Shown here: positions 1 to 64,000 of the stretch, one piece after another | Layout of the letters: every line of letters starts with the position of its first letter | Position numbering within the stretch: the first letter of the stretch is position 1 | Source: Spirochaetales bacterium | Lineage (GTDB): Bacteria; Spirochaetota; GWE2-31-10; MWDO01 | Length of the DNA: 64,000 nt | Assembly (NCBI GenBank): GCA_017540815.1 | Contig: JAFYAI010000016.1 | Span: 666 to 64,665 of the forward strand | Direction of reading: 5' to 3' | Made by a program: the position numbers and the translations under genes | Notes under the pieces: generated by a model | What the model was told of the DNA's origin: nothing | The model's database searches: none | What the model saw: the letters and a program-made list of their open reading frames with translations, nothing else

Positions 1-647
1 AGGGGGCTATGACTAATTGGTCTTATTCTACAGGTTATACGACTCTGACAGTCACCAATACCAACACGATGTCTGCCGAAGACGCGATGTATCTCCTGCC
101 GTCGCATTATGTCAACCACGATGACTACCGCATTCAGAATATCGTCGCCGATGTAACAGCACAGCTGCCTGACGGAGCGACGACCTCCGATAAACTGCGG
201 GCACTGCATGATTGGGAGACTGACTTCCTCTACTACGACTACGGCAGTATAGGTGACTACAGCGATAACCGCCGTCATCAGGAGTCTGTATGGGTGCTGG
301 ATAACAAGACTGCTGTCTGCGAAGGATATGCCAATCTCTACGCCGCACTTGCACGGCAGATAGGTGTCAAAGTCCAATATATCTCCAGCAGCATTATGAA
401 TCACGGCTGGAATAAGACATTCTTCGATAACGGCTGGAGACTCACTGATGTGACTTGGGATGACCCAACGACAGAACCGCGTGACTATACAAACACTGAG
501 CCGCTGCCATACCGGGAGAACTACAGCTACTTCATCATCGATGGCAATGATGGTCACGAAGAAGGCACTGATGCCGAGGCTGACAGCGGACGAGGTTTAC
601 AGGCTCCGCCTAAAATGTTGGGAGAAGCATTGGACGGCTGGTATTAA
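1..647 (+). CDS. Transglutaminase-like cysteine peptidase domain protein. Frame is open to the window start, so the 5' end may be truncated. An in-window ATG at 9 follows AGGGGG.
   Basis: Cys/His/Asp triad context: AVCEGYANLYAAL ... NHGWN ... DVTWDD. Confidence 0.6.
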   Translation, partial: GAMTNWSYSTGYTTLTVTNTNTMSAEDAMYLLPSHYVNHDDYRIQNIVADVTAQLPDGATTSDKLRALHDWETDFLYYDYGSIGDYSDNRRHQESVWVLDNKTAVCEGYANLYAALARQIGVKVQYISSSIMNHGWNKTFFDNGWRLTDVTWDDPTTEPRDYTNTEPLPYRENYSYFIIDGNDGHEEGTDAEADSGRGLQAPPKMLGEALDGWY

Positions 648-681
648 ACAATGTGCAATTCATAATTCATAATGTATAATT

Positions 682-722
682 AAAAAAATGAGATTTTGCA
701 CTTGCAAAATCTCATTTTTTTG
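682..722 (+). terminator. Rho-independent terminator hairpin after the first gene
   Basis: aaaaaaatgagattttgcacttgcaaaatctcattttttt: A-run, perfect stem, T-run. Confidence 0.65.
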
Positions 723-735
723 ATATAATATCACT

Positions 736-1686
736 ATGAAAACTAAAGCAAAATTCAAATTATCTATCGTTGTTCCTTCTTATAATGAAGAGCAAAATGT
801 GATGGTGCTGGCAGAGCGGCTGACTGATGTCATTGCCGCATTGGAAGTGCGGGATTATCAGGTCATCTTCGTCGATGACGGCAGCAATGACGACACGCTG
901 CGTAATCTACAGTTGCTGCATAATCAGGATAAGCATATAGAGTATATCTCATTCTCACGGAACTTCGGACATCAGTGTGCACTGCGTGCAGGACTCGATT
1001 ATGCTGACGGAGACTGCGTTATCTCAATGGATGCGGATATGCAGCATCCGCCTGAGCTGATCCCCGATATGATCGCCAAATGGCAGGAAGGATATGATAT
1101 TGTATATACACTTCGTGAAGAGTCCAAGAAGCTGTCGTTTTTCAAGCGATCGACTTCCAAAATGTTCTATGGTGTGATAAACAAACTGTCCAATATCAAG
1201 ATCCGGCCAGGTGCAGCGGACTTTCGCCTGATTGACCGCAAGGTTGTCGATGTACTCAAGCAATTCAAAGAAAACACAATGTTTTACCGAGGCATCATCT
1301 CATGGATGGGATTCCGCCAATACGGCATCGTCTATCAGCCGGCTGACCGGCTCTACGGCACATCGAAATACACTATTAAGAAAATGTTTGCATTCGCACT
1401 GAGCGGTATCACATCATTCAGCGTATTTCCGCTGCAGATCTCGACGATCATAGGCACGACTATATCGATATTCGCATTTATATATACCATATATGCTTTG
1501 ATTATCCATTTCTTCACGGACAAGGCAGTCTCCGGATGGACATCGATACTGATATGCGTGCTGTTCCTCGGCGGCATACAGCTTATAATGCTCGGCATCA
1601 TCGGAGAGTACATTGGCAAACTCTTTATAGAGTCTAAGCACCGCCCGCCGTATATTGTGGGGGAAAGTTCCTTTGAAAAAGAATAG
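736..1686 (+). CDS. GT2 polyprenyl-phosphate glycosyltransferase (GtrB/ArnC-like)
   Basis: LSIVVPSYNEE ... VIFVDDGSNDDT ... DADMQHPPE motifs, plus C-terminal transmembrane helices typical of GtrB-type enzymes. Confidence 0.85.
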   Translation: MKTKAKFKLSIVVPSYNEEQNVMVLAERLTDVIAALEVRDYQVIFVDDGSNDDTLRNLQLLHNQDKHIEYISFSRNFGHQCALRAGLDYADGDCVISMDADMQHPPELIPDMIAKWQEGYDIVYTLREESKKLSFFKRSTSKMFYGVINKLSNIKIRPGAADFRLIDRKVVDVLKQFKENTMFYRGIISWMGFRQYGIVYQPADRLYGTSKYTIKKMFAFALSGITSFSVFPLQISTIIGTTISIFAFIYTIYALIIHFFTDKAVSGWTSILICVLFLGGIQLIMLGIIGEYIGKLFIESKHRPPYIVGESSFEKE

Positions 1687-1743
1687 ACTAAAAAAAGAAA
1701 AAATATCTTTGACTTTTTTCTTTTTTCTGAGTATAATTATTAT

Positions 1744-3384
1744 ATGAAAGCAGTTTATAAACTCTTAATCGGTATTACAGTATCACTAATCGGATTATCT
1801 GTCTCCGCACAGGATATGCCGGAGATACAGTTGCCGTCGCTGAGCCTTGAGGTTGAGGACAAGCACCAGATCGTTACAGACATTCTGATCAAGGATATAA
1901 GCCTGCCGGATATAAAGTTCGACTCTATAGACAAGCCGGACTTCACGGATATAATCAAAGTCGATCTCGAAGAGACTCTGCCGGCGATCAGTGCCGGAGA
2001 AGACAGAGGTCATCCGATCGATGCGGTTATTAAGTTCGGATATGGTCTGAATAACAATGTCCTTGCTGATTTCTCGCTATTCGTCAAAAATATCAATCCT
2101 AATATAAGCGTCCGCTATCTCCGTGAGGCTCGCGAAAGTATGTTCATCGATAAACCGGATGAGACATTCTCATCATCGCTGGATGATCTGCAGACTCAGA
2201 TACTGTATAACACATCGCGGTTCAGTCTCGGCTCAGAGGTCGGCTTCTATCAGAAGAACTACTCTCTACAGAATAACAGTGCTTATGAGCGGCTCAATAA
2301 AAAAGCTCTCAATGTCGATATAGGTCCGTCGCTGAAGTTCAACAACAACAATGATCTGACATTCAGAATGTTTAACTCATTTCTGTTTTTCAATGCTCAG
2401 GGCCGAACTGATGAGACACTTCGCCGGGCAGACTTTGCATATCTTATGCAGACTGATGTCGTCTACTCACAGGTGCTTGCCGGACAGCATTTCCTGACGA
2501 CACATGCCGGATATGACTTTACCATTGACGAAGCTAAGATCACAGGCAGCACTTCTCCCGATCTCTCATCCGATACGGCTGATATATTCTTCAACAATAT
2601 CAAGACAGGCATTAACTACTCTACACTGCTGTTCGACTGTTTCCTGATTAAAGCCTCTGCGGAATTCTTAGGAACATTCCGAGATGCGACATTCTACTGG
2701 TATATCGTTCCGAATGTGAAACTCGGATATAACTTCCGCGACTACTTCAGCTGTTATGTCGAGGGCGGTGCAAACCTTATCAAACGACCAGACCAATATT
2801 GGTATAAGTCCAATGACTATGTAGTCTATCACTCCGATGCCGTGCCCGGCTATAAATGGTATGTCAAAACAGGTATCCGAGGTGCAGCTACCGGCTGGTT
2901 TAGCCAATACACTGACTTTGAGTTCGCATACAATATGGGCGGATTGGATTGGACACTGACAAACAAATCAGAGCATCTGTACTCAGTGACTAAACGCGAT
3001 TGGACGGAGATCAACATTGGTGCAGGTATCGTATTCTCAGTCAAGCAGTATCTGGAGATTACAGCCGAGTGGAAACACTACTTCTGGCAGAAGAGTTTCT
3101 TCGCTGCGTCTGACAATGTGACAGCCGAGATCAGGGCAATGATCCCCAAAGCAGGGATGACATTCGGACTGGAGTTCAAAGGCGGATTCAACCGACGCGA
3201 TACTAACGGCAGTCTTATGGGCAATATATACCTGTTGAACGGTCTTATCGATTGGAACTGGCACGAGCGATTGGGCTTAGGCATACAACTCCACAATATG
3301 CTATACTTCCAGCAGTATCAGTTGATGCAGGGATACGACGAAGCCGGATTTGAGTTTATTATCTATATGAAGATAGGATTCTAA
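1744..3384 (+). CDS. Putative outer-membrane beta-barrel protein
   Basis: N-terminal signal peptide (…SVSAQD). The C-terminus has alternating hydrophobic residues and ends in Phe (…YMKIGF), the OMP beta-signal. No recognisable family. Confidence 0.5.
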   Translation: MKAVYKLLIGITVSLIGLSVSAQDMPEIQLPSLSLEVEDKHQIVTDILIKDISLPDIKFDSIDKPDFTDIIKVDLEETLPAISAGEDRGHPIDAVIKFGYGLNNNVLADFSLFVKNINPNISVRYLREARESMFIDKPDETFSSSLDDLQTQILYNTSRFSLGSEVGFYQKNYSLQNNSAYERLNKKALNVDIGPSLKFNNNNDLTFRMFNSFLFFNAQGRTDETLRRADFAYLMQTDVVYSQVLAGQHFLTTHAGYDFTIDEAKITGSTSPDLSSDTADIFFNNIKTGINYSTLLFDCFLIKASAEFLGTFRDATFYWYIVPNVKLGYNFRDYFSCYVEGGANLIKRPDQYWYKSNDYVVYHSDAVPGYKWYVKTGIRGAATGWFSQYTDFEFAYNMGGLDWTLTNKSEHLYSVTKRDWTEINIGAGIVFSVKQYLEITAEWKHYFWQKSFFAASDNVTAEIRAMIPKAGMTFGLEFKGGFNRRDTNGSLMGNIYLLNGLIDWNWHERLGLGIQLHNMLYFQQYQLMQGYDEAGFEFIIYMKIGF

Positions 3385-3836
3385 TAACTAATCGGACTGC
3401 TGCTGCCGGATCTGATATAATGCTTATGCTTAATATATGCAGCGACTCCGATACATATATCGGCAATATAAACCCAACTCAAAGTGACAAATATTACAGC
3501 CTCGAACAGTTTCAGTTCATCGTGATCATACATCCTGACAAGACCGACAAACTGACTGAATGTCATAATGAAGAATATGACACCAAGCATAATTGCCGTC
3601 AAAAGCGGAGTCGCCATTCGCTGTGATTCAGATATATTAAGCAGATCAAATACTCCACCTGCCGACTTTAAGCCAAGTCCATAAGCAATGATGAGCAGAT
3701 ATATCGGAACAAACATAAGTTTACCGATAGTAGAGAACATAACAGGTTCGACACTCATATCCCGCGAACAGCTATATACCAAGTCCACACAATATGAAAC
3801 AAAGCACTGCAAGTGCACACGATGCCCAATATCCAA
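3381..3836 (-). CDS. Possible small polytopic membrane protein. It may continue via a frameshift into the overlapping ORF 3755..3961.
   Basis: Three predicted TM helices. The overlapping ORF in another frame adds two more. Real start uncertain. Confidence 0.3.
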   Translation of the reverse strand: MDIGHRVHLQCFVSYCVDLVYSCSRDMSVEPVMFSTIGKLMFVPIYLLIIAYGLGLKSAGGVFDLLNISESQRMATPLLTAIMLGVIFFIMTFSQFVGLVRMYDHDELKLFEAVIFVTLSWVYIADICIGVAAYIKHKHYIRSGSSSPISY

Positions 3837-4023
3837 ACCACTCTTATGTCCTTGCTTATTAACTCAAATATCGCATCAGAAATCAGCACTATTGTGGGGA
3901 ATACCAACAGAAAAGAAGCAGCGATTTTCTTATTTAATTTCAGTATCCTGTGTTCTAACATACCAATAGGTTATATTATTAATTCCAATTTGTCAAACGA
4001 AAATATCAGTAATAAATTTTTCT

Positions 4024-4060
4024 ACAAAAAAAAAGCACTGCTTTTCGCAGTGCTTTTTTT
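4024..4060 (-). terminator. Terminator downstream of rny
   Basis: aaaaaaaagcactgcttttcgcagtgctttttttg hairpin with flanking A/T runs. Confidence 0.7.
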
Positions 4061-4071
4061 GTAGAGATTTT

Positions 4072-5640
4072 TTATTTTGCATATTCAATGAATCTCGACT
4101 CTCGTATAACGGTAACTTTGATCTTACCGGGATATTTGAGTTCAGACTCAATCTGTTTAGCAATATCTCGTGCAATACCGATAGCCGCATCATCACTTGA
4201 CAATGTGCTGTTCAGCATTACGCGCAGTTCACGACCGGCCTGAATAGCAAATGCTTTCTCAACTCCGGAGAAGTTCTCGGCAATATGCTCCAAGTTCTCC
4301 AGCCGCTTAATGTAATTCTCCAAACTCTCTCGTCTTGCACCGGGACGACTTGCACTAATCGCATCCGCTGCCTGAACAAGTATGGCTTCCAGACATGTCG
4401 GTTCAACATCATTGTGATGTGCCAAGATACAGTTGAGGACTTTCTCATTCTCACCCATTTTCTTAGCCATCTCATAACCTGCTTCCGCATGGTTGTTCTC
4501 ACCGTCAGTCGTAGCACCTTTACCAATATCGTGCAGTAATCCGCCTCGCTTGGCAATATTTTCATCGCAGCCAAGTTCCCGTGCCAACGCACCGGCAATG
4601 GTTGCAACATCGATAGAATGCTGTAAGACATTCTGTCCGTAACTGGTTCTGAAATACAGCCTACCGAGAGCCATAATGCCCTCCGTAGAGAAACCAGGCA
4701 TCCCAACTTCGAGAGTAGCTTCTTCACCCTTGTCAAAGATCGTTTCATTTACCTCATCCAGCACCTTCTTAGTCACCTCTTCGATGCGAGCAGGATGAAT
4801 ACGACCATCAGTCACGAGCCGATTGAGCACAATCTTAGCCACCTCTCGTCTGATCGGATCAAAACTTGAAATAACTATCGCCTCAGGCGTATCATCGATA
4901 ATTATATCCACACCAATGAGTGTCTCCAAAGTCCGGATATTTCGTCCTTCGCGCCCAATAATGCGACCTTTCATCTCATCGTTAGGCAGCGACACACTTG
5001 TAGTGGTTATATCAGATGTAACTTCCGAGGAAATACGCTGTATTGTAGAAACGAGTATCTCTCTGGCTTTATGTTTCGCAACAATCTCAGTCTCTTCCTC
5101 AATCTTACGAATATAGATTGCGGCTTCCTGACGAGCCTTGTCTTCCAAATCTCTGATAAGAGCCGCTTTCGCCTGCTCGGAAGTCATACCTGAGATACGC
5201 TCCAACTCAGCTATACACTTTTCCTGCATAGCATTCAGAGAAGCAATCTTTTCGTTCAGGTGACGCTCCTTATCGGTAACGCTCTGCTCACGGCGTTCCA
5301 TCTCGGATGCTTTCTTATCAAGCTGATCCTCTTTCTGCTGGTTTCGCCGCTCAAGATTTTTTAACTCATTCCTACGTTCTTTGTTCTCCCGCTCAAATTC
5401 CTTCTTTTCACTATCGAAATTCTCTCTCTCTTTGAGTATTTTAGATTGAGCTTCCAATAATGCGTTTTTCTTGATGGATTCTGAGTCAAGTTTTGCCTGA
5501 TTTCTTATATCTTCGGCTTGCTTTTCTATTGTAGTCAGATTTTTGCGTGCAAGTATTCGTCTGATTACAAAACCAATGACACCGCCAAGGAGGATTGATA
5601 CTACAGCTGTTACAATTATACTAATAATCAGCATCGTCAT
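4072..5640 (-). CDS. rny: Ribonuclease Y
   Basis: N-terminal TM helix, long coiled-coil, KH domain (GREGRNIR), HD domain (LLHDIGK). 522 aa. Confidence 0.95.
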   Translation of the reverse strand: MTMLIISIIVTAVVSILLGGVIGFVIRRILARKNLTTIEKQAEDIRNQAKLDSESIKKNALLEAQSKILKERENFDSEKKEFERENKERRNELKNLERRNQQKEDQLDKKASEMERREQSVTDKERHLNEKIASLNAMQEKCIAELERISGMTSEQAKAALIRDLEDKARQEAAIYIRKIEEETEIVAKHKAREILVSTIQRISSEVTSDITTTSVSLPNDEMKGRIIGREGRNIRTLETLIGVDIIIDDTPEAIVISSFDPIRREVAKIVLNRLVTDGRIHPARIEEVTKKVLDEVNETIFDKGEEATLEVGMPGFSTEGIMALGRLYFRTSYGQNVLQHSIDVATIAGALARELGCDENIAKRGGLLHDIGKGATTDGENNHAEAGYEMAKKMGENEKVLNCILAHHNDVEPTCLEAILVQAADAISASRPGARRESLENYIKRLENLEHIAENFSGVEKAFAIQAGRELRVMLNSTLSSDDAAIGIARDIAKQIESELKYPGKIKVTVIRESRFIEYAK

Positions 5641-5753
5641 TCACTCCAAAAAATATAAAATAATCACGATTTTAATATAATCTTTTTTGTCGTGATTGTC
5701 AAGAAATATTTTATGAAATTCTAATTATTTTGTAAAAAAATGCGTTTTTTTCG

Positions 5754-6755
5754 TTAAAAAAATGTCTTAATGTTCATCTTTGTCTGATTTTCAGGCAGCG
5801 TAACCTTAGAATTCGGCGGTATAGACGATACGATCCATACATTTCCACCAATCACAGAATTCCTGCCAATGACCGTATCGCCGCCCAATATCGTCGCTCC
5901 GGCATATATCGTCACTCCATCCTCGATCGTCGGATGCCGCTTCTTGCCTCTGATGATGTTGCCGGACTCATCTCTCGGGAAACTTTTACCGCCGAGAGTC
6001 ACTCCCTGATACAGCGTCACATTGTCACCGATAACAGTTGTCTCACCGATAACCACACCGGTTCCGTGATCTATGAAGAAATGCCGCCCTATCGTTGCTC
6101 CCGGATGAATGTCTATACCGGTCAAACTGTGCGAATACTCTGACATGATGCGAGGTATCAGCTCAATGCCCTTATTATACAGGATATTGGCAATGCGGTG
6201 AACTGCGATCGCATACAATCCCGGATAGCTGAATATTATCTCGTTATAATTCACTGCCGCAGGATCACCTTCATACGCAGCCTTAACATCGAATGCGAGC
6301 ATATCTCTCAGATACGGCAGCTGCTCGATCAGATACAGACTGACCTCCATCCCTTTCTCGACACATTCCTGACAGCCGTCGCAAGAGTTATCACCCACGA
6401 TATGGCTCTGACGGAAACTCTTAATGATTTCATTGGACAACTCATCGGCGATCAGCGTGAGCTTCGACCTGACAAACTCGCCGATACCTTCGCCCTGTAT
6501 ATTATATTCCGTGAAATATCCGGGGAATATAACATCGATAAGATTATTCAGCACACGAATAATGGCATTCTTAGACGGGATCGGATACTTATCGGCGTGA
6601 TACAGCATATCACCCTTGTAATCTTCCAGCACATTATCAGCTGCCGCATTGATCCTTGATTTTATCATTTCATTATCCATCATCATACCAGCTTCTGTCA
6701 TACTCGCTTCCATTCCAAAGAATACTCGCTGCTGTCGAAAAGAACAAAACTGCAA
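5754..6755 (-). CDS. cysE: Serine O-acetyltransferase. The true start is probably an internal Met near 6686-6713.
   Basis: Left-handed beta-helix hexapeptide repeats (DIHPGATIGRHFFIDHGTGVVIGETTVIGDNVTLYQGVTLGG) and an SATase N-domain. The ORF-track start overlaps the next gene by 58 bp. Confidence 0.88.
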   Translation of the reverse strand: MQFCSFRQQRVFFGMEASMTEAGMMMDNEMIKSRINAAADNVLEDYKGDMLYHADKYPIPSKNAIIRVLNNLIDVIFPGYFTEYNIQGEGIGEFVRSKLTLIADELSNEIIKSFRQSHIVGDNSCDGCQECVEKGMEVSLYLIEQLPYLRDMLAFDVKAAYEGDPAAVNYNEIIFSYPGLYAIAVHRIANILYNKGIELIPRIMSEYSHSLTGIDIHPGATIGRHFFIDHGTGVVIGETTVIGDNVTLYQGVTLGGKSFPRDESGNIIRGKKRHPTIEDGVTIYAGATILGGDTVIGRNSVIGGNVWIVSSIPPNSKVTLPENQTKMNIKTFF

Positions 6756-7273
6756 AACGGTGTATTCGGCTTAGGCTTGCCGAGAGTTCCCGGATTGCAC
6801 AGATACATCTTATTCTTATCCAGCATTATCTTCTTATTCGGAGGGATCTCGCCGCTACCGCTTATCTTCTTCTGCACATTATCATACTCAAACAGATAAT
6901 GTCTGTGAGTGTGTCCATAGAACAGTAGTGGTATATGCTCATCCGCCAAATACGGGAACACGCGAGCAGCATCCTCGGCATATCGTATATAATCATTATC
7001 GCGGTAAGGCGATCCGTGACATGCAATGAAGATATTATCCACTGTGATCGGTCCGTCGGTAAAGTCATATCCGTCATCGCAGTTGCCTTGGACAGCAGTA
7101 TAGCCGCCCCATCTAATCTCATCGTAGAGCTGCTGCACATGGTTATACATACCGCCGGTTATATCGCCCAGACTTACCATCCGCTTCTTCCCCGGTATCG
7201 TCCGCAAAATATTGTGCATACGGCTAAACTTATCAAGATTACCGTGAATGTCAGAGAAAATCACATAAATCAT
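6698..7273 (-). CDS. Calcineurin-like metallophosphoesterase (YfcE-like)
   Basis: Motifs DIHGN, GDITGG, GNCD, GHTH. Confidence 0.8.
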   Translation of the reverse strand: MIYVIFSDIHGNLDKFSRMHNILRTIPGKKRMVSLGDITGGMYNHVQQLYDEIRWGGYTAVQGNCDDGYDFTDGPITVDNIFIACHGSPYRDNDYIRYAEDAARVFPYLADEHIPLLFYGHTHRHYLFEYDNVQKKISGSGEIPPNKKIMLDKNKMYLCNPGTLGKPKPNTPFCSFVLFDSSEYSLEWKRV

Positions 7274-7282
7274 TGCAGGCTC

Positions 7283-8320
7283 TCATTTCAATTTCATGAA
7301 CGCAGTCATCGCTTCGATATATTTTCTCTGATGGAGCAGTAAAGCCAACTCTATAGCATTAGTCACATCTTTGGCATTGCACATTCCGTGACCGATAAGC
7401 ACAGTGCCATCCACTCCCAACAGCGGAGCTGCTCCGAAATATTTCGGTGTAACTTTACCCTTTATGCGTTCCTTGACTTTAGACCACAGATGGAAGACAG
7501 ACATCGCACTGGTCATAACTTTCTCTCCGAAGCCTTTATGCTTATCCGAAACAGATCCTGACAAAACTCCCATCAGGTATTTGATCATAGATTCGGCGAA
7601 TTTCAGCATTGTGTTGCCCAGCAATCCGTCACATACTACTATATCTGTCGAACCGTCCAATATATTATACGGCTCGACATTGCCGTTGAATATTACCTTG
7701 CCGATAGCAGCCTGTTTATTGAGATACGAGTATGCTTTCTTAATATAAGTCGTGCCTTTGTCTGCCTCTGTGCCCATATTGAGCAAGCCTATCCGAGGCT
7801 CGGCAAGACTGCTGCTTATAACAGAATGATACGCTACACCGAGTTTGGCATTCTGCAGCAGAGACTCTTCCGATACTTCGGGATTTGCTCCGACATCCAG
7901 CATCATAGTCTCTCCGCCGTCTTTGCGTGGAAATGACGCAGCCATAGCAGGACGCTTGATCCCCGGCAGATAGCCGAGATACAGGCATGCCGCCACAACG
8001 GTAGCTCCGGTATTACCCGGTGAAAAGAAAGCATCTATCGTCTTGTTTTTTAGCATTCGGCAGCCGATCACAACCGTGCAGTCTCTGCGTTTCCGCACAT
8101 CTGTCGGCTTCTCATCCATTCTGATAAAATCAGCAGTTCCGACAATCTTTACTCTTTTATCATTATCTTTAATAATGTGTGGGAATGACTCTAATATGCG
8201 ATTTTCGTTGCCGATGAGAGTAAGAGAAATATCCGGATCGAGCGCCAAAGATGCTAATGCACCGCGGACCATCTCCGCAAAAGGACGCTCGCCCGAATCA
8301 ACATCAATTCCGATATTCAA
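7283..8320 (-). CDS. plsX: Phosphate acyltransferase PlsX
   Basis: Full-length PlsX similarity. Conserved adjacency to rpmF. Confidence 0.93.
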   Translation of the reverse strand: MNIGIDVDSGERPFAEMVRGALASLALDPDISLTLIGNENRILESFPHIIKDNDKRVKIVGTADFIRMDEKPTDVRKRRDCTVVIGCRMLKNKTIDAFFSPGNTGATVVAACLYLGYLPGIKRPAMAASFPRKDGGETMMLDVGANPEVSEESLLQNAKLGVAYHSVISSSLAEPRIGLLNMGTEADKGTTYIKKAYSYLNKQAAIGKVIFNGNVEPYNILDGSTDIVVCDGLLGNTMLKFAESMIKYLMGVLSGSVSDKHKGFGEKVMTSAMSVFHLWSKVKERIKGKVTPKYFGAAPLLGVDGTVLIGHGMCNAKDVTNAIELALLLHQRKYIEAMTAFMKLK

Positions 8321-8326
8321 GGTAGA

Positions 8327-8512
8327 TTATGCCTCTGTAACCTGAACAACAGAATTGCCTTTGTAATAACCGCAATGTATACAAACCTTGTGAGGTGGTG
8401 TCAAGCCGCCGCACTCCGGGCATTTCGTCATACCAGGCAATGTCAGTTTCATATTGATGCTTCTGTGCATTCTCTTTCTTGATTTCGACGCTCTATGTTT
8501 TGGTACTGCCAT
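8327..8512 (-). CDS. rpmF: 50S ribosomal protein L32
   Basis: MAVPKHRASKSRKRMHR ... CPECG ... CIHCGYY zinc-ribbon L32. Confidence 0.9.
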   Translation of the reverse strand: MAVPKHRASKSRKRMHRSINMKLTLPGMTKCPECGGLTPPHKVCIHCGYYKGNSVVQVTEA

Positions 8513-8653
8513 TTTGCAACCTCCATATTTATGGTATTAAACATTCTCTTGTTATTGTTTTGTATTTATACAATATTTTACGAAAAAAGTCAATATAAAT
8601 GATGACTAAAAAGTCATGATAACTGCACGAAATGCAAACTGATTATTCTATGA

Positions 8654-9514
8654 TTATCTGTCGATGATAATCGCTACTCTTCCGTTGCGGATGCTGTCCC
8701 GCGTAGCGGAAGACGCAAGTATCCTTTTAGCATCCGGAGTTGTAATGACAAGCACACTGCCGACATCATCACCTGTCCCATAAGCGACCATCCTGTATGG
8801 GTTAGAGCCGATACGATCGGTGAGATCTCCATTAATATTGTATGAATACTGCACCATCCCCTGTCGGCGAATGACATTGGCATCGACATTATACTGATTG
8901 AACACCTGATGACCGTCATCATCAATGACAGACACAAACATACTCGGCTGAACAGTCACATCATGACCGCCAAAAGACTTCAGCACACCGCGTGCATCGA
9001 TGATAATCCCAGAATAATCCGACTTGAAATGGAATCCTTCGTATTGGTGCAGCTCCTCGGTATAGAAACCTTCCTGAGCCATAATGATATTCGCAACGGA
9101 GTTATCCCCGTAAAGGTTGATCGAATATGACAGCCTAACGGTACTCAGATCGGGATACTCGATACTCTCCAGATTAGCCTCGTCAATCAGGGTAAGCAGC
9201 GCACTGTCTCGGACAGGATTCTCCGATATATAGTCCATCAGCGGCACTGACTGGCTGATATTAATATCCGACAGTATCCTAAAGTAATTAACCTTAGCTT
9301 TCTCTCGTGCCGCTTCTGTCTGCAGCAGTCGATTATGCGGGAAGTTATAATTATACTCTGTCCGCACACTGATCACAGAATATATCTTGCCTTTCGACCA
9401 GTCGATATACGATTGTTCAGTCAAAGCAAATGATGAGAATGAAGCCGTTAATATAAAGAATGTCATTATCAGTTTTATTATATTTTTCATAACTATATTA
9501 TCGGCATTATCCAA
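8654..9514 (-). CDS. Hypothetical exported protein
   Basis: Signal-peptide-like N-terminus (MKNIIKLIMTFFILTASFSSFA). No recognisable domain. Confidence 0.5.
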   Translation of the reverse strand: MDNADNIVMKNIIKLIMTFFILTASFSSFALTEQSYIDWSKGKIYSVISVRTEYNYNFPHNRLLQTEAAREKAKVNYFRILSDINISQSVPLMDYISENPVRDSALLTLIDEANLESIEYPDLSTVRLSYSINLYGDNSVANIIMAQEGFYTEELHQYEGFHFKSDYSGIIIDARGVLKSFGGHDVTVQPSMFVSVIDDDGHQVFNQYNVDANVIRRQGMVQYSYNINGDLTDRIGSNPYRMVAYGTGDDVGSVLVITTPDAKRILASSATRDSIRNGRVAIIIDR

Positions 9515-9569
9515 AAGAAGTTAAAATAAACAATAATATTTTGCTAACGCAAAATATTATTGTTCATTT

Positions 9570-10178
9570 TTACACTTTCACAGTCTTATTGAACCTGCTC
9601 ATCGCTTCTTCGTAGTTCTTGTCGAAGATAAGCGGCAGAGCCTCGGCAATCTTTGGGAAAATATCATTCTCAAGAGCGGACAGCTGCTCCGGCGAGAAAT
9701 CGCCAAGTACATAATCTTTCAGCACATCGTTGCCGTCGGGACTGCTCTTAGGACTGCTCACGCCGATCTTGATCCGAGGGAAATCCTCTCCGCCGAGAAG
9801 CTGTATAATATTCTTGATGCCGTTGTGACCGCCTGCCGAACCTCGCTGACGAATCCGAATCATCCCGAACGGCAGAGAAATATCGTCGTATATCACGACG
9901 AGATTCTCCTTGGGGATCTTGAAGTAACTCATACAGGCTGTAACAGCGTTGCCGCTAAGATTCATATATGTCTGCGGCTTAATCAGATATACAGTTTTAT
10001 CGCCGAAAGCGTGACGCAATTGCGTAAAAGTAAAATTCTTCTTCTTCTTGAACTCGTCACATTCTGTTTGGCGGCTCAGATAATCAAGACATAAGAATCC
10101 GCTGTTATGACGGTTATGTTCGTATTCTGCACCGGGATTACCAAGACCTATAACGGCATAGGCATTATTATCTGACAT
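9570..10178 (-). CDS. pth: Peptidyl-tRNA hydrolase
   Basis: VIGLGNPGAEYEHNRHNSGF signature. 202 aa. Confidence 0.93.
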   Translation of the reverse strand: MSDNNAYAVIGLGNPGAEYEHNRHNSGFLCLDYLSRQTECDEFKKKKNFTFTQLRHAFGDKTVYLIKPQTYMNLSGNAVTACMSYFKIPKENLVVIYDDISLPFGMIRIRQRGSAGGHNGIKNIIQLLGGEDFPRIKIGVSSPKSSPDGNDVLKDYVLGDFSPEQLSALENDIFPKIAEALPLIFDKNYEEAMSRFNKTVKV

Positions 10179-12327
10179 GCTCGCTCCTTGTAAATATAAT
10201 CGGCGACTTAATGAAATGATCTATCCGCAGCACATCTCTGCGATAGCCGTCATAGTCAGCCGGTGGGATAACAGTCACCTTGCGGACAAACTTTGATGTG
10301 AATGTGACCGTATCACCATCATCGTTCGCTGCGGACTCAAATTTGCCGCTGTATGAGAAATACTTATTATCAATGTTCAATTCTTCAGGCAGCCCTGACA
10401 GTGCCAACTCTTTCGGCAGGTGTAGCATAAGAGTGCGATTCTCACCGAATGTTGTTGCATACTTAATCGGATATTTGCGGCTCTGCAGCGTTGTCTCACC
10501 ATAATCGCTCTTAAACGGCAGGCGGAAGACCATATACGGTCCGCAGTCTTTAAGAATATCTGTCGCCTGATAGTTATACTCCATCGTAAAATCCTTAGTG
10601 AAGTCCCGACCGTCATCGTGCGAATAACCTGTCAATCGGCTGCCGGGATAATTGTTGCTCACTATCGAAGTGAAGAGCCCTTTGACTTCCGCCTCATTCA
10701 TACTGCTGAAATAATACCGCATCGATGACTCCCAGCTGCCGCGGTAGATATTAGTCTGCTTAACAGAGCCTTTGCCATCGGCAGCAACTGTAATATCGCA
10801 GGCAAAATGCTGAGTATTATATGAGACATCAGGCGGCTCGATCTCGCGTATCGTATTGAGGATAGGATTCCAAGCAGGTATGCCGTGATCATCCGATCGG
10901 AAATACGGATATTTGTCAGTAGTGCTTGTCGAATCAAGATATATCACCCGTCCGTCTGCAAGATGAATCTCATTAATAGCATGATTGCCGGCACGAGAAC
11001 CGATCTTATCATAAGGCACACGCGGATTATCATTGGTATAAACAATAACAGGATAGGCATCAATGCCGATGTCCCGCAGGATGGTAGCGAAGAAGATAGA
11101 CTTATCGATACAGTCACCGTATCTGTTGGAGAATGTCTCAGCCGCCGGATGACCTGCCATTCCTGAAGAGATACTCGTCTTAACCGAGCGGTAATGCACA
11201 TAATCCTGAACAAACCGATACAAAGCGGCGATCTTCTCTTCTTCCGTCTCGGCGTTAGCCTTGCTAATCACTTCGGCGACAGCAGCACGCATATCATCGC
11301 TGCACACCATCCGTTCCTTGAAGAAACCGCTTAGCCACTTAGACAGATAAGTCTGATCATTGAATGTGCTGCCGCTCAAAACAGGAAGAAGTGCAGCCTG
11401 CGGAGGGCATAGCGGCTCTGATACAAACGGCTCACATTCTCCGCGGCGGAATGTATAAGATGTATAGCCGCCTTTCGTCGATACTATAGGCTTGTCGCTA
11501 AACTTGCCGAAGTTGGATATTGCCCAATAGTATGGAACATTCTGTGGCACTGTCAGCGTCACTATCGACTCATAGACAGGCACATCCGTTCCGAAATACC
11601 AGCCTGTATAGAACTGATTGGGATCTTCAGGTTTCGACTCAACAGTCTCATAAACATAGTCGATGATCGAGCCGACTTCCACATTCGGGATAACAGCCTT
11701 CATAATATACGCATCTTTGCGGCCTGAGAAAAACTGCAAGCCCTGCGACGGATAAGTCCTTGTAATGTCAGAGTCTTTAAGATATGCAACTTTGCCGTCA
11801 GGTGAAATACTGCGTGCCATCAGGATCTTAGTCTCGTATTCACCCTCATTGTTGTAGAATGACAACTGAGCGTTGGACAGCTCTTTCTCATTGAGGATCT
11901 GCACTGTATATCGTGAGCGTGAATACTGCGACTTATCGGCATTCATCTTCAGCTCGCCCTCGTCAAGCAGCACAAGACGGCCGCTATCGGGATACTTGCT
12001 TCGCAGAATGCCGGCTCGCCGAATGAGTTCCGCCGGACTCACATTATCTCTAAATGTCACTGCCGGTTTATCGTCATTTTTAACAGTATTAAACCTTATC
12101 ACAGCGACATCTTCGGTCGGCACAACATCCCCATCTATAGTCAGAATGTTATCTTTATATATAATCCTGCCTTCACCGACTGTCGCCTTATCCCAGCCGA
12201 CAGCCTGATCCGCGGCGTTCGCCGCCATTGCAGTTATGATTATCATTAATAATGGAAGAAGTTTTTTCATAAAATTATCCTTGATTTTCTCAAGATATAA
12301 TATAATAAAAAATAAATAATTCGTCAA
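10168..12327 (-). CDS. Exported transglutaminase-like protein (DUF3857-type N-domain plus transglutaminase core)
   Basis: Signal peptide. Core Cys context GDCIDKSIFFATILRDIGIDAYPV. Confidence 0.75.
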   Translation of the reverse strand: MTNYLFFIILYLEKIKDNFMKKLLPLLMIIITAMAANAADQAVGWDKATVGEGRIIYKDNILTIDGDVVPTEDVAVIRFNTVKNDDKPAVTFRDNVSPAELIRRAGILRSKYPDSGRLVLLDEGELKMNADKSQYSRSRYTVQILNEKELSNAQLSFYNNEGEYETKILMARSISPDGKVAYLKDSDITRTYPSQGLQFFSGRKDAYIMKAVIPNVEVGSIIDYVYETVESKPEDPNQFYTGWYFGTDVPVYESIVTLTVPQNVPYYWAISNFGKFSDKPIVSTKGGYTSYTFRRGECEPFVSEPLCPPQAALLPVLSGSTFNDQTYLSKWLSGFFKERMVCSDDMRAAVAEVISKANAETEEEKIAALYRFVQDYVHYRSVKTSISSGMAGHPAAETFSNRYGDCIDKSIFFATILRDIGIDAYPVIVYTNDNPRVPYDKIGSRAGNHAINEIHLADGRVIYLDSTSTTDKYPYFRSDDHGIPAWNPILNTIREIEPPDVSYNTQHFACDITVAADGKGSVKQTNIYRGSWESSMRYYFSSMNEAEVKGLFTSIVSNNYPGSRLTGYSHDDGRDFTKDFTMEYNYQATDILKDCGPYMVFRLPFKSDYGETTLQSRKYPIKYATTFGENRTLMLHLPKELALSGLPEELNIDNKYFSYSGKFESAANDDGDTVTFTSKFVRKVTVIPPADYDGYRRDVLRIDHFIKSPIIFTRSEHVR

Positions 12328-12341
12328 GTGCGATTATAGAG

Positions 12342-12415
12342 AAAAATTAAACCGACATTCAAACCGACAAAATGTCGGTTTGAATGTCGGTTTGAATTGA
12401 CATTTTGTCGGTAAT
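12342..12415 (+). promoter_or_regulatory. Consensus sigma70 promoter (TTGACA 12387-12392, N17, TATAAT 12410-12415) overlapped by an 18-bp-arm inverted repeat built from the 12-mer aatgtcggtttg
   Basis: ccgacattcaaaccgaca aaa tgtcggtttgaatgtcgg, then ttgaca-N17-tataat. AGGAG RBS lies upstream of the ATG at 12457. Confidence 0.6.
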
Positions 12416-12456
12416 GGAGTATAATATAATAACAGCATTTTTCAGAGGAGAACAGA

Positions 12457-13794
12457 ATGTCAGAATACATTGAGTCAGAGACCATTGAACTGAAAGAAAG
12501 ATTTACAGATGCTATTTGCAGAGAAATTGTAGCGTTTCTTAACTCTGACGGCGGTCAAATCATTATCGGTGTCCGAGACAACGGAGAAGTTGTCGGAGTC
12601 GATAATATCGATGAGACACTGAGAAAAATATCTGACATTATAACTATGCGAATCGAACCTAATCCGCAGGATGAAATTCGCTCTGAGTTAAAGTTTGATA
12701 ACGGGAAAACGCTTATTTGCATCAAAATATCAAAGGGTGTTCATAACATTTACTGTCAGAAAAAATACGGTTTTTCTTCCGGCGGTTGTGTTGTCCGCAT
12801 TGGCACCACTTGCAAAGAAATGACTCCCGAACAAATCAAAATCCGATATGAGAAAAACTTTATCGATGATGAATACATGGTCAAGAAAAGATCATCAATG
12901 GGTAATCTGTCTTTTCGGGAGCTGAAGATATACTATGCCGAGAAAGGCTTCCATTTAAGTGACTCTTCCATAGAATCGAACCTGAATCTGCGAAATAAGG
13001 ACGGGCAATACAATCTGCTGGCGGAACTTTTAGCAGACAGGAATAATATCCCGTTTATTTTTGTGAAATTCAACGGCACTGACAAATCAGCCATTTCCGA
13101 GCGGAACGACTACGGCTATGGCTGCATTCTCTCGGTATATGAAAAACTCAAATCACGCCTTCAGGCTGAGAATACTTGCATTTCTGACACAACAGTCCGT
13201 CCGAGGAAAGACACTTATCTGTTCGACTACGACTGCGTAAACGAAGCCGTAATGAATGCGTTGGTTCACAATGATTGGACTATTACAGAGCCGCAGATCT
13301 CGATGTTCAGCAACAGAATTGAGATACTGTCACACGGCGGTCTGCCACACGGTATGACCAAACAGCAATTTTTCGACGGCATCAGTCATCCGAGGAATGC
13401 AACACTTATGCGGATTTTCCTCAATATGGGTTTGACGGAACATACGGGTCACGGCATTCCGACTATTGTCCGTCAATACAGCAAAGATGTGTTTGAGATA
13501 GCCGACAATTATATCCGCTGCGTCATTCCATTCGATGAAAAAGTTGCAGCATCAATCGAAAATGTCGGTTTGAATGTCGGTTTGAATGTCGGTTTGAATG
13601 TCGGTTTAAACAAAACCGAAAAAGCGGTACTGGCTCTGCTCATCGGCAATCCTACCCTCACAGCAGAATCGATCTCCGAACAAATCGGCGTAACGAAAAG
13701 AACGATAGAGCGTGCATTATCGGAACTGCGGCGTAAAGGCAAAATTGAACGACTCGGCTCCCGCAGAGACGGCAGCTGGAAAGTGGTGGGGTGA
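12457..13794 (+). CDS. AlbA_2 (divergent AAA / Schlafen-like) plus HATPase_c_4 putative DNA-binding regulator. These are often annotated as RecG-like.
   Basis: N-terminal ELKE…REIVAFLNSDGGQIIIGV motif. C-terminal HTH-like region. Internal GLNVGLNVGLNVGLN repeat. Confidence 0.75.
   Translation: MSEYIESETIELKERFTDAICREIVAFLNSDGGQIIIGVRDNGEVVGVDNIDETLRKISDIITMRIEPNPQDEIRSELKFDNGKTLICIKISKGVHNIYCQKKYGFSSGGCVVRIGTTCKEMTPEQIKIRYEKNFIDDEYMVKKRSSMGNLSFRELKIYYAEKGFHLSDSSIESNLNLRNKDGQYNLLAELLADRNNIPFIFVKFNGTDKSAISERNDYGYGCILSVYEKLKSRLQAENTCISDTTVRPRKDTYLFDYDCVNEAVMNALVHNDWTITEPQISMFSNRIEILSHGGLPHGMTKQQFFDGISHPRNATLMRIFLNMGLTEHTGHGIPTIVRQYSKDVFEIADNYIRCVIPFDEKVAASIENVGLNVGLNVGLNVGLNKTEKAVLALLIGNPTLTAESISEQIGVTKRTIERALSELRRKGKIERLGSRRDGSWKVVG
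13559..13610 (+). repeat. In-frame tandem 12-bp repeat (aatgtcggtttg, about 4.3 copies) encoding (GLNV)n
   Basis: Direct reading of 13561-13608. The same 12-mer occurs twice in tandem and once inverted in the gene's own promoter. Confidence 0.9.
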
Positions 13795-13830
13795 TTATTG
13801 GGGGCTGTCTCAAAAACCAAATATCTTAGA

Positions 13831-14250
13831 TTATATTATATCTTCATTAATATAAATCTTCGTCTCCTGCACAGTGCAGCTTTTCCGTGCACGGACAAGA
13901 AGCGGCTCACGAAAAATGAGGAGTTCTTTGTATCGGCCGGAGATACCCAGATCGTGCAAAACTGCCTTGACAAGCAATCGACCGCACGGAGCATTCATAA
14001 ACGGCTTGAAAGAATTCGGATGGAAGTCATCCCTGTTACGCCGCATCAGAATATCATATTTGTTCATCTTGTCGCCCCAAGTAGAAAACAGCTGCACCGC
14101 CTGTTTCAGGCAAAACAGACAGACAACAGCCTGCGGAATGACAAGCCACCATGTCACTTTATATAAAGGAAGCAAAGCAACTATTATTCCGCAGATTAGC
14201 ACAAGAATAGCGTATATATTAAGATATAAAAATCTCGCTGCCTTACGCAT
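13831..14250 (-). CDS. Hypothetical membrane protein (2 TM plus cytoplasmic domain)
   Basis: Hydrophobic N-terminus. 8-bp overlap with the upstream gene. AT-rich island. Confidence 0.45.
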   Translation of the reverse strand: MRKAARFLYLNIYAILVLICGIIVALLPLYKVTWWLVIPQAVVCLFCLKQAVQLFSTWGDKMNKYDILMRRNRDDFHPNSFKPFMNAPCGRLLVKAVLHDLGISGRYKELLIFREPLLVRARKSCTVQETKIYINEDII

Positions 14251-14689
14251 TGCCGACCTGTGCAGCAGCGATAGCCCGATAGAATGCGTCTACAGTCTTC
14301 TGAGCTTCTTTTGCATCAGAGCCGTTTAGCATCACTTCTGTCGTCTGCGTAAATGATTCATAATACAGATAATATGCCGGACAGAAACAGCCGCAAGTCG
14401 CCATCTTGCGATACCCGACTTCCTTTACACTGCTCGGCAGCAAATACTTCACAGTCGAGCTGACATTGAAACAATAACAAGCGATGATGTTCTTCACTTC
14501 AACGACACGGCGATTGGTGATGACCAAAAAGCCCCGCTCACGGTGACCGCAAATCTTGGCAATAAACTTGCGTACTGCACCCAAAGCCCTCATTATAGGA
14601 TTGCTGCTCGTTGCCCACAGCTCCGCCTCGATCTCCATTACAACGGATTCACCGTCTTCCAAGATTAAACCTGATTTTAATTCTGACAT
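14243..14689 (-). CDS. Hypothetical protein, possibly a bacterial PH-like fold
   Basis: The GFLVITNRRVVEV segment is weakly reminiscent of bPH domains. Otherwise no match. Confidence 0.4.
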   Translation of the reverse strand: MSELKSGLILEDGESVVMEIEAELWATSSNPIMRALGAVRKFIAKICGHRERGFLVITNRRVVEVKNIIACYCFNVSSTVKYLLPSSVKEVGYRKMATCGCFCPAYYLYYESFTQTTEVMLNGSDAKEAQKTVDAFYRAIAAAQVGNA

Positions 14690-14705
14690 ATTTTGTACTC
14701 CTTAT

Positions 14706-15362
14706 TTATAGCTTCTTTACTATATCATTTGGATTATTCCCATTTGGATTATAACATTCAAATTCTAGTCTTTTTATCAAAGGTTTAGCATTAGAGGCTA
14801 AAACAATCAATTCACATTGATAAACTTCTTTAGATAAATTATTACATAACGCATTATTCATAATTGTATTATTCTCATCATCAATAACAGCAAACATTGC
14901 TTCCGTTCTTAAAAACCCCTGCATATTATTATTAAAAAAAAGAAAATCACAGTACTTCTCTGCCTTCTTTGCTATTACAGGTGCAGTGGTCGACGGATGT
15001 TTTGCATTATCCTGAAATGACCAAATTAAATTCATCGGTAACACATTTTTGCAATATTCAAAATCTCCTGTTGATGACATTTTCTTTATCCAATGAAGAT
15101 AAACCTGAACATTTTTAGCCGCAGCCCGCCCTTTATTCTCAATTCTTATTTTAAATGAAGATACATCTGTTTGTTTATCTCCAATTAAAATAATTGTTCT
15201 ATTTCGATAAGGGAATACGGTATCCCAAGTCAATTTTAATTTTGGATGAAAAAATACCTTTTTAAGACAACTTTCATATAATGCAAAAAAAGCAATCACT
15301 ACACTTGTTACAGTTCCAATAGCCGTTAAAACTGTACTCAAAACATCTCCACAACAATTCAT
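14706..15362 (-). CDS. Hypothetical membrane-anchored protein
   Basis: One N-terminal TM helix. Very AT-rich coding sequence. Confidence 0.45.
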   Translation of the reverse strand: MNCCGDVLSTVLTAIGTVTSVVIAFFALYESCLKKVFFHPKLKLTWDTVFPYRNRTIILIGDKQTDVSSFKIRIENKGRAAAKNVQVYLHWIKKMSSTGDFEYCKNVLPMNLIWSFQDNAKHPSTTAPVIAKKAEKYCDFLFFNNNMQGFLRTEAMFAVIDDENNTIMNNALCNNLSKEVYQCELIVLASNAKPLIKRLEFECYNPNGNNPNDIVKKL

Positions 15363-15419
15363 ATTGAACTCCTTGATTAATATGCACCCTCAAACAAAGG
15401 GCGAAATCATTTACTTGCC

Positions 15420-16943
15420 CTACTGAATCCCAAACTCATCACAAACTTTATCAACAGCCAAGTTCCAGACTTTTTGAACACTTTCTTTAGTATAACCTTT
15501 AGAAGTTGAAAATTCGTGAATATTTTCAGGCTTTTTTGCAAGTGAGTTTTCAATAACTATATTGCGGCCACTTTCATAAATACGATATGCCTTATATAAA
15601 CCACTTCTTGTTCCAAGATATTCAAACTTTTTGCTTTTGACCTTATATTCACCTTTTTTTACAGTACCATTAGTATTCAGAATATCCCGAACATTATCAC
15701 AGAATTTTGAAATATAATTTGCAATCAAATCTTCTTCTGCTTTCTTCTCTCGTGCAATACGTTCTGCTTCTGCTTTTTCACGAGCGATGCGAGCTTTTTC
15801 TGCAGCTATCGCTGCTTTTTTAATCGATAATTCATCAAAAACATTTTTCAATGCGTTGTAATCACTCTTCTTAACATAAGTATGAGCCCAATAATCACCT
15901 GGTTCCACAGAAAAAAATAAAAATTTAGGTTCTACAGTATATTTATTAGACATAGATTCATTCGATACCTCTATAGGAAGTGTAAAATCACTGGCTTCCA
16001 TCAACAATTTAAAAGCCTCAATATTACCAAGAAGTATAGGAAGCACAAATAACATATCGGAAGAGCCAGAAAATCTACCACCTCTCTTCGTTCCAAGTAA
16101 CTTTATTCGTTTTGTCAAATCTACCCCTTTAGCTATATAATCCTTTACTATTGCAAGAGATTTTTCATAATCCATAGAAGTATTATAATTTGCTATAAAC
16201 TTCATAAATTCTATTTCTTCTTGACTTACTAAATGTGTACAATATTTTGGAACAATTTCATTTATAAAATATGGAGTAATCATTCCATCATAACTAGTAT
16301 TCAAATCATAAGAATCTGTAGCCTCTAACAATTCAATAACTTCTGGTTTATTGACAAATAGTAATAGTTCTTTCACCGGTACTTTATAACCAGATTTTAA
16401 ATACGATTTAATAGCAGACATATCACCTGTAAGAAGTTGATAATATATAGAATCAACCGCTGTTACTATTGGATTATATTGTAATAGGGTTAAAATAGGA
16501 ATGATATAATAAGATTTGACATCATAAGAGAACCAATTTGCTTCCAAAAAAGTGTCAATCGCTGTCTTATTGTTCTTCCATTTTCTATTTACATCATCAT
16601 ACTTTTTATCATACATATACACCACCTTATCAAAAGTATAGCCAACACGTTGATAAGAATAATATTCAGCAAAATAATTATGTGCATAATCAATCACAGC
16701 ACCCTTCTCCATAAGATAATCAATGCATTTCTTATACATTTCATCTTTTCCTTCATATATAGGCCAATTTTTCAGACATATTTCAAGCAATCTAGAATCG
16801 CCTTTTACATCATAGTCCAACAATTCTATCTGCTTCTTCATAGTATCAAAATCACCACTTGCAGCAGCATCTGTCAACTTGCTCGCCATCGCACCCCACA
16901 CACAACAAAACACCAAACCAGTCACTAATAATTTCTTCTTCAT
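15420..16943 (-). CDS. Hypothetical exported protein, 507 aa, with a coiled-coil KAEAERIAREK segment
   Basis: Signal peptide MKKKLLVTGLVFCCVWGAMA. AAGGAGG RBS. AT-rich. Confidence 0.5.
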   Translation of the reverse strand: MKKKLLVTGLVFCCVWGAMASKLTDAAASGDFDTMKKQIELLDYDVKGDSRLLEICLKNWPIYEGKDEMYKKCIDYLMEKGAVIDYAHNYFAEYYSYQRVGYTFDKVVYMYDKKYDDVNRKWKNNKTAIDTFLEANWFSYDVKSYYIIPILTLLQYNPIVTAVDSIYYQLLTGDMSAIKSYLKSGYKVPVKELLLFVNKPEVIELLEATDSYDLNTSYDGMITPYFINEIVPKYCTHLVSQEEIEFMKFIANYNTSMDYEKSLAIVKDYIAKGVDLTKRIKLLGTKRGGRFSGSSDMLFVLPILLGNIEAFKLLMEASDFTLPIEVSNESMSNKYTVEPKFLFFSVEPGDYWAHTYVKKSDYNALKNVFDELSIKKAAIAAEKARIAREKAEAERIAREKKAEEDLIANYISKFCDNVRDILNTNGTVKKGEYKVKSKKFEYLGTRSGLYKAYRIYESGRNIVIENSLAKKPENIHEFSTSKGYTKESVQKVWNLAVDKVCDEFGIQ

Positions 16944-16970
16944 AAGAAATCCTCCTTAAATAATATATAG

Positions 16971-17062
16971 TCTCTCCCAATTCTGTTTGCTTAGAAGAGG
17001 AATCATTTAGTTTGTTCTGTCAAGAACAAACTAAATGTGGTATACCACATTTCAGATTTTTT
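16971..17062 (-). repeat. Conserved leader element copy 1: two adjacent palindromes upstream of the 507-aa exported-protein gene
   Basis: tttgcttagaagaggaatcatttagtttgttcTGTCAAgaacaaactaaatgtggtataccacattt. Near-identical copy at 46836-46928. Confidence 0.8.
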
Positions 17063-17174
17063 TTAAATTTACGCTATAGACATACCATCAGTCCAATATT
17101 ACAATACTATAATATTTAGTGATTGTCAAGAAATAAAATACAATAGTATAAATTTACTTGACAAATGAGGTTTT

Positions 17175-17522
17175 ATGATGCTAAATGAACGAATAAAAGA
17201 ACAGCGGATATTACATGGGTTAAATCAGGTGGAACTTGCGAAAAGACTCGGAGTCTCCAAGCAAAGCGTGTCAAATTGGGAGAATGACAACATTCAGCCG
17301 TCTATAGATATGCTTATACGAATATCGCATTTTTTCTCGGTGAGTACGGATTATTTGTTAGGCGAAGACAATCGCAAATATATAGAAGTATCAAATCTGA
17401 CTAAACGGGAACTCAGACACATTCAATATATAATAAATGATATAGTACATGCAAAATGGGGGAAAGGCAAAAATATAAAACGGCATCACGCCAAATCATC
17501 CGATATTCAGGATCTTCAATGA
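17175..17522 (+). CDS. XRE-family HTH transcriptional regulator
   Basis: LNQVELAKRLGVSKQSVSNWEN helix-turn-helix. Confidence 0.8.
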   Translation: MMLNERIKEQRILHGLNQVELAKRLGVSKQSVSNWENDNIQPSIDMLIRISHFFSVSTDYLLGEDNRKYIEVSNLTKRELRHIQYIINDIVHAKWGKGKNIKRHHAKSSDIQDLQ

Positions 17523-17531
17523 AGAAATTAG

Positions 17532-17620
17532 TTTTCGATGCCATTTTGTACGGTTTCACATCATTTTTCGGTGCCATTTTTGACGGTTTTACTTGACTTT
17601 TCGATGCCATTTTGATACAG
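17532..17620 (+). repeat. About 32-bp direct repeat, 3 copies (ttttcgatgccattttgtacggtttcac-like), between the XRE gene and the ATPase gene
   Basis: Units at 17533-17563, 17565-17597 and 17598-17620. The last unit overlaps a TTGACT-N17-TACAGT promoter 7 nt before the ATG. Confidence 0.8.
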
Positions 17621-17628
17621 TATGAATT

Positions 17629-18951
17629 ATGGAATATTCAAAGCGAAATATAGACAAGATTTTAATCGAATGGAAAAGAGAACAAAACAGGAAACCTCTG
17701 CTTTTACGCGGAGCAAGACAAGTCGGGAAAACTTCAGCTGTTAGAGAATTGGCTAAAACTTTTAAACATTATATCGAGATTGATTTCCTTGCTCCTGAAA
17801 ACAGTGATGTAGCGAACCTTTTTACAGGAAATTCTTCCATAGGAGAATTATGCCAAAAAATCGCTGTTATAAAAAACACACCGATTGCAGAAGGTGAAAC
17901 TCTGATTTTTCTAGACGAAATTCAAGCGTGTCCCAAAGCAATAGAGAAACTTCGGTATTTTTATGAGCAAACTCCCAATTTACATGTAATTGCTGCCGGC
18001 TCTCTCTTGGAGTTTGCATTGGAGGGACTGCCGTCTTTTGGTGTCGGGCGGATTCGTTCGATTTTTATGTATCCTCTGAGTTTTGAAGAATTCCTATCAT
18101 TTCAGAATCTTGAAATGCTTCGCAGTGAAATGAATAATGCATCTGTGAAAAAACCGCTTGCGGAAATATTCCATAATAAACTTATAGAGGAGCTGAGGAC
18201 ATTCCTAATTATAGGCGGAATGCCGGAGGTCGTATCAACATGGTGTCAAACGCATGACTATCTCAAATGCCGTCAAATCCAAAACGACTTGCTCATTTCG
18301 TATCAGGACGACTTCGCAAAATACCGCAGAACTGTTCCGGCTTCAAGGATTCAGGAAGTGTTCCGTTCCGTTGCCGAACAAGGGCAAGGTAAATTTATAT
18401 ACAAACATGTTAATCAGACCCTGCGAACAGATCAAATAAAAAATGCTTTAGACACACTAATACTTGCCGGTCTTGTTTACCCTGTTACTCACACGGCAGC
18501 TAACGGCATTCCGTTAGGAGCAGAAATCCGAGAAGATTACAGGAGAATGATATATTTCGACACAGGACTTCTACAGCGTCAGCTGAATCTCAAAGCAGAA
18601 TCCATACTTCTGTCAGGAGACCTTGATGTCATCAACAAAGGTGCAATTGCCGAAACCTTTGTTGGAACAGAGCTTATGAAAGCAGGCTCATTCTACGAAA
18701 AAAACGAGCTGTACTGCTGGCACAGGGAACAAGCAGGCAGCAATGCAGAAGTTGATTATGTAATCCAGCGAGAAAACGAGATTATCCCAATAGAAGTCAA
18801 AGCAAGCAAAAAAGGCTCTATGCAAAGTTTACGGCAATTCTTGGCTATCAAACAACGACCTTACGGCATACGCACTTCTTTGGAAAATTTCTGTGAATAT
18901 GATGACATTAAAGTTTATCCTCTGTATGCGATAAAAAACTCACTTTTATAA
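17629..18951 (+). CDS. AAA_14 plus DUF4143 family ATPase
   Basis: Walker A GARQVGKT. Walker B IFLDEIQ. Conserved DUF4143 C-terminal region. Confidence 0.85.
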   Translation: MEYSKRNIDKILIEWKREQNRKPLLLRGARQVGKTSAVRELAKTFKHYIEIDFLAPENSDVANLFTGNSSIGELCQKIAVIKNTPIAEGETLIFLDEIQACPKAIEKLRYFYEQTPNLHVIAAGSLLEFALEGLPSFGVGRIRSIFMYPLSFEEFLSFQNLEMLRSEMNNASVKKPLAEIFHNKLIEELRTFLIIGGMPEVVSTWCQTHDYLKCRQIQNDLLISYQDDFAKYRRTVPASRIQEVFRSVAEQGQGKFIYKHVNQTLRTDQIKNALDTLILAGLVYPVTHTAANGIPLGAEIREDYRRMIYFDTGLLQRQLNLKAESILLSGDLDVINKGAIAETFVGTELMKAGSFYEKNELYCWHREQAGSNAEVDYVIQRENEIIPIEVKASKKGSMQSLRQFLAIKQRPYGIRTSLENFCEYDDIKVYPLYAIKNSLL

Positions 18952-18978
18952 CAATTTCAAAAAAAAACAAAATTCCTC

Positions 18979-19031
18979 TTGACAATCATACTGCAAAGTG
19001 ATATTCTATGAATATATGAACAGGTATTCAT
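18979..19031 (+). promoter_or_regulatory. Promoter (TTGACA-N17-TATTCT) with an adjacent 7-10-7 inverted repeat (atgaata…tattcat) as candidate ArsR/SmtB-type operator
   Basis: Direct reading. The palindrome at 19008-19031 lies just downstream of the -10. Confidence 0.5.
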
Positions 19032-19056
19032 ATAATAAGATATTCAAAGGATATAT

Positions 19057-19374
19057 ATGAGCGATATAAATGTAACAAACAATGATTGTCAGATAGATGA
19101 AGAAATTCTGTTTGAACTGGCTGATCTTTTCAAAGTATTTGGTGACTCGACGCGCATCAGGATAATGAATCTCATCGCCGATAACGAACTCGCCGTAAGC
19201 CAGATTGCCGCCAATCTCAATATGGAACAAAGCACGATCTCTCAGCAGCTGCGTGTTCTGCGGCAGAATAAACTCGTGCGCATCAGACGTGAGGGCAAGC
19301 AGATATTCTACGCACTCAATGACGATCATGTGAAGAAGATCATCCAGATGGGACTCGATCACATCTTGGAATAA
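19057..19374 (+). CDS. ArsR/SmtB-family metalloregulator (CadC-like)
   Basis: ELADLFKVFGDSTRIRIMNLI … STISQQLRVLRQNKLV winged HTH. Confidence 0.88.
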   Translation: MSDINVTNNDCQIDEEILFELADLFKVFGDSTRIRIMNLIADNELAVSQIAANLNMEQSTISQQLRVLRQNKLVRIRREGKQIFYALNDDHVKKIIQMGLDHILE

Positions 19375-19384
19375 GGAGGACACT

Positions 19385-21514
19385 ATGCAATATGAACTGC
19401 TGTTGGAAAATCTCGACTGCGGCAACTGTGCGGCATATATCGAACGCAAAGTCACAGACCGCCCGGATGTGCAGAATGTCAAACTCAACTTCGTAATGAA
19501 GAAACTCACTCTGCACACAGAGAATGATATTATAAAGGAAGAGATCCAAAAAATATGCGATGAACTTAACGAAGGCATTATCGTTAAAGACTTTAACGGC
19601 GACAATGCAGATGACTCATCCGAAAAGAAAGAGGGTCATCTCCTGCTGTGGATAGCTGCCGCGGTGCAGATCCTCACAATTGTGCTGGAAGTAATATGGC
19701 ACTTCGACAAAACCATAACACTGTTCGGAATGACATTCGCTGTCAAAAGCATCATTCTCCTCGGACTGTCGCTCTTTACAGCGATCGCTTCGGGATATGA
19801 GATATTCATCGGTGGGATAAAAAACCTGATTAAGTTAAACTTCACCGAAGATGTGCTGATGACACTCGCCGTTATACCTGCATTCTGTCTCGGCGAATAT
19901 GTAGAAGGCTCGATGATAACAGTGCTGTTCTCGATCGGTGAGCTGATCGAAGAATACGCCGTAAGCAAATCTCGAAGAGACATCGCAAAGATCGCCGGCA
20001 TTCGTGCCGACACTGCAACAAGGTTAAATTCCGACGGCACAGAAGAGTCAGTCAATGCTCAAGACCTGCAGATCGGCGACACAATACGCATCAAGCCTTA
20101 TGAAAAGCTCGCCGTCGATGGACAGATCATAAGCGGACAATCCTCCATAGATATGTCGGCTCTGACAGGAGAGAGCATTCCGACTGACAAAGGTGTCGGC
20201 GACACAATCCTAAGCGGCTCGATCAACGGCAGCAATATGCTCACTGTCCGTGTTACGAAACTTTTCGGAGACAGCACTGCGACACGCATTCTCAAACTCG
20301 TCGAAGAAGCTGCCTCGGAGAAAAGCCGCGGTGAGAAACTCATAACTCGGTTTGCAAGAGTTTACACTCCGATCGTGATGATTATCGCCGTCCTCATCGC
20401 TGTTCTTCCGCCGATATTCGGACTTGGAACTTGGCAGACTTGGATCTATCGGGCATTGACGGCACTGATCGCTTCGTGTCCGTGTGCGATAGTTATTGCA
20501 GTGCCGCTGGCGTATTTCAGCAGCATTGGAGCGGCATCCAAGACCGGCGTGCTGATCAAAGGCAGCCGTTACATCGAGGCTCTCGCCCATGCCGATACTG
20601 TAGTATTCGACAAGACAGGTACTCTGACTACAGGCAAAATGTCAGTCACAGCAGTTAAATCTCTCTCTCCGTATTATTCCGAGAATGACATACTTGCATT
20701 GGCTGCCTCTGCGGAGAAATATTCGGAGCATCCGATTGCTCAGGCAATTAGAGATGCAATAGATGTTCGTCATGCTGAACTCGATTCAGCATCTCATCAA
20801 TCATACATCCTGACAGACTACTCCGAGAGTGCAGGACACGGTGTGACTGCAAAACTCGGTAGCAATACAGTCTGCGTCGGCGGTCAGAATATCCTGAGCA
20901 GTGCCGACAAAACATTAATCCTGGATGAAAATGTCTTCGTAACATTAGACGGCAGTCTCATCGGCACTCTGACTGTGACCGACACTATCAGAGACGAAGC
21001 GGCTTCTGTCATCCATTCGCTGCGGCAATGCGGCATCCGATATACAGCGATCCTTACAGGCGACAATGCAGCCACAGCCGAGACAGTCCGTCAGACTCTC
21101 GGCATAGACAAGGCCTATGCAAAACTGCTGCCGCAGGATAAGCTGTCGCATATCAAAGAGATAAAGAAGAATGCCAAATCCGTCGTATTCGTAGGAGACG
21201 GCATCAATGATGCACCGATACTGACCGCTGCAGACTGCGGCATAGCAATGGGCTTAGGCAGCGACATAGCACTTGAGTCATCAGATGCAGTTCTCTCATC
21301 CGGCACACTGACACAGCTGCCTACGGCACTTCGCCTTGCGAAGCGAACAGTTGCTACTATTATATCGATTATATCATTTGCACTCGGAGTTAAAGCTCTC
21401 GTTATCATACTCGGTGCATTGGGTTTGTCTCCGCTGTGGCTGGCAGTGCTTGCCGACACAGGATTAACCGTAGCTTGTATCCTTTGGGCTGTAACTGTGC
21501 TGAAAGTGAAGTAA
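19385..21514 (+). CDS. P1B-type heavy-metal (Cd/Zn/Co) translocating ATPase
   Basis: N-terminal CGNCA metal-binding motif, CPC motif (ASCPCAIV), DKTGTLT, GDGINDAP. Confidence 0.9.
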   Translation: MQYELLLENLDCGNCAAYIERKVTDRPDVQNVKLNFVMKKLTLHTENDIIKEEIQKICDELNEGIIVKDFNGDNADDSSEKKEGHLLLWIAAAVQILTIVLEVIWHFDKTITLFGMTFAVKSIILLGLSLFTAIASGYEIFIGGIKNLIKLNFTEDVLMTLAVIPAFCLGEYVEGSMITVLFSIGELIEEYAVSKSRRDIAKIAGIRADTATRLNSDGTEESVNAQDLQIGDTIRIKPYEKLAVDGQIISGQSSIDMSALTGESIPTDKGVGDTILSGSINGSNMLTVRVTKLFGDSTATRILKLVEEAASEKSRGEKLITRFARVYTPIVMIIAVLIAVLPPIFGLGTWQTWIYRALTALIASCPCAIVIAVPLAYFSSIGAASKTGVLIKGSRYIEALAHADTVVFDKTGTLTTGKMSVTAVKSLSPYYSENDILALAASAEKYSEHPIAQAIRDAIDVRHAELDSASHQSYILTDYSESAGHGVTAKLGSNTVCVGGQNILSSADKTLILDENVFVTLDGSLIGTLTVTDTIRDEAASVIHSLRQCGIRYTAILTGDNAATAETVRQTLGIDKAYAKLLPQDKLSHIKEIKKNAKSVVFVGDGINDAPILTAADCGIAMGLGSDIALESSDAVLSSGTLTQLPTALRLAKRTVATIISIISFALGVKALVIILGALGLSPLWLAVLADTGLTVACILWAVTVLKVK

Positions 21515-21519
21515 ATGAC

Positions 21520-21556
21520 AAAAAAACGGATTTTGCAAAGCAAAATCCGTTTTTTG
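21520..21556. terminator. Bidirectional terminator between the ATPase and MCP genes
   Basis: aaaaaaacggattttgcaaagcaaaatccgttttttg. Confidence 0.7.
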
Positions 21557-21571
21557 TTTAACCGGCTAAAC

Positions 21572-24169
21572 TCAATAATCAATACTTTTCAGTATATTCC
21601 TCATCTTGATCTTCTCACCTTCCAGCACATTCTTATTGAGCGTGTAGATACCTGTGTATTTATTATACGAATACTGCGAAGCGAAGAACTCCTTATCATC
21701 ATCACTCTGTATTCGTTTGATGATATTATTCGTGAATTTAGCCGCCCTAACCTTCTCAGGTATCTTTATCAGAGCCTCTTTACGCTCTCCGTGTTTCTTA
21801 ATGCTAAGCTTCTTTTCTTTATTCTTTTCGTTTCGCTCCATATTAAGCTCATCTTCACGGCGTTTACGAGCCTCTTTTTCTTCCTGTTTTTTCTTCTGTG
21901 CGGCGATCTTCTTTTCAGTATTCTCCTGTATCTTCTGTTTCTTGATCTCAGCCATTCGGGCTTTCTCTTCTGGCGTGATGATCTTAATATCAGTAACGAC
22001 TTCCTTGCTTGTAGACTGCAGTTTGAATGCTACAACCAGGTTACGCATCTTCTCAACCTCTTGCGAGAGCTGATTTCGCGTTTTGCCGAGGCTTTCGATA
22101 GATACGATATTCTTATCTGATACATCGGAGAATGAGTTGATGATGTCCATAATGACCTGCGAGCCTTTGGACTCCTCTTCAGTTGCAGTATATATCTGCT
22201 CAACAATGTCGGTAATATCATTGATACTTCCGTTAATCTTATCAAGTGCGTCGATAACTTCTGTAGTCTTATCAACACCTATCTTGATTCGTTTCTCATT
22301 CATCTTGATAAGGTCACCAATCTTATTGGCAGCATCATTAGACTGCAGAGCAAGTTTACGAATCTCAGTAGCAACGACATTGAATCCTTTACCTGCTTCA
22401 CCGGCTCGGCTTGCCTCGATCGCCGCATTAAGTGAGAGCAGTCGAGTCTTTTCAGAGATGTTATTGATGAGCTCTGTGATGAAGTTAATCTCTTTACTTG
22501 TATCAGCTATCTTGTTAATCTCATCAACCATTTCATTGATAACTTCGCCTGAATTCTGTGACTGCTTTTTCGCATTCTCAGCCAGATTAAGCGACTGACG
22601 CACATTCTCGGCGACCTGCTTGATCGAGAAGTTAAGCTGCTCAAATATAGACGAACTTTCGCTGATAGATGCAGCCTGATTCTTAATCGTCGTATCGAAG
22701 TCTTTGATAACACGGTCAAGTGTACTCTGATAGCCGACGAGGTTATTAGATGAACGCTGCACATTGGACAGAACTTCGTTAATAGTTCCGAGCATTCGTT
22801 TGAAGTTTCGATACAGATGACCGATCTCATCTTTAGACTCTGATGTAATCTCTACATCAAGATAACCCTGACTGACTTTGTTTGTCGCATAGTCAAGTGT
22901 AACCAGCGGATATGCCAGTGAGTTACTGATCATGATAGAGATCGGGATGATCGCAGCGATAATCAGCAGCACGATGAGCACAACCTGTCTCAAGATCTTA
23001 TATATAGGCATGTGGATAAGCTGTTTCGGATAGAAGTATACTACTTTAATGCCTGATTTCATATCAGAGAAGTTATTGGTATCGACAATATATGTCAGAT
23101 ATGTATTCTCCCGATGCCGCTCCACTTCATCACCGTTGATGATCTCCTTGCGGACATCTTTGTACTTCATATCGAAATACATACCGAAGTCGCCTTCTTT
23201 AACCTCATTGCCGAGTTTATCTTCGTAGTTGTCATTCAAGACATCAGCAACAAGCCCCTGAGTAAGTATGTCGGGGTTAGTTGTGATCATATTGGTATAA
23301 ATATCAGACTCAGGATCGTTGTCATACTCAGGTTCGAGGACTTTGCCGCCCCAGTTAGAATACATAATCTCATTCTTATAGTCCAATACATATATAGTTC
23401 CACTGGCTATACCGGATATATTCTCCATACATTTGGCAACGAAACCGGAGTCACCTTCATTGTTGAGGATAATCATAACGAAGTTGCGGAAGTCGGTATC
23501 ATCAGGATCGGGAGAACTGTTCTCATCCATAACAGGCCACAGCAGTGTAGTATAAGAGTCTGTTTCTGAGAATGTGGACTTCGCCAATTTACCCATTTTT
23601 ACAGAAGCAGCAGTTTTTACACCTGTTTCGTCGTATTGTCGCTGGACATCCTTAACTGCATCGAGGAACAGAGGATCACTCTCCATCATTGTGCCGACAT
23701 TAGGCTCGATATTGATGTTGGCACCACGCCAAAAAGTATAGCTCTCACCTGTTATGGGGTTATCCAGATAGCGATTGACGATATACGGGATACCAGGAAT
23801 GTTAAGCACAACTGTTAAGTTACGCAGTCCGCGCTTAGTCGCCTCATCTCCAACGATAGCGGTATCTATATCCTTGACCTGAGTTCTATCGGAGAAGCGT
23901 TCCATATACATATTATTCTTGATTTCCGCCGGCTCGATCAAATTCGGGATCTTGTTCGCATAGTCATTATACGACGCATTAATATTCGTCACCGCCTGAA
24001 ACAACAAAGTTTCGTTAAGCAGCAGTTTCTGCCGCTCCAAGTGATTGAAAATTCTTGTCGAAGTATGAGTCAAAACGATTGCAAGCGGAATAATCGCAAT
24101 CGGAATAATCGATAAAATCAATCGCCATTTAATCTTTAATGTTCTTTTTTTTAATAAAGGCATTGTCAA
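21572..24169 (-). CDS. Methyl-accepting chemotaxis protein with an extracytoplasmic sensor, HAMP and MCP signalling domains, and a long K/E-rich C-terminal tail
   Basis: N-terminal TM helix, then a second TM helix. Signalling-domain signature SRAGEAGKGFNVVATEIRKLALQS. Confidence 0.85.
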   Translation of the reverse strand: MTMPLLKKRTLKIKWRLILSIIPIAIIPLAIVLTHTSTRIFNHLERQKLLLNETLLFQAVTNINASYNDYANKIPNLIEPAEIKNNMYMERFSDRTQVKDIDTAIVGDEATKRGLRNLTVVLNIPGIPYIVNRYLDNPITGESYTFWRGANINIEPNVGTMMESDPLFLDAVKDVQRQYDETGVKTAASVKMGKLAKSTFSETDSYTTLLWPVMDENSSPDPDDTDFRNFVMIILNNEGDSGFVAKCMENISGIASGTIYVLDYKNEIMYSNWGGKVLEPEYDNDPESDIYTNMITTNPDILTQGLVADVLNDNYEDKLGNEVKEGDFGMYFDMKYKDVRKEIINGDEVERHRENTYLTYIVDTNNFSDMKSGIKVVYFYPKQLIHMPIYKILRQVVLIVLLIIAAIIPISIMISNSLAYPLVTLDYATNKVSQGYLDVEITSESKDEIGHLYRNFKRMLGTINEVLSNVQRSSNNLVGYQSTLDRVIKDFDTTIKNQAASISESSSIFEQLNFSIKQVAENVRQSLNLAENAKKQSQNSGEVINEMVDEINKIADTSKEINFITELINNISEKTRLLSLNAAIEASRAGEAGKGFNVVATEIRKLALQSNDAANKIGDLIKMNEKRIKIGVDKTTEVIDALDKINGSINDITDIVEQIYTATEEESKGSQVIMDIINSFSDVSDKNIVSIESLGKTRNQLSQEVEKMRNLVVAFKLQSTSKEVVTDIKIITPEEKARMAEIKKQKIQENTEKKIAAQKKKQEEKEARKRREDELNMERNEKNKEKKLSIKKHGERKEALIKIPEKVRAAKFTNNIIKRIQSDDDKEFFASQYSYNKYTGIYTLNKNVLEGEKIKMRNILKSIDY

Positions 24170-24260
24170 TCCCCTCGATATACTAAATCCGTTTCTGATT
24201 GTGAATATACACCAATCATATTATCGAAAAAAAAGAGTTAAATGTTTAGAGAATTTGAAT

Positions 24261-24296
24261 AAAAAAGCACGCAAGTGTGCGTGCGTGCTTTTTTAT
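24261..24296 (-). terminator. Terminator after the GH53 gene
   Basis: aaaaaagcacgcaagtgtgcgtgcgtgcttttttatt. Confidence 0.6.
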
Positions 24297-25549
24297 TCAA
24301 ATTCTTTTATAGATTGCAAAGCTTTGCCTTCTCCATCAAACATACCCCATTTATAGTTGCCGTAGAGATCGCCGCCCCATGCCAAGACTCCGGCAGCACC
24401 TGCGGAGCGGCTTTCTTCCATTATATGTCTTATAATATTAGCCTGATTGGACGGAGTGCCGCAGACATAACTGACTGTTCCGCTCTCAGCGGTTGTCAGA
24501 TCGTAGTAAACGCTGCCGGTATTCGGATCAATCATGTGAATATATGTATTATGCTGAGCGGCATAACCGTCACCTGAGTCATCATGCCAGTGAGCAGAAC
24601 ATTCTGCGACAATAATCTTGACGCCGTATTTCTTAATCTGCCTATCGATTGTCTTCTTCAAAATGGCGATAGTACCGTGATTGGCTTCCCACGGATAATA
24701 AGAGTAACCTATCACATCGAATGGCACTCCGGCATCCTTTATCGGATTGAAGAACCAGCCCCAATCATGATTACCGTCCGAAGCAACATGCAGAACTATA
24801 TTTATTGACTTGTCGAACGCACGCACTGCATCTGCTCCGGCTTTCAGATATTTTGTGAATGTGTCGGGTAAGAAGTCTGTTTCATTTTCATCTCCGTATG
24901 CCCGACCTGCGAACTTAAAACGCTCGTGCTTATTGTTATCAGTGTAGTCAGTCGCCTTATCGACGAGCAATCCGCGGTTGATCTCATTGCCGACCTGCAC
25001 ATACTTCGGAACGATGTTTGCCTGAGTTTTGATCTCATTTAACACGGAAGTCGTGTATTGCGAGAGAGCTTTCGCTATTGCAGTGACACTTTTCAGCGAT
25101 TCCCATTCTTGGGGAACTATCTGCCTGCCCGGATCTGCCCATGTATCGGAATAATGGAAGTCCAGCATCAAATCAAGTCCGGCAGCCTTAATCCGCTTAG
25201 CCATATTTATTGTGCGAGACAGTGTATTGTCTCCGTCGTTAATGCCCTCGGCATACAGACTCGGATTATTCCATATTCGCAGGCGGATTGTATTCACGCC
25301 GTGAGCCTTCAATATATCTAGAAAATCCTTCTCCGTGCCGTCAGTGTCTTTCCAGCGGATATTATATTTCTCCTCATACCAATCGACATACGATGCGTCG
25401 AAGCCTTTGATGAAATCAAAGGCGCTTTCATCCGAAGAAGAGACATTCTTCACAACATCAGCACCGGAATATTCGCTGCATGACGAAATAAGAACAGCTG
25501 CAAATATTGCTGTTACAACAGTAAAAAAAGCGTGTTTCATAGTTATCAT
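24293..25549 (-). CDS. Glycoside hydrolase family 53 endo-beta-1,4-galactanase, exported or lipoprotein
   Basis: DFHYSDTWADP and VQVGNE catalytic motifs. N-terminal signal with LISSCSE lipobox-like cysteine. Confidence 0.88.
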   Translation of the reverse strand: MITMKHAFFTVVTAIFAAVLISSCSEYSGADVVKNVSSSDESAFDFIKGFDASYVDWYEEKYNIRWKDTDGTEKDFLDILKAHGVNTIRLRIWNNPSLYAEGINDGDNTLSRTINMAKRIKAAGLDLMLDFHYSDTWADPGRQIVPQEWESLKSVTAIAKALSQYTTSVLNEIKTQANIVPKYVQVGNEINRGLLVDKATDYTDNNKHERFKFAGRAYGDENETDFLPDTFTKYLKAGADAVRAFDKSINIVLHVASDGNHDWGWFFNPIKDAGVPFDVIGYSYYPWEANHGTIAILKKTIDRQIKKYGVKIIVAECSAHWHDDSGDGYAAQHNTYIHMIDPNTGSVYYDLTTAESGTVSYVCGTPSNQANIIRHIMEESRSAGAAGVLAWGGDLYGNYKWGMFDGEGKALQSIKEFE

Positions 25550-25593
25550 AGTTATATCCTTGTGTGAGACCTAATCTTAGAGTCCCGATATGT

Positions 25594-26865
25594 TCATATC
25601 TCAACTGCTGATACATCCAATTTCCCACTCATCAGCTTGGGCAATAAAGTATCACGAATGATAGATAATTGTCTATTTTGTTTACAGTTTGAAAAGATTT
25701 GTTTGAACAGTGGTTCAACAAATTTTGCAAATTCTTTTACTTTGGGATTTTCTAAATCGTATATCCAGATTGCATTTACATCATTTTGATTTATTCCTGG
25801 GATTGCAGCTTTTCCTCCGTTATTAGCTAACCAGTTCCTTACATATTCTGTGTTGAAATAAAAATATGCGAATTCATTTAAACCTTTATCGTAAAAGTCT
25901 AACTTAAATACGTGTTCGTTTATATAACATTCGTCGTATGGGAAGCCTTCTCCGAACATTGAGAAATGAGGAATAAAGGTTCCTGGTTTACCGCCATCTT
26001 TATACAAGAGTAGTTCATAGCCATTTATTTTTCCTTTTCCTAATGAATCAGCATATTCGCGAGGAATAAACTTATTTGATGAAAAATCGAATACTCCTAA
26101 TTGCTTTACATTTTCGGCACCAATACTTGGTACACCCTCTGCAACTGCACCACCTTTAGGTCTTTTTCCTGTTTCCAAAAGATGAGGAATATCTGCTACT
26201 TGTACCATTTTTAATGAACGAGGAATCATTGTTCCTATTGGAGATTCTATTTTTTCTTCTGTTCCAAATGGTTCAAAGTCCACAAACCAGCTCTTAAATA
26301 TCGCCTGTGCCATCTGCTCCAGATTGTCATTGATCCTGTTATTCAACTCTATCTTGTCGTCGAGGGATGAGAGAATTCGTGCGATTTTTTGCTGGGTGGG
26401 GAGAGGGGGAAGATTTATTGATAGATTTTCTATATCAGATGGTTTTATAGCAGGATAGGCTGAAGTAGTCTGCTCTGCTATTGCATGTAGAGATTCTGTA
26501 TTTTCATTTTTAATTAAATTATAAAAAACAAAATTTGGATCAGCTATTGTTTTGTTAATATGTAATACCGCGAATCCTGTTGATACCAAGAAGTTTTCTG
26601 GTTGTTTTTTTATAATTCCGAAATGTTTCTGGTTAGGACGAACGGTTGAATAAATAATGTCATTAATTTGAACTTTTCTTCTTGCTCGACTAGGTAAAGA
26701 TTCAGAAGATAAATCTATAAATTGAATATCAGAGATTTTGTTTTCTGTAATGTTTCCAGTATCAAGATAATTCACAAAAGTCCAATTATCTTTTTCAGAG
26801 TATGAATTTATATTGGTTTTACATATATCTCCAAGTTTACATTCTTTCCACGCTTCCATTTTCAT
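25594..26865 (-). CDS. hsdS: Type I restriction-modification specificity subunit HsdS, full length with two target-recognition domains. No hsdM or hsdR in the window.
   Basis: Conserved central repeat LPPLPTQQKIARILSSLDDKIELNNRINDNLEQMAQAIF and C-terminal LLPKLMSGKLDV. Confidence 0.85.
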   Translation of the reverse strand: MKMEAWKECKLGDICKTNINSYSEKDNWTFVNYLDTGNITENKISDIQFIDLSSESLPSRARRKVQINDIIYSTVRPNQKHFGIIKKQPENFLVSTGFAVLHINKTIADPNFVFYNLIKNENTESLHAIAEQTTSAYPAIKPSDIENLSINLPPLPTQQKIARILSSLDDKIELNNRINDNLEQMAQAIFKSWFVDFEPFGTEEKIESPIGTMIPRSLKMVQVADIPHLLETGKRPKGGAVAEGVPSIGAENVKQLGVFDFSSNKFIPREYADSLGKGKINGYELLLYKDGGKPGTFIPHFSMFGEGFPYDECYINEHVFKLDFYDKGLNEFAYFYFNTEYVRNWLANNGGKAAIPGINQNDVNAIWIYDLENPKVKEFAKFVEPLFKQIFSNCKQNRQLSIIRDTLLPKLMSGKLDVSAVEI

Positions 26866-27917
26866 TCTCCGCCATGCTGCAACCTGTAAATCTCTTTTTG
26901 CTGTTCAATTTCTGCCTTGAGTTGCTCTTGTGTCGGCAAATATGTCAAATATTTTGCCATAAAAAGATTGTCGCTGTCATGCAGAATTGAATATCGGGCT
27001 ATATCTTCGCTTGTTTCACCGCAGAGCAGAATGCCAATTGTAGGATTGTCACCTGGCTTGCACTTCAATTCATCGTACATTCTGACATACATATCCATTT
27101 GTCCGACATCTTGGTGAGTAACCTTACCCATCTTCAAATCAATCAGCACATAACATTTTAATTCAATATTGTAAAAAACAAGGTCAATAAAATAATCTTC
27201 TGTGTCTGTTACAATGTGCTGCTGGCGGGCGACAAAAGCAAATCCGCGTCCCATTTCCATAAGAAAATCACGAATATGTGAAAGAATTGCACTTTCCAAT
27301 TCTGTTTCTGAAAAAGAATCTTCTGTTCTAAAGCCTAAAAACTCCGCAACTATGGGATTTTTTAGTAATTCAAATTTTTCAGCCTGATATTCACAAGTCT
27401 TTTCTTTCATTTCCGCAATGACTTTTTCTTTTTGGGGAGACTGCAAAAGTCTGTAGTAATATTGAGTGGCAATGTTTCTGTCTAAAGTACGAGAAGCCCA
27501 ATTTTGCTCGCTCGACTCTTTCAAATACCAGAGTCGGGCGTTTTCGTCTGAAACTCGTAGCAATGCACGGTAATGAGTCCATGTAAGATTGTGAACGCAT
27601 GCGTTCACAATTTCTTGGTTGGGAAAATACTCATAAAATTTTCTGTAATAAAAAAGATTCCGCCTGCTGAAATTTTTGCCAAACTCTTTTGTAAGTTCTT
27701 CTGCAAGCATATCAATCAGATGGGTTCCATACTCTGCACGGCTCTTGCCGTTCTGTTCCTGCTCAACTATGCGCTTTCCGATGTTCCAGTAAGTTTGAAT
27801 CATAACAGAGGACACGGCACTGTATGCGGCATTTCGCCCGTCTTGAATTATTTTCTTAATGTCATTTACAAATGTCATCTCTGATTTTTCAAGTTCATTT
27901 TTCATTTTGTCCTCCAA
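26862..27917 (-). CDS. DUF1016 / YhcG-like PD-(D/E)XK nuclease-fold protein. Probable ATG start at 27905.
   Basis: QTYWNIGKRIVEQEQNGKSRAEYGTHLIDMLAEEL N-region and C-terminal FIDLVFYN…LIDLKMGKV nuclease core. Such genes are typically embedded in Type I RM loci. Confidence 0.8.
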   Translation of the reverse strand: MEDKMKNELEKSEMTFVNDIKKIIQDGRNAAYSAVSSVMIQTYWNIGKRIVEQEQNGKSRAEYGTHLIDMLAEELTKEFGKNFSRRNLFYYRKFYEYFPNQEIVNACVHNLTWTHYRALLRVSDENARLWYLKESSEQNWASRTLDRNIATQYYYRLLQSPQKEKVIAEMKEKTCEYQAEKFELLKNPIVAEFLGFRTEDSFSETELESAILSHIRDFLMEMGRGFAFVARQQHIVTDTEDYFIDLVFYNIELKCYVLIDLKMGKVTHQDVGQMDMYVRMYDELKCKPGDNPTIGILLCGETSEDIARYSILHDSDNLFMAKYLTYLPTQEQLKAEIEQQKEIYRLQHGGE

Positions 27918-27952
27918 GTTTACATTCTTTCCACTCTTCCATTCCCCCCCCC
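27912..27952 (-). repeat. hsdS 5'-end remnant (31/33 nt identical to the first 11 codons of hsdS) directly preceded by a 9-nt poly-G tract (poly-C on + at 27944-27952)
   Basis: Minus strand reads GGGGGGGGG a ATGGAAGAGTGGAAAGAATGTAAACTTGGAG. hsdS reads ATGGAAGCGTGGAAAGAATGTAAACTTGGAG. Confidence 0.85.
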
Positions 27953-27992
27953 TATGGTTTTAACCGCAAGCCAAAGGCGAGTCGGCTCACAA

Positions 27993-28880
27993 TCACACAT
28001 TTTTCAACAGATGCTCTATCAGAGCGGCATCCAGAACTTCAAAGGCAAAGCATTTTTTGCCCAAATCTTTGAGCGACGCACCAATATGATACAATGCTTT
28101 CTGGTCGATTATCTTAAAGCGATCGTGCATTTTTGTTGTATGTTTTACTGTGAGCGTCGGGTACTGAGCATTGAACTTCCGGATGTCCTGTGCTGTCAGT
28201 TTTGTTTGTGGGTCGGTATAAATGATGGCGTTTACATTTTTCTTTTTCTTGGCAAGGCGTTCCAAAACGCTCATATCCACATAGTTGTCTATCAGAATTA
28301 TTTCCTGCTTAGCCTGTGCAATAAAGCTTTCAAACTTTGCGTAAGCGTCAAAAATCTGCCCCTGAAAGAAAATTCCCTGAGTGTCTTTTACATTGTATTT
28401 GTCGATTAAGTCGAATAACTCTTCAACCTTTTTATCCGTTTCCTTTTGATGAATATTCGTATCCAAGAGTTGCTTTTTTATCGTATTGATTTCTGCAAAC
28501 ACCTGCACATTGCTCTGAAAAAAGTGTCGCATCGCTACAAACGCCCGCATAATCTGAATGTTGACTTCCACTGCGGTCTGACTCTTCAGAACTGACGAAA
28601 GCATGGCAACCCCCTGTTCCGTAAAGGCATAAGGCATTGTCGAAGAATGTTTCATTGTCTCGAACCGGTCACAATTTGTGACCAGTTCCTCTTTCTCTGT
28701 TTCGTTCAAAGAAAACATAAAATCTTCAGGAAATCTTTCAATATTCCTTTTTACCGCCTGATTCAGAACTTTTGTTTCTGTTCCATACAGCTCCGCCAGG
28801 TCACGGTCAATCATCACCTGCTGATTTCTGATTGTGAGAATTTTTGATTCTATCGTCTTTGCCGTGATTTCGTTGTCCAT
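27993..28880 (-). CDS. ORF6N-domain protein (KilA-N / Bro-N related DNA-binding N-domain)
   Basis: ILTIRNQQVMIDRDLAELYGTETKVLNQAVKRNIERFPEDFMFSL matches the ORF6N signature. Confidence 0.75.
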   Translation of the reverse strand: MDNEITAKTIESKILTIRNQQVMIDRDLAELYGTETKVLNQAVKRNIERFPEDFMFSLNETEKEELVTNCDRFETMKHSSTMPYAFTEQGVAMLSSVLKSQTAVEVNIQIMRAFVAMRHFFQSNVQVFAEINTIKKQLLDTNIHQKETDKKVEELFDLIDKYNVKDTQGIFFQGQIFDAYAKFESFIAQAKQEIILIDNYVDMSVLERLAKKKKNVNAIIYTDPQTKLTAQDIRKFNAQYPTLTVKHTTKMHDRFKIIDQKALYHIGASLKDLGKKCFAFEVLDAALIEHLLKNV

Positions 28881-28984
28881 ATTTCATTCCTTTATATTGC
28901 CGCCTTTCCATTTTTTTTTGCCTCCAAAATTTGTCCTAATTTTGGGGGTCAGTTCAACCCGCGGATAGGGGCAGAGGGTGAGGT

Positions 28985-30298
28985 CTAATAACACTTTATC
29001 TCCAGCAGTCGGCACTCGATCGGACCGTTCCAAACTTCAATGCGGCGGCTGGTGCGAAGCCCGATATGCTTCATCGCTTCAAAGTTGCCTGTGAAGATAT
29101 ACGCAGACGACGAAGTACAGTGGTGCTTAAGGAAGTCGCCGATGTCCTTGTAGAGAGCGAATACTGTCTCCTCGTCATCGGACTCCAGCCGCTGCCCGTA
29201 GGGCGGATTGGTGATGATGAGTGCATTCTCATAGTTATCCTGACAGTGACGGAAATCATCATTAATAATAGTAATCATCTTGTCGAGTTTGAGTGACTTT
29301 ATAATCTCGGACGCTTTCTTCGCAGTGAGTCTGTCAATCTCATAGCCTGTCAGTTTAATATCACTCAGAATAATCTGCTTTTGCAGATCACTTCGGGCTC
29401 GCTTGTAAGCGGCTTCATCAAAGTCAGTCCAATTCTGAAATGCGAATCTGCGGTGCAGATTAGGCGGGGTCCGTGTAGCGATGCAAGCCGCCTCAATGAG
29501 CAGCGTGGCACTCCCGCAGCAAATGTCCAGCACATTAGTCTTGCCATCCCAGCCGGATAACTCAAGCAGTCCTGCGGCAAGTTCTTCTTTGAGCGGAGCA
29601 GCGAAATGCGTATCCTCACGATAGCCACGCTTGAACAGCGGTATGCCGCTGCTGTCCAGATACAGAGTAACATCTCTGCCTGTCAGATACGCTATGACAT
29701 GGATGTCAGGATTATCCTTATCGACGCTCGGCCGCTGCCCGTCGTTGAACTTCCGCTGAGTGTCGAGGATTGCATCTTTTATACGATGGATCACATACTG
29801 AGAATGTGTCAGCTCATCGGAAGAGCCTTTGACATCGATGCGGATCGTCTTGTCAATACCGAACATCTTGTGCCAGTTAATCTTCTTAGCCTGATAGTAA
29901 AGCATATCATAATCATGAGCAATGATAGTCTTAAGCGGACGCAGGATATTCACTGCACTGCGGACAGCCATATTCGCCTTGTATAGCGTATAGTTGTCAC
30001 CTGTAAAGAATACGGTAGACCGTGAAACGGCTGTCACATTCGCACCGAGAGCAGCCAACTCATCGGCAAGGACATTCTCCAGACCACGCTGACAGATAGC
30101 GGTGTATTGCTGATTGCCTTGTGCATCAGCGTGATACTCAGGATGTTTCGGGCGGGATGAGGTCTGCGGCTCATCTGTGTATTCGTCCGGCTGATGTCTG
30201 TCATGCCGATGCTTCGCAAAATGCGGTTTCCCGTCGAAGTGCCTCTTATTGTGCCCATCGAAGTTCGTTTCTGTATATTTATTTGATGTATATGCCAT
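28985..30298 (-). CDS. THUMP-domain class I SAM-dependent methyltransferase (RlmL/YpsC-like) with a His/basic-rich N-terminal extension
   Basis: NPPYGQRL motif IV. THUMP-like region upstream. Possible later start. Confidence 0.8.
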   Translation of the reverse strand: MAYTSNKYTETNFDGHNKRHFDGKPHFAKHRHDRHQPDEYTDEPQTSSRPKHPEYHADAQGNQQYTAICQRGLENVLADELAALGANVTAVSRSTVFFTGDNYTLYKANMAVRSAVNILRPLKTIIAHDYDMLYYQAKKINWHKMFGIDKTIRIDVKGSSDELTHSQYVIHRIKDAILDTQRKFNDGQRPSVDKDNPDIHVIAYLTGRDVTLYLDSSGIPLFKRGYREDTHFAAPLKEELAAGLLELSGWDGKTNVLDICCGSATLLIEAACIATRTPPNLHRRFAFQNWTDFDEAAYKRARSDLQKQIILSDIKLTGYEIDRLTAKKASEIIKSLKLDKMITIINDDFRHCQDNYENALIITNPPYGQRLESDDEETVFALYKDIGDFLKHHCTSSSAYIFTGNFEAMKHIGLRTSRRIEVWNGPIECRLLEIKCY

Positions 30299-30308
30299 TT
30301 GTTCCTTT

Positions 30309-32513
30309 TTATCTCACCTTGCCATTAACCACATTCTGAGTAATGATGTCGCTGCCGCCGAGTTTCATCTGCTGCCCCTGAGCAAGCACATGGTTATCCT
30401 TGACGGTGAGCTTCACTTTGGCAAAGTCATCAATAGTTATCTCATTTGCAGGAGCGGCATTCACCGCATCAATCGTTACAATATCGCCGATATTCGCTTT
30501 AGGACAGAAGAGGACTTCGACTGTAGTTTTCTTCTTATCCTCGGCTGCAAGTATCATACCGAATGACTCAACGCCTCGCAGATTGGCAGGCTTGAGATTA
30601 GCCACGACTATGACATTCTGACCAAGCAGCTGCTCCGCTGCATAGTATGGCACAAGTCCCGATACTATCTGACGAATATCGCCGCCACCGAGATCTATCT
30701 TCTCCACATAGAGTTTGTCTGCTTCGGGATGACGGTTGATCTCGATGATTTTGCCGACTTTGAGCTGCAGTTTGGCAAATGCTTCAAGATCAGCAGTATC
30801 GTCAGCGGCAGTCTCCTGTGAGCCTGCGAACTTAGCCTGCAACGCTTCGACTTGCTTCTTGTCAAGTTTGGCAAACAATATCTGCGGCTCGTTAATCTTC
30901 TTGCCTTTGAGTTTTGTATAGTCTCCGATATTGTCAAGAACGATGTCGGTCTTGGGCAGATTAAGAGTTGCGAAGACTTTCTCAACTGTCGCAGGGATAA
31001 ACGGATATAGCAGCAGTGCAATATCTTTGGTAAAGCATGCCAAACTGCCCAACATTGTTGCAGCCTTATCTTTATCTTCCTTTATAACTGCCCACGGGGC
31101 ATTGTCTTGGAAGAACTTATTGCCAGCTGAACAGATCGCCAACACATCAAGCAGAGCTTTCTTCAGTTCAACTGCCTCAAAGTCAGCGATGATAGTCTGC
31201 TTCTCTTTCTGCATATCTATGATGGAGAATATCGAATTCGGCGAAGCATTGTCGAAATCAGGGATAACGCCGTCGAAGAAGCGATTGATGAACTGATAAA
31301 CTCGGTTCACAAGGTTAGCAAAGTTGGCGATGATCTCACCGTTAGCCTTCTCCATGAAGTCATTCCAAAAGAACTGCGTATCACTCTTCTCAGGACGGTT
31401 GCGAATAAGATAATATCGGAACAGATCAGCATCTATGCCTGTATCGCGAGCCTGATCTCCGAACACGCCTGTGCCTCGGCTCTTAGAGAATTTCTTGTCT
31501 TCGTAGTTTAGATACTCCGTAGAACTGATGGTCTTAAGCAGAGTCCACGGCTTGCCTGTCCCCATCAGGCTTGACGGGAATATAACTGTATGGAACGGGA
31601 TATTGTCCTTGCCGATAAACTGATACAGGTCGGTATGGTCAGGATCGTGCCACCACTTATCGATGTCGAAACCGGCAGCGGCAGTGATCGAGATATACCC
31701 GATCGGAGCATCGAACCATACATAGAAGACTTTATCTTCATAGCCTGCCAAAGGTACCGGCACGCCCCATTTCAAGTCTCTTGTGATACATCGCTTCTGC
31801 AAGCCCTGCTCTATCCAGCCTTTAGCCACAGAGACAGCATTGTTTGACCAGCCGTTCTTCTCGGCAGTCTCATCAATCCACTTCGTCAGCTGCGGTGCTA
31901 CTTTCTGCAGGTCCAAGAATAAATGTCTTGACTGTCTGAATACCGGCTTCGATCCGCAGACTGTGCACCGCGGATTCTTCAGTTCAGCCGGATCAAGCAG
32001 TTTGCCGCATTTGTCGCACTGATCACCCTTAGCCTGCTCATATCCGCAGTGAGGGCAAGTGCCGTCTACATATCTGTCTGCCAGCGGCATATTGCACTTC
32101 TCGCAGAATGGCTGAGTTACTGTGCCTTCGGTAATGTATCCATTGTTATACAAGTCTCGGAATATCTCCTGCACAACTTTGGTCTGCTCCGGTGTGCTTG
32201 TCCGCCCGAATGCGTCGAACTGAATATTAAACCAATCGTATATCTCTTTATGAATGGCATGATATTTATCGCACAGCTGCTTAGGAGTAACATGTTCCTG
32301 CAAAGCACGAGTCTCAGTCGTCGTGCCGTATTCGTCATTGCCGCAGACATACAGCGTCTCATATCCTGCCATACGGCAGTATCTGGCAAAAACATCTGCC
32401 GACAGTACACAGCCTATTATGTTCCCTAAATGCGGAATGTTATTTACATACGGCAGAGCCGAAGTGATTAATCGTTTATTTGACATAAGACGCTCCTTTT
32501 GAACCTCACCCAT
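30309..32513 (-). CDS. metG: Methionine--tRNA ligase with a C-terminal tRNA-binding (EMAP-like) domain. Likely start at the MSNKRL Met near 32486.
   Basis: HLGN (LPYVNNIPHLGNI), KFSKS (KMSKS-type) motif, four-Cys zinc knuckle. Confidence 0.95.
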   Translation of the reverse strand: MGEVQKERLMSNKRLITSALPYVNNIPHLGNIIGCVLSADVFARYCRMAGYETLYVCGNDEYGTTTETRALQEHVTPKQLCDKYHAIHKEIYDWFNIQFDAFGRTSTPEQTKVVQEIFRDLYNNGYITEGTVTQPFCEKCNMPLADRYVDGTCPHCGYEQAKGDQCDKCGKLLDPAELKNPRCTVCGSKPVFRQSRHLFLDLQKVAPQLTKWIDETAEKNGWSNNAVSVAKGWIEQGLQKRCITRDLKWGVPVPLAGYEDKVFYVWFDAPIGYISITAAAGFDIDKWWHDPDHTDLYQFIGKDNIPFHTVIFPSSLMGTGKPWTLLKTISSTEYLNYEDKKFSKSRGTGVFGDQARDTGIDADLFRYYLIRNRPEKSDTQFFWNDFMEKANGEIIANFANLVNRVYQFINRFFDGVIPDFDNASPNSIFSIIDMQKEKQTIIADFEAVELKKALLDVLAICSAGNKFFQDNAPWAVIKEDKDKAATMLGSLACFTKDIALLLYPFIPATVEKVFATLNLPKTDIVLDNIGDYTKLKGKKINEPQILFAKLDKKQVEALQAKFAGSQETAADDTADLEAFAKLQLKVGKIIEINRHPEADKLYVEKIDLGGGDIRQIVSGLVPYYAAEQLLGQNVIVVANLKPANLRGVESFGMILAAEDKKKTTVEVLFCPKANIGDIVTIDAVNAAPANEITIDDFAKVKLTVKDNHVLAQGQQMKLGGSDIITQNVVNGKVR

Positions 32514-32674
32514 GCCACGCCGACGACTGTGGAGAGGGGTGGAAAAACTGACTTATTATAATAGAAAATAATCAAAAAAACAAGTATTTTTCTTGACAAA
32601 TTCAATAAAAATCATTATCTTATATTGGGGTTTGGTGTTCCCAAAAACCTATATAACAAAAACTAGGTGGTGCT

Positions 32675-33634
32675 ATGATAAGCGTTAAGGATTTAGTAAA
32701 GTCTTATGACAACTATGAACCTGCGGTTAAGGGTGTCTCATTCGAGATCGGCAAAGGAGAGATCGTCGGTCTGCTCGGTCCGAACGGAGCCGGTAAGTCT
32801 ACCATTATGAAGATGCTGACATGCTATATGAATCCGACAGCAGGACAGATTATTATCGACGGCAAGAATACGATGGACGAGCCGCTGGAAGTTAAGAAAC
32901 TGATTGGTTATCTGCCGGAGAGTTCTCCGCAGTATGAAGATATGACAGTATTTGATTATCTTAATTGGACAGCAGAGATAAGAGGTGTCGATCCGGCTGG
33001 CATACCGGCTAAGGTCGATGAGATGATTAGTCTCACAAGTTTGGAGAGAGTCGTCGCTAAGAAGATCGGACAGCTGTCCAAAGGTTACCGCAAGCGAGTC
33101 GGTCTTGCTTCTGTAATGATCCACGATCCAAAGATCCTCATCCTTGATGAGCCGACAAGCGGACTTGATCCTAATCAGATTATGACATTCCGCCGTATCC
33201 TGCGAAGACTCAGCGAGAAGAAGACGATCATCCTGTCTACGCATGTTTTGTCAGAGATTGAGGCTATATGCGAGAGAGTCATCATTATCAACCGTGGCCG
33301 CATCGTTGCCGACGATACGATCGCTAACCTTGTCGGTCAGAAATATGCCGATGAGCAGTGCATCGATTTCGCAGTTGAGGCAAAAGATCTGGCAGAGACA
33401 GAGCGTGAGATAGCGAAAGTACAGGGTGCATGGAAAGTCGAGTTCGAGAAGAAAGCGGCTAAGAATGTGTTCTGCTTCAAAGCACTTGTCACAAAAGGCT
33501 CAGACTATGAGACCAATCTGAAAGAGTTCTGTCAGAATAAAGGCTGGAATCTCAATTCGTTCGAGATACACAATGCCAATCTGGAAGAAGTATTCCTCAA
33601 ACTTGCCGGAGAAGAAGAAGGAGTTGACAAATGA
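32675..33634 (+). CDS. ABC transporter ATP-binding protein (GldA-like)
   Basis: Walker A GPNGAGKST, signature LSKGYRKR, Walker B ILILDEPTSGLD. Confidence 0.88.
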   Translation: MISVKDLVKSYDNYEPAVKGVSFEIGKGEIVGLLGPNGAGKSTIMKMLTCYMNPTAGQIIIDGKNTMDEPLEVKKLIGYLPESSPQYEDMTVFDYLNWTAEIRGVDPAGIPAKVDEMISLTSLERVVAKKIGQLSKGYRKRVGLASVMIHDPKILILDEPTSGLDPNQIMTFRRILRRLSEKKTIILSTHVLSEIEAICERVIIINRGRIVADDTIANLVGQKYADEQCIDFAVEAKDLAETEREIAKVQGAWKVEFEKKAAKNVFCFKALVTKGSDYETNLKEFCQNKGWNLNSFEIHNANLEEVFLKLAGEEEGVDK

Positions 33635-34443
33635 GTACATTTATAAATATTATAGTTCTGTTCGGTGTGCCGGCACTGCTGATCCTGCTGCCGAGTGTAT
33701 GGCTGCCGGTAGGCGTTCGTGCCGAATATAAAAAGGAGTTAAGCGGTTATTTTAATTCTCTTATCGCTTATATCTTCCTTATACTGTTCGTCGTTGTATC
33801 CAATCTGATGTTCTTCTATCTGCTTAACGGCTTGTTCCGGGAAGAGTCCGCATCTATGAGACGGTTCTTCGCAATGCTGCCGTATGTATTCGTAGTATTC
33901 ATACCGGGACTGACGATGGGTGCGTGGGCCAAAGAGAAGAACATCGGCACGATTGAGCTGCTCTTCACATTCCCGGTCAGTCCTTGGGAGATAATGCTCG
34001 GCAAGTTCTTCGCAGCACTGACACTTGTGATTACAGCATTATACAGCACGCTGTTTGTGCCTGTGCTGACTCAGATATTCATGGGTAACTTCGACTGGGG
34101 ACAGATAGTGACGCAGTATATCGGCTCGATTCTGCTGGCATGCTGCTATATCGCTATTACATTCCTGCTGTCGAGTCTGACAATGGAACTGATCAACGCA
34201 TTCCTGCTTAGTGCGATAACGCTGCTGGCACTGACGCTTATCGGCTATCTGCCGTCTATAATGCAGTTCCCTGTTTGGCTGGAGTGGCTTAGAAAAGTGT
34301 TCGTTTGGACAAGCCTTTCGACTCATTTCGGCAACTTCAGCAAAGGCGTAATCGATTCGCGTGACATTCTCTATTATGTCGGCGTGACGGCAATCTTCGC
34401 TTACCTCAACCTGCGGTCGCTGGACAGCCGCAAGTGGCGTTAA
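33631..34443 (+). CDS. ABC-2 type permease (GldF-like)
   Basis: Six predicted TM helices. 4-bp overlap with the ATPase gene. Confidence 0.8.
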   Translation: MSTFINIIVLFGVPALLILLPSVWLPVGVRAEYKKELSGYFNSLIAYIFLILFVVVSNLMFFYLLNGLFREESASMRRFFAMLPYVFVVFIPGLTMGAWAKEKNIGTIELLFTFPVSPWEIMLGKFFAALTLVITALYSTLFVPVLTQIFMGNFDWGQIVTQYIGSILLACCYIAITFLLSSLTMELINAFLLSAITLLALTLIGYLPSIMQFPVWLEWLRKVFVWTSLSTHFGNFSKGVIDSRDILYYVGVTAIFAYLNLRSLDSRKWR

Positions 34444-34458
34444 TCAAGGAGGACTACA

Positions 34459-36072
34459 ATGAATGATGTAAGCATAAAAAATAAAAAAATCCAGTCATGG
34501 ATCATCCTTGTGTTGGTTATACTCAATATTATCGCTTTTATATTTATCTCTAATAAAGCATATATCCGGTTCGACATGACCGAGGGCAAGAAGTACTCGA
34601 TCAGTGCAGCAACTAAGAATCTGCTGAAAAAACTCGATAACACTCTGGTCATCGAATATTACTATAATGACAAGAGCAAAGAGATTAGCGGTGTTGCACA
34701 GGTTATACAGTATATCACAGATATGCTGCGTGAATATGAGAATGCAGGCAAAGGCTATGTCAATGTAGTTATCCGGGAATTGAGCTTCCAGAAACCTGCC
34801 GATCAGGCTCTGATCTCGGAACTTGAAGTCAAAGGCATCAAGCAGTATCAACTGAGCCAGCAGGAGCAGGCAGAAGCCAAGAGTCTGCTCGGTTTCTCAG
34901 GTATGATCATCAAGTATAAAGATAATGAAACTGTAATCCCTGCAATCTTCCAGGATATGGGATTTGAGTTCCGCATTGACAGCGAGATCGCCAAACTTAT
35001 GGGCGGTGAAGAGAAAGTCGGTGTCATCTTCTCTTCGTCAGTCGGCACTCTTGAGAATGAGTTCAAGTATATTCGTCAGGTTGTAGAGCGAGAGTTTAGC
35101 GATGTGCGTGTGCTGCCGAAGGATCACAATATCCCGCCTGAGCTGACAGTTCTGCTTGTTGTAGGCGGCAAAGGCTTGTCTCAGTATGACATGCTGCAGA
35201 TCGATCAGTTCCTTATGAACGGTGGCAAAGTATTCTTCGCTGTCAACGGTGTCGATGTCAATATCAGCCAATACGGGATGTATGCAACTCCAGGAGATAC
35301 AGACCTGATAGACTTGCTGCAGCACTACGGCATCAAGCTCAACCGCAATCTCGTCGGTGACAATCAGTCATACAACGGCGTGCGACAGGGCTTCTCAATG
35401 CTGCGTTATCCACTGTGGGTCAAGGTTAAGTCCTCTAATATCAACAGAGACAGTGCTGTCGTAAGCGGCATTGACAGACTTAATCTGCTGTGGACATCTT
35501 CGATCGACATTATGGACAGTGCCAAAGACAAGGCACATTTCCTCTTCAAAACAACTAATGATGCGTGGTCACAGGATCAGAACTATCAGGTGGATCTTGA
35601 CTCTTACAAATATCCTGTGCAGCAGGGTGGCAATACTTACACTCTCGCAGTTGCATTCGACGGAGAGGTCAACAGCTACTTCGCAGACAAGGACATCCCT
35701 GTAAATGAAGTCAACGAGAAGGAGCAGTTCACTGCTAACCGCACAGCGAAAGGCAATGCGAAGTTTATATTGGTCGGCTGTGAGCAATTCCTGCACAGTA
35801 ACTTCGCCGGCAATGATGAGTTTATCTTCCTTATGAACGGACTTGACTGGCTGTCCAAAGACGGCTCATTGATTGAGATCCGAAATAAAGGCAAGTTCAC
35901 ACAGCCGTTGGACAAGATCAAAGATATGCGGACTTACGGTGCTGTGAAGTCATTCATTATCGGATTCTCTACATTTGGCGTGGCGGTGCTGTTTATCATC
36001 TTGGGTGTCGTGCTGTTCATCATGCGTCAGATACGCAGCAAAAAAGTTTACGAGCATTACAAAAAAGACTAA
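34459..36072 (+). CDS. GldG-like ABC-transporter-associated protein
   Basis: N-terminal TM, large extracytoplasmic domain, C-terminal TM anchor. Positioned after the GldA/F-like pair. Confidence 0.75.
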   Translation: MNDVSIKNKKIQSWIILVLVILNIIAFIFISNKAYIRFDMTEGKKYSISAATKNLLKKLDNTLVIEYYYNDKSKEISGVAQVIQYITDMLREYENAGKGYVNVVIRELSFQKPADQALISELEVKGIKQYQLSQQEQAEAKSLLGFSGMIIKYKDNETVIPAIFQDMGFEFRIDSEIAKLMGGEEKVGVIFSSSVGTLENEFKYIRQVVEREFSDVRVLPKDHNIPPELTVLLVVGGKGLSQYDMLQIDQFLMNGGKVFFAVNGVDVNISQYGMYATPGDTDLIDLLQHYGIKLNRNLVGDNQSYNGVRQGFSMLRYPLWVKVKSSNINRDSAVVSGIDRLNLLWTSSIDIMDSAKDKAHFLFKTTNDAWSQDQNYQVDLDSYKYPVQQGGNTYTLAVAFDGEVNSYFADKDIPVNEVNEKEQFTANRTAKGNAKFILVGCEQFLHSNFAGNDEFIFLMNGLDWLSKDGSLIEIRNKGKFTQPLDKIKDMRTYGAVKSFIIGFSTFGVAVLFIILGVVLFIMRQIRSKKVYEHYKKD

Positions 36073-36083
36073 GGCGGTAGAAT

Positions 36084-37067
36084 ATGAAATTATCAAGACA
36101 AAATATAATAATCGGTTTGAGTTGTCTGCTTGTCCTGCAGATCGTGATATTAATGTTTTTATATGTATTTAACTTTCAGAATGCCAAGATTAGAGCGATT
36201 GAGAAGCCGCTCATTGCCGGTCTGACTGAGAAGAATATTACAGGACTGGAGATCAAGGACTATATGGACAGTTTCTCTGTCAAGAAAGACGGCAGCGGTG
36301 TGTGGTTCGTCTATGTAGGTGAGAATACGATGCCTGTGAATGTCAGCAAGGTTCAGAGTTATATCAAAGATCTTGCAGAGATGAAACAGGGCGTAGCCGT
36401 TGCCAATACGCCGGACAGCAGTCTCGACAGCAAATACGGTTTCGATGAGAAGAACTGTCAGGAACTGACAATTCTCTGCGGCAGCAAGAAATATTCAATG
36501 CTTATCGGAAATACAGGCTCGAAGCGCGGTACTTCATATATCAAGTATAACGGTGAGAAGAAGATCCGCGAAGTGAAGTCTGTTGTCGCTACGGAGACAT
36601 CCAATCAGCCGATCAACTGGGCTCGCCGTGAGATACTCGGCAACATCCCTGAAAATGATGTGAAGAATTACGCTGTTGAGTCAACTCTTAGCTGGTTTAA
36701 CGGGAGCTATTCATTCTCTGCGAAGGAAAATACTGTCAAGGACAACACAAGCGATGCTCCTGATACATATCGGTTGGATACACCGCTGTCTGATCCTAAC
36801 AAGAAACTGTCAGACTATGTAATGCAGCGTCTTATGAAAGAAGTCCTGACGATGAAAGCAAGCGAATATAAGTTCGGTGCAACTTTGGCAGGCAGAACTA
36901 AGTCAGCTTCAATGCGTATCACTCTTAAGAATGAGAAAGTGATTAACCTGTCAGTCTACAACGCTGACGAAGATGACATAGGTGATTACATTATCGATTC
37001 GGATGCAGACAACTATCTGTATCTGATCCATGAAGAAGATCTAAAGAAAGCAGTGAAAGAACTGTAA
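36084..37067 (+). CDS. DUF4340-like membrane-anchored protein
   Basis: Single N-terminal TM. Conserved position after GldG-like genes. Confidence 0.55.
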   Translation: MKLSRQNIIIGLSCLLVLQIVILMFLYVFNFQNAKIRAIEKPLIAGLTEKNITGLEIKDYMDSFSVKKDGSGVWFVYVGENTMPVNVSKVQSYIKDLAEMKQGVAVANTPDSSLDSKYGFDEKNCQELTILCGSKKYSMLIGNTGSKRGTSYIKYNGEKKIREVKSVVATETSNQPINWARREILGNIPENDVKNYAVESTLSWFNGSYSFSAKENTVKDNTSDAPDTYRLDTPLSDPNKKLSDYVMQRLMKEVLTMKASEYKFGATLAGRTKSASMRITLKNEKVINLSVYNADEDDIGDYIIDSDADNYLYLIHEEDLKKAVKEL

Positions 37068-37107
37068 AAAAATAAGGAAGTTTGCTTGCAAACTTCCTTA
37101 TTTTTTT
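37066..37107. terminator. Bidirectional terminator
   Basis: aaaaaaataaggaagtttgcttgcaaacttccttattttttt. Confidence 0.7.
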
Positions 37108-39508
37108 ACCCTCGCATCATATCAAGATATGCCTGCAAATCATGAGGCAATTTGCCGTCTTCAAGATATTTGTGGTATCGGCTCTCCAACGACTTGTAGT
37201 CTCGATTGCGAATGTTGTTAAACTTCGTATCAAACTCTGTAAACAGCGGCAGCTTAGCAAGGTAAGTTCTGGTCTCTTTTGGGAATGGCACATACTTATA
37301 GAACATTCCTCGGACAACCTTGTTAAGTTTCGGTATTCCCTGACTTTCATTCTGCAGCCACAGCAGATAATCGGCAGCGAAGCGGTCTCGATCGATCTTT
37401 ATTCTTTGGAACTGGATCTTAATCAGTTCTTTCGCTTCAAGCGAAAGTTCCTTATAGTTCTTATCATAATACTGCGAGTAGTCGTAATACGAGCCGACAA
37501 GTCCGCCTTCCGTCGGATCCATCCAGTTCGCTCCGGCGATGACTTTGTTCAGCTCCCAGCGGAAATGAGCAAATGCCTTGATAGTCGCCTTCTCTATATC
37601 GCCGTTAAACAATATCGGCAACACAAGACGGCCTCTCGTCGATCGCATATTGTTGATCATCTCCTGCCACATCTGCACACGGACACCGCTGCTCGGCACA
37701 AGTATCATATAAGGTGTAACTTCTTTCTTGATCAACTCACTCTTGCCCGGGACTTTCCAAGTAGTCTCTCTGAAAAACAAAGTATAGTCCAGCTTGTTAA
37801 TCTTGTCAGTTATGACTTCCATACGCTTCGGCTGCATAAATATCCTGTTCGGAGCACCCTTGAACGAATGTTCCGTCAGCACAGGCACATACGCACGCAG
37901 GTTATCACTTGTGATACGCATTGCGGACTTAACCATATTGCTAATCTCGAAATCCAGCCTGCCGGCAGGTGTATCTTCAATGACTTTCTCATTCTTACTG
38001 AATGTCCTCTTAACCACTTTAGAGAAGATCTCACCGGTCTCCGACATACTAGGCTGCTCCGTGCCGTCATAGATAAGTCGCAGATAATCCACAAGTGTGA
38101 TCAGTTTGATCTTGCCGTTATACGGCTTGCGCAGGATGCCTACAGAATTCACAAGGAACTCTGCCTGCTCCTCAGTAATGAGCGTCTCATCAGCAAATCC
38201 GAAATAAAGGAACAAGGAGATCTCCAGCGGCAAACTGTCTATAAGATCCTTCTCGAAGACTTTCAGCAGAATGTTATAATACAGTGCGAAGAACTCCTCC
38301 TGCATCTTGCGGATAATCAGGCGAGAGTCTTTTGCCGTAGGATCCTGATAGTTGATATTTTTCAGATTCTTAATCGCTTTGGCAACAGAGTCTTTCTTCT
38401 CCTTAGACAAAGTTGAGAATCCCAATATCTTCTGCACTGAGCCTTTCAGTTTCTTCTTGAATGCACCATTGCTTGTAGCTGCCGTTTGAGCAGTCTCCTC
38501 TGTCGGAACAGATGCTGCATTCTTAATGAGTTTAGCATATTTATCCGTCGGACTTATATGCTCGATGCCGATCAACTGAGTGTAGTTCTTCTCCATATTG
38601 CGGCACAGTGATACAATGCCGTTGCACAGAGCCGGACCTCCAATCTTGCCCAGTTTATCGCCGCATTCCGAGATTCTGTTAAATGCAGACTGTTCATCAT
38701 CGAAGAACGAAGTAAATGCCTGATCAATCTGCTTCGAGCATTTTGCAGTCTCAATGTTTATCTCATCAATGATAGCGGCTAATTCTTTATAGATGTATGT
38801 ATATATCTTAGGATTGGCGAAGAACAATGCGGAAAATGCTTCCGGTTTGGACTTAATCAGATTATTGTAGAAGTCAAGCCGATTGAAGTCATATCGCTCA
38901 ACCGGATCGAATGACAGAACATTATAATTCGTGCCGAGCTGTTCAGAAAAGTCCTCCAACAGAAATGTCGGAGCAACAGAAGAGTCGATCTCTCCTCCGG
39001 CTGCACGGAAATGTTTCATCAGCGGAGTATCCTTCTTATTGATATGAGAGTACAGCAGCATCAGATTGTCAGAGACTTTCTGCATATCAGAAGCCATTCT
39101 TGCATATTTTTTCATATTATTCATCGACTTCTGCACAATGTCTCTCACGCCATTCAGAACATTCAGTGCAAGACCGGCATTCATCCGCAGGAAATCTACA
39201 ATCTCATTAGTCGTCTGCGGCACAGTAACTGTCATCGCCTGACAATCAGTCAATGCACGCACGGTAACTGTCTGCGGCTCTTCATTAATCAGATTGCTAA
39301 CACCGACAAACTCCTTGCCTGCCGTCATACCGATACGGCGGCTCGCACCGAGCAGTTCGCTCTGACTCATACCGTCATTTCTGTCGGCACAATACAGCAA
39401 CTCCGCAGTTCCTCCTCCGAGGACCGTTATCTGACGATAGTTGTCCCCCTGCATCGCTATTATATCGCCCTGCTTATATATTTTTTTATCGGATGTGAAT
39501 GTCTGACT
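37106..39508 (-). CDS. Large protein with an N-terminal cyclic-nucleotide-binding-like domain. Start at 39508 with GGAGG RBS; the ORF is open further to 39649.
   Basis: GDIIAMQGDNYRQITVLGGGTAELLY…RALTDCQAM resembles a cNMP-binding fold. The remaining roughly 650 aa are uncharacterised. Confidence 0.55.
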   Translation of the reverse strand, partial: SQTFTSDKKIYKQGDIIAMQGDNYRQITVLGGGTAELLYCADRNDGMSQSELLGASRRIGMTAGKEFVGVSNLINEEPQTVTVRALTDCQAMTVTVPQTTNEIVDFLRMNAGLALNVLNGVRDIVQKSMNNMKKYARMASDMQKVSDNLMLLYSHINKKDTPLMKHFRAAGGEIDSSVAPTFLLEDFSEQLGTNYNVLSFDPVERYDFNRLDFYNNLIKSKPEAFSALFFANPKIYTYIYKELAAIIDEINIETAKCSKQIDQAFTSFFDDEQSAFNRISECGDKLGKIGGPALCNGIVSLCRNMEKNYTQLIGIEHISPTDKYAKLIKNAASVPTEETAQTAATSNGAFKKKLKGSVQKILGFSTLSKEKKDSVAKAIKNLKNINYQDPTAKDSRLIIRKMQEEFFALYYNILLKVFEKDLIDSLPLEISLFLYFGFADETLITEEQAEFLVNSVGILRKPYNGKIKLITLVDYLRLIYDGTEQPSMSETGEIFSKVVKRTFSKNEKVIEDTPAGRLDFEISNMVKSAMRITSDNLRAYVPVLTEHSFKGAPNRIFMQPKRMEVITDKINKLDYTLFFRETTWKVPGKSELIKKEVTPYMILVPSSGVRVQMWQEMINNMRSTRGRLVLPILFNGDIEKATIKAFAHFRWELNKVIAGANWMDPTEGGLVGSYYDYSQYYDKNYKELSLEAKELIKIQFQRIKIDRDRFAADYLLWLQNESQGIPKLNKVVRGMFYKYVPFPKETRTYLAKLPLFTEFDTKFNNIRNRDYKSLESRYHKYLEDGKLPHDLQAYLDMMRG

Positions 39509-39691
39509 CATTGCAAGCCTCCGTTTTTGTCTAAAAAAAAATTCACTCATTCCATTATCGGAACTCATAGCCAATAAATTTAACAGAACTGTTGTGCGAT
39601 TTTGGAGTAGAAGAAGGCTATAAATAATGGTATAAAAAATGCGTATCACGCATCCCTGCTCGGCTGTTCATTTTCTGAAAATATTATTTTT

Positions 39692-40411
39692 TTGCTTGCC
39701 TATCTCTCAAAAATACATTATAATATAACTATGAATGGTTACTACTATGAACAAAACAGATCGAAACTTGGTGCGACCGAGATTTTGATCATTATTAACT
39801 GCATATTATTCCTGCCGTGGTTTTTCCGCGGATTTCCGCTGTTTCGGGAATTATTCAGGTTTACACGGTATTATCTGTCTCTGAATATCGGATTCAGCGA
39901 TGTGCCTTGCTTTGACCGGTTGGCTTTGTGGCAGCCGGTGACAGCGATGTTTATGCACGGCAATGTGTCGCATCTGTTCTTCAATATGTATGCCTTGTAT
40001 ATATTTGGCAAGCCGTTGGAGGTACGATGGGGCACTGCACGATTTGCGTCATTCTATATGACTGTCGGCATCCTTGCGAATATCGCAGGCGGTCTGATAT
40101 TTATCCTGACCGGCAGACCGCTGTCTCTGATCGGAGCATCTGGAGCTGTCTACGGAGTATTGCTCGGATACGGAAGCCTCTATCCTGACTCACGGCTATT
40201 GCTGTTCTTCATTATCCCGATCAAAGTCAAATGGTGTGTCCTGCTCTATGCTGCCATCGAGCTTTTATCCGAGATCGGCAGTGTCTCAGACGGAGTGGCA
40301 CACAGCGTGCACTTGTTTGGATTTCTGTTTGCATTCTTATATATACTGATATTCATGCACCGTAATGCAATACACGATATGTTTTTTAAGGATGATGTAG
40401 AGATCTTATGA
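39692..40411 (+). CDS. Rhomboid-family intramembrane serine protease
   Basis: GASGAVYG (GxSG) and a downstream catalytic His in a TM helix. Six TM helices. Confidence 0.85.
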   Translation: MLAYLSKIHYNITMNGYYYEQNRSKLGATEILIIINCILFLPWFFRGFPLFRELFRFTRYYLSLNIGFSDVPCFDRLALWQPVTAMFMHGNVSHLFFNMYALYIFGKPLEVRWGTARFASFYMTVGILANIAGGLIFILTGRPLSLIGASGAVYGVLLGYGSLYPDSRLLLFFIIPIKVKWCVLLYAAIELLSEIGSVSDGVAHSVHLFGFLFAFLYILIFMHRNAIHDMFFKDDVEIL

Positions 40412-41172
40412 TAAATACCAATGTGCTTATATGTTGCTCTAACTCCGAAGACAGCAACATGCTGTCGGATGTATTCCTCAAACACGGCTTAGCAAGTACT
40501 GCTCTGGACTCGACCAAAGCAGTCAAGACGCTGTTCGAATCAGACGGCGTAGACCCGCATAGGTATTATTTCATCGTTATTGGGATGGACTTCGCAGGCG
40601 GGCAAAGCATGGACCTGCTTGAATACATCGACAATATCTACTACCCGCAGGGCAGTTCTGTACCGACAAATGACTCACTCAGACTGCCTATCATCATAGC
40701 GATGTCTGTATCTGCCGACGAAGAGCTTATCCGTATGATACGCAGCCATCATGTGACATCATTCCTTCGGCGGCCTTTGGAAGAGCGGCAGACAGCATAC
40801 AGAATTGCAGTGCTTATATACAAATATCGGGATCTGCTGCCGCCTAAGCAGGCAGTGTTTATAGAGCCGGACGAGCAGGAGCTGATGCGCGGCAACTACC
40901 GAATGAAGAATAACCGCCACGAATCCGTCAAGATTACTCAAGTCAGCATTGACGGGGTGCGAGTCCGCCATTACAGCCGCCCTGATGCAGACAAGTTCGA
41001 TCCGGCAGAATGTGATTTCATTGAGCATTTCATATTCGAGGCGGATGACAATATCATAGATACTGATGTTCGCATTCTCATCGAGCCGACAGGGTTATAT
41101 TTCGAGTTTACGCATTTCTACGGTGACAGTCACAGATATTTGCTGCATTATATCAAATCAAGAATGGAATAA
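40408..41172 (+). CDS. Protein with a CheY-like receiver-type N-domain and an uncharacterised C-domain
   Basis: YFIVIGMDFAGG … PIIIAMSVSADEE pattern resembles the receiver D/T/K layout. ATGA overlap with the rhomboid gene. Confidence 0.45.
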   Translation: MINTNVLICCSNSEDSNMLSDVFLKHGLASTALDSTKAVKTLFESDGVDPHRYYFIVIGMDFAGGQSMDLLEYIDNIYYPQGSSVPTNDSLRLPIIIAMSVSADEELIRMIRSHHVTSFLRRPLEERQTAYRIAVLIYKYRDLLPPKQAVFIEPDEQELMRGNYRMKNNRHESVKITQVSIDGVRVRHYSRPDADKFDPAECDFIEHFIFEADDNIIDTDVRILIEPTGLYFEFTHFYGDSHRYLLHYIKSRME

Positions 41173-41225
41173 ATAAACCGGAGAATATAGAGCATCACCG
41201 CCGCAGGCGGTGATGCTCTATATTC

Positions 41226-41888
41226 TTATCCGCCTTTTTTATCAATATTTGCCTTAACCTTCTCCAAATCAGCGGCGATAACTTTCACTCGGATCTTATC
41301 AAAAAACTCAAAAGCAAAACTGTAGAATGCGATCTTATGCTTAATCCCTTTCTGCCGCATTATCGATCTCATCTCGTCTTTAATCCGCTGCTCCTCATCA
41401 TACATCGATATTTTCTCTTCGTAGAATGTCACATCCGCCACTGCGTAGTCTATCGTATCGAGAGTGATATTGCTCGTAAGGATGCCGCCGTTATCATATA
41501 CCGTTTTGCGGACAGCCCGATAGTATATATCGAGATTGAGATACCCGATCCGAGTCAGTTCTGTCAGCAGTTCTCTGAATCTCTTTGCCGTCGCCTCATC
41601 AGCACAGCCGTCCACGATACTCGCCATCTTCGCCAGCTGATAATGCAGTTTGATCGGCATAGTCCTCACATTAGGATAGTCACGCTGCCACGCACGCACA
41701 CTGTCTATGAATGCCCTCTTGCCGAGTTTGAGTACCAGCCGCTCGGTAAATGACTTATCTTTATAGTTGTCATATTCTGAGATGAGCAGGTCGGCGATCT
41801 GACCGACGATCTGACCGTCTGTCACATTCTGTGCAAATGCTGTCAAAGGCAGAATAAAAATAATCAATACGAAAATCTTCTTTGTCAT
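41226..41888 (-). CDS. Hypothetical exported protein
   Basis: Signal peptide MTKKIFVLIIFILPLTAFAQ. Confidence 0.5.
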   Translation of the reverse strand: MTKKIFVLIIFILPLTAFAQNVTDGQIVGQIADLLISEYDNYKDKSFTERLVLKLGKRAFIDSVRAWQRDYPNVRTMPIKLHYQLAKMASIVDGCADEATAKRFRELLTELTRIGYLNLDIYYRAVRKTVYDNGGILTSNITLDTIDYAVADVTFYEEKISMYDEEQRIKDEMRSIMRQKGIKHKIAFYSFAFEFFDKIRVKVIAADLEKVKANIDKKGG

Positions 41889-41966
41889 AGCGGGATTATA
41901 GCAAAAGCGGTAAAAAAATCAAAGAATTTTTTATAATTTTTTGAAATAAAATCTAACCAAAAAACA

Positions 41967-41995
41967 TTGACAAAGCAAAAATTTTAAAATAAAAT
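41967..41995 (+). promoter_or_regulatory. Sigma70-type promoter TTGACA-N17-TAAAAT for the HD-GYP gene
   Basis: Direct reading: ttgaca aagcaaaaattttaaaa taaaat. Confidence 0.5.
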
Positions 41996-42021
41996 ACAGA
42001 CATTGATTTTAGTGAGGCATA

Positions 42022-43287
42022 ATGACCTATAATATAGAATTCCAAATTGCAGCTCTTGCATTCGCTATACTTATTACTGTCCATTTTTTCAGGAACCGAC
42101 GAGAATGGACAACAGACAGTAAGATTTTTGCAAATCTCGCAATATTCACCATATTTCTCACAATCGATGATATAATCTGTCCGATTCTGCTTGTAACGCC
42201 TGAGATAGATGTCGGTTGGAAACTTTTTTCAGGCAGACTGTATCTTATCCTGATGATCCAATGTATGACATCCCTTGTGCAATACACAATATGCGTTTCG
42301 TTGAATCAAGAAACTATTAGGGAAAAACTTTTCATTATAATTCGGATTGGTGCAGTTGTAATCGCCTTATTTACATTGTTCCTGCCGCTTCATTACGAAG
42401 GCGGAGAGGGAGCTCACATCTATGGCTATGCTCAGGATCTGCTATACATTATCGGCGGGCTGGTTGTATTCTTTGTCCTGATATTTGCAATCCTAAACAG
42501 AAAGAAAATCCCCAAAAATAAGATTATGCCTCTATATGCTTATGTAGTGATTGAGGGGCTTACCGCTCTTATCGAAAATCAGAATAAGGGGATCCTCCTT
42601 ACGAGCATTTCATTGGTTTTTGTATTGTTTCTGATCTACTTTACGCTGCAAGATCCAAAGATCAAAATGATAGAAGATCGTGACCGCAAACTTATGCAGA
42701 CAATTAATGAAATGCTCTTCACGCTTGCCCGTTCAGTGGATGCCAAAGATCACTATACGGCAGGTCATTCACTGCGTGTTGCAGAATACGCAAAACTTAT
42801 TGCCAAGAAACTGTCTTACTCACCGGAAAAGCAGATGATGATTTATCAGGCAGGACTTCTCCACGATGTAGGCAAAATCGGCATACCTGATGCAGTTCTG
42901 AATAAAAAAGACAGGCTAACTTATGAAGAGTATCTTCAGATAAAGAACCACACAACAATCGGTGCTGACATTCTCAAGAATACTGAAAGTTTCCCTGAAG
43001 CAGAGAATGTCGCTCATTATCATCACGAGAGATTTGACGGCAACGGCTACCCCGAAATGCTCAAAGGTTACGAGATCCCGGAGTCTGCCAGGATTACAGC
43101 AATCGCAGATACATTCGATGCTATGACATTGAAAAGAGTCTATCGTGAAAATATATATACCAAAGAAGAAGCTGCAGCTGAGATCAAAAGATGCAGCGGC
43201 AGCCAATTTGATCCGCAGATCGCACAAGTCTTTATCGATGCCATTCTTGCCGGCGAAGTTGATGAGATTATGAAGAAGTATGTGTGA
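42022..43287 (+). CDS. HD-GYP domain c-di-GMP phosphodiesterase with an N-terminal polytopic membrane sensor
   Basis: HD (LLHDVGK) and HHERFDGNGYP motifs. About 7 TM helices at the N-terminus. Confidence 0.85.
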   Translation: MTYNIEFQIAALAFAILITVHFFRNRREWTTDSKIFANLAIFTIFLTIDDIICPILLVTPEIDVGWKLFSGRLYLILMIQCMTSLVQYTICVSLNQETIREKLFIIIRIGAVVIALFTLFLPLHYEGGEGAHIYGYAQDLLYIIGGLVVFFVLIFAILNRKKIPKNKIMPLYAYVVIEGLTALIENQNKGILLTSISLVFVLFLIYFTLQDPKIKMIEDRDRKLMQTINEMLFTLARSVDAKDHYTAGHSLRVAEYAKLIAKKLSYSPEKQMMIYQAGLLHDVGKIGIPDAVLNKKDRLTYEEYLQIKNHTTIGADILKNTESFPEAENVAHYHHERFDGNGYPEMLKGYEIPESARITAIADTFDAMTLKRVYRENIYTKEEAAAEIKRCSGSQFDPQIAQVFIDAILAGEVDEIMKKYV

Positions 43288-43292
43288 TGTGT

Positions 43293-43333
43293 AAAAACTC
43301 CGAAAAAATCAAAGATTTTTTCGGAGTTTTTTG
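43293..43333. terminator. Bidirectional terminator hairpin. Member of the conserved-core hairpin family.
   Basis: aaaaactccgaaaaaatcAAAgattttttcggagttttttg. Confidence 0.7.
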
Positions 43334-43356
43334 AAGAATAAGTCTTATTCTTTCAC

Positions 43357-43575
43357 CTAATTACTCATCAAATGTAAATATGGGGATGTTGGCGGTAATT
43401 TTACATTTCCATTCTTGATAAGAGATGCTATAAAATCTGATGTCTCAGCCTGTGTTTCTGCTATTATTTCAGAAGCTGTCATCTGTATATGCCGCAAAGA
43501 ATTATACTCTCTTAATTTCTGAATATCCTCTACATCAAATCTTTCAGATAATATCGGTTTCGGTGGTTCTATCAT
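43357..43575 (-). CDS. Small hypothetical protein, 72 aa, possible partner of the PIN gene
   Basis: Abuts the PIN gene with a 1-nt gap. No recognisable motif. Confidence 0.35.
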   Translation of the reverse strand: MIEPPKPILSERFDVEDIQKLREYNSLRHIQMTASEIIAETQAETSDFIASLIKNGNVKLPPTSPYLHLMSN

Positions 43576-43576
43576 T

Positions 43577-44068
43577 CTAATCCTCCTCTTCCTGCAATGC
43601 TGATGGCGGATAAATTAATATATCTTTATAACCATCCATCGTAGTCAGGATTTTTATTCCTTTTATTGTTTTTACATTCACTATATGTTTAAAGTTCCAA
43701 GAAACTATAAAATCACAATTACTGACTATTGCCGCAGCAATATGCTGACAATCATCAAAACTTTTCTTTTTCAAAATACCAAAATCAATTATATGTTCTG
43801 CAAAAGCTACCATTTCATCTGTCACATTCACAAGAGTATATGGTATCTCAGATAAATGCTGCTGCAAAAGTTGTTTCTTATTTTCATCAGAACATTTCAA
43901 AATCTCCCTAAAAACTACATCCGAGATATAAATATCATAATGCCCTGATTTAAATGATTTCCATATTTCACGAGTTATATCCCTCTGCTCAGGAGCATCG
44001 TTCTGTTCCAAATAACTTATTACTGATGTATCAAGATAAACTTTTATTTTGCTTACAATTTCAGACAT
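43577..44068 (-). CDS. PIN-domain (VapC-like) protein
   Basis: VYLDTSVISYL (Asp in beta1), DCQHIAAAI…CDFIVSWNFKHI acidic residues in PIN layout. Confidence 0.6.
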   Translation of the reverse strand: MSEIVSKIKVYLDTSVISYLEQNDAPEQRDITREIWKSFKSGHYDIYISDVVFREILKCSDENKKQLLQQHLSEIPYTLVNVTDEMVAFAEHIIDFGILKKKSFDDCQHIAAAIVSNCDFIVSWNFKHIVNVKTIKGIKILTTMDGYKDILIYPPSALQEEED

Positions 44069-44081
44069 AAGAAACTCCTCA

Positions 44082-44133
44082 TTATAATTATAACAAAAAA
44101 TCCGAAAAAATCAATGATTTTTTCGGATTTTTT
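44082..44133. terminator. Terminator hairpin of the same family, with the conserved 5' flank ttataattataacaaaaaa
   Basis: aaaaaatccgaaaaaatcAATgattttttcggattttttg. Confidence 0.7.
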
Positions 44134-44172
44134 GAAACCTGTCAATCTTAGCTGTATTCCTTGTCTTTACCG

Positions 44173-46809
44173 TTAATGGTTGTTGTGCTCCTCTGCGACT
44201 TGACCAGGAGTTTTACCATCTCGTGCACCCTGTTCTATCTCTTTAATAGAAGGTTTAGTAAAATTCACATCACCATCAACATATTCATTCACAGCTGGAT
44301 TTGCAGGATAGCCATCTGCACTATACAGTATCCATAAAGCCATGCCAGCTGGCGCTCTTGATACTTCATCAGCAGACAAGTCACGTAAATCATATCCATA
44401 TGCGACAGCATCAAGACAAGCCCTATGTCCATCCTTCACAGCTTCTTTTCTTACAATAACAACAGGAAGGCCGTTTCCTTCTGGTAAATTTTGAGGAGCA
44501 GGACCTGCGATGTCGAGTACACCTACAGCATGAGTACCAATATAGCCATAACCAGTGGTATACATATCCACAAACTTAACATCAGAAAGATCTATCTCAT
44601 ACCGTATATTGAAAGCAGGCAAAAACACGCCAAATGACTCTTTATCTTGAATGGCTTGGCCGAGTTCATTAGACCAAAAATCATTAGGATTAGAATGCAT
44701 CGATAATTCATACTCTACAATTCTATCGATCTGAGACTGTTGCACTTTATCAAAATCAATCTTTGTACCATCATCTACAACACACCAGTTGCGTATATTT
44801 TCACAGCGATCATCTGAATGAGCGGCATACCAGGCAAGCAAGCCGGCAGGAAGTTTTGGACAGTCGGGATTCACTTCGTTGCCGTTGCCGGTATATATCG
44901 ATGGATAATCAGGAGTTCGGTAGCCATCGACATAATATCTTCCAAATACATCAATCTTCGATAAAGCACCAAGCTGATGATACTTTTCGATAATCTTGCC
45001 TATCAAAGAACAGTTTATAACCCAATTTATACCACTACCGCTATATGATTCTTTACCTCTATATGATCCCTGTTTGAACTCATCATCATTTATTCCAAAC
45101 ATCTCAACACCCCATAAGCCTGTTATATCAATCACAGGCAGCTGATCAGCAAAAGTAATAGAATCTATATCTAAGCCTAATAATTTCACAGCATAATCAA
45201 CATCAAGATTAGATACCGCTCCATCTCCACCATTATAACAATAATCATAGCCTACAAGTTTGAGTTTATTCCAGTCATCCACTCTCAGCGATGCACCTTC
45301 TTCCAACCAGAAGAGTCCTTTAAAATCAGAATGCCAGCGATAAACAAGATCTTGATAAATCGGTTCATATTCATCTGTCGTTCCTGCAATAACACTAAAT
45401 TCCGAATATTCCATCCACTGACTGTGAATATTTATCTCACCGGACAAACTCAATGTTCTGCCGCTCTCAACCTGAATTGAGTAAGCATACATATCACCAT
45501 GAAACATAGTCATACTATCAGATACCTGTAAACCTGATGCTAATACAAAATTAATACCCGGAATATATTCCAAGATTACCATATCATCCCGAATTCCATA
45601 TACTTTTTCACTTTCATAATCATAAAGAACCATATTAGTATAATCCCTCATAGAATTTAAAAAATCTAATGGACGAAGATGATGATACTCTCCTTTACAT
45701 TCATCAATCTCATAAAATCCATGCTGTCTTGTATAATCAATAAAAAAATCTATTATGATTTCCTGCTGATTCTTTCGTGTCCAAGCTGTATGACCAGAAG
45801 CACTATCCCCCATAGATAAGTCAGTCGGTTCATCCGGCACATCCAAGTGATAAACGACAGATTTCGGTATATCATCATATATCACACGCCCTGCACCTGC
45901 TTCAATCACTGCTTTTTTCAAAGCATAATAATCCATAATATCAAGGTCTGTTACACTATCAGCAACTCGTATTCGCACAAGATTATCTTTAACCAACTCT
46001 GCTGAAAATGTCGTTCCCTTACCTGTGTAAGTGATAATATAAGCATCATCAGGCGAGATAACTTTAATCGGCAGAGTGATATATACCCATTTCTCAGGAT
46101 AACTTTCAAATTTATATTTGATATAAACATTTTGTGTTCCCAACTTCGTCATATCAGGATCATCATATTCCAAAAATCCGGGATATTTTTGTTGAGATAC
46201 AGTTCCTTTCCAAGTAAAGCTATTTCCTTCCATTACATAATCGCTGCTTCTGTCACAGATGTCATAGACAAGCCATAACAGCGAAAACTCCTCTCCCGGC
46301 AAATATATCGATGAGAAAAACGGAGCATCCTCATGGATTCTGCCATAATATTGAGGTAAGTTGATGCTTATAGGCAGAGTTACAGAATACGGCTTATTCT
46401 GATATTGAAATGTCAGCACAACATTCTGAGTTCCTTTTTCAGCCATATTCGGTGCTGTATAGTCAAATGTTGTATCAGTATGCGACAACTCCTGCATAGT
46501 GTAGCCTGCATCATCATATATCGTAACACACAGTCCATCAAGGCTGAATGTCTCATTCTCGATATATTCCGTCTTAGGAAATGCAGTAATTACAGCAGTA
46601 AATTTTGATTCATCTATATCAGATTGAGAATTGCTTCCGCTATTGCTGTCGCTGCTGCTACTGCTGCTGTCATCACTGTTATTGCCGGAACTATTGCTGC
46701 CACCGCTTATTGTCGTTTCATTATTAGTGCTCCGCTCGATTCCATTAGGACAGCCGCACAGCACCGCCGCTATCACAGCTGCCGCAAAAATTAAATAAAA
46801 TTTTTTCAT
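44173..46809 (-). CDS. Large surface lipoprotein, 878 aa, with a Ser/Asn-rich linker. Function unknown.
   Basis: Lipobox-like LCGCP after a signal peptide. Low-complexity SGGSNSSGNNSDDSSSSSSDSNSGSNS segment. Confidence 0.6.
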   Translation of the reverse strand: MKKFYLIFAAAVIAAVLCGCPNGIERSTNNETTISGGSNSSGNNSDDSSSSSSDSNSGSNSQSDIDESKFTAVITAFPKTEYIENETFSLDGLCVTIYDDAGYTMQELSHTDTTFDYTAPNMAEKGTQNVVLTFQYQNKPYSVTLPISINLPQYYGRIHEDAPFFSSIYLPGEEFSLLWLVYDICDRSSDYVMEGNSFTWKGTVSQQKYPGFLEYDDPDMTKLGTQNVYIKYKFESYPEKWVYITLPIKVISPDDAYIITYTGKGTTFSAELVKDNLVRIRVADSVTDLDIMDYYALKKAVIEAGAGRVIYDDIPKSVVYHLDVPDEPTDLSMGDSASGHTAWTRKNQQEIIIDFFIDYTRQHGFYEIDECKGEYHHLRPLDFLNSMRDYTNMVLYDYESEKVYGIRDDMVILEYIPGINFVLASGLQVSDSMTMFHGDMYAYSIQVESGRTLSLSGEINIHSQWMEYSEFSVIAGTTDEYEPIYQDLVYRWHSDFKGLFWLEEGASLRVDDWNKLKLVGYDYCYNGGDGAVSNLDVDYAVKLLGLDIDSITFADQLPVIDITGLWGVEMFGINDDEFKQGSYRGKESYSGSGINWVINCSLIGKIIEKYHQLGALSKIDVFGRYYVDGYRTPDYPSIYTGNGNEVNPDCPKLPAGLLAWYAAHSDDRCENIRNWCVVDDGTKIDFDKVQQSQIDRIVEYELSMHSNPNDFWSNELGQAIQDKESFGVFLPAFNIRYEIDLSDVKFVDMYTTGYGYIGTHAVGVLDIAGPAPQNLPEGNGLPVVIVRKEAVKDGHRACLDAVAYGYDLRDLSADEVSRAPAGMALWILYSADGYPANPAVNEYVDGDVNFTKPSIKEIEQGARDGKTPGQVAEEHNNH

Positions 46810-46835
46810 TACATCCTCCTATGAAAATACAATCT

Positions 46836-46928
46836 CTCCTAATCTTATTTGCTTAGAAGAGGAATCATTTATGTTGTTCTGTCAAGAACAACATAAATGG
46901 AGTATACTCCATTTAAAAATTTTTTGAT
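46836..46928 (-). repeat. Conserved leader element copy 2 upstream of the 878-aa lipoprotein gene
   Basis: tttgcttagaagaggaatcatttatgttgttcTGTCAAgaacaacataaatggagtatactccattt. Differences from copy 1 are compensatory within both palindromes. Confidence 0.8.
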
Positions 46929-47776
46929 TTTTGGGCGTGATTCATCACGCCCGTACATACAAAAAACTCTCACATCATTTAAGTGATATTGTACGTACGG
47001 GTTCGATTTATCGAACCCAAACAATATATATTTGTTTGATTAGAAATAGAATTAAAAGAAAAAACAACTTGTTCTCATTCGAGACCTCCACAACTGATTT
47101 TAGCTATAAAAAACCCCGCATCAACAAATGTTCACTCAGGCAGCAGAATACTCAGTTGTGGAGAAATACTCATCAGCCTCATTTATAGATGCGAGAGTTT
47201 TCCAAAGAATTCCCCACATATAATGAGACCACATCTGAATATTCGCAACATTGACCGGCAAGGAGTGAATCTCACCTGTCAATGAATTTTTATAACATAA
47301 CAAAATAATATGTCATAATTTTGAATTTGTCAAGCGAAAAAAATTCCATTTGCATTTATTCCATTGGAAGACAAAGTTTTCGCTCTCAATCAACCTGCGA
47401 TGATTGTTGTTGCAGATCCACCTGTCTCATCATCGGAACATACTTCATACAGCGGCATTTCTGCAGAATGCAGCAACCCAAATCAAAATCACATCGAGAC
47501 CGCCAAATCGCTTTTCGGCATTCTATCAAACGATATGACATTAGAAGAAGCTAAGGCAGAGAGATTATACCAAATCTAAAGTACCGGTGCTAAATCCTGC
47601 TGATTTTTTGGAATTACTAAAAGCAAATATTACAAAATAATAAAAAATTACAATTTTTTAATTGAAAATTTTCCAAAATATGTTATTATAATAGTGAAGG
47701 AATAGATTCCTCGACTTCGCTCGGAATGACATATTTTAGTCATTCAAGATAGCACGAGTAAAAAGGACAATAAAAA

Positions 47777-48211
47777 ATGACAGTAAATACAAAGGCTTTC
47801 GGACCGACTGAGGTTTCCGAACAGCAAAGATTGACCTGCGATGACGGGCTTTTGGGGTTCAATGACATACATTCGTTTTATCTGATCGATTATCCCGATC
47901 CGAATACGCCATTCTATCTGCTGCAGTCAGATGAGCATACGGAGATCGCTTTTGTGCTGATCGATCCGACTCTGATAATGCCGGATTATCAGCTGAGCGT
48001 CTCGGACAAAGATCTGCGTCAGATCGGAGTGGAGAATCCATCCGATGTGCTGTATTTCTCAATCGTCACAATATATGACAATCCGCAGGACAGCACAGTC
48101 AATCTGCTCGGTCCGATTGTGATAAACAAGAAAAACCACAAGGCAAAGCAGATGATCAGTCAGAATGACGACTACTCCGTGCGTTATCCGCTGTTCAAAG
48201 GGGGCAACTGA
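47777..48211 (+). CDS. fliW: Flagellar assembly factor FliW
   Basis: [19 protein letters not shown] and the FYLLQS region match FliW. Confidence 0.85.
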
Positions 48212-48438
48212 TGTTAATCCTCGCCCGTAAAGAAGAGCAGTCCATAATGATCGGAGACAGTATTGAAGTCTCGATACTCAGCATTAAAGGCGACCATGTA
48301 AAGATCGGCATTAATGCACCTGGAGATGTCAAAGTCTACCGCAAAGAGGTTTTTGAGGAGATCCAATCTGCCAATATCGAAGCCGCTAAAACTGACGCAA
48401 GCAAGATCGCACAATTAGGCAATTTATTTAAGAAATAA
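48211..48438 (+). CDS. csrA: Carbon storage regulator CsrA
   Basis: [37 protein letters not shown]. Overlapping stop/start with fliW. Confidence 0.93.
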
Positions 48439-48468
48439 CAAAAGGCTGTCCGCAGGACAGCCTTTTGT
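48436..48468 (+). terminator. Terminator after csrA
   Basis: aacaaaaggctgtccgcaggacagccttttgtt. Confidence 0.7.
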
Positions 48469-48496
48469 TATTTCTTATTTATTTTTTATTTATTTC

Positions 48497-48976
48497 TTAT
48501 TTACTTCTGTAATATTTCTTCGTATTCTTATCTATCAGTCTCACATTCTCGGTTTCTTCTGTCGGCTGTAAGCCGTTATTGTCGAAGTGAATATCGGGAT
48601 ACATATCTCTAAGGGCATACATAATGTTAATCAGATCACTGAGGTCGTATATCTCCATATACTTGATATATATCTTATTATCTTTATCGGCAGCGATCTC
48701 GGAGATCTCTTTCGGAACATTAGTCAGAGTAACTGTATCGAATATCCTAAGAATACTCGGACGCAGACCTGTGTACCATGCTCCGCCGATCATGAGCGGT
48801 GTAAGCCGCTTATACTTATTCATCACGAATATCACATACACGCCCGTCATCTCTGTGAAAGTCTTGATCACATCAAACTTAGACTCGCAGTAGAAATACG
48901 GCGGCCACTGCAGATTATACAATATCAGACCATCTCGGCGAACCTTCTTCTCATAGCCAACATCACCTGTTCTCAT
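48497..48976 (-). CDS. Hypothetical protein
   Basis: ORF only. No recognisable motif. Confidence 0.4.
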   Translation of the reverse strand: MRTGDVGYEKKVRRDGLILYNLQWPPYFYCESKFDVIKTFTEMTGVYVIFVMNKYKRLTPLMIGGAWYTGLRPSILRIFDTVTLTNVPKEISEIAADKDNKIYIKYMEIYDLSDLINIMYALRDMYPDIHFDNNGLQPTEETENVRLIDKNTKKYYRSK

Positions 48977-48988
48977 AGCAGCTCCTGA

Positions 48989-49801
48989 TTATCTCTTACC
49001 TAACTCGGCAGATCGGTCAGCGGCATCTTTGACCGCTTCCATTAGTGCATTGCGCACACCGTGACGCTCCATCGCTGCCAACCCTGCGATCGTTGTGCCG
49101 CCGGGTGAAGTCACGGCATGACGGAGATCCTCGATCGCTTTGTCAGGATTCTGCTCTATCATCGCAACTGTGCCTTTGACAGTCTGGACTGCCAACTGCT
49201 GTGCAATCGGCTTCGGCAGCCCTGCCCACACACCACCGGATGTGAGAGCTTCTATAATCAGATAAATATACGCCGGACCTGAGCCTGATAATCCGGTGAC
49301 AGCATCCAGATATGACTCTGCCATAACCGCTGTCTTGCCGATACTGCCGAATATCTCAACTGCTTTAGCCATTCTGCTATCATCTATACCGTCAGAACCG
49401 CACAACACACTCATCGACTCCCCAACCAATGCAGGAGTATTGGGCATTACACGGACGGTCGGTATATTGCCGAATGATTCCCTGATACGGCCAATGCCAA
49501 CACCTGCCATTATCGTGATGATCGTCGTCTTATCGGCATGGAGCTGCTCACGGATGGATGCCCCATTCTGTGCTGCAAATGATGCGAACACCTGCGGCTT
49601 CAACGCAAACAGGATAAAGTCATACTCTCCGATGTGCGACAGATCGGATACGGCACCGACACCAAACCGGCTAACCACATTCTGACGAGTCGCCTCACTA
49701 ATCTCATAAATATCAATATCCGACTTGGCGAACACCTTACCGCATATACCGCCGATAATCGCCTGCCCCATATTGCCTGCACCGATAAATAAAATCTTCA
49801 T
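48989..49801 (-). CDS. proC: Pyrroline-5-carboxylate reductase
   Basis: MKILFIGAGNMGQAI Rossmann start and a ProC C-terminal dimerisation region. Confidence 0.9.
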   Translation of the reverse strand: MKILFIGAGNMGQAIIGGICGKVFAKSDIDIYEISEATRQNVVSRFGVGAVSDLSHIGEYDFILFALKPQVFASFAAQNGASIREQLHADKTTIITIMAGVGIGRIRESFGNIPTVRVMPNTPALVGESMSVLCGSDGIDDSRMAKAVEIFGSIGKTAVMAESYLDAVTGLSGSGPAYIYLIIEALTSGGVWAGLPKPIAQQLAVQTVKGTVAMIEQNPDKAIEDLRHAVTSPGGTTIAGLAAMERHGVRNALMEAVKDAADRSAELGKR

Positions 49802-49803
49802 AT

Positions 49804-50112
49804 CTAAACCTCTTCAATAACACATCGCAGCGGGAAACCATTCTGTCTGGCAGCCTGATGAACCTCTGCGACTTTAGTCTGAGCGATCTCCAAGCTATAC
49901 TCGCCACAGACACCACGCCCCGACTTATGGATAGTCATCATAATATTGATCGCATCGGCTTCATTCTTGCCGAAGACACTCTCCAGCATCGACACGACGA
50001 ACTCCATCGATGTGTAGTCATCATTAAGCATAATGACCCGATACCTACCGGGTTTCTTGACTTTCACCCGCTCTGCCGTGCTTGATGAAGAATGTGTCCT
50101 GCTGTCAGCCAT
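49804..50112 (-). CDS. clpS: ATP-dependent Clp protease adaptor ClpS
   Basis: YRVIMLNDDYTSMEFVV…FGK signature. Confidence 0.9.
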   Translation of the reverse strand: MADSRTHSSSSTAERVKVKKPGRYRVIMLNDDYTSMEFVVSMLESVFGKNEADAINIMMTIHKSGRGVCGEYSLEIAQTKVAEVHQAARQNGFPLRCVIEEV

Positions 50113-50191
50113 TGTTAGTCCTTTTTTGCGTTTCTTCTATTATATAGCATATCCGCAGAATGTCAATAAAAATATTCACGCCGCAATTTTT

Positions 50192-51241
50192 TCAGAAAAA
50201 TAACTTGGCTAATGCGAGAATTCCCTGTTTCCACGGAACTCGGTGCGACACTCCGCTTGTATTCTTAAACTTATCGACATTCTCCAGATACCATCGATAG
50301 TTCCGCAGCAGTGCATCCTTATTGGAATACTGCGGATTGAATCCGAGTTTAGCCTTCGCCTTGTCAATGCTTACAAACGAATCCTTGCTTGCCGTCTCGT
50401 AAACCCATTTATACAGCGGCGACAAGTGCAGTGCCTCTAAGATTCGCAGAGCCAGAATGACAGGACCGGCAGGGAATCCCTTAATCCGCTTGCCATATCC
50501 GGCCTCATCCAGCACGACCTGATAGTCCTCCCGCATCGTCGTAAACTCTGCCGCTCCGATGTTGAATGTGTCATTGACATCGGCTTCATCCTTCGTCAGA
50601 CACAGATATATCGCATCGCATAAGTCTTCGACATCAAGGAACTGGTAGCGATTCTTACCATTGCCGATCATCGGGAAGCCGTGACCTGTCATCGCCCAAT
50701 CGTAGAATATCGCAAATACTCCGAGCCGCTCAGGTCCTATGAATGACTTCGGGCGGATAATCGGCAGGATCATGCCCTCCTTGCGTGCGTCTAAACACAC
50801 AGCCTCTGCCATAATCTTCGCCTTGCCGTAGTGTCCAACACCGTCAAGTTTGTCATCCTCAGTCAGCGGATGATGGTCAGGAATGCCGTACACCGCCGTC
50901 GATGAGATCTGCACGAACCGCTTGATGCCATTCCGCTTGGCAGACTCCACCAACAGCCGCGTGCCATCTACATCAGTTGAGTATATATCCTGCTTCTTAT
51001 ACAGTGGCAAAGCGGCGGCACAATGCACAACCAGATCCTGTCCCTGCATACACTTCTCCACCATATCCCTGTCGCGAATGTCACCAAGCACCGCATTGAT
51101 TCGGTCAAACTCAGGATAGTCAAACTTCGCAAAGTCCAGAGAAGTAATATTATAGCCTAACTTCAATAAATATCGAATGAGATTAATCCCCAAAAAACCG
51201 CTTCCGCCGGTCACGAGGATATTTTTGCCATTATTGTCCAT
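50192..51241 (-). CDS. NAD-dependent epimerase/dehydratase family protein
   Basis: [11 protein letters not shown] Rossmann motif and YGKAK (YxxxK) catalytic motif. Confidence 0.85.
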
Positions 51242-51270
51242 AATGAAATGACTCCCAAGAATTGTGATGT

Positions 51271-51324
51271 ATTAATTATAACAAAAAAACAGCAAATAAT
51301 CAAAGATTATTTGCTGTTTTTTTG
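51271..51324. terminator. Terminator hairpin of the conserved-core family with the attaattataacaaaaaaa flank
   Basis: aaaaaaacagcaaataatcAAAgattatttgctgttttttt. Confidence 0.7.
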
Positions 51325-51327
51325 GTA

Positions 51328-52890
51328 TTATGGATTACTCATTCTTATAAGTCCGGTCTGATCAAATACAAGTGCCGTCTTGGTTATATGCTTCCCGCTT
51401 GCAATATATGGCTCAGCATACTTTTTATCCTCGATCTGCTTCAACGCCGCCGCTGCCAACTCGTCAGCATTACCCTCACGGCAACATTTCAGCTCGAAGA
51501 TATACACCTTATCTTCCAGTTCCACGACAATATCCGCCCGCCCCAAAAGTGACACTCTCTCCGCTGTCGTGCGGTAACTGGTCAGTGAGAACATCATAAA
51601 CAATATATTGCGATACATATCTTCGTTATAATTCTTATCCTGCATATACGGCAGAGATGCAACAGCAGAGCGGATCAGAGTTTCCAGCTCAGCCATATCG
51701 GCATTCTCCAATGCACTGCGGAATTGCTGAATCGTACCTGTCAGTTTAGTTTCCCTAATAGGCGTAATCCGACGCATTAGGTGCTTATAAAAACCTGTCC
51801 GTACTTCAACATTAGGAAAGTCAAGCGTATAGAACCGGCTTTTTTTATCATAACTTTTTAGTGTCAGATAACCTGTCTGATACATAATCGGCAAAAAATT
51901 ATCATCTGTAGGATCGAAACTGTCGAAATCACTCTCAGCAGCCACAACATCTTCCACAAAATCTGATATGTCAGCTTCCTGATGATTAAGAATGTTCAAA
52001 AGAGACTTAGGAGTGCCGCTGCCAAACCATTTACTCGAAAATTCATTGTCAGCAAAAGCATTTATCAGACTGAACGGGTTATACACATCTGTCATCGACT
52101 TGCTGAAATGATACCCGTCATAAGTCAGTTTCAGTTTATCAAGACACTCCCGACGGCTCATCTCATTGGCAGCCGCCATATCATCGATTCTGTCCGAAAA
52201 AACAGTCAGCAGTTCTTCCTTTGTAATGCCACATATCGCAGAATATTGGTCACTCATACTAATATCACGAATGTGATTCAATCCGCTGAAAATATTCAGG
52301 TGCGGCACGCGGGTAATACCTGTCAGGAATATGAATTTCAGATATTCATCGCAGCTTTTCAGCACGCTGTAGAAATCACGAATCATTGTGCGATTGACAT
52401 TCTCGACATCGGTATATAACGCATCAAGGATGGGCTTATCATACTCATCAATGAGAACGACAACATTTTCATCGGCAGCTTCTTTCGCAGCGATAATCAC
52501 ATTCTTGAATCTGACATCATAACTGGTTGTCTCAGCCGGAGTTATATTATATTTCCGCTCATATCCGATTAGGACATCGTTAATCACAGCCCTCAGTTTC
52601 TCATTTGATTCATAACCGCTCAGTCCGAAATCAATGCGAATGACAGGATATTTCTTCCACTCTTCCTCCAACTTGGCAATCTTGAGACCTTCAAACAACT
52701 CCTTCCGCCCGTTGAAATAAGCATCCAATGTTGAGACGAGCAAACTCTTGCCGAATCGGCGCGGACGAGAGAGGAAATAAACCGTTCCGTTGTGAACCAA
52801 ATCATAAATCAAATCGGTCTTATCTGCATAAACGCAGTCATTATCGCGAAGTTTCTCAAATGTCTGTATGCCAAGCGGCAGTTTTTTCAT
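51328..52890 (-). CDS. Predicted AAA-ATPase N-domain plus PD-(D/E)XK (PDDEXK_9) C-domain protein
   Basis: Family-typical GKSLL N-region and a C-terminal ELK nuclease-fold motif (IFELKCC). Confidence 0.85.
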   Translation of the reverse strand: MKKLPLGIQTFEKLRDNDCVYADKTDLIYDLVHNGTVYFLSRPRRFGKSLLVSTLDAYFNGRKELFEGLKIAKLEEEWKKYPVIRIDFGLSGYESNEKLRAVINDVLIGYERKYNITPAETTSYDVRFKNVIIAAKEAADENVVVLIDEYDKPILDALYTDVENVNRTMIRDFYSVLKSCDEYLKFIFLTGITRVPHLNIFSGLNHIRDISMSDQYSAICGITKEELLTVFSDRIDDMAAANEMSRRECLDKLKLTYDGYHFSKSMTDVYNPFSLINAFADNEFSSKWFGSGTPKSLLNILNHQEADISDFVEDVVAAESDFDSFDPTDDNFLPIMYQTGYLTLKSYDKKSRFYTLDFPNVEVRTGFYKHLMRRITPIRETKLTGTIQQFRSALENADMAELETLIRSAVASLPYMQDKNYNEDMYRNILFMMFSLTSYRTTAERVSLLGRADIVVELEDKVYIFELKCCREGNADELAAAALKQIEDKKYAEPYIASGKHITKTALVFDQTGLIRMSNP

Positions 52891-52914
52891 GGAATGTACC
52901 TCTATATAATTATA

Positions 52915-52966
52915 ACAAAAAACAGAAAAAAGTCAAAGACTTTTTTCTGTTTTTTGAGATGAGAGG
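52915..52966. terminator. Terminator hairpin of the conserved-core family with the tataattataacaaaaaa flank
   Basis: aaaaaacagaaaaaagtcAAAgacttttttctgttttttg. Confidence 0.7.
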
Positions 52967-53007
52967 ATACTCTTAACAGAACTTCTTTTGTCCTCACATT
53001 TTTTGTT

Positions 53008-53796
53008 TCATTCCAATATCCCGTCTGTATCATCTTCCGCCAACGGCAACTTAGACAAATAATCCTTCAGTTTATTCGCCATAGGCAAAAATGTTGCCGC
53101 TGTAATGCTTCCGGAAAATATACCGCCTACGATAGGGATAATCTTGCTTATTGTTTTGCCGAAACTCTGCTTGGTCAGACTAATCCCTAACCATTTTGCA
53201 ATCTGTTTCGCGATATTATAGACCCCCATTTTCGACAATGCCATTCTCGGAATTCTTTTGGCTGCCTGCTCCGCCAAACTGACAGAAATCTTGCTTATTG
53301 CAGCCGCTGCTCCTTTTGCCCCTGACATAACACCGATAAACAAAGTCAGCAATCCCAAAAATTCATCGCTCGGCTGTTCTTCATCGAAACTCGGCCAGCC
53401 ATACAAAAAAGCAAGTTTCTGAGTGACAACAATAACATTATAATAAAATTGTGCAAGATCAGCAGGGATCGTTCCTGCCATCCACCAGCCGCCCGGTAAA
53501 CCTGTAGCAAATGAAATTCCGGTCACAATGATTGTATGATTTTTGATTACTGATTTGGCAATCTTATCAATATCCTCTTTTTTGGCGGGAGAGTTTTTTA
53601 TCCCGTTTCTAATGATTTCCTGAACATCATCTTCTTTATAATACTTTATAAGTTCTTTTCTTAAGAAAGCACTTCTGTTTACCTTAGCTCCCGGTATTTT
53701 CAAAGCCGTAGACAAAACCCCGTTCCATACAGTCACCGCTTTTTCATCATTGATGTTATAATCTTCATTTAATTCTAATTCTTCTTCGTTGTTCAT
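53008..53796 (-). CDS. EcsC-like protein
   Basis: Central Gly-rich TGISFATGLPGGWWMAGTIPADL region and overall size resemble the EcsC family. This is a from-memory family call. Confidence 0.5.
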   Translation of the reverse strand: MNNEEELELNEDYNINDEKAVTVWNGVLSTALKIPGAKVNRSAFLRKELIKYYKEDDVQEIIRNGIKNSPAKKEDIDKIAKSVIKNHTIIVTGISFATGLPGGWWMAGTIPADLAQFYYNVIVVTQKLAFLYGWPSFDEEQPSDEFLGLLTLFIGVMSGAKGAAAAISKISVSLAEQAAKRIPRMALSKMGVYNIAKQIAKWLGISLTKQSFGKTISKIIPIVGGIFSGSITAATFLPMANKLKDYLSKLPLAEDDTDGILE

Positions 53797-53799
53797 TAG

Positions 53800-54363
53800 T
53801 TACTCCTCTGATTTAATAAATTTCCATTCAATTTGATATTGTTTGCCAGTCAACTCACCTATCTGCCGAACATAATTCTCTATAATCTTCATTGCTCGTG
53901 TCTGAGCATTCTGCATTAGAGAATGATTCTCCTGTAATGTTGTTATGCAATTATTACGAGCTTTTTCAAGTGCATCTACTTGATCTTTTGAAGATATACG
54001 AGCTTTAAACAGACCTTCAATGAAACCAGGCATTTCTGACAAAACTTCCATAGAAGGTATAGATATTTTAGGCTCTCCGATAATCTTTGCATTTGGAATA
54101 GTGACTATCACTTTTGATTTATTAACTTCAATATTAACAGATGAAATATCTATTCCAAGTTTGACAGTTGACTCGTACTCAATCCACTGCTGTAAACCGT
54201 TTTTCTCAATCGTGACAAGATTACGATAATAACATTCCTGTGTTGCCAGATCGCAAACCTGTCGTATATCTATTAAATTCGGACTTATATCCGACTGTTG
54301 TTTACATGATATAAGCAAAACAAAAAAAACGCAAAATAATATAGTCCTTCTTATATATATCAT
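53800..54363 (-). CDS. Lipoprotein, paralog B of a tandem pair. Possibly DUF4230-like.
   Basis: Signal plus lipobox LISC. Shares VIVTIPNAKI / GIDISSVNIEV blocks with the upstream paralog. Confidence 0.5.
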   Translation of the reverse strand: MIYIRRTILFCVFFVLLISCKQQSDISPNLIDIRQVCDLATQECYYRNLVTIEKNGLQQWIEYESTVKLGIDISSVNIEVNKSKVIVTIPNAKIIGEPKISIPSMEVLSEMPGFIEGLFKARISSKDQVDALEKARNNCITTLQENHSLMQNAQTRAMKIIENYVRQIGELTGKQYQIEWKFIKSEE

Positions 54364-54977
54364 AATGACTCTCCTTCTACAACAAAGTTATACGATGAAC
54401 TCTTTTTAAATGGCATGCACAATGCCTTAATAGTCTCTTTGGCATTTTCATTTGCCAAATATAGTATTTTCTGATTATTTATCACTTTAGAACGCAGATC
54501 ATTTCGACAAATACTGAGATGTTTCTTAATATTCGGGTTTTTCTTATATTTATTCTTGAAATACAGGAACTTCATCGTTTCTGCTTCAGTACTGACATTA
54601 TATTCAAGAATTTTGGCATTAGGGACATCTACATAAATTGTATTTCCTTCAACTTGAACCGTAGGTGGTTCATCAATACCAGCTCTGACAATTCCCCTAT
54701 ATGAAATTGCATATCGGCGATCCTTTTCTGTTTCAGTAGGTACATCAGTCTCATCAGCAGACACATCTACAGCGATGTCTTCCCAATAATCATCAATATG
54801 TGGTGTTACAATTACATAACTATTGTATACATATTCTATAGTGTGTAATTCTTTCACATTTAAAACTTTCTCCAATGTTAGTTTAGTTGTTATCGAATAA
54901 TTTTTGCATCCGATTAAACAAAACAGAAACATTAATACAATAATAAATTTGATACTTATCGATTTTTGTCTATTCAT
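54360..54977 (-). CDS. Lipoprotein, paralog A of the tandem pair
   Basis: Signal plus lipobox LIGC. TIYVDVPNAKILEYNVS / GIVRAGIDEPPTVQVEGN blocks. 4-bp overlap with paralog B. Confidence 0.5.
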   Translation of the reverse strand: MNRQKSISIKFIIVLMFLFCLIGCKNYSITTKLTLEKVLNVKELHTIEYVYNSYVIVTPHIDDYWEDIAVDVSADETDVPTETEKDRRYAISYRGIVRAGIDEPPTVQVEGNTIYVDVPNAKILEYNVSTEAETMKFLYFKNKYKKNPNIKKHLSICRNDLRSKVINNQKILYLANENAKETIKALCMPFKKSSSYNFVVEGESL

Positions 54978-54991
54978 ATTCTACCCCCATT

Positions 54992-55426
54992 TTACTCATC
55001 CTCACCTATATGTGTCATCTTCAACTTTTTATCACATTCGTCGATTGTTTCATCACAATAGCGAATCTCTTTCAAAATATTTCTAATATCATCATCAATA
55101 ATCAGATCCGTTTGATTGGGATTATTATTTAGAATCTCAAACATCATTTCTCCCAACATTTCCATAGCCTTTTGCCTTTTGGTTTCTGCATTTTTCTTCT
55201 CAATTCTAACAGGAACAACCTTTGCTTCATTTCCAAGCCATTTCAATCCTTTCTTACCGGCTTCCCCAGCTTTTTTTCCTATTTCTTTAGCTTTTTCTCC
55301 GGCTTTCTTTGCTCCTTCTTTGAACTTTTCTTTCATTTCAGATTCCTGTTTCTCAGGCTCTTTCTTCTCCTTTCCTAAGAAAGGAAACCACCCTTTCTTT
55401 TCTTCCTTCATTCCTTCTTTACCCAT
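54992..55426 (-). CDS. Lys/Glu-rich small protein
   Basis: Low-complexity KEEKK/GKKAGE repeats. No TM helix. Confidence 0.4.
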   Translation of the reverse strand: MGKEGMKEEKKGWFPFLGKEKKEPEKQESEMKEKFKEGAKKAGEKAKEIGKKAGEAGKKGLKWLGNEAKVVPVRIEKKNAETKRQKAMEMLGEMMFEILNNNPNQTDLIIDDDIRNILKEIRYCDETIDECDKKLKMTHIGEDE

Positions 55427-55465
55427 AATAGTATCTCCTTATTTATAATTTATAATTGTTCATTA

Positions 55466-55975
55466 TCACTGCCGTCTCTTCCTCTTATCCATCTCCATCA
55501 CACGCCATTCCGTTTCGGTAAGACCATACACATCGGGAAGCTCAGGATTAGCAGGATGCCATTTTTCTTTATGCTTTATCCTAACCGCAAATTCTTTAAA
55601 CTCATCTTTAATATCTCCATCAGGCATGTAAGATTCTTTACTCCAACGATGAAAATCCATAGCAATATTGCCCACATAAAACGGCTCAAAACGATGTAAG
55701 TCCCCCAAAATCTTTATCGCATCCATAGGTTCATAGCAAAGCAATCTGATATGATTTCCGATACCTTCCTGCGAATCACGAAATATCAGCTCCAATACGA
55801 CTGCATCATCATCAGCATACTCACCGTCATCATAATGATAACATAATGCAGTCTCTATATTGCTGACAATTTCATGCGTTAGATATTCTGTATCCAAACC
55901 ATCAAGAACATCTGCTCCATTGAGAAAAAACAAACTTTCATTCTGTTCTTCCCAATCATATTTATTAAGCCTCAT
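55466..55975 (-). CDS. Acidic hypothetical protein, 169 aa
   Basis: First gene of the AT-rich five-gene cassette. No motif recognised. Confidence 0.4.
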   Translation of the reverse strand: MRLNKYDWEEQNESLFFLNGADVLDGLDTEYLTHEIVSNIETALCYHYDDGEYADDDAVVLELIFRDSQEGIGNHIRLLCYEPMDAIKILGDLHRFEPFYVGNIAMDFHRWSKESYMPDGDIKDEFKEFAVRIKHKEKWHPANPELPDVYGLTETEWRVMEMDKRKRRQ

Positions 55976-56158
55976 ATTTTTACCTCGCTTTCAAATAATA
56001 CTTCAACCTTCTATTATAACACACATTCACCATTCAAATGTCGTTTTCAAAGCGACAAATGCACAAAAAAAGCTCTTGACTTGTTTAGAGTCAACAATTT
56101 GTCAAATAAAAAAAAGATTAATATTGTTTATTGCCAATTTTTATGATATAATAAAATT

Positions 56159-56470
56159 ATGGATATAACTCTGATACAATCTTTATGTAAACAACGCAAG
56201 ATAAAATGGTCTTTGCATTCATCCGAAAAAATGGCAGAGCGAGGAATAATGCGTTCCGATGTAATTAATTGTATAGAGTATGGTGAAATCATCAAAGATT
56301 ATCCTGATGATACTCCAAATCCAAGTTATCTGATATTCGGTCAAGATTTACGAAGTAAGATTCTGCATACAGTTGTCGGATATAGTAAAGAAACCTTGTT
56401 TATAATAACAGCTTATTATCCGGACACAAGTATATTTGAATCGGATTTACGAACAAGAAAAAAGAGGTGA
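56159..56470 (+). CDS. DUF4258-family protein (toxin-like)
   Basis: HSSEKMAERGI…GEIIKDYPDD…LHTVVGY…IITAYYPD matches the DUF4258 signature. Confidence 0.7.
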   Translation: MDITLIQSLCKQRKIKWSLHSSEKMAERGIMRSDVINCIEYGEIIKDYPDDTPNPSYLIFGQDLRSKILHTVVGYSKETLFIITAYYPDTSIFESDLRTRKKR

Positions 56471-56703
56471 ATATGTGCTTTTACTGCAAAAACGAAAAAA
56501 CTAAAAATTCCATCACAACATATATGGTAGACTTAAAAGACTGCATTATCATTATAAAAAATGTTCCGTGTGAAGAATGTACTCAATGTGGCGAGAAATA
56601 TATCAGTGACGAAGTAATGGAACGAATCGAAAAAATTATTCGACAGGTTCGTTCAATTGCAGGAGAAGTTTTTGTCACAGATTATACGAAAAAAATCGCA
56701 TAA
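56467..56703 (+). CDS. YgiT-type (MqsA N-terminal-like) zinc-finger protein
   Basis: CFYCKNEK…CEECTQCGEKY four-Cys zinc ribbon. ATGA overlap with the DUF4258 gene. Confidence 0.65.
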   Translation: MNMCFYCKNEKTKNSITTYMVDLKDCIIIIKNVPCEECTQCGEKYISDEVMERIEKIIRQVRSIAGEVFVTDYTKKIA

Positions 56704-56739
56704 GAAAAAAGAGATTTCCTTTTAGGAAATCTCTTTCCC

Positions 56740-59235
56740 TTACACTATCCCGGTAACCTTATAATCTTTTGCTTCAACTGCTGTTTTAAGCACATCGTCA
56801 GCGACATCTTTGCTCAACTCGACAATCGCCGTACCTGCAGTATGGCTTGGCGTTGCAAGTGTTACTCCGTCGATAGCCTCCAATGCTTTTTTGACAGTGG
56901 CTTCACAGTGTCCGCACATCATCCCTTCGATCTTAAGTGTTTTTGTCATAGTAGAAGTCTCCTTATTGTCTGTTAGATTTTTATCAGAGTTATCATCAGG
57001 TGATGATTTTCCATTTTTGTTAAATTTCAGCAGGTTAAGCCGCAGTGCATTGCTGACTACACAGAAACTCGACAGGCTCATTGCTGCCGCACCAAATGCC
57101 GGAGTAAGCACAATGCCGAACAGCGGATACAATGCCCCTGCCGCCAACGGAATGCCGATAATATTATAGATAAATGCCCAGAAGAGATTCTCATATATAT
57201 TGCGAAGCACGGCACGCCCGATCCTGACAGCTGCTGCGACATCAGTCAGCGAATCACGCACCAGCACAACATCTGCGGCATCTTTGGCAACATCCGTTCC
57301 GGCACCGATTGCAGCACCGACATCGGCAGCGGTTAAGGCAACGGCATCATTGATACCATCACCGACCATCATCACACGACCTGTCTGCTGTATTTCCGCC
57401 ACGATCTTGGCTTTCTGATCCGGCAGCACTTTGCCGAATATCTTATCTGCCTTGATCATATTACCGACTTTATCGGCAGCAGCCTGATTGTCACCTGACA
57501 GCAGACATACACTTAGTCCCATACTGTGCATACGCGATACTGCGGCGATACTGTCAGGTTTCAGCTCATCCGAGAATGTGATAATACCTATCGGCTGATC
57601 TCCAACAGCGACTGCGATAAGTGTCTGCCCGGCAGTGCTTATTTTGCTCAATGTCTCTTCTAATGCTGTCTTTGCATTGTCGGCTGTTATCTCCGCCAAG
57701 ATCATATCTGCACTGCCGACAGTTATCGGAGTTCCATTCTGAGAGACAGCTCTAATCCCATGCCCTGCGGTCTCTGTGATATTGCTGACATCCTGAGCCG
57801 TCACATTCTGAGCTTCGGCATAACGGCAGACAGCCACCGCCAGCGGATGAGAACTGCTCCGCTCCAGAGAGTAAGCCGCCTGCACAATTGTGAGGCTATC
57901 CGCATCCCCGATCGGATAAATGCCGGTAATCTCAGGCTGCCCCTTCGTCACAGTGCCTGTCTTATCAAGTATCACATTCCGCACGCGACCTGTCAGTTCC
58001 AGACTCTCCGCCGTCTTGAACAGGATGTTGTGACGAGCCGCAACGCCGCTGCCGACCATGATAGCAACAGGTGTCGCCAGACCCAATGCACACGGGCAAC
58101 TGATAACCAGCACGCATATACCGCGAGCCAATGCAAAGCCGACAGTCTGACCTGCGAAGAGCCATATCAGAGCGGTTATAATCGCAATCATCGTCACAAT
58201 AGGCACGAAGATGCCGCTCACCCTGTCAGCGACTCTGGCAATCGGAGCTTTGGCAGCTGCGGCATCTCCTACCATAGCTATAATCTTGGACAATGCAGTA
58301 TCACTGCCGACTTTGTCGGCACGAATATGGATCACGCCATTGAGATTGATCGTTCCGGTATAAACCTGTGCCCCCTCGGACTTATTCACAGGCATACTCT
58401 CGCCGGTCAAGGCAGACTCGTTGATGCTTGTCATTCCGTGAATGACAACCCCGTCTGCACTGACATTCTCACCGGGGCGGATGACGATCTCATCACCGAC
58501 AGACAGTTCCTCTATCGGAATAATCAGTTCCACACCGTTCCTGATAACAGACGCATTCTGCGGAGTCAGGCTCGCCAACGCACGAAGTGCATCCGTAGTG
58601 CGGCCTTTTGCAATCGCTTCAAGCAATTTGCCGACAGTGATAAGCACGAGTATCATACCGGCAGACTCGAAATAATAATCCGATGACGAGAGATGCTTGT
58701 CCATTGACAGCATTATCAGAATGACAGTGCTGTAGATATATGACACTCCAGAGCCCAACGCCACAAGAGTGTCCATATTGGGAGACAAGTGCATAATGCC
58801 TTTTATGCCATTGATGAAAAATCTGCGGTTGATAATCAAAATAATCCCGGATAATATCATCTGGATAATGCCAAGCGTCACTGGATAATCTTTGAGACCA
58901 AAGTCAGGAGCTCCGAACATCAGTCCCATCCCGAAATACATCAGTACCACCAAAACCACTCCGGAACTGATAAGACGCATAACAGCATTACGCACTTCGT
59001 CGGATTGAGTCGATTGTGTCTCATCTTGCTTCTTTGCAGAAGGCACAGCCGCATCATAACCTGCCTTGCGCACAGCCTGTATTACCCTGTCCGGCGGCAC
59101 ATCACCATCGACTGTCATGCTGTTAGTCAGCAAATTAACAGAGCAGTCTGTTACCCCATCCACTTTTGAGACCGCCTTCTGCACTCTGGCCTGACAGGCG
59201 GCACAACTCATACCCATTACATTATATTTAATCAT
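56740..59235 (-). CDS. copA: Copper-translocating P1B-type ATPase CopA with an N-terminal HMA domain and an extra C-terminal HMA (CopZ-like) domain fused in frame
   Basis: GMSCAACQ, CPC (SCPCALGLATP), DKTGT, GDGINDA, C-terminal MMCGHCEATVKKALE. Confidence 0.92.
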   Translation of the reverse strand: MIKYNVMGMSCAACQARVQKAVSKVDGVTDCSVNLLTNSMTVDGDVPPDRVIQAVRKAGYDAAVPSAKKQDETQSTQSDEVRNAVMRLISSGVVLVVLMYFGMGLMFGAPDFGLKDYPVTLGIIQMILSGIILIINRRFFINGIKGIMHLSPNMDTLVALGSGVSYIYSTVILIMLSMDKHLSSSDYYFESAGMILVLITVGKLLEAIAKGRTTDALRALASLTPQNASVIRNGVELIIPIEELSVGDEIVIRPGENVSADGVVIHGMTSINESALTGESMPVNKSEGAQVYTGTINLNGVIHIRADKVGSDTALSKIIAMVGDAAAAKAPIARVADRVSGIFVPIVTMIAIITALIWLFAGQTVGFALARGICVLVISCPCALGLATPVAIMVGSGVAARHNILFKTAESLELTGRVRNVILDKTGTVTKGQPEITGIYPIGDADSLTIVQAAYSLERSSSHPLAVAVCRYAEAQNVTAQDVSNITETAGHGIRAVSQNGTPITVGSADMILAEITADNAKTALEETLSKISTAGQTLIAVAVGDQPIGIITFSDELKPDSIAAVSRMHSMGLSVCLLSGDNQAAADKVGNMIKADKIFGKVLPDQKAKIVAEIQQTGRVMMVGDGINDAVALTAADVGAAIGAGTDVAKDAADVVLVRDSLTDVAAAVRIGRAVLRNIYENLFWAFIYNIIGIPLAAGALYPLFGIVLTPAFGAAAMSLSSFCVVSNALRLNLLKFNKNGKSSPDDNSDKNLTDNKETSTMTKTLKIEGMMCGHCEATVKKALEAIDGVTLATPSHTAGTAIVELSKDVADDVLKTAVEAKDYKVTGIV

Positions 59236-59351
59236 AGACTGCTCCTTTCAACAGCAGACTTTTTTTGCAGGCATCCGTGCCTGCCGCCTGCATTAGCACT
59301 TCCGTGTGCGTCAACAGCGGCACAAGACATACCCATTACATTATACTTCAT
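59232..59351 (-). CDS. Candidate 39-codon leader ORF whose first 12 codons duplicate the copA N-terminus. Its stop overlaps the copA start (ATGA).
   Basis: Minus-strand translation MKYNVMGMSCAAVDAHGSANAGGRHGCLQKKSAVERSSL*. copA begins MIKYNVMGMSCAAC. Confidence 0.35.
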   Translation of the reverse strand: MKYNVMGMSCAAVDAHGSANAGGRHGCLQKKSAVERSSL

Positions 59352-59393
59352 TGTTTTACTCCACTAACTTTTTATGATATATTTTCCCCTGTA

Positions 59394-59430
59394 AAAAATC
59401 CGAGGTTCGTCAGGACCTCGGATTTTTTTG
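59394..59430. terminator. Terminator after the trpB2-like gene
   Basis: aaaaaatccgaggttcgtcaggacctcggattttttt. Confidence 0.7.
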
Positions 59431-59442
59431 TCTTATTATATT

Positions 59443-60810
59443 TTACATCTTCGGCAACGCATCGAATCCTTTCTGCAGATCCGCATCAGTCGGGATATAA
59501 TCCGTCATTGTGCCGTTGTTGTATGCTTCATAAGCCTTGAGGTCAAAGTAACCTGTGCCTGTCAATCCGATAAGGATCGTCTTAGCCTCCCCGGTCTCTT
59601 TGCACTTCATCGCTTCATCGATAGCGACTTTGATAGCGTGGCTGCTCTCAGGTGCAGGCAGGATGCCTTCCACTCTTGCGAATGTAACAGCCGCCTTAAA
59701 TACATCAGTCTGCACTGCGGATCGTGCTTCCATCAGACCGTCATCAAATAATTGTGACAGAACCGAACTCATACCGTGGTATCGCAGACCGCCTGCATGA
59801 TTAGCCGATGGGATAAAGTCAGCACCCAAAGTGTACATCTTAGCCAGCGGACAAACGCGACCTGTATCACAGAAGTCATACGCATACTTACCGCGTGTCA
59901 GACTCGGACAGCTGGCCGGCTCTACAGCGATGATCTGATAATCTTTAATTCCGCGGATCTTATCAGTCATAAACGGAGCGATCAATCCGCCGAGGTTAGA
60001 CCCGCCTCCGGCACATCCAACGACTATATCCGGTGAGATACCGTATTTATCCATCGCTGCTTTAGCTTCCAGACCAATGACTGACTGGTGGAGCAGGACC
60101 TGACTGAGCACACTGCCCAGCACATATCTGTAGCCTTCGGACTTAACAGCTGTCTCAACAGCTTCGGAGATCGCACAGCCCAAACTGCCGGTAGTTCCCG
60201 GATGCTCAGACAGGATCTGTCGTCCTACATCCGTTGTATCAGACGGCGACGGAGTTACGGAAGCACCATAAGTCCTCATAACTTCACGGCGGAACGGTTT
60301 CTGCTCATAAGAGCACTTAACCATATAGACTTTGCAGTCCAATCCGAAATACGAGCAAGCCATCGACAATGCTGTTCCCCACTGACCAGCACCGGTCTCT
60401 GTGGTGACACCTTTCAGTCCCTGCTTCTTAGCATAATATGCCTGTGCGATAGCAGAGTTGAGTTTGTGGCTGCCGCTTGTGTTGTTGCCTTCAAATTTGT
60501 AATAGATCTTAGCCGGCGTGCCTAATTTCTTCTCCAAGAAGTATGCCCTCACAAGCGGTGACGGACGGTACATTTTGTAGAAATCGAGTATCTCCTGCGG
60601 AATCGTAATAAACTCATCGGTATTATTCAACTCCTGCTTCACTAACTCGTCGCAGAATACGCCTCGCAACTCATCGAATGTCATCTCCTTATGAGTGCCG
60701 GGATTCAGCAGCGGTGCCGGTTTGTTCTTCATAACAGCTCGCATGTTCAGCCAAGCTGTCGGCAACTCCTTTTCTTCCAGATAGATTTTGTACGGAATAT
60801 TTTTGTCCAT
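59443..60810 (-). CDS. trpB: Tryptophan synthase beta chain-like PLP enzyme (TrpB2-type, stand-alone)
   Basis: GSHKLNSA…ETGAGQWGTALSMACSYFGLDCKVYM matches the TrpB PLP-lysine region. 455 aa with an N-terminal extension typical of TrpB2. Confidence 0.85.
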   Translation of the reverse strand: MDKNIPYKIYLEEKELPTAWLNMRAVMKNKPAPLLNPGTHKEMTFDELRGVFCDELVKQELNNTDEFITIPQEILDFYKMYRPSPLVRAYFLEKKLGTPAKIYYKFEGNNTSGSHKLNSAIAQAYYAKKQGLKGVTTETGAGQWGTALSMACSYFGLDCKVYMVKCSYEQKPFRREVMRTYGASVTPSPSDTTDVGRQILSEHPGTTGSLGCAISEAVETAVKSEGYRYVLGSVLSQVLLHQSVIGLEAKAAMDKYGISPDIVVGCAGGGSNLGGLIAPFMTDKIRGIKDYQIIAVEPASCPSLTRGKYAYDFCDTGRVCPLAKMYTLGADFIPSANHAGGLRYHGMSSVLSQLFDDGLMEARSAVQTDVFKAAVTFARVEGILPAPESSHAIKVAIDEAMKCKETGEAKTILIGLTGTGYFDLKAYEAYNNGTMTDYIPTDADLQKGFDALPKM

Positions 60811-61011
60811 TTTACCTTGACCTCCTATGCGTCAATTATTAAGATTAATACAAGAATATCATTTTTGCGGATTATTGTCAATCAGAAATATGAAAAATTA
60901 TATATAAACAACTTCCTTAATTTGTATTTTTTTCCGGCAATCTGTAAAAAATATATAAATTAGGAAGATTTAAGTGTTTGAGAAATGTTATTGGTGTGTA
61001 AGTAAAATCAA

Positions 61012-61740
61012 TTACTCATATTTCATCGCGACAAGTCCGGTCAGATCAAAGACAAGTGCTGCTTTGATAATCTTCTTCCCGCTCATATCATAACGATCGG
61101 CATAATGCTTTTCGTCAATCTGACTCAATGCCTCAGCTGCTCGTTTGTCAGGATCTGTTTCCAATGAACATCTGCGGCTGTCGCATCCATGCACTGCAGA
61201 TGCTGCCGACATCCGTGTCGTCAGTATTTTATATTCAAATATATATACCTTGTCAGATAATTCTACAACAGTGTCGGCTCTGCCGCAGAGTGAGACCGAC
61301 TCGCTTGTCGTAGTGAAACCTGTCAGCGTGAATACCATGTGCAGCACATTGCGGTACATATCTTCGCAGACGGATTTGTCTGTCAAATACGGCAGATTGG
61401 CGATACTCGCTTTGATCAGTCCTTCCAGCCGTGCAAAGTCACATTCACGAAGTGCATTGCGAAAATGATATGCGGTTAAGCCTAATCCGTCATTCGTTAT
61501 CGGCGAAATCTTCGGCAGCAGAGACTCATAAAAACCGGATCGGACTTCATAATTCGGCAGACCGAGAGTATAGAGTTTCGATTCTTTATCGTAGCTCTTT
61601 ATCGTAAGATAGCCGGACTGATAAAAAAGCGGCAAAAATCCGACTGCATTCGGCTCAAAGTTATCAAATGCAGACTCCAAAACGGAAGAAGTCTCGACAA
61701 GGTTGGATATATACTCATTATGCTGATTAAAATACCACAC
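61012..61740 (-). pseudogene. 3' fragment, about the last 220 aa, of a paralog of the AAA-ATPase/PDDEXK_9 gene at 51328-52890. The N-terminal ATPase part is absent.
   Basis: Aligns with residues about 300-520 of the intact paralog (…YQSGYLTIKSYDKESKLYTL…IFEYK…ALVFD). No upstream coding continuation. Confidence 0.7.
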
Positions 61741-61914
61741 CGCAGATACATGGATTATGCAGGCAAAGAGTTTTTTCAGTAATATACATAAAAACTTATA
61801 TAAATTAGCAAGTTTCTAAGTTATTTACTTAAAAATTATCAATAAATAAATACTTTTTCAGTGTTTTATTTAAAAACTATTGACAAAGATGAAGTTTTTC
61901 AGTAAAATGTCAGT

Positions 61915-63111
61915 ATGAACAATGAAAACATAAACAGACAAAGTTATATCAATCAACTGGATAAATATCGCAATATACAATTAGTCAAAATATTGTCAGG
62001 CATTCGCCGCTGCGGTAAATCAACACTGCTGGAGATGTATAAACAACATCTGCTGCGAAATGGCATACCCTCAAGTCACATTATTCACAGAAACTACAGT
62101 GCTATCCAATATGAAGATTGGACTGCCAAACAGATGTTTGACGACATCATGTCGGGAATGCACGATGCTGATACGCACTATCTGCTGCTCGATGAAGTGC
62201 AGGAGATAAACGGTTGGGAGCGGACTGTCAATACGCTGTTGGAGACCAACAAAACCGATATATATATAACAGGCTCCAATTCCCGTCTTATGTCGTCAGA
62301 ACTGTCCACATACCTGACCGGTCGGTATGTTCAGATACCGATATACACACTCTCATTCCGTGAATATCGTGATTTCTGCGGTGCCAATCAAACTCGCAAT
62401 AATCTGTTCCAAAAATATCTGCGGTAGGGAGGCTTCCCGATTACTGCTATTGGCAATTTTGACGACAACTCGGTTTATCAGATTGTCGAAGATATATTCG
62501 GCTCGGTTGTAACGAAAGATATTTCCAAGCGGCATAATATCAGCAACACTGCATTGTTTGATAAAGTCGTCAGATTTGTGCTGGAGAATGTCGGCAAGAA
62601 TTTCTCCACTAACTCTATCGTGAAATTTCTTAAAGGTCAGGGGCGGTCTATCAATCCTGAAACAGTCTATAACTACCTTGATTGGCTGGAGAGAGCGTTT
62701 GTAATCTATCGCTGCAACCGCTACGATATACAAGGTAAAAATGTTCTCAAAACTCAGGAGAAATACTACCTCGCAGACAGCAGTCTGAAATATGCTTTGA
62801 TGGGATATAATCCGACATCAGCAGCATCTATGCTGGAGAATATTGTCTACCTTGAACTGTGCCGACGAGGTTATGAAGTCTATACCGGCAAAGACGATAC
62901 TCGCGAGATTGACTTCGTTGGAGTTCGTCAGAATGACAAAATATACATACAGGTCTGCCGTCAGCTGCCTGAGAATTCCGATCGTGAGATAGGCAACCTT
63001 AAACTAATCAAAGACAATTATCCGAAATATGTCTTGACCTTAGATGAAACTGCTATCGGCACTGATGACGGCATTATTATTGAAGATATTAGAGATTGGT
63101 TGGAGAGGTAA
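61915..63111 (+). pseudogene. AAA_14 / DUF4143 ATPase paralog interrupted by a single in-frame TAG at 62425-62427
   Basis: ORFs 61915-62427 and 62554-63111 share one frame. Translating through gives …YLR*GGFPITAIGNF… where intact family members have YLRYGGFP, so TAG replaces a Tyr codon. Confidence 0.7.
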
Positions 63112-63260
63112 GAACAAGCAAATATTGAAAAAAAAGTTATGAATGGAGCAATTTATTGACCAATTCATAACTTTTTTTATTATAACATTCTGTAAATGTC
63201 ATAAGTGCTGCGGATTTAATATATAATAAGCTAAAAGACAATTTACGGAAACGAAAACTC

Positions 63261-63503
63261 ATGTATAAAAACAAAAACGGAAACTTAAATAACATCGCCG
63301 GGCTCAGAATTGCCGAACTGCGGAAAAATCTGTTCCCCGGAATGTCACAGCGAGCATTGGCAGACCAAATGCAGTCTGTCGGTATCGACATCGATAAAAA
63401 CGCAGTGCAGCGGATAGAATGCGGCAAGCGGTTTATCACCGACATAGAACTCAAAGCCTTCGCCGAAGTGCTGAATGTGGATGTGCGGAAACTGCTGTGG
63501 TAG
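63261..63503 (+). CDS. XRE-family HTH protein, 80 aa
   Basis: MSQRALADQMQSVGIDIDKNAVQRIECGKR helix-turn-helix. Confidence 0.7.
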   Translation: MYKNKNGNLNNIAGLRIAELRKNLFPGMSQRALADQMQSVGIDIDKNAVQRIECGKRFITDIELKAFAEVLNVDVRKLLW

Positions 63504-63504
63504 G

Positions 63505-63972
63505 TCACTGCAATATCCCGACGAGCGGACCGGTGTTACGCCCCATCAAGTCGGCACTGACAATGGCAGACCTCTCACTGTGAGCATCATATAATTCAAT
63601 AATATACGATCCGATACCGTTGGGGAAACAGCTGTCAGCCTCTGTCCATCCGTCAAATGAAGTATTCTCCCAGATAATGCTGTCATCAAGATCAAATGCA
63701 GTAACAATCGGAACAGAATCAGCAGTACCGCTAAAATCAGCCGAACTCTGTCCGCAGCAGATAATCTTATCATCAAACAAACTGATCTGATTATACCAGC
63801 AATGCGTATTCACGGAAGGGCATGTCCGAGGAGCAACATTCTCAGCTACCATTGATGACGACAGATAACAGCCCTGCAGTATCTTGCCTGTAAGCATCGC
63901 TTCTCCGCAAATGTAATAATCATCCTGATGACCGTCAATACCGAAAAACAGGCAATTATCATAAGAAGCCAC
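63505..63972 (-). CDS. Hypothetical Cys-rich protein. It may extend beyond the window end.
   Basis: ORF only. The upstream frame is open to position 64000. Confidence 0.35.
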   Translation of the reverse strand: MASYDNCLFFGIDGHQDDYYICGEAMLTGKILQGCYLSSSMVAENVAPRTCPSVNTHCWYNQISLFDDKIICCGQSSADFSGTADSVPIVTAFDLDDSIIWENTSFDGWTEADSCFPNGIGSYIIELYDAHSERSAIVSADLMGRNTGPLVGILQ

Positions 63973-64000
63973 CGTATCGGCAGTCAGATCATCACTCGCA

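Follow-up and report, generated by a model that had tools for sequence, protein, structure and literature searches.

In the lac system, operator O1 pairs with O2, which lies inside lacZ, and with O3, at the 3′ end of lacI; in the gal system, OE pairs with OI, inside galE. The winged-helix Rep proteins of plasmids bind tandem iterons as well as an inverted-repeat operator at their own promoter, and in Bacillus subtilis, the parS site, a single 16-bp site for chromosome partition, is found within spo0J (parB). The gene considered here encodes a member of the commonest class of bacterial Schlafens, the Schlafen-GHKL-HTH proteins. The available excerpts of PMC13056530 define the nuclease motif Ex4(E/D)xK and describe a pSlfn-HisKinase-HTH class, and those of bioRxiv 10.64898/2026.05.29.728809 describe a “Schlatpase” supradomain with a C-terminal HTH, together with a related SLFN-GHKL protein that tetramerises via its GHKL domain on ATP binding. 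The same excerpts contain no defence test of this architecture, no role or DNA target for the HTH, and no mention of promoter or linker arrays. Nor did the literature searched yield a description of a motif shared by promoter and linker.

We have analysed such a gene in the window, that is, in the whole 64 kb stretch of DNA under study, along with 81 homologous loci (82 in one count) from many phyla at 64–81% identity and a sister subfamily at 50% identity. On balance, we incline to the view that the motif copies at the promoter form an autorepressor operator, and that a distal operator 1.1–1.4 kb downstream usually doubles as linker-coding DNA. The presence of the motif in both places in about 80 relatives suggests that the repeated peptide linker provides a second DNA docking site for the protein’s own DNA-binding domain.

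The gene and its motif copies in the window

The window protein is a prokaryotic Schlafen-GHKL ATPase-HTH, or “Schlatpase-HTH” (Table 1). Its SLFN_AlbA_2 domain (PF04326) scores 73.7 bits against a cutoff of 25.3 and is followed by a GHKL ATPase domain (PF13749), as in the described class, and then by a short C-terminal winged HTH, which is matched by the TrmB, HTH_24, and HTH_11 models. The catalytic Ex4(E/D)xK motif is present in the translation as E6-S-E-T-I-E11-L-K13, and E6, E11, and K13 are invariant across 32 homologues. The segment GVTKRTIER is presumed to be the recognition helix of the HTH. PADLOC gave only weak partial matches for the protein, to pAgo and to HTH-bearing CRISPR-associated models, and searches for a known defence-system or NCBI family name found none.

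Table 1. Features of the locus; positions are counted from the first letter of the window.
Feature	Position	Strand	Remarks
CDS	12457–13794	+	445 aa; prokaryotic Schlafen (SLFN_AlbA_2), GHKL ATPase (HATPase_c_4), winged HTH
SLFN_AlbA_2 domain coding	12472–12825	+	residues 6–123, E = 2.3e-20
HATPase_c_4/GHKL domain coding	13288–13485	+	residues 278–343, E = 1.5e-16
C-terminal winged HTH coding	13600–13761	+	residues 382–435
Shine-Dalgarno-like AGAGGAG	12444–12450	+	5′ of the ATG at 12457; by sequence reading
Divergent DUF3857/transglutaminase-like gene	10168–12270	−	likely start, ATG at 12270
Sigma-70-type promoter	12397–12425	+	TTGACA (12397–12402), 17-nt spacer, TATAAT (12420–12425); 12/12 consensus matches
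Two exact tandem AATGTCGGTTTG copies, adjoining −35	12371–12394	+	right arm of palindrome; proposed main operator sites
Two inverted 12-mer copies, AATGTCGGTTTA and TTTGTCGGTTTG	12348–12359, 12360–12371	−	one mismatch each; left arm of palindrome
Palindrome	12344–12398		26-nt arms, 92% complementarity (21 nt perfect), 3-nt gap
Promoter-proximal fifth core, TTTGTCGGTAAT	12404–12415	+	within the −35/−10 spacer
Promoter-like site TTGAAT-N18-TATAAT	12333–12362	−	10/12 consensus matches
In-frame array of four 12-mers	13561–13608	+	three exact and one with G>A; (NVGL)4; proposed distal operator

A reading of the sequence alone had proposed a sigma70 promoter, TTGACA-N17-TATAAT, for this gene, and the proposal holds at every consensus position. 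Over the promoter, it had placed an inverted repeat made of a 12-mer; the inverted repeat is there, but its arms are 26 rather than 18 nt long, and the inverted copies number two rather than one. The core of the fifth copy, TTTGTCGGTAAT, follows that of the preceding site by 21 nt. Since the −35 of the minus-strand promoter-like site lies inside the left arm, the divergent gene, too, may be under the control of the palindrome. Within the coding sequence, where about 4.3 repeats at 13559–13610 had been counted, the array is better described as four units, read as AAT GTC GGT TTG to give (NVGL)4 at residues 369–384, just before the winged HTH.

That one 12-mer occurs both at the promoter and in the CDS was borne out by the count of matches in the 64 kb window, which is 7 as compared with 0.36 expected and was reached by 0 of 100 shuffles. 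A search of the 64 kb for other occurrences, which that reading had wanted for the whole genome, found none at up to one mismatch outside the promoter and the CDS array. Six further copies of the 8-mer ATGTCGGT are isolated singles within long ORFs.

The gene is solitary, and clustering of the neighbouring ORFs found no conserved partner gene, only generic ABC ATPases. The gene guaA lies upstream in nine loci. Relatives in phage records are at most 30% identical, viral contigs contain none, and a tblastn search of plasmids returned 13 records only, all distant.

Conservation across homologous loci

The layout recurs in the 81 loci and in the sister subfamily: motif sites flank the −35 and occupy the spacer, and the same motif encodes the linker. 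Two cores lie 20–22 nt apart in 70 of the 81 loci, in 57 of them exactly 21 nt apart, and the promoter-site consensus, AATGTCGGTtTatATT..A..aaTGTCG..AatatgaTATaaT, places the proximal site in the promoter spacer. An in-register copy with at most one mismatch is found within 200 nt upstream in 56 of the 73 linker-array loci. The upstream 200-nt zones contain 96 motif hits in 14.5 kb, as compared with 4 in 14.4 kb downstream, 1 in the rest of the CDS (80 kb), and none in 84 kb far upstream. A linker array is present in 61–63 loci and a 3′-flank array in 7–8, each with the locus’s own core. The sites are thus placed as would be expected of an operator over the core promoter and a second, distal operator of the same sequence. 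Judged by this comparison, the palindrome is specific to the window; the conserved element is a pair of sites at a distance of 21 nt, the main one and the one in the spacer, to which further tandem or inverted copies are added. The idea that the promoter motif serves as an autoregulatory operator gains support from the loci compared and from a core that changes with the recognition helix.

Where the core changes, promoter and linker change together. The core TGGCGGT goes with an NGGI linker (L073), TGTCGCA with NVA (L049), and TGGCGCAATAAG (TGGCGCA) with GAIS (L092 and L103); in the NVGI loci, GGTATA is found at both promoter and linker. L103 was the one usable locus from a metagenome scan for the GAIS subfamily, and it reproduces the pattern. 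The presumed recognition helix follows the core as well, with GVTKRTIER paired with TGTCGGT, GVTVRTIQR with TGTCGGG, GVTVRTIYR with TGTCAGG, and GISKRTVER with TGGCGGT. The loci are not phylogenetically independent, and the co-variation and 3′-array cases probably represent about 4–8 independent events.

The codons of the linker are nearly frozen. The Val codon is GTC in 94–99% of sequences and the Gly codon GGT in 90–98%, as against an average of only 0.43–0.48 for the top codon in other conserved Val/Gly columns; outside the linker, GTC is the rarest Val codon (14.6%). The fourth codon varies non-synonymously among L, I, M, T, S, and K, as expected of a site with a 9-nt core. These observations bear on a reading at the level of the protein, in which selection acts on the tetrapeptide repeat as a spacer, whether flexible or structured, slippage tunes its length, and the likeness to the promoter is secondary. 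It would fit the repeat linkers of the wider superfamily (TTQE, ATTE, KTLQ, DPIT, GLKS, LPRE, and others), which come without promoter copies, and the polymorphic copy number. It would also fit the pLDDT values below 50 at residues 370–380, in an AlphaFold2 model whose overall quality is too low for it to be relied on (mean pLDDT 55). Such a reading does not account for nearly invariant synonymous sites in the N, V, and G codons, with a rare codon for Val, nor for a fourth residue that ranges from hydrophobic to polar. Moreover, the substitutions in the linker (V to G, G to A) coincide precisely with the changes in the operator core, and some relatives have non-repetitive linkers. We consider selection on the peptide quite improbable as the main explanation.

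A stronger competitor is concerted evolution, in which the two arrays share an origin and are kept alike by slippage and gene conversion, with only the promoter copy functional as DNA. An upstream Schlafen-ATPase gene might have been fused to a downstream, autoregulated HTH gene across its operator, or linker DNA might have been duplicated to the promoter. Rare variants of the unit are indeed common to both arrays of a locus (GGCATA in L017, GGAATG in L039, GGTATG in L001), and exact shared tracts of 20–37 nt are found in 28 loci. In about 19 loci, furthermore, the gene does without a linker array, and in a Mesomycoplasma homologue, the ATPase and HTH are annotated as separate genes, which may be a genetic-code artefact. 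The variants common to L017 and L039 mean that sequence exchange occurs and that the similarity is partly due to concerted evolution. To that extent, the alternative first suggested, descent of both sites from one repeat-prone sequence, is upheld.

The CDS copy is nevertheless constrained independently. In 20 loci, the longest exact tract shared by upstream and linker DNA is at most 14 nt, yet linker codon identity is 0.87–0.89, as compared with 0.34–0.41 elsewhere in the gene. A length of 14 nt is below the usual minimum for RecA-mediated exchange, and gene conversion alone is therefore insufficient to explain the frozen codons. In L059, L007, and L035, a difference from the promoter units recurs every 12 nt, yet the AATGTCGGT core is retained. 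Judged from its codons, the linker DNA is under DNA-level constraint in its own right, and we regard a pure by-product of concerted evolution as unlikely, if the most serious of the rivals.

Arrays past the stop codon point the same way. Seven loci without a linker array (L043, L057, L062, L063, L065, L070, and L071) have 3–5 of their own cores at most 150 nt past the stop codon, whereas at least three cores in a stretch of 150 nt would be met by chance with a probability of about 2e-4. Absence of the linker array and presence of the 3′-flank array are associated (Fisher p = 9e-5, for loci that are not phylogenetically independent); L049 has arrays in all three places. A separate post-stop array in loci that lack the linker array is not expected of a passive relic. 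Taken with the constraint on the linker DNA itself, this replacement argues for a second operator rather than a by-product. Alternatively, some 3′-flank arrays may serve a gene further downstream as its operators; the start of an hsdM-like ORF in L057 is about 100 nt after the array. The 3′-flank arrays came to light in a scan for an AT-rich flanking inverted repeat, a candidate for cassette ends that was rejected because it is not recurrent among the other loci.

The arrays might also be sites of recombination or mobility, at which synapsis would lead to excision of a cassette, to a swap of the N-terminal module, or, in the window, to inversion of the DNA that separates the inverted upstream copies from those in the CDS; the protein’s own nuclease and ATPase might catalyse the reaction. 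A solitary gene that occurs across phyla at 64–81% identity with no conserved neighbour would suit such a role, as would the near-identical 40–75-nt arrays that flank the whole gene in L049 and L070 and the 21–23-nt perfect inverted repeats that lie 1.2 kb apart in the window. In most loci, however, the right-hand array is intragenic, and exchange at that point would cut the ORF in two. Variants with a rearrangement or an empty site were not seen, and the phage and viral collections hold no close relatives. Inverted upstream copies are lacking in most loci, which have direct copies only, so that, besides this window, an inversion switch could operate in just a few of the loci. We hold a role in recombination to be highly improbable.

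Least probable, in our view, is an element that acts in the mRNA, either as a (AAUGUCGGUUUG)4-type binding site for the protein’s nucleic-acid-binding domains or by long-range pairing that controls translation or stability. NCBI names the homologues “RNA-binding domain-containing protein”, and the left arm upstream of the window gene is complementary to the CDS array. The promoter copies, though, lie upstream of or inside the core promoter and would thus not be transcribed from it, most loci lack the complementary upstream copy, and the post-stop arrays serve equally well. An Rfam search found no family; the palindrome hairpin scored 27.8 bits with a miRNA model whose gathering score is 68.

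The operator reading has its own bounds. Promoter sites occur with no distal array whatever in about 12 of the 82 loci, as well as in L105 of the sister subfamily, which shows the distal array to be dispensable. Ten subfamilies at 44% identity or less, as well as homologues that lie within type I R-M and BREX loci, have 12-nt repeat linkers whose unit does not recur upstream or elsewhere in 4–30 kb. They rule out a family-wide rule for promoter copies, which are thus confined to the clade with at least 50% identity, and they indicate that repeat linkers exist for a reason not involving a promoter copy.

Slippage in frame, as anticipated by the sequence-only reading, does vary linker length: homologues have 2–5 copies. 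Sequences with two, three, or four units are found in clusters at 90% identity or more, and the difference between members of one 90%-identity cluster is a single 4-aa unit exactly. Copy number is thus polymorphic between close relatives, as in contingency loci, but on/off switching by copy number is not indicated, since the 12-nt unit keeps the frame and the promoter tandem copies are 5′ of the −35 and not in the spacer. An internal promoter giving a short, HTH-only isoform after the array was considered and rejected, as there is no conserved −10 and no conserved start codon; the absence of extra frozen synonymous sites 3′ of the array further disfavours it.

Proposed mechanism

We propose that the Schlatpase-HTH protein represses its own transcription. 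The C-terminal winged HTH would read a core of about 9 bp, (A)ATGTCGGT. Cores adjoin the −35, and another is located in the −35/−10 spacer, 21 bp (two helical turns) downstream, so that bound protein would exclude RNA polymerase. The second site would be the array 1.1 kb downstream, which in this gene and most of its relatives falls in the linker that precedes the HTH. Nowhere else in the gene can the peptide vary almost freely; (NVGL)n would accordingly be, for the most part, an array of DNA-binding sites in translated form. An oligomer with several HTH domains on flexible tethers could occupy both arrays at once, and this double occupancy would loop or bridge the gene body, or possibly form a roadblock, keeping the gene for a potentially toxic nuclease tightly off. 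Slippage of the 12-nt unit would alter the number of sites and hence the length of the linker, with the frame intact. Binding by the HTH, repression, and looping are what we infer from the layout; for bridging by an oligomer, the leads are the co-variation of helix and core and the tetramer of the related SLFN-GHKL protein.

An extension, which we think improbable, would make the arrays a resting-state scaffold for an immune nuclease, and so more than a plain repression device. The Schlafen-GHKL oligomer would rest on the gene that encodes it and, by its tethered HTH domains, hold the promoter array and the linker-encoded array together in a synapse. Its release, perhaps triggered by phage-induced DNA damage, a change in supercoiling, or competing DNA, would both de-repress the gene and unleash a tRNA nuclease. 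It might even be that the cassette is excised or exchanged by way of this synapse, in which case its spread across phyla would be explained. The linker peptide would here be a true dual-coding segment, its sequence set by the DNA specificity of the domain that follows.

Under the autorepressor reading, too, selection on the DNA as a protein-binding site appears to be the main force that shapes the tetrapeptide-repeat linker. The frozen synonymous sites and the matching changes in promoter, linker, and recognition helix argue for this case of natural dual coding. Dual coding would explain why linker copy number can drift harmlessly by slippage. The C-terminal HTH gains a concrete candidate target, a 9-bp core that occurs at the promoter of its gene and a second time within the gene or shortly past its end, and the arrangement suggests how a potentially toxic defence nuclease may stay silent. 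The motif/helix pairs for TGTCGGT, TGTCGGG, TGTCAGG, TGGCGGT, and TGGCGCA offer a ready specificity series for winged-helix recognition.

Comparison with known systems

The locus resembles the iteron/Rep systems in that one short motif occurs both as direct repeats and as an inverted repeat overlapping a promoter, in variable copy number, with a winged helix as the predicted reader. It differs in its period of 12 bp versus about 20 bp, in having one array that is coding, and in being chromosomal in many phyla, with neither Rep domain nor origin. The domain search found no Rep domain, and the loci are chromosomal in unrelated contexts, so that they do not correspond to a Rep-family initiator beside an iteron origin. 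With parS in spo0J, it would share a binding site embedded in the coding sequence of the protein that binds it, but parS is a single site and has neither the form of a translated tandem array nor a promoter operator as its partner. As in type II toxin-antitoxin systems, a DNA-binding domain from the same locus is proposed to repress a potentially toxic nuclease through repeated half-sites over the promoter; here, however, a single polypeptide holds both the effector and the DNA-binding domain, a separate labile antitoxin is lacking, and toxicity is putative.

In architecture, the protein matches the pSlfn-HisKinase-HTH class of PMC13056530 and the Schlatpase-HTH class of bioRxiv 10.64898/2026.05.29.728809, as described in the available excerpts, by its SLFN_AlbA_2 domain, GHKL ATPase (PF13749), short C-terminal HTH, and Ex4(E/D)xK motif. 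Distant relatives in type I R-M and BREX loci are a further point in common.

The closest parallel in layout is with lac and gal, in which a promoter-proximal operator is likewise accompanied by a distant copy of the same sequence in coding DNA, presumably read by one oligomeric repressor. For the present locus, this likeness lies in the sequence, from which binding and looping follow as inferences. Unlike in lac and gal, the distal site consists of 2–5 units in tandem, about 1.1 kb away, in the regulator’s own gene, where it is translated as the regulator’s tetrapeptide-repeat linker and co-varies with the promoter sites across lineages.

Window gene, promoter and surroundings

The window carries one gene for a Schlafen-GHKL ATPase-winged HTH protein, with the features listed in the table. 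The promoter and in-frame repeats picked out by the sequence-only reading are confirmed, with small corrections. The σ70 promoter is perfect, as described, and the two tandem copies of the 12-mer stand, but there are two inverted copies rather than one. The palindrome has 26-nt arms (21 nt perfect) separated by a 3-nt gap, not 18-bp arms, and the tetrapeptide-coding array consists of four units rather than about 4.3 at 13559–13610. The 12-mer AATGTCGGTTTG has 7 matches in the window, against 0.36 expected. A search across the 64 kb found no further site beyond the promoter and linker copies; the remaining ATGTCGGT 8-mers are isolated singles within long ORFs.

Features of the window around the Schlafen gene
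Feature	Position	Strand	Remark
DUF3857/transglutaminase-like gene, then pth	10168–12270	−	divergent
Promoter-like site	12362–12333	−	−35 inside left arm of palindrome
AT-rich inverted repeat	12292–12314 / 13822–13844		23 nt, 87% complementary
Two inverted 12-mer copies	12348–12371		left arm of palindrome
Tandem pair of AATGTCGGTTTG	12371–12394	+	
Promoter TTGACA-N17-TATAAT	12397–12425	+	
Fifth core, TTTGTCGGTAAT	12404–12415		in −35/−10 spacer
CDS, 445 aa	12457–13794	+	ORF read from sequence
SLFN_AlbA_2 domain	residues 6–123		domain match
HATPase_c_4 domain	residues 278–343		domain match
Four in-frame 12-mers, (NVGL)4	13561–13608	+	residues 369–384, directly before HTH
Winged HTH	residues 382–435		domain match
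Four ORFs	13831–16943	−	
Low-GC stretch	~14400–17400		29–35% vs 41–47% nearby
Unrelated 33-nt tandem repeats	17532–17614; 55262–55329		2.5 and 2.0 copies (Tandem Repeats Finder)

The N-terminal residues E6-x4-E11-x-K13, invariant among the homologues, fit the prokaryotic Schlafen nuclease motif Ex4(E/D)xK (PMC13056530). PADLOC and NCBIfam yielded no family name for the protein. According to the available text of PMC13056530, Schlafen-HisKinase-HTH fusions make up 19.2% of 5,930 bacterial Schlafens, and this architecture was left untested there. The available part of a 2026 preprint (bioRxiv 10.64898/2026.05.29.728809) names the Schlafen and GHKL pair “Schlatpase”, describes most such proteins as small with a short HTH at the end, and reports on a Schlafen-Argonaute relative, which forms tetramers when its GHKL domain binds ATP and cleaves tRNA with its Schlafen domain. 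No role or DNA target of the HTH was found in the available text of either source.

Since the −35 of the minus-strand promoter-like site lies inside its left arm, the palindrome may control both directions. The low-GC stretch adjacent to the gene, which holds the four minus-strand ORFs (none with a Pfam match), is possibly an acquired island. The AT-rich inverted repeat encloses promoter and gene together; no counterpart turned up among the other loci, and it may be due to chance.

Promoter sites and distal arrays among homologues

A scan of species-representative genomes gave 80 loci, at 64–81% protein identity, from Lachnospiraceae, Fusobacterium, Treponema, Ruminobacter, Megasphaera, Peptoniphilus, Bacteroides fragilis, Acholeplasmataceae and others. 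No conserved neighbouring gene was found around them, and the gene is solitary and, evidently, horizontally transferred. A guaA-like (GMP synthase) gene lies immediately upstream in nine loci of different genera, including L021, which suggests a recurrent insertion site. That the arrays themselves are recombination or mobility sites we regard as improbable.

Nearly all the loci encode a (NVGx)2–5 linker. An in-register copy of the linker DNA (at most one mismatch) is found within 200 nt upstream in 56 of the 73 loci with a linker array. Linker-unit matches number 96 in 14.5 kb of these upstream zones, whereas the 14.4 kb downstream has 4, the rest of the CDS (80 kb) has 1, and the 84 kb lying further upstream has none. 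The sharing of a motif by promoter and linker is a real, strongly non-random feature, conserved across phyla.

Two promoter cores are 20–22 nt apart in 70 of 81 loci, and exactly 21 nt apart in 57. The consensus, AATGTCGGTtTatATT..A..aaTGTCG..AatatgaTATaaT, places one site against the −35 and the other in the spacer, ahead of an extended −10, a layout with the geometry expected of a repressor operator. With sites so placed, a repeated mRNA element is very improbable. Additional copies stand either in tandem, with as many as six in L059, or in inverted orientation; the palindrome of the window is a local form of this general plan. The autoregulatory operator earlier proposed for the palindrome would correspond to the conserved pair of sites. 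In the Treponema locus L059 the six tandem 12-mers occupy −124 to −53. Two loci without a linker array, L076 (Veillonella) and L052, have four sites of 11-nt period at −100 to −56 and five TGTCGCT sites at −122 to −44, respectively. L061 (Peptoniphilus harei, 4001–5317) has two in-frame stops and is a probable pseudogene; its promoter sites are still kept.

Copy number is not invariant, as the predicted in-frame slippage of linker length would have it: homologues have 2–5 linker units, and within clusters of at least 90% identity proteins differ by one unit (443 vs 439, 442 vs 438, 442 vs 446 and 444 vs 440 aa). Promoter copies range from 1 to 6. An on/off phase switch is ruled out by the 12-nt unit and by the position of promoter copies upstream of the −35.

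Arrays beyond the stop codon came to light unexpectedly, in a scan for flanking inverted repeats. Seven loci without a linker array (L043, L057, L062, L063, L065, L070 and L071) have their own cores just 3′ of the stop, 3–5 within ~100 nt. A distal array is in the linker only in 61 of 82 loci, in the 3′ flank only in these 7, in neither place in 12, and in both in 2, of which only L049, where the upstream region, the linker and the 3′ flank all carry arrays, is real. Absence of the linker array is associated with a 3′-flank array (Fisher's exact p = 9e-5), and the chance of at least three such cores in 150 nt is ~2e-4 at the gene-body rate. What is conserved, then, is a distal array of putative binding sites 1.1–1.4 kb from the promoter, usually, though not always, within linker-coding DNA. 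It is not obligatory, being absent from the 12 loci and from L105 of the GAIS subfamily. Some 3′ arrays, perhaps that of L057, may belong to a downstream gene instead.

Constraint on linker DNA and co-variation with the helix

In a codon alignment of 80 genes, linker Val is GTC in 94–99% and linker Gly is GGT in 90–98% (entropy 0.11–0.6 bit), compared with a mean top-codon fraction of 0.43–0.48 (maximum 0.79) in other conserved Val/Gly columns. GTC is the rarest Val codon outside the linker (14.6%). The fourth linker codon varies non-synonymously. Frozen Val/Gly codons beside a variable fourth codon indicate that the constrained unit is the 9-nt core, not the peptide; selection on the linker as a peptide, with an incidental DNA match, is therefore unlikely, widespread as repeat linkers are.

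Rare variants common to both arrays indicate that gene conversion from the promoter copy occurs, so the single repeat-prone source first suggested holds as far as sequence exchange goes. Conversion fails as sole cause: in 20 loci promoter and linker arrays have no exact tract of more than 14 nt in common, yet linker codon identity there is 0.87–0.89, against 0.34–0.41 elsewhere in the gene. To a non-functional relic, kept alike by slippage and conversion, we accordingly give only a modest chance.

A change in the promoter core is matched by the same change in the linker, even when this alters the amino acid. L073 has AATACCGCCA...ATGGCGGTATT in the promoter and an (NGGI)n linker, aatggcggtatt; L049 has ATGTCGCA arrays and NVA units; and L092 and L103, of the GAIS subfamily (50% identity), have promoters of the same layout, with TGGCGCAATAAG sites, and a (GAIS)n linker, ggcgcaataagt. 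GGTATA (NVGI loci), GGAATG (L039) and GGCATA (L017) each occur in both promoter and linker. The presumed recognition helix varies together with the core: GVTKRTIER with TGTCGGT in the majority of loci, GVTVRTIQR with TGTCGGG in L062, L063 and L070, GVTVRTIYR with TGTCAGG in L057 and L065, and GISKRTVER with TGGCGGT in L073. These cases, probably only a handful of independent events, fit a motif that is read by the HTH.

Distant relatives and a proposed two-array operator

A whole-library search gave 11,668 homologues, many of them with linkers built of tetrapeptide repeats that are unrelated in sequence. In ten subfamilies of ≤44% identity, no copy of the linker unit was found upstream or in the rest of the locus, nor was one found in relatives between hsdM and hsdS or beside BREX genes. 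Repeat linkers are thus superfamily-wide, and a motif common to promoter and linker is specific to the clade of ≥50% identity. An identical 12-nt unit, ACTACCCAAGAA (TTQE), occurs in L058 (6467–6490, in a paralogue downstream of the main gene) and L097 (3102–3125), whose proteins are only ~31% identical across their C-terminal halves, so some DNA-level cause may act there too. Related units (GCTACCACGGAA, GCTACCACCCAA, ACTACCACAAAA) are present in Francisella, in Persicobacter and in a relative from a metagenome; neither these nor ACTACCCAAGAA has a promoter copy in its locus.

Some distant homologues lie inside defence operons: L081/L089 on a Francisella plasmid, L084/L090 on a Pseudanabaena plasmid, L088 on a Vibrio plasmid, and L094. 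They are flanked by hsdM and hsdS of a type I R-M system or by a helicase/PLD gene and a methyltransferase, or they adjoin BREX pglZ. Their start and stop codons overlap the adjoining genes, and hence they lack a promoter of their own. In the promoter of L093, of a 41%-identity subfamily, a pair of GATAAAT motifs spaced by 22 nt surrounds a −35-like TTGAAA (−75 to −45), the same geometry as in the studied clade; the motif is unrelated to the TTTK linker unit of that gene.

We propose, with somewhat better than even confidence, that the promoter sites form an autorepressor operator and the linker-coding DNA a distal operator array. The tethered HTH domains of one oligomer would bind both arrays, and the bound oligomer would loop or bridge the DNA, or possibly act as a roadblock, so that a potentially toxic nuclease gene is held off. 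No earlier description of such paired arrays was found in the literature searched. Autoregulation with an auxiliary operator would be the familiar part of this scheme; the new part would be an auxiliary operator array whose translation product is the repeat linker of the regulator itself, and which evolves in step with promoter sites and recognition helix.

Follow-up and report, generated by a model that had tools for sequence, protein, structure and literature searches.

Among described leader motifs, those nearest to the element analysed here are TD-1 and TD-2 of Treponema denticola, multi-copy hairpin motifs that lie mostly 5' of diverse uncharacterised genes (PMC1950547). TD-1 usually occupies a 5' regulatory position relative to a wide range of poorly characterised genes, both covariation and a modular arrangement of stems are on record, and certain instances of the two motifs overlap in reverse-complement orientation, with two hairpins in common (PMC1950547). 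Structures that guide RNase Y provide a second point of reference: in the sae transcript of S. aureus a 24-bp duplex directs a cut 6 nt upstream, the upstream fragment being degraded and the downstream one stabilised (PMC5449607), and the RNase Y determinants of cggR/gapR-gapA are portable to foreign transcripts (PMC11321564). Gene regulation in spirochaetes is poorly understood, and the Treponema-like lineages of the gut are mostly uncultured.

Three further kinds of palindrome are relevant to a comparison. The stabiliser hairpins in the 5' UTRs of E. coli ompA and of the B. subtilis aprE and ermC leaders stand at the extreme 5' end of the primary transcript, are locus-specific and can be transplanted. 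The Correia or NEMIS elements of Neisseria belong to the MITEs, have terminal inverted repeats, duplicate a TA target on insertion in either orientation, and are co-transcribed into 5' UTRs and cut by RNase III. The Borrelia ospC operator, namely two adjacent inverted repeats upstream of the promoter, acts in DNA. The spirochaetal element described below is a repeated leader cassette of three hairpins, present twice in the window (the whole 64-kb stretch of DNA that was analysed).

Anatomy of the two window copies

The element precedes the gene of a 507-aa exported protein (copy 1) and that of an 878-aa lipoprotein (copy 2), both copies lying at the positions and in the common gene-relative orientation given by the first-pass annotation, which had described a leader with two palindromes whose every difference was compensatory. 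Genes and element are on the minus strand, and the plus-strand reading of the annotation is corrected accordingly. An invariant 23-mer, AAATGATTCCTCTTCTAAGCAAA, has exactly two matches in the 64-kb window (17008-16986 and 46870-46848, minus strand); the chance expectation is none, and 0 of 100 shuffles gave even one. On the gene strand the order of modules is an A-rich tract, hairpin A, hairpin B, a short GAUU linker, hairpin C, the SD and the ATG, copy 1 reading AAATTTAAAAAAAATCTGAA-ATGTGGTATACCACAT-TTAGTTTGTTC-TTGACA-GAACAAACTAAATG-ATT-CCTCTTCTAAGCAAACAGAATTGGGAGAGA...AAGGAGG...ATG and copy 2 following the same plan.

The candidate promoter earlier proposed for copy 1 is real, a sigma-70-like TTGACA-N17-TATTGT (17129-17101, minus strand) with 10/12 matches and a predicted start about 42 nt upstream of hairpin A. 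Downstream of it on the same strand lie the A-rich tract AAATTTAAAAAAAATCTG (17053..17070), which is expected to be single-stranded and has an equivalent in all close copies; hairpin A, AAATGTGG-TATA-CCACATTT (17033..17052; 8 bp, about -7.6 kcal/mol); hairpin B, CATTTAGTTTGTTC-TTGACA-GAACAAACTAAATG (17004..17037; 14-15 bp, about -16.6 kcal/mol), whose first bases overlap the 3' arm of A; hairpin C, CTCTTCTAA-gcaaacagaa-TTGGGAGAG (16972..16999; 9 bp with two U·G pairs), whose 3' arm is SD-like; and the SD AAGGAGG with the ATG of the 507-aa protein (16941..16957). Copy 2, also on the minus strand, begins with a GC-rich hairpin, GGGCGTGATGAATCACGCCC (46933..46952), which is common to two other loci (L207 and L219), has analogues in L004, L201 and L227, and stands directly before the A-rich tract AAAAATCAAAAAATTTTT (46915..46932), predicted to be unpaired. 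It is followed by hairpin A, AAATGGAG-TATA-CTCCATTT (46895..46914), hairpin B, CATTTATGTTGTTC-TTGACA-GAACAACATAAATG (46866..46899), hairpin C, CTCTTCTAA-gcaaataaga-TTAGGAGAG (46834..46861), and the SD AGGAGG with the ATG of the 878-aa lipoprotein (46807..46820).

Folding of both copies predicts A as 8 bp with the loop UAUA (about -7.7 kcal/mol), B as 14-15 bp with the loop UUGACA or UGAC (about -16.7 kcal/mol), and C as 9 bp, CUCUUCUAA / UUgGGAGAG, with a 10-nt loop (about -10 kcal/mol). The palindromes A and B overlap by CAT(TT), and the central CAUUU is able to extend either of them. The purine arm of C is an SD look-alike situated about 20 nt before the real SD, and in the predicted fold of copy 2 the SD region is paired with the stretch immediately upstream. 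All eight differences between the copies in A and B are paired and compensated, as had been claimed, with GTGG/CCAC in hairpin A of copy 1 against GGAG/CTCC in copy 2, and TAGTTTG/CAAACTA against TATGTTG/CAACATA in hairpin B. Several details of the earlier description required revision. The 6-nt loop of B is present, the reported TGTCAA being the plus-strand reading of what is TTGACA on the gene strand. The two palindromes are real, and a third hairpin, C, had been missed, giving three in all. The invariant tail, given as gaatcc..., is in fact gattcctcttctaagcaaa (gattcc...), which forms the 5' arm and loop of hairpin C (CTCTTCTAA / TTgGGAGAG) and extends towards the SD. The core of the element as delimited stands; similarity runs past ...gcaaa and beyond the annotated limits on both sides, the A-rich tract 5' of hairpin A also being common to both copies.

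A covarying family of probable sense-strand leaders

Beyond the window pair, 12 further close copies from metagenomes and 4 distant copies were found. The 507-aa protein has only 7 detectable relatives, and among the contigs of these relatives all three hairpins are present in L004 and in the truncated L001, where B takes a third compensated form. A scan of 185,579 species genomes with an 18-mer returned mostly false matches, plus three distant hairpin pairs, namely L005 and L019 from MAGs titled 'Treponema sp.' and L051 from a Pasteurellaceae genome; most of the 83 genome matches to the 18-mer were a conserved coding motif (VVLDRTKE), unrelated promoters or SOS boxes, and the 18-mer core was absent from all named T. 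denticola-type genomes in this species-representative scan. A degenerate scan of metagenomes added nine close copies (L172, L182, L189, L192, L201, L207, L212, L219 and L223), a further copy, L227, was reached purely through a 34%-identical protein, and the one relative to emerge from a viral scan, L090, is doubtful. Convergence may account for the distant copies L051, L056 and L090. No blastn match to the element was found in plasmid and phage collections, a covariance model built from the alignment (R1) detected no further copies among the collected loci, and the leader is lacking in front of homologues that are 30% identical to the 878-aa protein. The hosts of the family are probably uncultured gut spirochaetes, which we term Treponema-like because of the titles of the L005 and L019 MAGs.

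This wider search, which the first-pass annotation had proposed, yielded compensatory change only. Across the alignment of 11 copies every stem cell of A and B (198 of 198) is paired, six pairs have changed on both sides (in 18 cells), none of 500 shuffles reaches the observed covariation score, and only 38-49% of cells pair in slid controls. As the B core was used to find most of the copies, the apparent conservation of B is biased by the search. The covariation in hairpin A is free of this bias because A was never part of any search pattern; its variants include GTGG/CCAC, GGAG/CUCC, GUAG/CUAC and GAAG/CUUC, as well as UG/CA versus AG/CU. In L227, GTTC-TTGACA-GAAC is kept, with one added compensated pair (AGTTC/GAACT) inside the search-fixed part of B. 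The loops are likewise conserved: all close copies, as well as L005 and L051, preserve the A loop with its closing pair, G-UAUA-C, four copies found without using the B core have UUGACA, and identity is 1.0 in loop A as against 0.75-0.82 in the flanks and outer B stem. The stems are perfect although the flanks have diverged by 20-25%, which points to selection. The genome's ordinary terminators are likewise perfect AT-rich palindromes, and perfect pairing may be a habit of the genome.

As judged from these alignments, the element is a real, selected and structured leader cassette. The earlier interpretation had left a choice between an RNA structure and a symmetric operator; the covariation supports a selected RNA structure, and the operator is disfavoured because half-site positions covary rather than staying fixed. 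A dimeric helix-turn-helix operator in particular was rejected, because in A the positions at distances of about 3.5, 4.5 and 6.5 bp from the centre, like the outer part of the B stem, are variable and covary without exception. Watson-Crick pairs account for 197 of the 198 cells in A and B, G·U for 1/198 as against 8/72 in C (Fisher p = 1.3e-4). Such avoidance of G·U would also suit a constraint at the level of DNA or on both strands.

Hairpin C displays a different pattern, which identifies the strand. Its variation consists solely of C-G to U·G or U-A to U·G changes, with eight U·G cells and no A·C, and all eight inner pairs remain paired; C is best read as an RNA helix on the gene strand, because the opposite strand would give A·C mismatches. 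This signal comprises one-sided changes only, doubly compensated pairs being absent, and shuffling gives no significant result for C (306/500 shuffles reach the observed score). Wherever the downstream gene is readable, the copy points the same way as that gene and lies 49-173 nt before its start (17/17; binomial p = 1.5e-5), and the B loop faces the gene in a constant direction in 16/17, the searches having been strand-symmetric. The copy 1 promoter is conserved in L002, L003 and L212, and the promoter of copy 2, TTGACA-N17-TATTAT, about 380 nt upstream, in five other loci. Conserved promoters for both window copies, together with the sense-only wobbles in C, thus suggest that the element is within the sense transcript. 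We infer transcription, 5' ends and cleavage alike from sequence, and on this basis the 5' UTR placement that had been envisaged for copy 1 appears to apply to the element, the co-orientation of the copies being consistent with it.

Other readings of the element as a site of transcription or translation initiation were rejected. The loop TTGACA lacks a -10 hexamer (TAnnnT) 16-18 bp downstream in all 14 copies, which read CCTCTT, GTCTTC, TGTCTC and similar at 17 bp past it, so that it does not qualify as a sigma-70 -35 box; promoter scans around copies 1 and 2 returned no promoter using this loop, and such a promoter would conflict with hairpin C, since a start in the C loop would remove the 5' arm of C. 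By eye, TAAA-N15-GCAAA lacks the CGA core of a sigma-28 site, no GG-N10-GC is present for sigma-54, and an ECF-type GAAC-N17-TCTAA is not conserved. There are no usable hexamers after the A-tract for it to serve as an UP element or -10 box. A small ORF from the ATG of hairpin A is similarly untenable, this reading ATG-TAG in L189 and AAG in L182 with an unconserved stop position.

Portability of the cassette and a longer leader

The cassette had been described as shared by exported-protein genes. This holds for both window genes, and such genes are enriched downstream of the family, with lipoprotein genes at copy 2, L189, L192 and L207 and the 507-aa exported family at copy 1, L004, L201, L212 and L227. 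The family also precedes a 760-aa restriction-modification methylase that is N6-adenine methyltransferase-like and has an NPPY motif (L172), and small, cytoplasmic-looking proteins (L182 and L219), so that the association is an enrichment and not a rule. Two loci, L002 and L003, have the same divergent XRE gene, promoter, hairpin C, SD and gene as copy 1 without A and B, in whose place another hairpin, ATTGGACTG..CAGTCCAAT, stands close to the promoter and to the predicted start of transcription. In L201 an additional 46 nt containing two further hairpins separate B from C. The A and B variants occur in different combinations in different copies, and leaders and genes are reshuffled. From these arrangements, the element is seemingly a portable modular cassette, joined to different promoters and genes with its hairpins like beads on a string. 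Copies are situated in accessory regions beside toxin-antitoxin and restriction-modification genes.

A larger and more surprising find lies just outside the originally annotated coordinates. In six loci (copy 2, L004, L172, L201, L207 and L227) the cassette is the 3' end of a conserved leader of about 480 nt with an upstream ORF of constant length; this arrangement is found in about half of the copies. Within the window the upstream part of the leader is present at copy 2 only (47052..47333, minus strand), where it comprises the promoter TTGACA-N17-TATTAT (47333-47305), a terminator-like stem with a T-run (47122-47108), an SD, GGAGG (47089-47085), and an upstream ORF of eight codons, MRTSCFFF* (47078-47052), all on the minus strand. 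The six loci share the promoter, a covarying 5' hairpin, a terminator-like stem with a U-run and a structured domain with covarying alternative helices. One of these, X1:M (9-15 bp), is present in all six with six unrelated sequences, and the competing helix M:X2 (8-10 bp), in which X2 abuts the SD, in 4/6. The upstream ORF always has eight codons followed by UAA, encoding MRTSCFFF, MRTNSIFF, MRTNSFFL, MRTKSFFT, MRTRFFLI and MRTNSIST.

This organisation looks like a new riboswitch-like or attenuator-like device of which A, B and C would form the constant 3' end, and copy 1 shows that the cassette apparently also works behind a plain promoter. A bolder and rather unlikely extension is that the three hairpins constitute the invariable output part of an as yet undescribed class of RNA switch. 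Such a switch would have, ahead of the cassette, a sensor of about 280 nt with mutually exclusive helices (X1:M versus M:X2, X2 abutting the SD of the fixed 8-codon ORF) and invariant loops recognised by a dedicated factor, and would pass one signal, in Treponema-like spirochaetes of the gut, to a whole set of accessory genes with surface, exported and restriction-modification products. A Rho loading site between the upstream ORF and A was rejected, the spacer varying from 37 to 133 nt and not being consistently C-rich and G-poor, as was a BoxA-like reading of TCTTCTAAGCAA (in L219, GTTCTTTAAAGCAAT), which needs two insertions relative to GCTCTTTAACAA. Rfam has no match for the long leader. 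The searches with Rfam release 15 gave no gathering-threshold match anywhere in the window, and TD-1 and TD-2 were absent at E up to 10 for both copy 1 and copy 2, the best match being manA-II at 25.9 bits against a threshold of 100. Neither the element family nor the long leader matches an Rfam family, and the latter is apparently undescribed.

Proposed mode of action and relationship to known systems

Given the above observations, the element is probably a sense-strand, cis-acting RNA leader module. The best explanation overall, which we put forward tentatively, is a transcribed, portable 3' module of the 5' leader that acts at the RNA level with a processing or stabilising role. In the scenario that we have in mind the element would act in cis after transcription has started, A and B would stack into a helix of about 23 bp adjoining the A-rich tract, and this helix would serve as an RNase-Y-type guide and as a stabiliser. 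Cleavage in the A-tract would then detach everything upstream, be it a switch or a plain promoter, and the remaining mRNA would keep a hairpin-protected 5' end. Hairpin C, through its SD look-alike, could tune the accessibility of the SD or the access of ribosomes, its pyrimidine arm being predicted to pair with the real SD as well. The 8 and 15 bp of A and B directly follow an A-rich tract predicted to be unpaired, a layout like that of the sae duplex, and a gene for RNase Y is encoded in the window (4072-5640). A passive stabiliser, though, would leave the invariant loops unexplained; elements of the copy 2 type lack, near the putative cut site, the G that S. aureus RNase Y prefers; and the L002/L003 gene manages without either A or B. 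This specific mechanism of RNase-Y-type processing and stabilisation, modelled on analogous systems, is accordingly somewhat doubtful.

The invariant loops are best accounted for if the UAUA loop of A and the UUGACA loop of B bind a dedicated trans factor, whether a small RNA or a protein that binds RNA (an antiterminator or a translational regulator, for instance), that would co-regulate the cassette genes as a regulon. Loops and closing pairs are invariant while the stems covary and the flanks diverge, UAUA persists even in the distant L005 and L051, the B loop has kept its orientation in 16/17 copies, and functionally unrelated genes stand behind the cassette, as expected of a regulon tag. 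Set against this, no gene for a candidate factor is consistently adjacent (the XRE gene stands beside copy 1 only and is still there in L002, where A and B are missing), the way in which copies were found accounts in part for the conserved B loop, and the A loops of L019 and L090 differ; we consider a factor-bound operator in RNA unlikely. CsrA is rejected as the factor, the GGA motif that it would need being absent from the A and B loops; fliW and csrA are 1 kb away. An attenuator, with A as a weak two-way terminator and A and B as pause hairpins that decide intrinsic or Rho-dependent termination under the upstream switch and ORF, would be another possible reading. A simple scan flags A and B as terminator-like on the gene strand and A on both strands, with three such sites found versus 0.2 and 0.7 expected; A is preceded by A-rich and followed in every copy by U-rich sequence; in six copies the cassette is preceded by the upstream ORF and a G-poor spacer; and the hairpin pair of L090 is between two co-directional genes. 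Yet hairpin A has little stability (-5.4 to -7.8 kcal/mol, the real terminators of the genome having -18 to -21), and B, having its U-rich arm first, an A-rich 3' arm and a tail that is not U-rich, is therefore unable to terminate on either strand. No conserved antiterminator or alternative pairing was found, the already noted variability of the spacer between the upstream ORF and A (37-133 nt) also disagrees with an attenuator, and at copy 1 a terminator would simply silence the gene, since this copy has no upstream ORF or switch. Attenuation by the cassette is thus quite improbable.

Strict Watson-Crick pairing in A and B (197/198 cells) would fit an element that functioned in DNA, be it by extruding a cruciform or hairpin to which a structure-specific protein binds, by providing an antisense promoter, or by serving as a lox/dif-like core that shuffles leaders between genes. 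A is a perfect 20-bp palindrome including its centre, B has 14-bp arms around an asymmetric 6-bp spacer, and variants, leaders and genes are reshuffled; the antisense strand reads CTGTCA-N18-TATACT (9/12 matches), and in L005 the inverted spacer gives TTGACA-N17-TAGCAT (10/12). A duplex operator, on the other hand, would fix its half-sites, which here covary, and copies of the copy 1 type read TATACC on the antisense strand, the final T that is crucial to a -10 box being absent. Unlike copies recombining at the spacer should give rise to mismatched arms, of which there are none in 14 copies; moreover, only two copies are present, 30 kb apart and not flanking modules, the orientation to the downstream gene is fixed, and hairpin C, a sense-strand RNA feature, is 4-10 nt away. 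Although the architecture of B fits the core of a tyrosine-recombinase site, its arms covary, hybrid arms are missing from the 14 copies and no recombinase gene is associated, which makes a dif/Xer site unlikely. On direct reading of the sequences, an integron attC site fails for want of R''/R' core sites (RYYYAAC / GTTRRRY), bulges and an array, the two copies being 30 kb apart. A role at the DNA level has in sum a low probability. Least probable of all is a selfish or neutral repeat, whether a MITE-like or REP-like palindrome or a recently duplicated leader, with no function of its own. The element is indeed multi-copy, missing from one orthologous site (L002/L003) and located beside toxin-antitoxin and restriction-modification genes. 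It nonetheless has no terminal inverted repeats or clean target-site duplication, 17/17 copies face the downstream gene, stems are perfect against diverged flanks, and no copy was found in the plasmid and phage collections searched by blastn. A MITE or REP identity in particular was dismissed on this co-orientation and on the comparison of filled and empty sites, L002 differing by a replacement without duplication and not by a clean insertion.

Returning to the transcribed leader module, the cassette marks a candidate regulon of surface and accessory functions, comprising lipoprotein, exported-protein and restriction-modification genes, and offers a defined RNA with separable parts, namely stems, loops and A-tract. 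If the processing and stabilising model is true, RNase Y guides would extend from single Firmicute loci to a reusable natural 'insulator' in another phylum.

Compared with the systems considered at the outset, the cassette resembles TD-1 and TD-2 in being multi-copy, in standing 5' of diverse genes and in having two hairpins that can be read from either strand, a likeness of kind alone. It differs from them in having essentially no stem-breaking mutations, of which a noticeable number was noted by the authors for TD-1/TD-2 (PMC1950547), and in failing the Rfam models, although these remain the nearest described motifs. With the ospC operator the element shares two contiguous palindromes before a spirochaete surface-lipoprotein gene, although its palindromes are downstream of conserved promoters and beside a sense-specific RNA hairpin. 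With Correia/NEMIS it has in common a repeated palindrome in the leaders of unrelated genes and a long perfect hairpin that would alter the fate of the mRNA, but it lacks terminal inverted repeats, TA duplication and insertion either way. The ompA, aprE and ermC hairpins are similar as stable, transplantable leader hairpins of highly expressed, often exported proteins, whereas in the element the distance from the predicted start to the hairpins is about 42 nt at copy 1 and about 380 nt at copy 2. RNase Y guides have, like the element, a single-stranded site just upstream of a long duplex (24 bp in sae versus 23 stacked bp here); unlike it, the known examples are single Firmicute loci with no known requirement for conserved loops, the element being a repeated family for which cleavage is proposed. 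Taken together, these comparisons support and extend the original interpretation, in that the cassette joins the class of repeated cis-regulatory leader RNAs; by analogy, RNase Y guide structures and 5'-UTR stabiliser hairpins appear to be its best functional counterparts, with the Correia elements and the ospC operator as looser ones.

The long leader upstream of copy 2

The leader cassette preceding the gene for the 878-aa lipoprotein (copy 2) has on its 5' side a further structured leader of about 280 nt (window 47333-47052, minus strand) that is conserved across six loci, with counterparts from other genomes or metagenomes at 2055-2344 in L004, 5377-5662 in L172, 742-1018 in L201, 1728-2016 in L207 and about 2545-2830 in L227. 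These loci have the promoter of the leader in common, and its segments form two covarying, mutually exclusive helices, of which X1:M is present in all six loci and M:X2 in four of the six. Other parts of the leader are a terminator-like stem that leads into a U-run, and an upstream ORF that is preceded by an SD and is 8 codons long in every case (MRTxxFFx*). A comparison with Rfam gave no match for this leader. Its features look like those of an undescribed RNA switch. In L004 (1970-2010) and L227 (2470-2500) the heptamer CATAATT is repeated in tandem directly 5' of the leader's promoter, together with a palindromic terminator, and these repeats may represent a contingency tract of simple sequence.

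A plus-strand fliW-csrA operon (window 47777-48438) lies some 450 nt past the promoter of the copy 2 leader, in divergent orientation, and encodes FliW (144 aa) and CsrA (75 aa). The loops of cassette hairpins A and B lack a GGA motif, and hence no tie to this operon is established. The minus strand at window about 47705-47730 reads gtcattccgagcgaagtcgaggaatc, which appears to resemble a repeat that gives rise to spurious "HSERSRGI" ORFs across numerous genomes.

Intergenic terminators of the source genome

The intergenic terminators of the source genome are long, AT-rich, 100% perfect palindromes whose arms of 16-23 nt carry A-tracts and T-tracts (for example window 48429-48477, 37064-37109, 41182-41226, 44094-44134, 52916-52956, 43293-43331 and 21521-21555). 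They are perfect even where both flanking genes share the same direction, which indicates that hairpins with perfect Watson-Crick pairing are habitual throughout this genome.

The copy 1 promoter region and variants of the cassette

Copy 1, the cassette before the gene for the 507-aa exported protein, adjoins a divergent XRE-family gene of 115 aa (window 17175-17522). The shared promoter region is flanked by the inverted pair TTGTCAAG/CTTGACAA (window 17124-17171), probably the operator of XRE, which is also retained in L002, a homologous locus without hairpins A and B.

In L201, an insertion of 46 nt (1128-1175) holding two additional hairpins, one of them GC-rich (CCCCACATCGTGTGGGG), separates hairpin B from the part with CGATTG and hairpin C, implying that a fixed B-C spacing is not needed. 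A Treponema sp. MAG (L005 1024-1064) has a B-like hairpin whose 6-nt loop is inverted relative to its flanks, yielding a near-consensus promoter, TTGACA-N17-TAGCAT, directed away from the downstream gene. Short tandem direct repeats that look like iterons or operators occur upstream of two further copies, as a threefold repeat of a unit of roughly 22 nt (ATTTTACATTTATGAGGTATTT) on the L182 reverse strand, about 130-200 nt 5' of the element, and as two copies of ATCTTTGATTATACGCA at L189 250-300.

Comparable hairpin pairs in unrelated phyla

Neighboring hairpin pairs with the B core GTTC-TTGACA-GAAC are found in Pasteurellaceae (L051 2047-2095), where the A loop is likewise UAUA, in Fluviicola (L056 about 486-560) and in a prophage-like region (L090 10190-10240). 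Their likeness to the spirochaetal cassette may reflect convergence, transfer, or chance among search-selected matches.

Follow-up and report, generated by a model that had tools for sequence, protein, structure and literature searches.

Several described systems bear on the locus analyzed here. Type I restriction-modification (R-M) operons can contain embedded accessory genes (DUF1016/YhcG, ORF6N, RhuM, Fic), and DUF1016 has been described as co-occurring with Type I R-M (PMC3424549, PMC9881135). The YhcG and ORF6N proteins are phage-defence candidates in PADLOC (PDC-S02 and PDC-S05), listed there as untested. The hsdS invertons, such as S. pneumoniae ivr/SpnIII, T. denticola Tde35405VII and M. 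pulmonis hsd, have conserved hsdS segments that are common to the copies. In pneumococcal tvr (SpnIV), a segment is delimited by direct repeats of hsdS sequence and excisable as a circle; it contains specificity-domain cassettes, a recombinase and toxin-antitoxin genes, and the circles were detected experimentally (PMC6265443). Treponema pallidum carries poly-G tracts just upstream of transcription starts (tprE/G/J, tprL, tp0126) that modulate transcription; the tract lies in a mapped promoter, transcription starts ~4 nt downstream of it, and promoter activity and reporter output differ between 8 and 10 G (PMC7864442).

We analyzed a 64-kb stretch of a 168-kb contig (the window), in which a preliminary description had recognized a 5' fragment of hsdS, called the remnant here, next to a run of nine G, and had read the two as the footprint of an hsdS shufflon or a phase-variable switch. 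We favour, with some reservation, a different reading: the remnant is probably a duplicate of the hsdS translation-initiation region that came from the insertion of a cargo gene and is now the leader of yhcG, with no programmed inversion involved. Loci used for comparison are cited by their L numbers.

The ORF6N-yhcG-hsdS locus

The remnant is found within a row of three genes:

25594..26865, minus strand: intact, solitary hsdS with 423 aa when read from the first ATG and 421 aa when read from the second, Methylase_S
26862..27905, minus strand: yhcG-like gene, 347 aa, DUF1016_N and YhcG_C PD-(D/E)XK nuclease, PADLOC candidate PDC-S02, the cargo between the two repeat copies described below
27993..28880, minus strand: ORF6N-domain gene, 295 aa (Pfam), PADLOC candidate PDC-S05, upstream neighbour of the remnant

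The yhcG-like product matched YhcG_C (9.8e-53) and DUF1016_N (5.2e-46) in Pfam and PDC-S02 in PADLOC (1.3e-138). This DUF1016/YhcG PD-(D/E)XK gene adjoins hsdS, the start of which overlaps the yhcG stop (ATGA). The gene that had been noticed 1 kb from the remnant is indeed an intact hsdS: its product has two specificity domains and the conserved central and C-terminal regions, and it gave full-length matches to the PADLOC Type I specificity models (for instance, over residues 3-419 of 423).

The position of yhcG immediately upstream of hsdS is the one known from Type I operons with embedded genes, and the gene order in relatives is hsdM-(ORF6N)-yhcG-hsdS-hsdR. Both hsdM and hsdR are present in the relatives L011, L017 and L022, L011 being a complete hsdM-ORF6N-leader-yhcG-hsdS-X-hsdR operon. 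The window locus differs in that Pfam and tblastn searches detected neither hsdM nor hsdR within the 64 kb, and for this reason we call it a solitary ORF6N-yhcG-hsdS island; it lies between rlmL-like and GH53 genes.

Searching the window by tblastn with five HsdS proteins returned one hsdS and the remnant of 10-11 aa, both on the minus strand. No recombinase was detected in Pfam scans of 26 ORFs, a set that covers all neighbours of the locus and not every ORF below 200 aa far from it, and tblastn with the L018 integrase gave no match in the window. A repeat search of 24000-31000 found no inverted repeats in the hsdS conserved regions.

A direct repeat around yhcG

A repeat search detected a two-copy direct repeat of 32 nt, H, with 97% identity (31/32) and copies 1083 nt apart:

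27912..27943, minus strand: left copy of H (the remnant), A followed by ATGGAAGAGTGGAAAGAATGTAAACTTGGAG
26829..26860, minus strand: right copy of H, the real 5' end of the intact hsdS

The pair brackets yhcG exactly. On the minus strand, G9 (27952-27944), AA (27943-27942) and ATGGAAGAGTGGAAAGAATGTAAACTTGGAG follow one another, the ATG beginning with the second A. Exactly 2 copies of H, both on the minus strand, were found when as many as 3 mismatches were allowed, against 0 expected (100 shuffles). The remnant is a genuine duplicate of the hsdS start, as the preliminary description had recognized. The near-identity reported there is real (31/32 as a 32-nt repeat), with its figure of 31/33 slightly off: counted from the ATG, identity is 30/31, or 30/33 when stretched to 33 nt.

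A transposon-type target-site duplication was considered and rejected. The locus has no transposase and no terminal repeats, yhcG is placed ORF-precisely, and the duplication, at 32-45 nt, is too long in comparison with 2-15 bp.

The remnant and its cargo in related loci

The preliminary description had named absence of the remnant from all relatives as a refutation of its reading. Comparison of the locus across strains found the remnant in relatives: L008-L016 and L037-L042 have this sequence ahead of yhcG, and L003 and L006 have it ahead of a KilA-N-like gene, the cargo behind H in this other Treponema being KilA-N plus PDDEXK_3. A leader upstream of yhcG is present in the window haplotype and in six others, one of them the L011 operon. 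The four conspecific assemblies are colinear, and colinearity with the window was found for L007-L010 and L057. The claim that a second hsdS module had existed at this place did not hold, the remnant being a conserved leader that accompanies yhcG across lineages with ~27% difference at 4-fold sites.

An empty site and an occupied site were also detected. In L005 (empty), a DUF4143-ATPase gene has GGAGGGATGGA-ATGGAAGAG...CTTGGAGAT after it, the sequence of an intact hsdS. In L003/L006 (occupied), the order after the same ATPase gene is the same H, GGAGGG(C/T)AAAAATG, the genes for the KilA-N-like and PDDEXK_3 proteins, another H, and an hsdS that shares its first specificity domain with the L005 hsdS. 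The DUF4143 ATPase of the window (17629-18951) was examined as a counterpart of the L005 ATPase and rejected, being 23% identical and having no H copy nearby. In yhcG-less relatives the homologue of ORF6N (90% identical) is followed by the hsdS ATG 17 nt later; therefore, the remnant occupies the place of an hsdS start.

Two cases point to exchange. The L037 leader and the L037 hsdS 5' end share derived changes (GAA to AAA, TGT to TAT). In L008, ORF6N and yhcG are 98% identical and hsdS is different, with breakpoints at conserved segments, and the same chromosomal site carries an hsdS allele with different specificity domains.

The remnant as a putative leader of yhcG

Two features of the remnant relate it to the start of yhcG:

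27895..27942, minus strand: mini-ORF with 15 sense codons, MEEWKECKLGGQNEK, closed by TGA, the length that the preliminary description had read; ends at +11 of the yhcG start
27911..27915, minus strand: GGAGG, a Shine-Dalgarno-like motif 5 nt before the yhcG ATG, consisting of GGAG of hsdS codons 10-11 and one G

This GGAGG lies 5-6 nt upstream of the yhcG ATG, for which no second Shine-Dalgarno sequence is present; intact hsdS genes have GGAGAT, GGTGAT, GAAGAT and the like at the same position. Neither GGAGG nor the mini-ORF ATG varies among the 8 aligned leader haplotypes, while 5-10 other positions of 42 do. In every haplotype the mini-ORF (11-17 codons) stops just before the cargo start, at +4 (ATGA overlap) or at +11. 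The locus thus has what is looked for in a leader ORF, namely a Shine-Dalgarno region, a start codon, a stop at or overlapping the next start, and conservation among relatives.

The arrangement of a stop near the next start can give translational coupling in bacterial operons. The mini-ORF resembles coupled genes and upstream leader ORFs: it is short, has an ATG and a Shine-Dalgarno region of its own, and ends shortly before, on (ATGA) or 8 nt past the next start. It differs from them in being recycled from the coding start of the downstream gene itself. These data are consistent with the mini-ORF and GGAGG acting as a translationally coupled leader of yhcG. The yhcG gene's own ATGAAAAATGA has TGA in both other frames, which largely guarantees a mini-ORF stop near the start; the stop position therefore fits coupling and is no proof of it. 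A programmed +1 frameshift at AAA-TGA, leading from the mini-ORF into yhcG, was rejected, as the frame relation varies by haplotype (stop at +4 in some, at +11 in others).

According to the explanation that we favour, a duplicated hsdS start now used by yhcG, the cargo gene would have been inserted before hsdS, and the insertion would have duplicated 31-42 nt with the Shine-Dalgarno region, the start codon and the first 10-11 codons of hsdS. The right arm would stay the real hsdS start, and the left arm would have been retained because it is now the yhcG leader. Codons 10-11 of hsdS with the extra G would supply the GGAGG for the yhcG ATG, and the inherited short frame would bring ribosomes to a stop at most 11 nt from this ATG, possibly leading to translational coupling in the ORF6N-yhcG-hsdS operon. 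The two arms, together with the conserved hsdS segments, may serve homologous exchange (gene conversion, specificity-domain replacement). The anatomy of the locus, its recurrence among relatives, the empty and occupied sites, the differing tract lengths and the lack of shufflon parts are observed, whereas the function as leader and in coupling and the origin of the duplication are inferred.

Alternatively, the remnant might be a neutral scar, kept through the short time elapsed or through conversion with hsdS, which we consider improbable. Leader divergence is 7-23%. It equals or exceeds the 4-fold-site divergence in close pairs and is below it in distant pairs, with no clean purifying pattern; the comparison of leader and synonymous divergence is a mixed signal by which selection is not settled. 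Non-synonymous changes are found at the conserved Cys and at the conserved Trp of the leader peptide (TGG to CGG or AGG), the latter showing no more than a lack of HsdS-type constraint on the peptide. More distant yhcG genes (82-84% identical), located between hsdM and hsdS, work with no remnant in front of them. The invariance of GGAGG and of the start codon among otherwise variable leaders argues against a scar, as does the lack of an alternative Shine-Dalgarno sequence for yhcG. Moreover, the leader is retained in every haplotype, even with 27% synonymous divergence and with small elements inserted on both sides.

Possible mobility of the cargo

Alternatively, cargo genes might move as promoterless cassettes, with H as their attachment or homology site. 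A circle consisting of the cargo and one H would be excised and re-integrated into an H-bearing hsdS, by Campbell-type single crossover or by recombinase-catalysed excision-reintegration (as in tvr/SpnIV), and each integration would restore H-cargo-H. We regard this as unlikely, although the locus is like tvr in having direct repeats in hsdS sequence that bound a segment (32 nt, 1083 nt), and direct-repeat-guided excision-reintegration is established for hsdS loci in the account of tvr (PMC6265443). Direct, not inverted, repeats are noted for a spirochaete Type I locus as well (PMC7672463).

The related loci provide further indications in favour of such cassettes. The two unrelated cargoes, yhcG and KilA-N-like plus PDDEXK_3, share the left junction, H plus GG(R)CAAAA(A)TGAAA (47 nt, 95.7% identity). 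Upstream of the left H, L003 is the same as the empty site L005, while the right H has a foreign 'ATAAAGGAATGAAA' upstream context that is typical of other hsdS loci. An unrelated insertion in L024 places yhcG, again ORF-precisely, ahead of mcrBC; it has a direct repeat of 96 nt at both sides, composed of the recipient's 3' gene end and Shine-Dalgarno region.

The difference from tvr is that the bounded segment in the window is a nuclease gene, coding for YhcG alone, with no specificity-domain cassettes and no recombinase in it, nor is a recombinase found elsewhere in the scanned part of the window. The expected deletion junction would be ORF6N spacer-G run-AATGGAAG(A/C)GTGG...CTTGGAGATATATGTAAAACC and the circle junction would be yhcG 3' end ...GGCGGAGAATGAAAATGGAAG...CTTGGAGGACAAAATGAAAAATGAAC; neither was found in any assembly. 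Look-ups of the 423-aa and 421-aa HsdS proteins returned short contigs or the window's own contig, with yhcG upstream in all of them and no deletion variant, and an exact-protein look-up of ORF6N gave no match. A metagenome scan for the remnant-specific junction detected one locus, of the L003 type. At 31 nt, the repeat is short for RecA-dependent exchange. Flanking direct repeats around yhcG were detected only in the Treponema H group and L024, and were absent at 12 other yhcG loci (L017, L022, viral contigs L027-L035, plasmids L043, L044, L046). A marginal 24-nt match was the only one seen in L044. ORF6N stands upstream of all yhcG leaders found, and therefore the mobility of a yhcG cassette itself is hypothetical.

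A broader version of this idea seems doubtful to us, and less likely than the cassette mobility just described. It holds that promoterless defence-candidate genes move as ORF-precise cassettes that duplicate 31-96 nt of the recipient's initiation region, with the hsdS 5' end as the attachment or homology site between Type I loci, in a system that is recombinase-independent or has no assigned recombinase and is analogous to tvr excision-reintegration or to integron cassettes. In the accessible sections of the literature on Type I R-M accessory genes and hsdS variation, no mention of a duplicated hsdS start around an embedded gene was found.

The G run and the upstream spacer

Two features separate the remnant from ORF6N:

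27944..27952, minus strand: G9 homopolymer (C9 on the plus strand), length polymorphic between assemblies
27953..27992, minus strand: spacer of 40 nt, derived from a small structured element of ~115 nt by internal deletion; forms a 14-bp hairpin

The G run is the sole run of at least 7 G or C in 64 kb and lies between the ORF6N and yhcG-like genes, both as the preliminary description had stated. It has nine G in the window, L007, L009 and L010, and ten in L008. The spacer contains a 36-nt exact match to L037:3182-3217; the full small element (the L037 copy) folds with z = -4.4, and Rfam gave no match for L037 and L039, the carriers of small elements between yhcG and hsdS, the full L037 copy included. 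The G run comes directly after the ...AAAACCATAGGG end of the truncated small element, and G9 may be the junction of this element with the GGG of the old hsdS Shine-Dalgarno region.

The tract could be a slipped-strand switch whose length alters transcription or translation initiation of yhcG-hsdS, as for tpr and tp0126 of T. pallidum. The genus-level lineage is shared with these tracts, as are 9-10 G just before a gene start and lengths that vary between samples. The slipped-strand context that had been claimed is borne out in that assemblies of this locus carry a homopolymer of at least 8 nt at two lengths, G9 in L010 and G10 in L008, whose haplotypes are otherwise nearly identical. A frame shift by length change is not expected, as the tract is outside every ORF, lying 40 nt past the ORF6N stop and ending 1 nt before the mini-ORF ATG. 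A promoter scan of the window predicted no sigma-70 promoter spanning it, and the promoter and terminator scan gave nothing beyond shuffle expectation. With the tract upstream of the mini-ORF start and in no predicted promoter, no ON/OFF mechanism can be named. Only the L008/L010 haplotype has a weak candidate, a TTAAAA and a GAAAAT hexamer on either side of the tract, separated by 16 nt when the tract is G10 and by 15 nt when it is G9; the L008 hexamers match at 8/12 positions only, and the -10-like hexamer is deleted in the window haplotype. A change from G9 to G10 keeps the 3' end of the G run, and hence the distance from the Shine-Dalgarno region to the ATG.

The T. pallidum tracts differ from the window tract, which is lineage-specific and missing in related operons: L011-L016 and L037-L042 have only GGG there, so that the module does not include the G tract as a conserved feature. 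A difference between assemblies is also not equal to switching inside a population. Overall, a switch seems a doubtful proposition for this locus. The G run is a hypermutable homopolymer (G9/G10) that might still have a regulatory role, the poly-G tracts upstream of T. pallidum transcription starts being the precedent.

Relation to hsdS invertons

The type of locus is related to shufflons. In related Treponema multi-hsdS loci, the ORF6N gene (90% identical) is located between a tyrosine recombinase gene and hsdS, and the arrangement of these loci differs between contigs with an identical ORF6N protein. Such loci have a tyrosine recombinase, partial inverted hsdS and 56-nt inverted repeats, the latter carried by L054 and L055. 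The T. denticola invertons were verified experimentally (PMC7672463). DUF1016 genes are described as statistically enriched beside programmed-inversion targets (PMC9881135). Because the ORF6N homologue sits before hsdS in recombinase-bearing invertons, we assign the locus type, and not the window copy, to the shufflon-related group.

In the invertons of the relatives, the inverted repeats lie in the hsdS central conserved region and not at the 5' end, in disagreement with the proposal that shared hsdS 5' ends are the recombination substrates here. The repeat of the window is at the extreme 5' end and surrounds a gene that is not hsdS; it is direct, and therefore cannot drive inversion. The window locus has no hsdS copy in opposite orientation, no second specificity domain and no alternative arrangement among assemblies, besides the lack of recombinase, inverted repeats, hsdM and hsdR reported above. 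The repeat, the stop and the G9 observed in the preliminary description are real, and its shufflon reading of the window copy is not retained. The proposal that a second hsdS or half-hsdS decayed here to 15 codons is largely refuted and very unlikely, as independent decay is not expected to end the remnant at the same position and junction despite ~27% 4-fold-site difference and other cargo.

Implications

The locus provides a guard against mis-annotation: an hsdS 5' fragment with a homopolymer mimics a phase-variation switch, and what it marks in this locked and solitary hsdS island is a leader, the true invertons being in sister lineages. If cassette mobility were true, defence genes would integrate at hsdS 5' ends, which would help to account for the enrichment of DUF1016-like genes around variable Type I systems. 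Taken together, the comparison suggests that accessory nuclease genes may get into Type I restriction loci by duplicating and taking over the ribosome-binding region of the host gene, and that the conserved hsdS start may be a boundary both for insertion and for specificity-domain exchange.

The hsdS repeat and its gene neighbourhood

On the minus strand the G9 tract (27952-27944) is followed by AA, the second A of which opens an ATG, and then by ATGGAAGAGTGGAAAGAATGTAAACTTGGAG. A repeat search detected here a 32-nt direct repeat (27912-27943 and 26829-26860, 97% identical, 1083 nt apart), the right copy being the true 5' end of the intact hsdS (25594-26865) and the left copy, the remnant, reading MEEWKECKLGGQNEK and then a stop. 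With up to three mismatches allowed, the 64 kb contain exactly two copies, each on the minus strand, and 100 shuffles gave none; the repeat is a real feature and not a chance resemblance. The preliminary description of an hsdS 5' remnant is correct except for its identity of 31/33, which is to be replaced by 30/31 counted from the ATG, or 31/32 with the preceding A. The minus-strand gene order is as follows.

Gene order around the repeat
metG, minus strand, first in the order
28985-30298, minus strand, THUMP/RlmL-like methyltransferase gene, after metG
27993-28880, minus strand, ORF6N-domain gene, before a 40-nt spacer, the G9 tract and the remnant
26862-27905, minus strand, yhcG (DUF1016_N and YhcG_C)
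25594-26865, minus strand, hsdS, its start overlapping the yhcG stop
GH53 gene and then chemoreceptor gene, minus-strand order, after hsdS

PADLOC classified YhcG as candidate PDC-S02 and the full-length ORF6N protein as candidate PDC-S05. The C-terminal ~125 aa of this ORF6N protein (residues about 170-295) had no Pfam match, and the 207-aa relatives (loci L011-L016) keep only the C-terminal end of this region. At 24250-24305 a perfect inverted repeat of 24 nt (8-nt loop, flanked on each side by A/T runs) overlaps the GH53 stop, upstream of the chemoreceptor gene, and probably acts as a bidirectional terminator. Further defence-island-type genes are dispersed through the window, with Schlafen AlbA_2, HATPase_c_4 and HTH domains (12457-13794), AAA_14 and DUF4143 ATPase domains (17629-18951), and AAA-ATPase_like and PDDEXK_9 domains (51328-52890).

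Origin of the remnant

The exact YhcG protein was found in the 168-kb contig of the window (L007) and in L008-L010, which are three more assemblies of this locus; five additional locus types encode YhcG proteins 96-97% identical to it. All of these loci have the remnant between ORF6N and yhcG, and L011 has it within a complete Type I operon (hsdM, ORF6N, remnant, yhcG, hsdS, 790-aa gene, hsdR). The remnant is old and travels with yhcG, since it is present in all of these lineages, which differ by ~27% at yhcG 4-fold sites. The comparison among relatives proposed in the preliminary description thus detected the remnant in all locus types with a YhcG at least 96% identical, and with the same leader before yhcG across this divergence it is not a relic of local decay. 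The repeat reaches upstream to GAATGAA(A/G), the Shine-Dalgarno region and an upstream ATG, in L011, L014, L037 and L040.

In yhcG-less loci with a 90%-identical ORF6N gene, the hsdS ATG is located 17 nt after the ORF6N stop (ATGGCTGATTGGACTGAATGTAGACTTGGTGAT), so the remnant stands exactly where the hsdS start belongs. The genome scan with the shared 23-mer detected three Treponema or spirochaete MAG contigs. In the L005 contig GGAGGGATGGA-ATGGAAGAGTGGAAAGAATGTAAACTTGGAGAT, where an intact hsdS starts, comes after a DUF4143-ATPase gene. In L003 and L006, the latter detected by the metagenome scan, the same ATPase gene and the same 31 nt precede GGAGGG(C/T)AAAAATG, a KilA-N-like gene and a PDDEXK_3 gene; the 31 nt then recur at the start of an hsdS, the first specificity domain of which is the same as in L005. 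The left junction of L003 is 95.7% identical to that of the window over 47 nt, and the DUF4143 ATPase of the window is only 23% identical to the ATPase preceding hsdS in L003/L005. L005 and L003/L006 are an empty and occupied site pair, with a cargo different from yhcG and the same left junction. Because of this pair and the remnant position at the hsdS start, we conclude that insertion of the cargo genes took place after about codon 11 of hsdS and duplicated its initiation region. In this solitary hsdS island the remnant is the duplicated hsdS initiation region, flanking an accessory nuclease gene that was inserted.

In L024 (GCA_002309575.1, DBXP01000024.1), a 74%-identical yhcG is an ORF-precise insertion upstream of mcrB/mcrC (L024:4900-6160), flanked by a 96-nt direct repeat of the last ~24 codons of the preceding 71-aa ORF and the Shine-Dalgarno region, which leaves a 31-aa duplicate ORF after yhcG. 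Together with the single hsdS repeat junction shared by the yhcG and KilA-N-like/PDDEXK_3 cargoes, this suggests that accessory genes may move as cassettes duplicating the initiation region of the recipient, through a circle carrying one repeat copy or by excision-reintegration as described for the pneumococcal tvr locus (PMC6265443). Two results speak against such mobility: 12 other yhcG loci have no such flanking repeat, and no recombinase, circle junction or deletion junction was found.

Probable present role of the remnant

The duplicated initiation region most likely serves the inserted yhcG now. In the alignment of eight leader haplotypes, the remnant ATG is invariant, and so is a GGAGG located 5-6 nt upstream of the cargo ATG; other leader positions vary. 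Intact hsdS genes have GGAGAT, GGTGAT, GAAGAT and so on at this position, so the extra G completing GGAGG is specific to the leader. The short reading frame from the remnant ATG has 11-17 codons; in every haplotype its stop is located shortly before the cargo ATG, at +4 (ATGA overlap) or at +11, a placement compatible with translational coupling in a tightly packed operon. However, the ATGAAAAATGA of yhcG itself has TGA in both other frames, and termination of the short frame therefore needs no selection; leader divergence compared with synonymous divergence gave a mixed signal.

Small elements and the G tract

The 40-nt spacer after ORF6N (27953-27992, minus strand) is an internally deleted copy of a ~115-nt element, with the deletion between CCGAC repeats. 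Full copies are located between yhcG and hsdS in L037 (L037:3095-3225) and L038; the spacer has a 36-nt exact match to the L037 copy, for which no Rfam match was found. The element is strongly structured (three hairpins, z = -4.4), a candidate ncRNA or MITE/REP-like sequence. A second palindromic element (CAAACGGATT...AATCCGTTTG, ~85 nt) was observed between yhcG and hsdS (L037:3225-3320; L039:1092-1180), and L039 and L040 have an additional ~90-nt GC-rich insert immediately at the hsdS ATGG. For small insertions the hsdS initiation region seems to be a hotspot.

The G tract is indeed the only long G/C homopolymer, as no other G/C run of at least 7 was found in the window (C9 on the plus strand). 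The run is G9 in the window, L007 and L009 (then AATGG), G9 in L010 and G10 in L008 (both then TGAAAATGG). Its probable origin is the joining of two GGG runs, because the ~115-nt element ends ...AAAACCATAGGG where the G run starts and related operons without this element have only TAA-GGG-AATGAAAATGG. The suggestion of a phase-variable switch is supported as far as length polymorphism is concerned, but the tract is outside all ORFs and the promoter scan detected no promoter-like site across it in the window; a weak TTAAAA-N15/16-GAAAAT pair is present in the L008/L010 haplotype only. By analogy with T. pallidum, in which poly-G tracts just upstream of transcription starts are described to modulate transcription (PMC7864442), a regulatory role is conceivable, though a switch is improbable.

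Recombination at hsdS

Recombination between conserved hsdS 5' ends, proposed previously, has some support as exchange and none as a shufflon. The L037 leader and its own hsdS start have two derived changes in common, an indication of gene conversion between the direct copies. L008 and the window are 98% identical across ORF6N, yhcG and the repeat and have the same chromosomal site (ORF6N-yhcG upstream, GH53 downstream), but their HsdS proteins (L008:1803-2981 and 25594-26865) are only 34% identical, so one site hosts different specificity alleles. Similarity resumes in the central and C-terminal conserved segments, and the breakpoints coincide with these and with the 5' conserved segment; allelic replacement within a single species has affected both specificity domains.

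In the window, neither the Pfam analysis (26 ORFs) nor tblastn searches using HsdS, HsdM, HsdR and integrase as queries detected a second hsdS or specificity domain, an hsdM, an hsdR or a recombinase, and the proposed shufflon footprint is rejected, as this copy has no part needed for inversion. Genuine Type I hsdS invertons are present in sister lineages, in ten contigs of related Treponema (L047-L056) sharing one identical ORF6N protein (P0129). These contain hsdM, hsdS, a tyrosine recombinase gene, ORF6N, and hsdS and partial inverted hsdS genes in at least four arrangements, with the recombinase gene and ORF6N inside the invertible segment and, in 2/10, 56-nt inverted repeats in the central conserved hsdS region. 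They agree with the invertons described as verified in T. denticola (PMC7672463) and with the DUF1016 enrichment beside inversion targets described in PMC9881135. L018 and L019 encode an identical 359-aa YhcG followed by different sequence, one 407-aa hsdS in L018 and a 181-aa hsdS with an inverted 224-aa hsdS in L019, then pEK499_p136-like and integrase genes in both, consistent with an inversion variant of a yhcG-containing locus.

DUF1016 and ORF6N genes embedded in Type I loci have been described (PMC3424549, PMC9881135), and the architecture of a cargo gene between two hsdS 5' repeats is a small novelty within this known context.

Follow-up and report, generated by a model that had tools for sequence, protein, structure and literature searches.

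A putative spirochaete operon that carries a tandem DUF4230 lipoprotein pair and an EcsC-superfamily gene

Do five small genes packed onto one strand of a contig from a gut or rumen spirochaete form a single system, or were they brought together from separate sources? The genes, here called A to E, lie in a 64,000-nucleotide stretch of a Spirochaetales contig (the window). Two of the families involved, DUF4230 and the EcsC superfamily, are widespread in bacteria and have no known function. EcsC itself comes from the Bacillus subtilis ecsABC operon; its role is unknown, and it is encoded with membrane machinery. A further family at this locus, PDC-S30, is a candidate entry in PADLOC, a widely used defence-prediction database, and PADLOC candidates such as PDC-S30 were nominated by their location in defence islands.

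Layout of the operon and its site

An ORF check of the window found all five reading frames on the minus strand: A (55466..55975, 169 aa), B (54992..55426, 144 aa), C (54360..54977, 205 aa), D (53800..54363, 187 aa), and E (53008..53796, 262 aa). The genes are as tightly packed as an initial annotation of this DNA had described. A 39-nt gap separates A from B, and a 14-nt gap separates B from C. C and D overlap by 4 bp, and D and E are 3 nt apart; only one of the two 4-bp overlaps in that annotation is therefore present. By inspection, a Shine-Dalgarno-like motif lies 5' of each gene. The leader and putative promoter, as read from the sequence, occupy 55976..56073 of the minus strand, with an extended −10 element, TGTTATAAT, at 56021-56013, an operator-like palindrome, TGTCG-N9-CGACA, at 56057-56039, and a GAGG ribosome-binding site for gene A. 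Beyond E, at 52916..52956 on the minus strand, a candidate terminator has a 19-bp stem with TTGACT in the loop region, and TTGTTATAAT comes after it. The repeat-family terminator noted earlier is thus a real hairpin, with 19 pairs and then a T-run, and its family has five copies within the window. This hairpin may double as a promoter element of the next gene. Given the close gene spacing, the Shine-Dalgarno-like motifs, and the fact that the sole minus-strand terminator-like site found is the one after E, genes A to E look like a single operon that starts at the extended −10 promoter 5' of A and ends at this hairpin. An Rfam scan at a permissive threshold returned no credible RNA element.

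The cassette is more AT-rich than its neighbours, as first noted. Its GC content is 0.358 versus 0.425 in the window, which places it in the lowest 7% among windows of the same size. By gene, the values are 0.39 (A), 0.36 (B), 0.31 (C), 0.33 (D), and 0.40 (E). Gene E is near the window average, and further AT-rich stretches occur elsewhere in the window. The chromosomal site is a low-GC islet between a copper-type P-type ATPase gene (copA) and an epimerase gene, both with a GC content of 0.49 to 0.50. The locus varies between strains and is accessory, as had been supposed; for example, an AAA-ATPase_like/PDDEXK_9 gene in the islet is absent at the same site in contig L088. Family scans identified the divergent toxin-antitoxin-like pair upstream, also recognised earlier, as DUF4258 and a YgiT/MqsA-type zinc-finger protein. 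The pair lies on the opposite strand from A to E and is also present in L088. Neither family appeared in the tallies returned for census-locus neighbours of C-D or E, and we did not count this type II toxin-antitoxin pair as part of the same unit.

The five genes and their relatives

Genes A and B occur in only a few contigs, all from spirochaetes. A encodes a highly acidic cytoplasmic protein (pI 4.7, with 37 D/E versus 20 K/R residues), and B encodes a Lys/Glu-rich protein with 45% charged residues and no hydrophobic segment; both agree with their earlier descriptions. Scans with Pfam, NCBIfam, PHROGs, and PADLOC gave no credible match for either protein, and a profile search of A against PDB sequences found nothing significant. 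A is predicted, with modest confidence, to have a PH-like beta-sandwich core. Word-index searches were near-empty (one match for A and two for D), and relatives of A and D had to be found by exhaustive search and a pattern-based metagenome scan. Even so, the A family has just five representatives among 1.84 billion proteins. An HMM built from B detected it at three loci only (L001, L088, and L105), all with the five-gene version. Homologues of A accompany E (L082) and C-D (L095) separately; in L095-97, where E is absent and the gene order differs, a distant A homologue adjoins a C-D pair. In L092-94, an A homologue lies near Abi_2, DUF3658, and a MORN/GH-E toxin with an ankyrin protein.

Genes C and D both scored over the gathering threshold of the DUF4230 family (Pfam PF14014, cut-off 27 bits), C at 2e-11 with 44.6 bits and D at 1.1e-23 with 84.4 bits. 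Each product has an N-terminal hydrophobic segment and a lipobox, called by inspection, that reads FCLIGC at residues 18-23 of C and VLLISC at residues 15-20 of D. The lipobox Cys is present in the D family alignment consensus, and the motif C-x-LATLECYYHN is conserved in that family. C and D had been called clear paralogs. They are not clearly so by BLASTP, which gave just 24% identity and an E value of 0.003 in a tiny database, but hhalign of the C family against the D family gave 99.7% probability at 19% identity. The profiles therefore indicate that C and D are ancient DUF4230 paralogues, which we refer to as the upstream C-type and downstream D-type subfamilies. A weak partial PADLOC match of C to PtuB (17.8 bits over 54 residues) was judged spurious.

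We found 148 relatives of D in metagenome contigs and none in viral contigs; a profile search of D against PDB sequences gave nothing significant. Of 80 D-anchored loci, 10 were truncated, and 66 of the 70 informative ones have the C-type paralogue immediately 5' of the D-type gene. The commonest C/D spacing across loci is the 4-bp overlap. The two genes are almost never apart, and their tandem arrangement couples them in translation; most probably, then, their products function together as a heteromeric complex. In most of about 42 lineages, the pair has none of A, B, and E with it, and its usual neighbours are housekeeping genes (ECF transporter components, ApbE, SpoIIID, and MerR or Xre regulators). 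It also extends beyond the spirochaetes, to contigs whose neighbouring genes, SpoIIID for one, are of Firmicutes type. The DUF4230 literature consists of a few papers on a single Streptococcus mutans gene with no confirmed phenotype. Neither a fixed C-type/D-type heteropair nor a recurrent adjacency to EcsC-type genes is described in the papers that we found.

Gene E matched PADLOC PDC-S30 over nearly its full length (1e-90, 301.7 bits, residues 19-256 against positions 8-248 of 268 in the profile) and PDC-S29 at 2.7e-14. The earlier statement that the cassette could not be matched to a described system was therefore too strong, although we found no experimentally characterised system that matches it. 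PDC-S30 is a computational candidate; an experimental test of it for phage resistance was not found in the searchable literature. The AF2 model of E (pLDDT 80, pTM 0.81) is all-helical, the protein has two weakly hydrophobic Gly/Ala/Ser-rich helices, and GLPGG and QKL-YGW are invariant in the family. Structure comparison and PDB-sequence profile searches found no solved structural relative of E, and no structural analogue that points to a biochemical activity was found. The most probable location of E is the cytoplasmic face of the membrane, either on it or embedded in it.

E had also been described as EcsC-like. It belongs to the EcsC superfamily, but E itself has no match to Pfam EcsC (PF12787, gathering threshold 30.4 bits) at an E value of 1 or less. 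Weak EcsC matches were seen in 4 of 21 E homologues (best E value, 3.3e-4), and RefSeq labels the plasmid homologues "EcsC family protein." In the B. subtilis archetype, EcsC is encoded with the ecsA and ecsB ABC transporter genes; in contrast, no ecsA/ecsB-type ABC transporter genes lie in or beside this cassette. Because E lacks a Pfam EcsC match and has no such genes adjacent to it in the window, we assign it to a distant sister clade within the EcsC superfamily, outside the curated family PF12787, as judged from sequence. NCBIfam matches of E to IspE (E values of 0.01 to 0.09, far under the cut-offs) were dismissed as spurious.

A protein search found 571 homologues of E, and 474 genome loci were collected. 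Their spread across phyla is patchy (Spirochaetota, Verrucomicrobiota, Chloroflexota, Bacteroidota, and Burkholderiales, among others). It includes 36 plasmids, among them 6- to 20-kb plasmids of lactic acid bacteria; a Lactococcus plasmid copy adjoins a type I restriction-modification system and an integrase. Among viral sequences, a single Enterococcus phage and four IMG/VR contigs carry a homologue. Most homologues stand alone. Roughly one in two lacks any operonic neighbour, most have no conserved partner, and A-D-like genes were beside E in none of the 80 other genomes examined. We rejected a general rule that E pairs with a variable membrane partner because membrane proteins are not enriched among its operonic neighbours (10/47 upstream and 14/42 downstream versus a 24% background). 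MgsA in Bacteroidales and an ABC permease in termite-gut Treponema, considered as conserved partners of E, reflect lineage synteny and are not system components. The initial annotation had proposed a search for defence genes near homologues. These occur in a minority of E neighbourhoods (PDC-S01, DRT reverse transcriptase, AbiEi, PDC-S31, PDC-M42C, HEC-03A, and ParE) and, by raw count, are few among the 147 neighbours in 37 genomes; most neighbours of E, as of C-D, are housekeeping genes.

Cassette exchange and recurrent adjacency

The search turned up the complete order A-B-C-D-E in L001, L088, and L105 only, and these three contigs are closely related. This result, together with the E genes that lack A-D in 80 other genomes, does not fit the coherent five-gene system that was first suggested. 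Related strains show what varies. Between L082 and L105, A is 98.6% and E is 93% identical at the nucleotide level, with unrelated genes in between. In L089, a third kind of middle is flanked by E and by the leader with what is left of A, 18 codons. The leader is 91 to 94% identical across L082, L105, and L089, where the A protein is just 44% identical or deleted. The three middles between promoter/A and E are thus B-C-D, a 346-aa TM/coiled-coil protein, and a multi-TM protein with a lipoprotein, and the flanks of the exchanged segments are 91 to 98% identical. Within this spirochaete lineage, strains keep the promoter and A on one side and E on the other, and they exchange what lies in between. 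We concluded that the cassette is a lineage-specific patchwork of three evolutionary units and not a conserved five-part system.

The initial annotation had opposed a linked system to scattered, unlinked homologues with housekeeping annotations. E and C-D are indeed scattered and usually unlinked, but EcsC-type genes recur beside C-D pairs in four independent arrangements, in 5 of 42 D clusters. Besides the C-D-E order of the five-gene contigs, C-D-E occurs in L137, and E-C-D occurs in L176 and L178; the E-type neighbours in L137 and L176 match EcsC weakly. In L177, C-D is followed by a canonical EcsC gene (PF12787, 41 bits versus the cut-off of 30.4), the sole EcsC-type neighbour over that threshold. 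The chance expectation is about 0.04 loci, a rough figure that assumes about one EcsC-type gene per genome. By this rough estimate, the adjacency of C-D to EcsC-type genes is commoner than chance, and it is independent of gene order.

Possible roles of the locus

We tentatively favour, with rather less than even confidence, an accessory membrane module built from three units with separate histories and possibly defensive. C and D, both lipid-anchored outside the cytoplasmic membrane, would act as a heteromeric pair. E, on the cytoplasmic side, would partner an exchangeable membrane-anchored extracytoplasmic protein, here the C-D pair, and A may be a cytoplasmic adaptor or regulator. E, a horizontally mobile and usually stand-alone gene, is here the last of the operon. 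During an attack, for which phage is the most plausible agent, the module would protect or perturb the envelope. A more specific version makes the DUF4230 heteropair and the EcsC-superfamily protein a trans-membrane sensor-effector module, in which exchangeable, membrane-anchored extracytoplasmic sensors (the DUF4230 pair or other proteins) and an EcsC-like effector on the cytoplasmic face would provide envelope-triggered phage defence or abortive infection. This version seems improbable to us; if true, it would give DUF4230 and the PDC-S30/EcsC clade their first function.

The genes might instead share a transcript and no joint function, with C-D serving envelope maintenance, E an independent mobile gene, and A and B lineage fillers. 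E and the C-D pair are each overwhelmingly found without the other, their GC contents differ (E at 0.40 versus C and D at 0.31 to 0.33), E stays in place while the middle genes change, and the islet is a hotspot that also acquired the toxin-antitoxin pair and the AAA-ATPase_like/PDDEXK_9 gene. Against such pure juxtaposition, EcsC-type genes adjoin C-D far more often than chance allows, in four arrangements that include E-C-D and the canonical EcsC of L177, and A homologues occur with E and with C-D separately. We regard this explanation as unlikely but a serious contender. A functional link between C-D and E would suggest an accessory or defence mechanism based at the membrane, and without one the locus would be a recombination hotspot that gathers small accessory genes.

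A dedicated anti-phage or immunity system in which all five proteins are required would suit an AT-rich operon that adjoins a toxin-antitoxin pair and has E in PDC-S30, and the putative operon partners reported for the JukA sensor include EcsC-like (PF12787) genes (bioRxiv 10.1101/2022.09.17.508391). We think this very doubtful: the five-gene form and gene B are both limited to the three closely related contigs, L089 keeps E with A reduced to 18 codons, A, B, and D have no PADLOC match and that of C was judged spurious, and viral contigs held no relative of D. PDC-S30 itself is a single-gene candidate, and E is here the last gene of a five-gene operon. Juk-type systems (JukA with JukB or other partners) do combine a constant component with exchangeable partners, like the constant flanks and swappable middle here, but the resemblance is one of layout only. 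Three unrelated middles with membrane-anchored products between near-identical flanks would also fit a surface or envelope variation locus that varies phage receptors or antigens, with E and A as recombination arms. This is equally doubtful. The C-D pair is ancient, widely conserved, and found in contigs with Firmicutes-type neighbours, which argues against a fast-evolving surface antigen, and surface exposure is not known for DUF4230 lipoproteins. The envelope-associated composition noted at first does hold, with two lipoproteins and a membrane-associated helical protein; the immunity-type reading gained no direct support. An orphan immunity-gene cluster is a further idea: A would be the small acidic immunity protein of a polymorphic-toxin system, as the toxin near the A homologue of L092-94 might suggest. 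That link comes from a single neighbourhood type, the window has no toxin gene within the cassette or next to it, and A is predicted to fold as a generic PH-like sandwich and not into a known immunity fold; we give this idea almost no weight.

The locus offers three handles on these families. DUF4230 proteins of the C-D clade come as fixed C-type/D-type heteropairs, and these recur beside EcsC-type genes irrespective of order. The natural cassette-swap series, with the same promoter, A, and E around three middles, could reveal what E needs in a partner. With an hhalign probability of just 4% and no Pfam match, the 346-aa middle protein of L082 has two stretches, ICQLALLE and KHGVDLKDV, that align with DUF4230 motifs.

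Operon layout and putative expression signals

The five minus-strand open reading frames proposed at 53008-55975 are all present: gene A (55466-55975, 169 aa), gene B (54992-55426, 144 aa), gene C (54360-54977, 205 aa), gene D (53800-54363, 187 aa), and gene E (53008-53796, 262 aa). They are spaced by 39 nt (A/B), 14 nt (B/C), -4 nt (C/D), and 3 nt (D/E); the initial annotation had counted two 4-bp overlaps, and we found a single one, between C and D. A Shine-Dalgarno-like motif precedes all five start codons. The cassette is AT-rich, as had been claimed, with a GC content of 0.358 versus 0.425 for the window, a value within the bottom 7% for windows of its size. GC is lowest in C and D (0.31 to 0.33) and highest in E (0.40), against 0.49 to 0.50 for the P-type ATPase and epimerase genes on either side. 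Two further stretches of the window (45000-47500 and 60500-62250) are also AT-rich (0.33 to 0.38), and thus low GC is not peculiar to the cassette. The closest named relatives are metagenome-assembled Spirochaetales genomes.

The first product is highly acidic, as described (pI 4.7), and a search of 1.84 billion proteins gave five representatives of its family. Charged residues make up 45% of B, for which we found no family match. A copy of A in contig L088 (8001-8489) is 98% identical and ends in …PDVWSYRNGMACDGDG versus …PDVYGLTETEWRVMEMDKRKRRQ, which points to a frameshift or misassembly close to the 3' end. Elsewhere, a distant A homologue adjoins a C-D pair without E (L095-97), and another lies near Abi_2, DUF1232, and GH-E toxin genes (L092-94).

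Upstream of A, we read from the sequence an extended -10 element, TGTTATAAT (56021-56013). A possible operator, the palindrome TGTCG-N9-CGACA, lies at 56057-56039. The leader of A (window 55976-56073; about 91 to 94 nt compared) has 91 to 94.5% nucleotide identity across loci. The coding sequence of A is less conserved than this leader, with 44% protein identity, or is deleted.

The repeat-family terminator expected downstream was found just 3' of E as a hairpin with a 19-bp stem (52916-52956), the sole minus-strand terminator-like site in the region scanned (52700-56800). Its core pattern occurs five times in the window, versus 0.01 expected (~1680-1745, 41890-41950, 43280-43340, 44085-44150, and 52916-52956), and a copy lies in contig L001 (12470-12520). 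The hairpins are perfect and AT-rich, with the form CAAAAAA..GAAAAAAnTCnTTGAyTTTTTTC..TTTTTTG, then TTATAAT. With a -35-like hexamer, TTGAC/T, in the loop region and a -10 after the stem, every copy resembles an intergenic terminator and promoter in one.

The DUF4230 pair and its EcsC-type neighbors

C and D both exceed the Pfam threshold for DUF4230, and each has a lipobox. They had been called clear paralogues. Homology held at the profile level (C subfamily versus D subfamily, 99.7% probability, E value of 7e-27, 19% identity), but the two sequences are just 24% identical. Judged by these alignments, C and D are ancient paralogues rather than recent duplicates. In the D-type (downstream) subfamily, the motif C-x-LATLECYYHN (residues 37-48 of window D, with conserved cysteines C37 and C44) is almost invariant; an alignment comparison found it to be missing from the C-type (upstream) subfamily. 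The motif could serve in disulfide formation or in binding a metal or ligand.

A metagenome scan anchored on D gave 148 relatives, and we kept 80 loci, which form 42 clusters at 80% identity. In 66 of the 80 loci, the gene immediately upstream of the D-type gene is a C-type paralogue; 10 more are truncated. At locus L135, the pair is interrupted by an inserted AAA-ATPase_like/PDDEXK_9 gene. The remaining neighbors are variable and largely housekeeping genes or small regulators.

An EcsC-superfamily gene lies immediately beside the C-D pair in 5/42 D clusters. Four arrangements were found: C-D-E (L001, L088, and L105), C-D-E in L137, E-C-D (L176 and L178), and C-D followed by a canonical EcsC gene (L177). 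If an EcsC-type gene occurs about once per genome, the rough chance expectation is ~0.04 loci. We therefore concluded that the link between the DUF4230 pair and EcsC is real but facultative.

Family, fold, and distribution of E

E has no Pfam match. By HMM, it is a member of the phage-defense candidate family PDC-S30 in PADLOC (1e-90; PDC-S29, 3e-14), so the cassette is not wholly without a match to a described system, as the initial annotation had it. The EcsC-like label held in part: a few homologues give weak EcsC matches, and plasmid homologues are annotated "EcsC family protein" in RefSeq, but E itself falls below the curated Pfam EcsC threshold, and ecsAB genes are not adjacent to it. 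E lacks a signal peptide and has two marginally hydrophobic Gly/Ala/Ser-rich helices. An AlphaFold2 model built with 59 sequences is all-helical (pLDDT of 80, pTM of 0.81), and no solved structural relatives of it were found.

Relatives of E are encoded at 474 genome loci in many phyla and on 36 plasmids, including small plasmids of lactic acid bacteria; one plasmid copy adjoins a type I restriction-modification system and an integrase. Among viral sequences, one Enterococcus phage carries a relative, as do four IMG/VR contigs. No A-, B-, C-, or D-like gene was found near the E relatives at 80 fetched loci by tblastn and family HMMs. About half of the homologues have no operonic neighbor, and operonic neighbors are not enriched in membrane proteins. 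A census of 147 neighbors in 37 genomes returned mostly housekeeping genes and a few defense-type genes. MgsA in Bacteroidales and an ABC permease in termite-gut Treponema were considered as conserved partners and rejected as lineage synteny.

Cassette exchange at a strain-variable islet

The full A-E order occurs in the window, in L088 (97% nucleotide identity), and in L105 (D 64% identical). Two sister contigs differ. L082 shares A (98.6% nucleotide identity) and E (93%) with L105, and its middle is a single 346-aa gene whose product has a coiled coil and two or three transmembrane segments. In L089, the 91-nt leader (94.5%) and E (79%) are present, along with a remnant of A that retains its start and its conserved basic C-terminus; the middle of L089 encodes a 282-aa multi-transmembrane protein and a 149-aa lipoprotein. 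The remnant (1264-1330) is in frame, with 18 codons, MRRILYRNIEMDKRKRRQ.

The operon combines, in a lineage-specific way, a conserved DUF4230 heteropair, a mobile PDC-S30/EcsC-like gene, and genes for two rare cytoplasmic proteins, and its site is a strain-variable islet. What the analysis shows is the layout of the operon, the families of its products, and their co-occurrence. As to interaction and function, we infer that an accessory membrane module is the likeliest working model; E would cooperate in it with an exchangeable membrane-anchored partner, and a defense or envelope-protection role is plausible. The main rival, simple juxtaposition of these genes at a recombination hotspot, strikes us as only somewhat less likely. 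By profile, E belongs to a listed candidate family, and C and D belong to DUF4230. In the available literature, PDC-S30 is confined to lists of PADLOC output, DUF4230 receives no more than passing mention, and EcsC-like genes are mentioned once, as putative JukA sensor partners (10.1101/2022.09.17.508391). The heteropair rule, the DUF4230-EcsC adjacency, and the cassette series are undescribed in the available DUF4230 and EcsC literature.

The predicted divergent toxin-antitoxin-like pair upstream was also recovered (56159-56703, plus strand). It encodes DUF4258 (7.5e-25) and YgiT/MqsA-type zinc-finger (1.3e-13) proteins with a 4-bp overlap, is conserved in L088, and is likely a type II toxin-antitoxin pair. 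Downstream of E, an AAA-ATPase_like and PDDEXK_9 gene (51328-52890, minus strand) is an insertion specific to some strains: the corresponding L088 site lacks it, and hairpin-promoter elements lie on both sides in L001. Relatives of this gene adjoin DUF4230 pairs in L133, L174, and L135. A DUF1232 protein (~138 aa) followed by a multi-transmembrane protein (~201 to 207 aa) is encoded near E homologues in L083-87 and near the A homologue in L092-94. The DUF1232 proteins of the two sets are 45% identical to each other, and the pair may be a further small mobile membrane module in similar islets.
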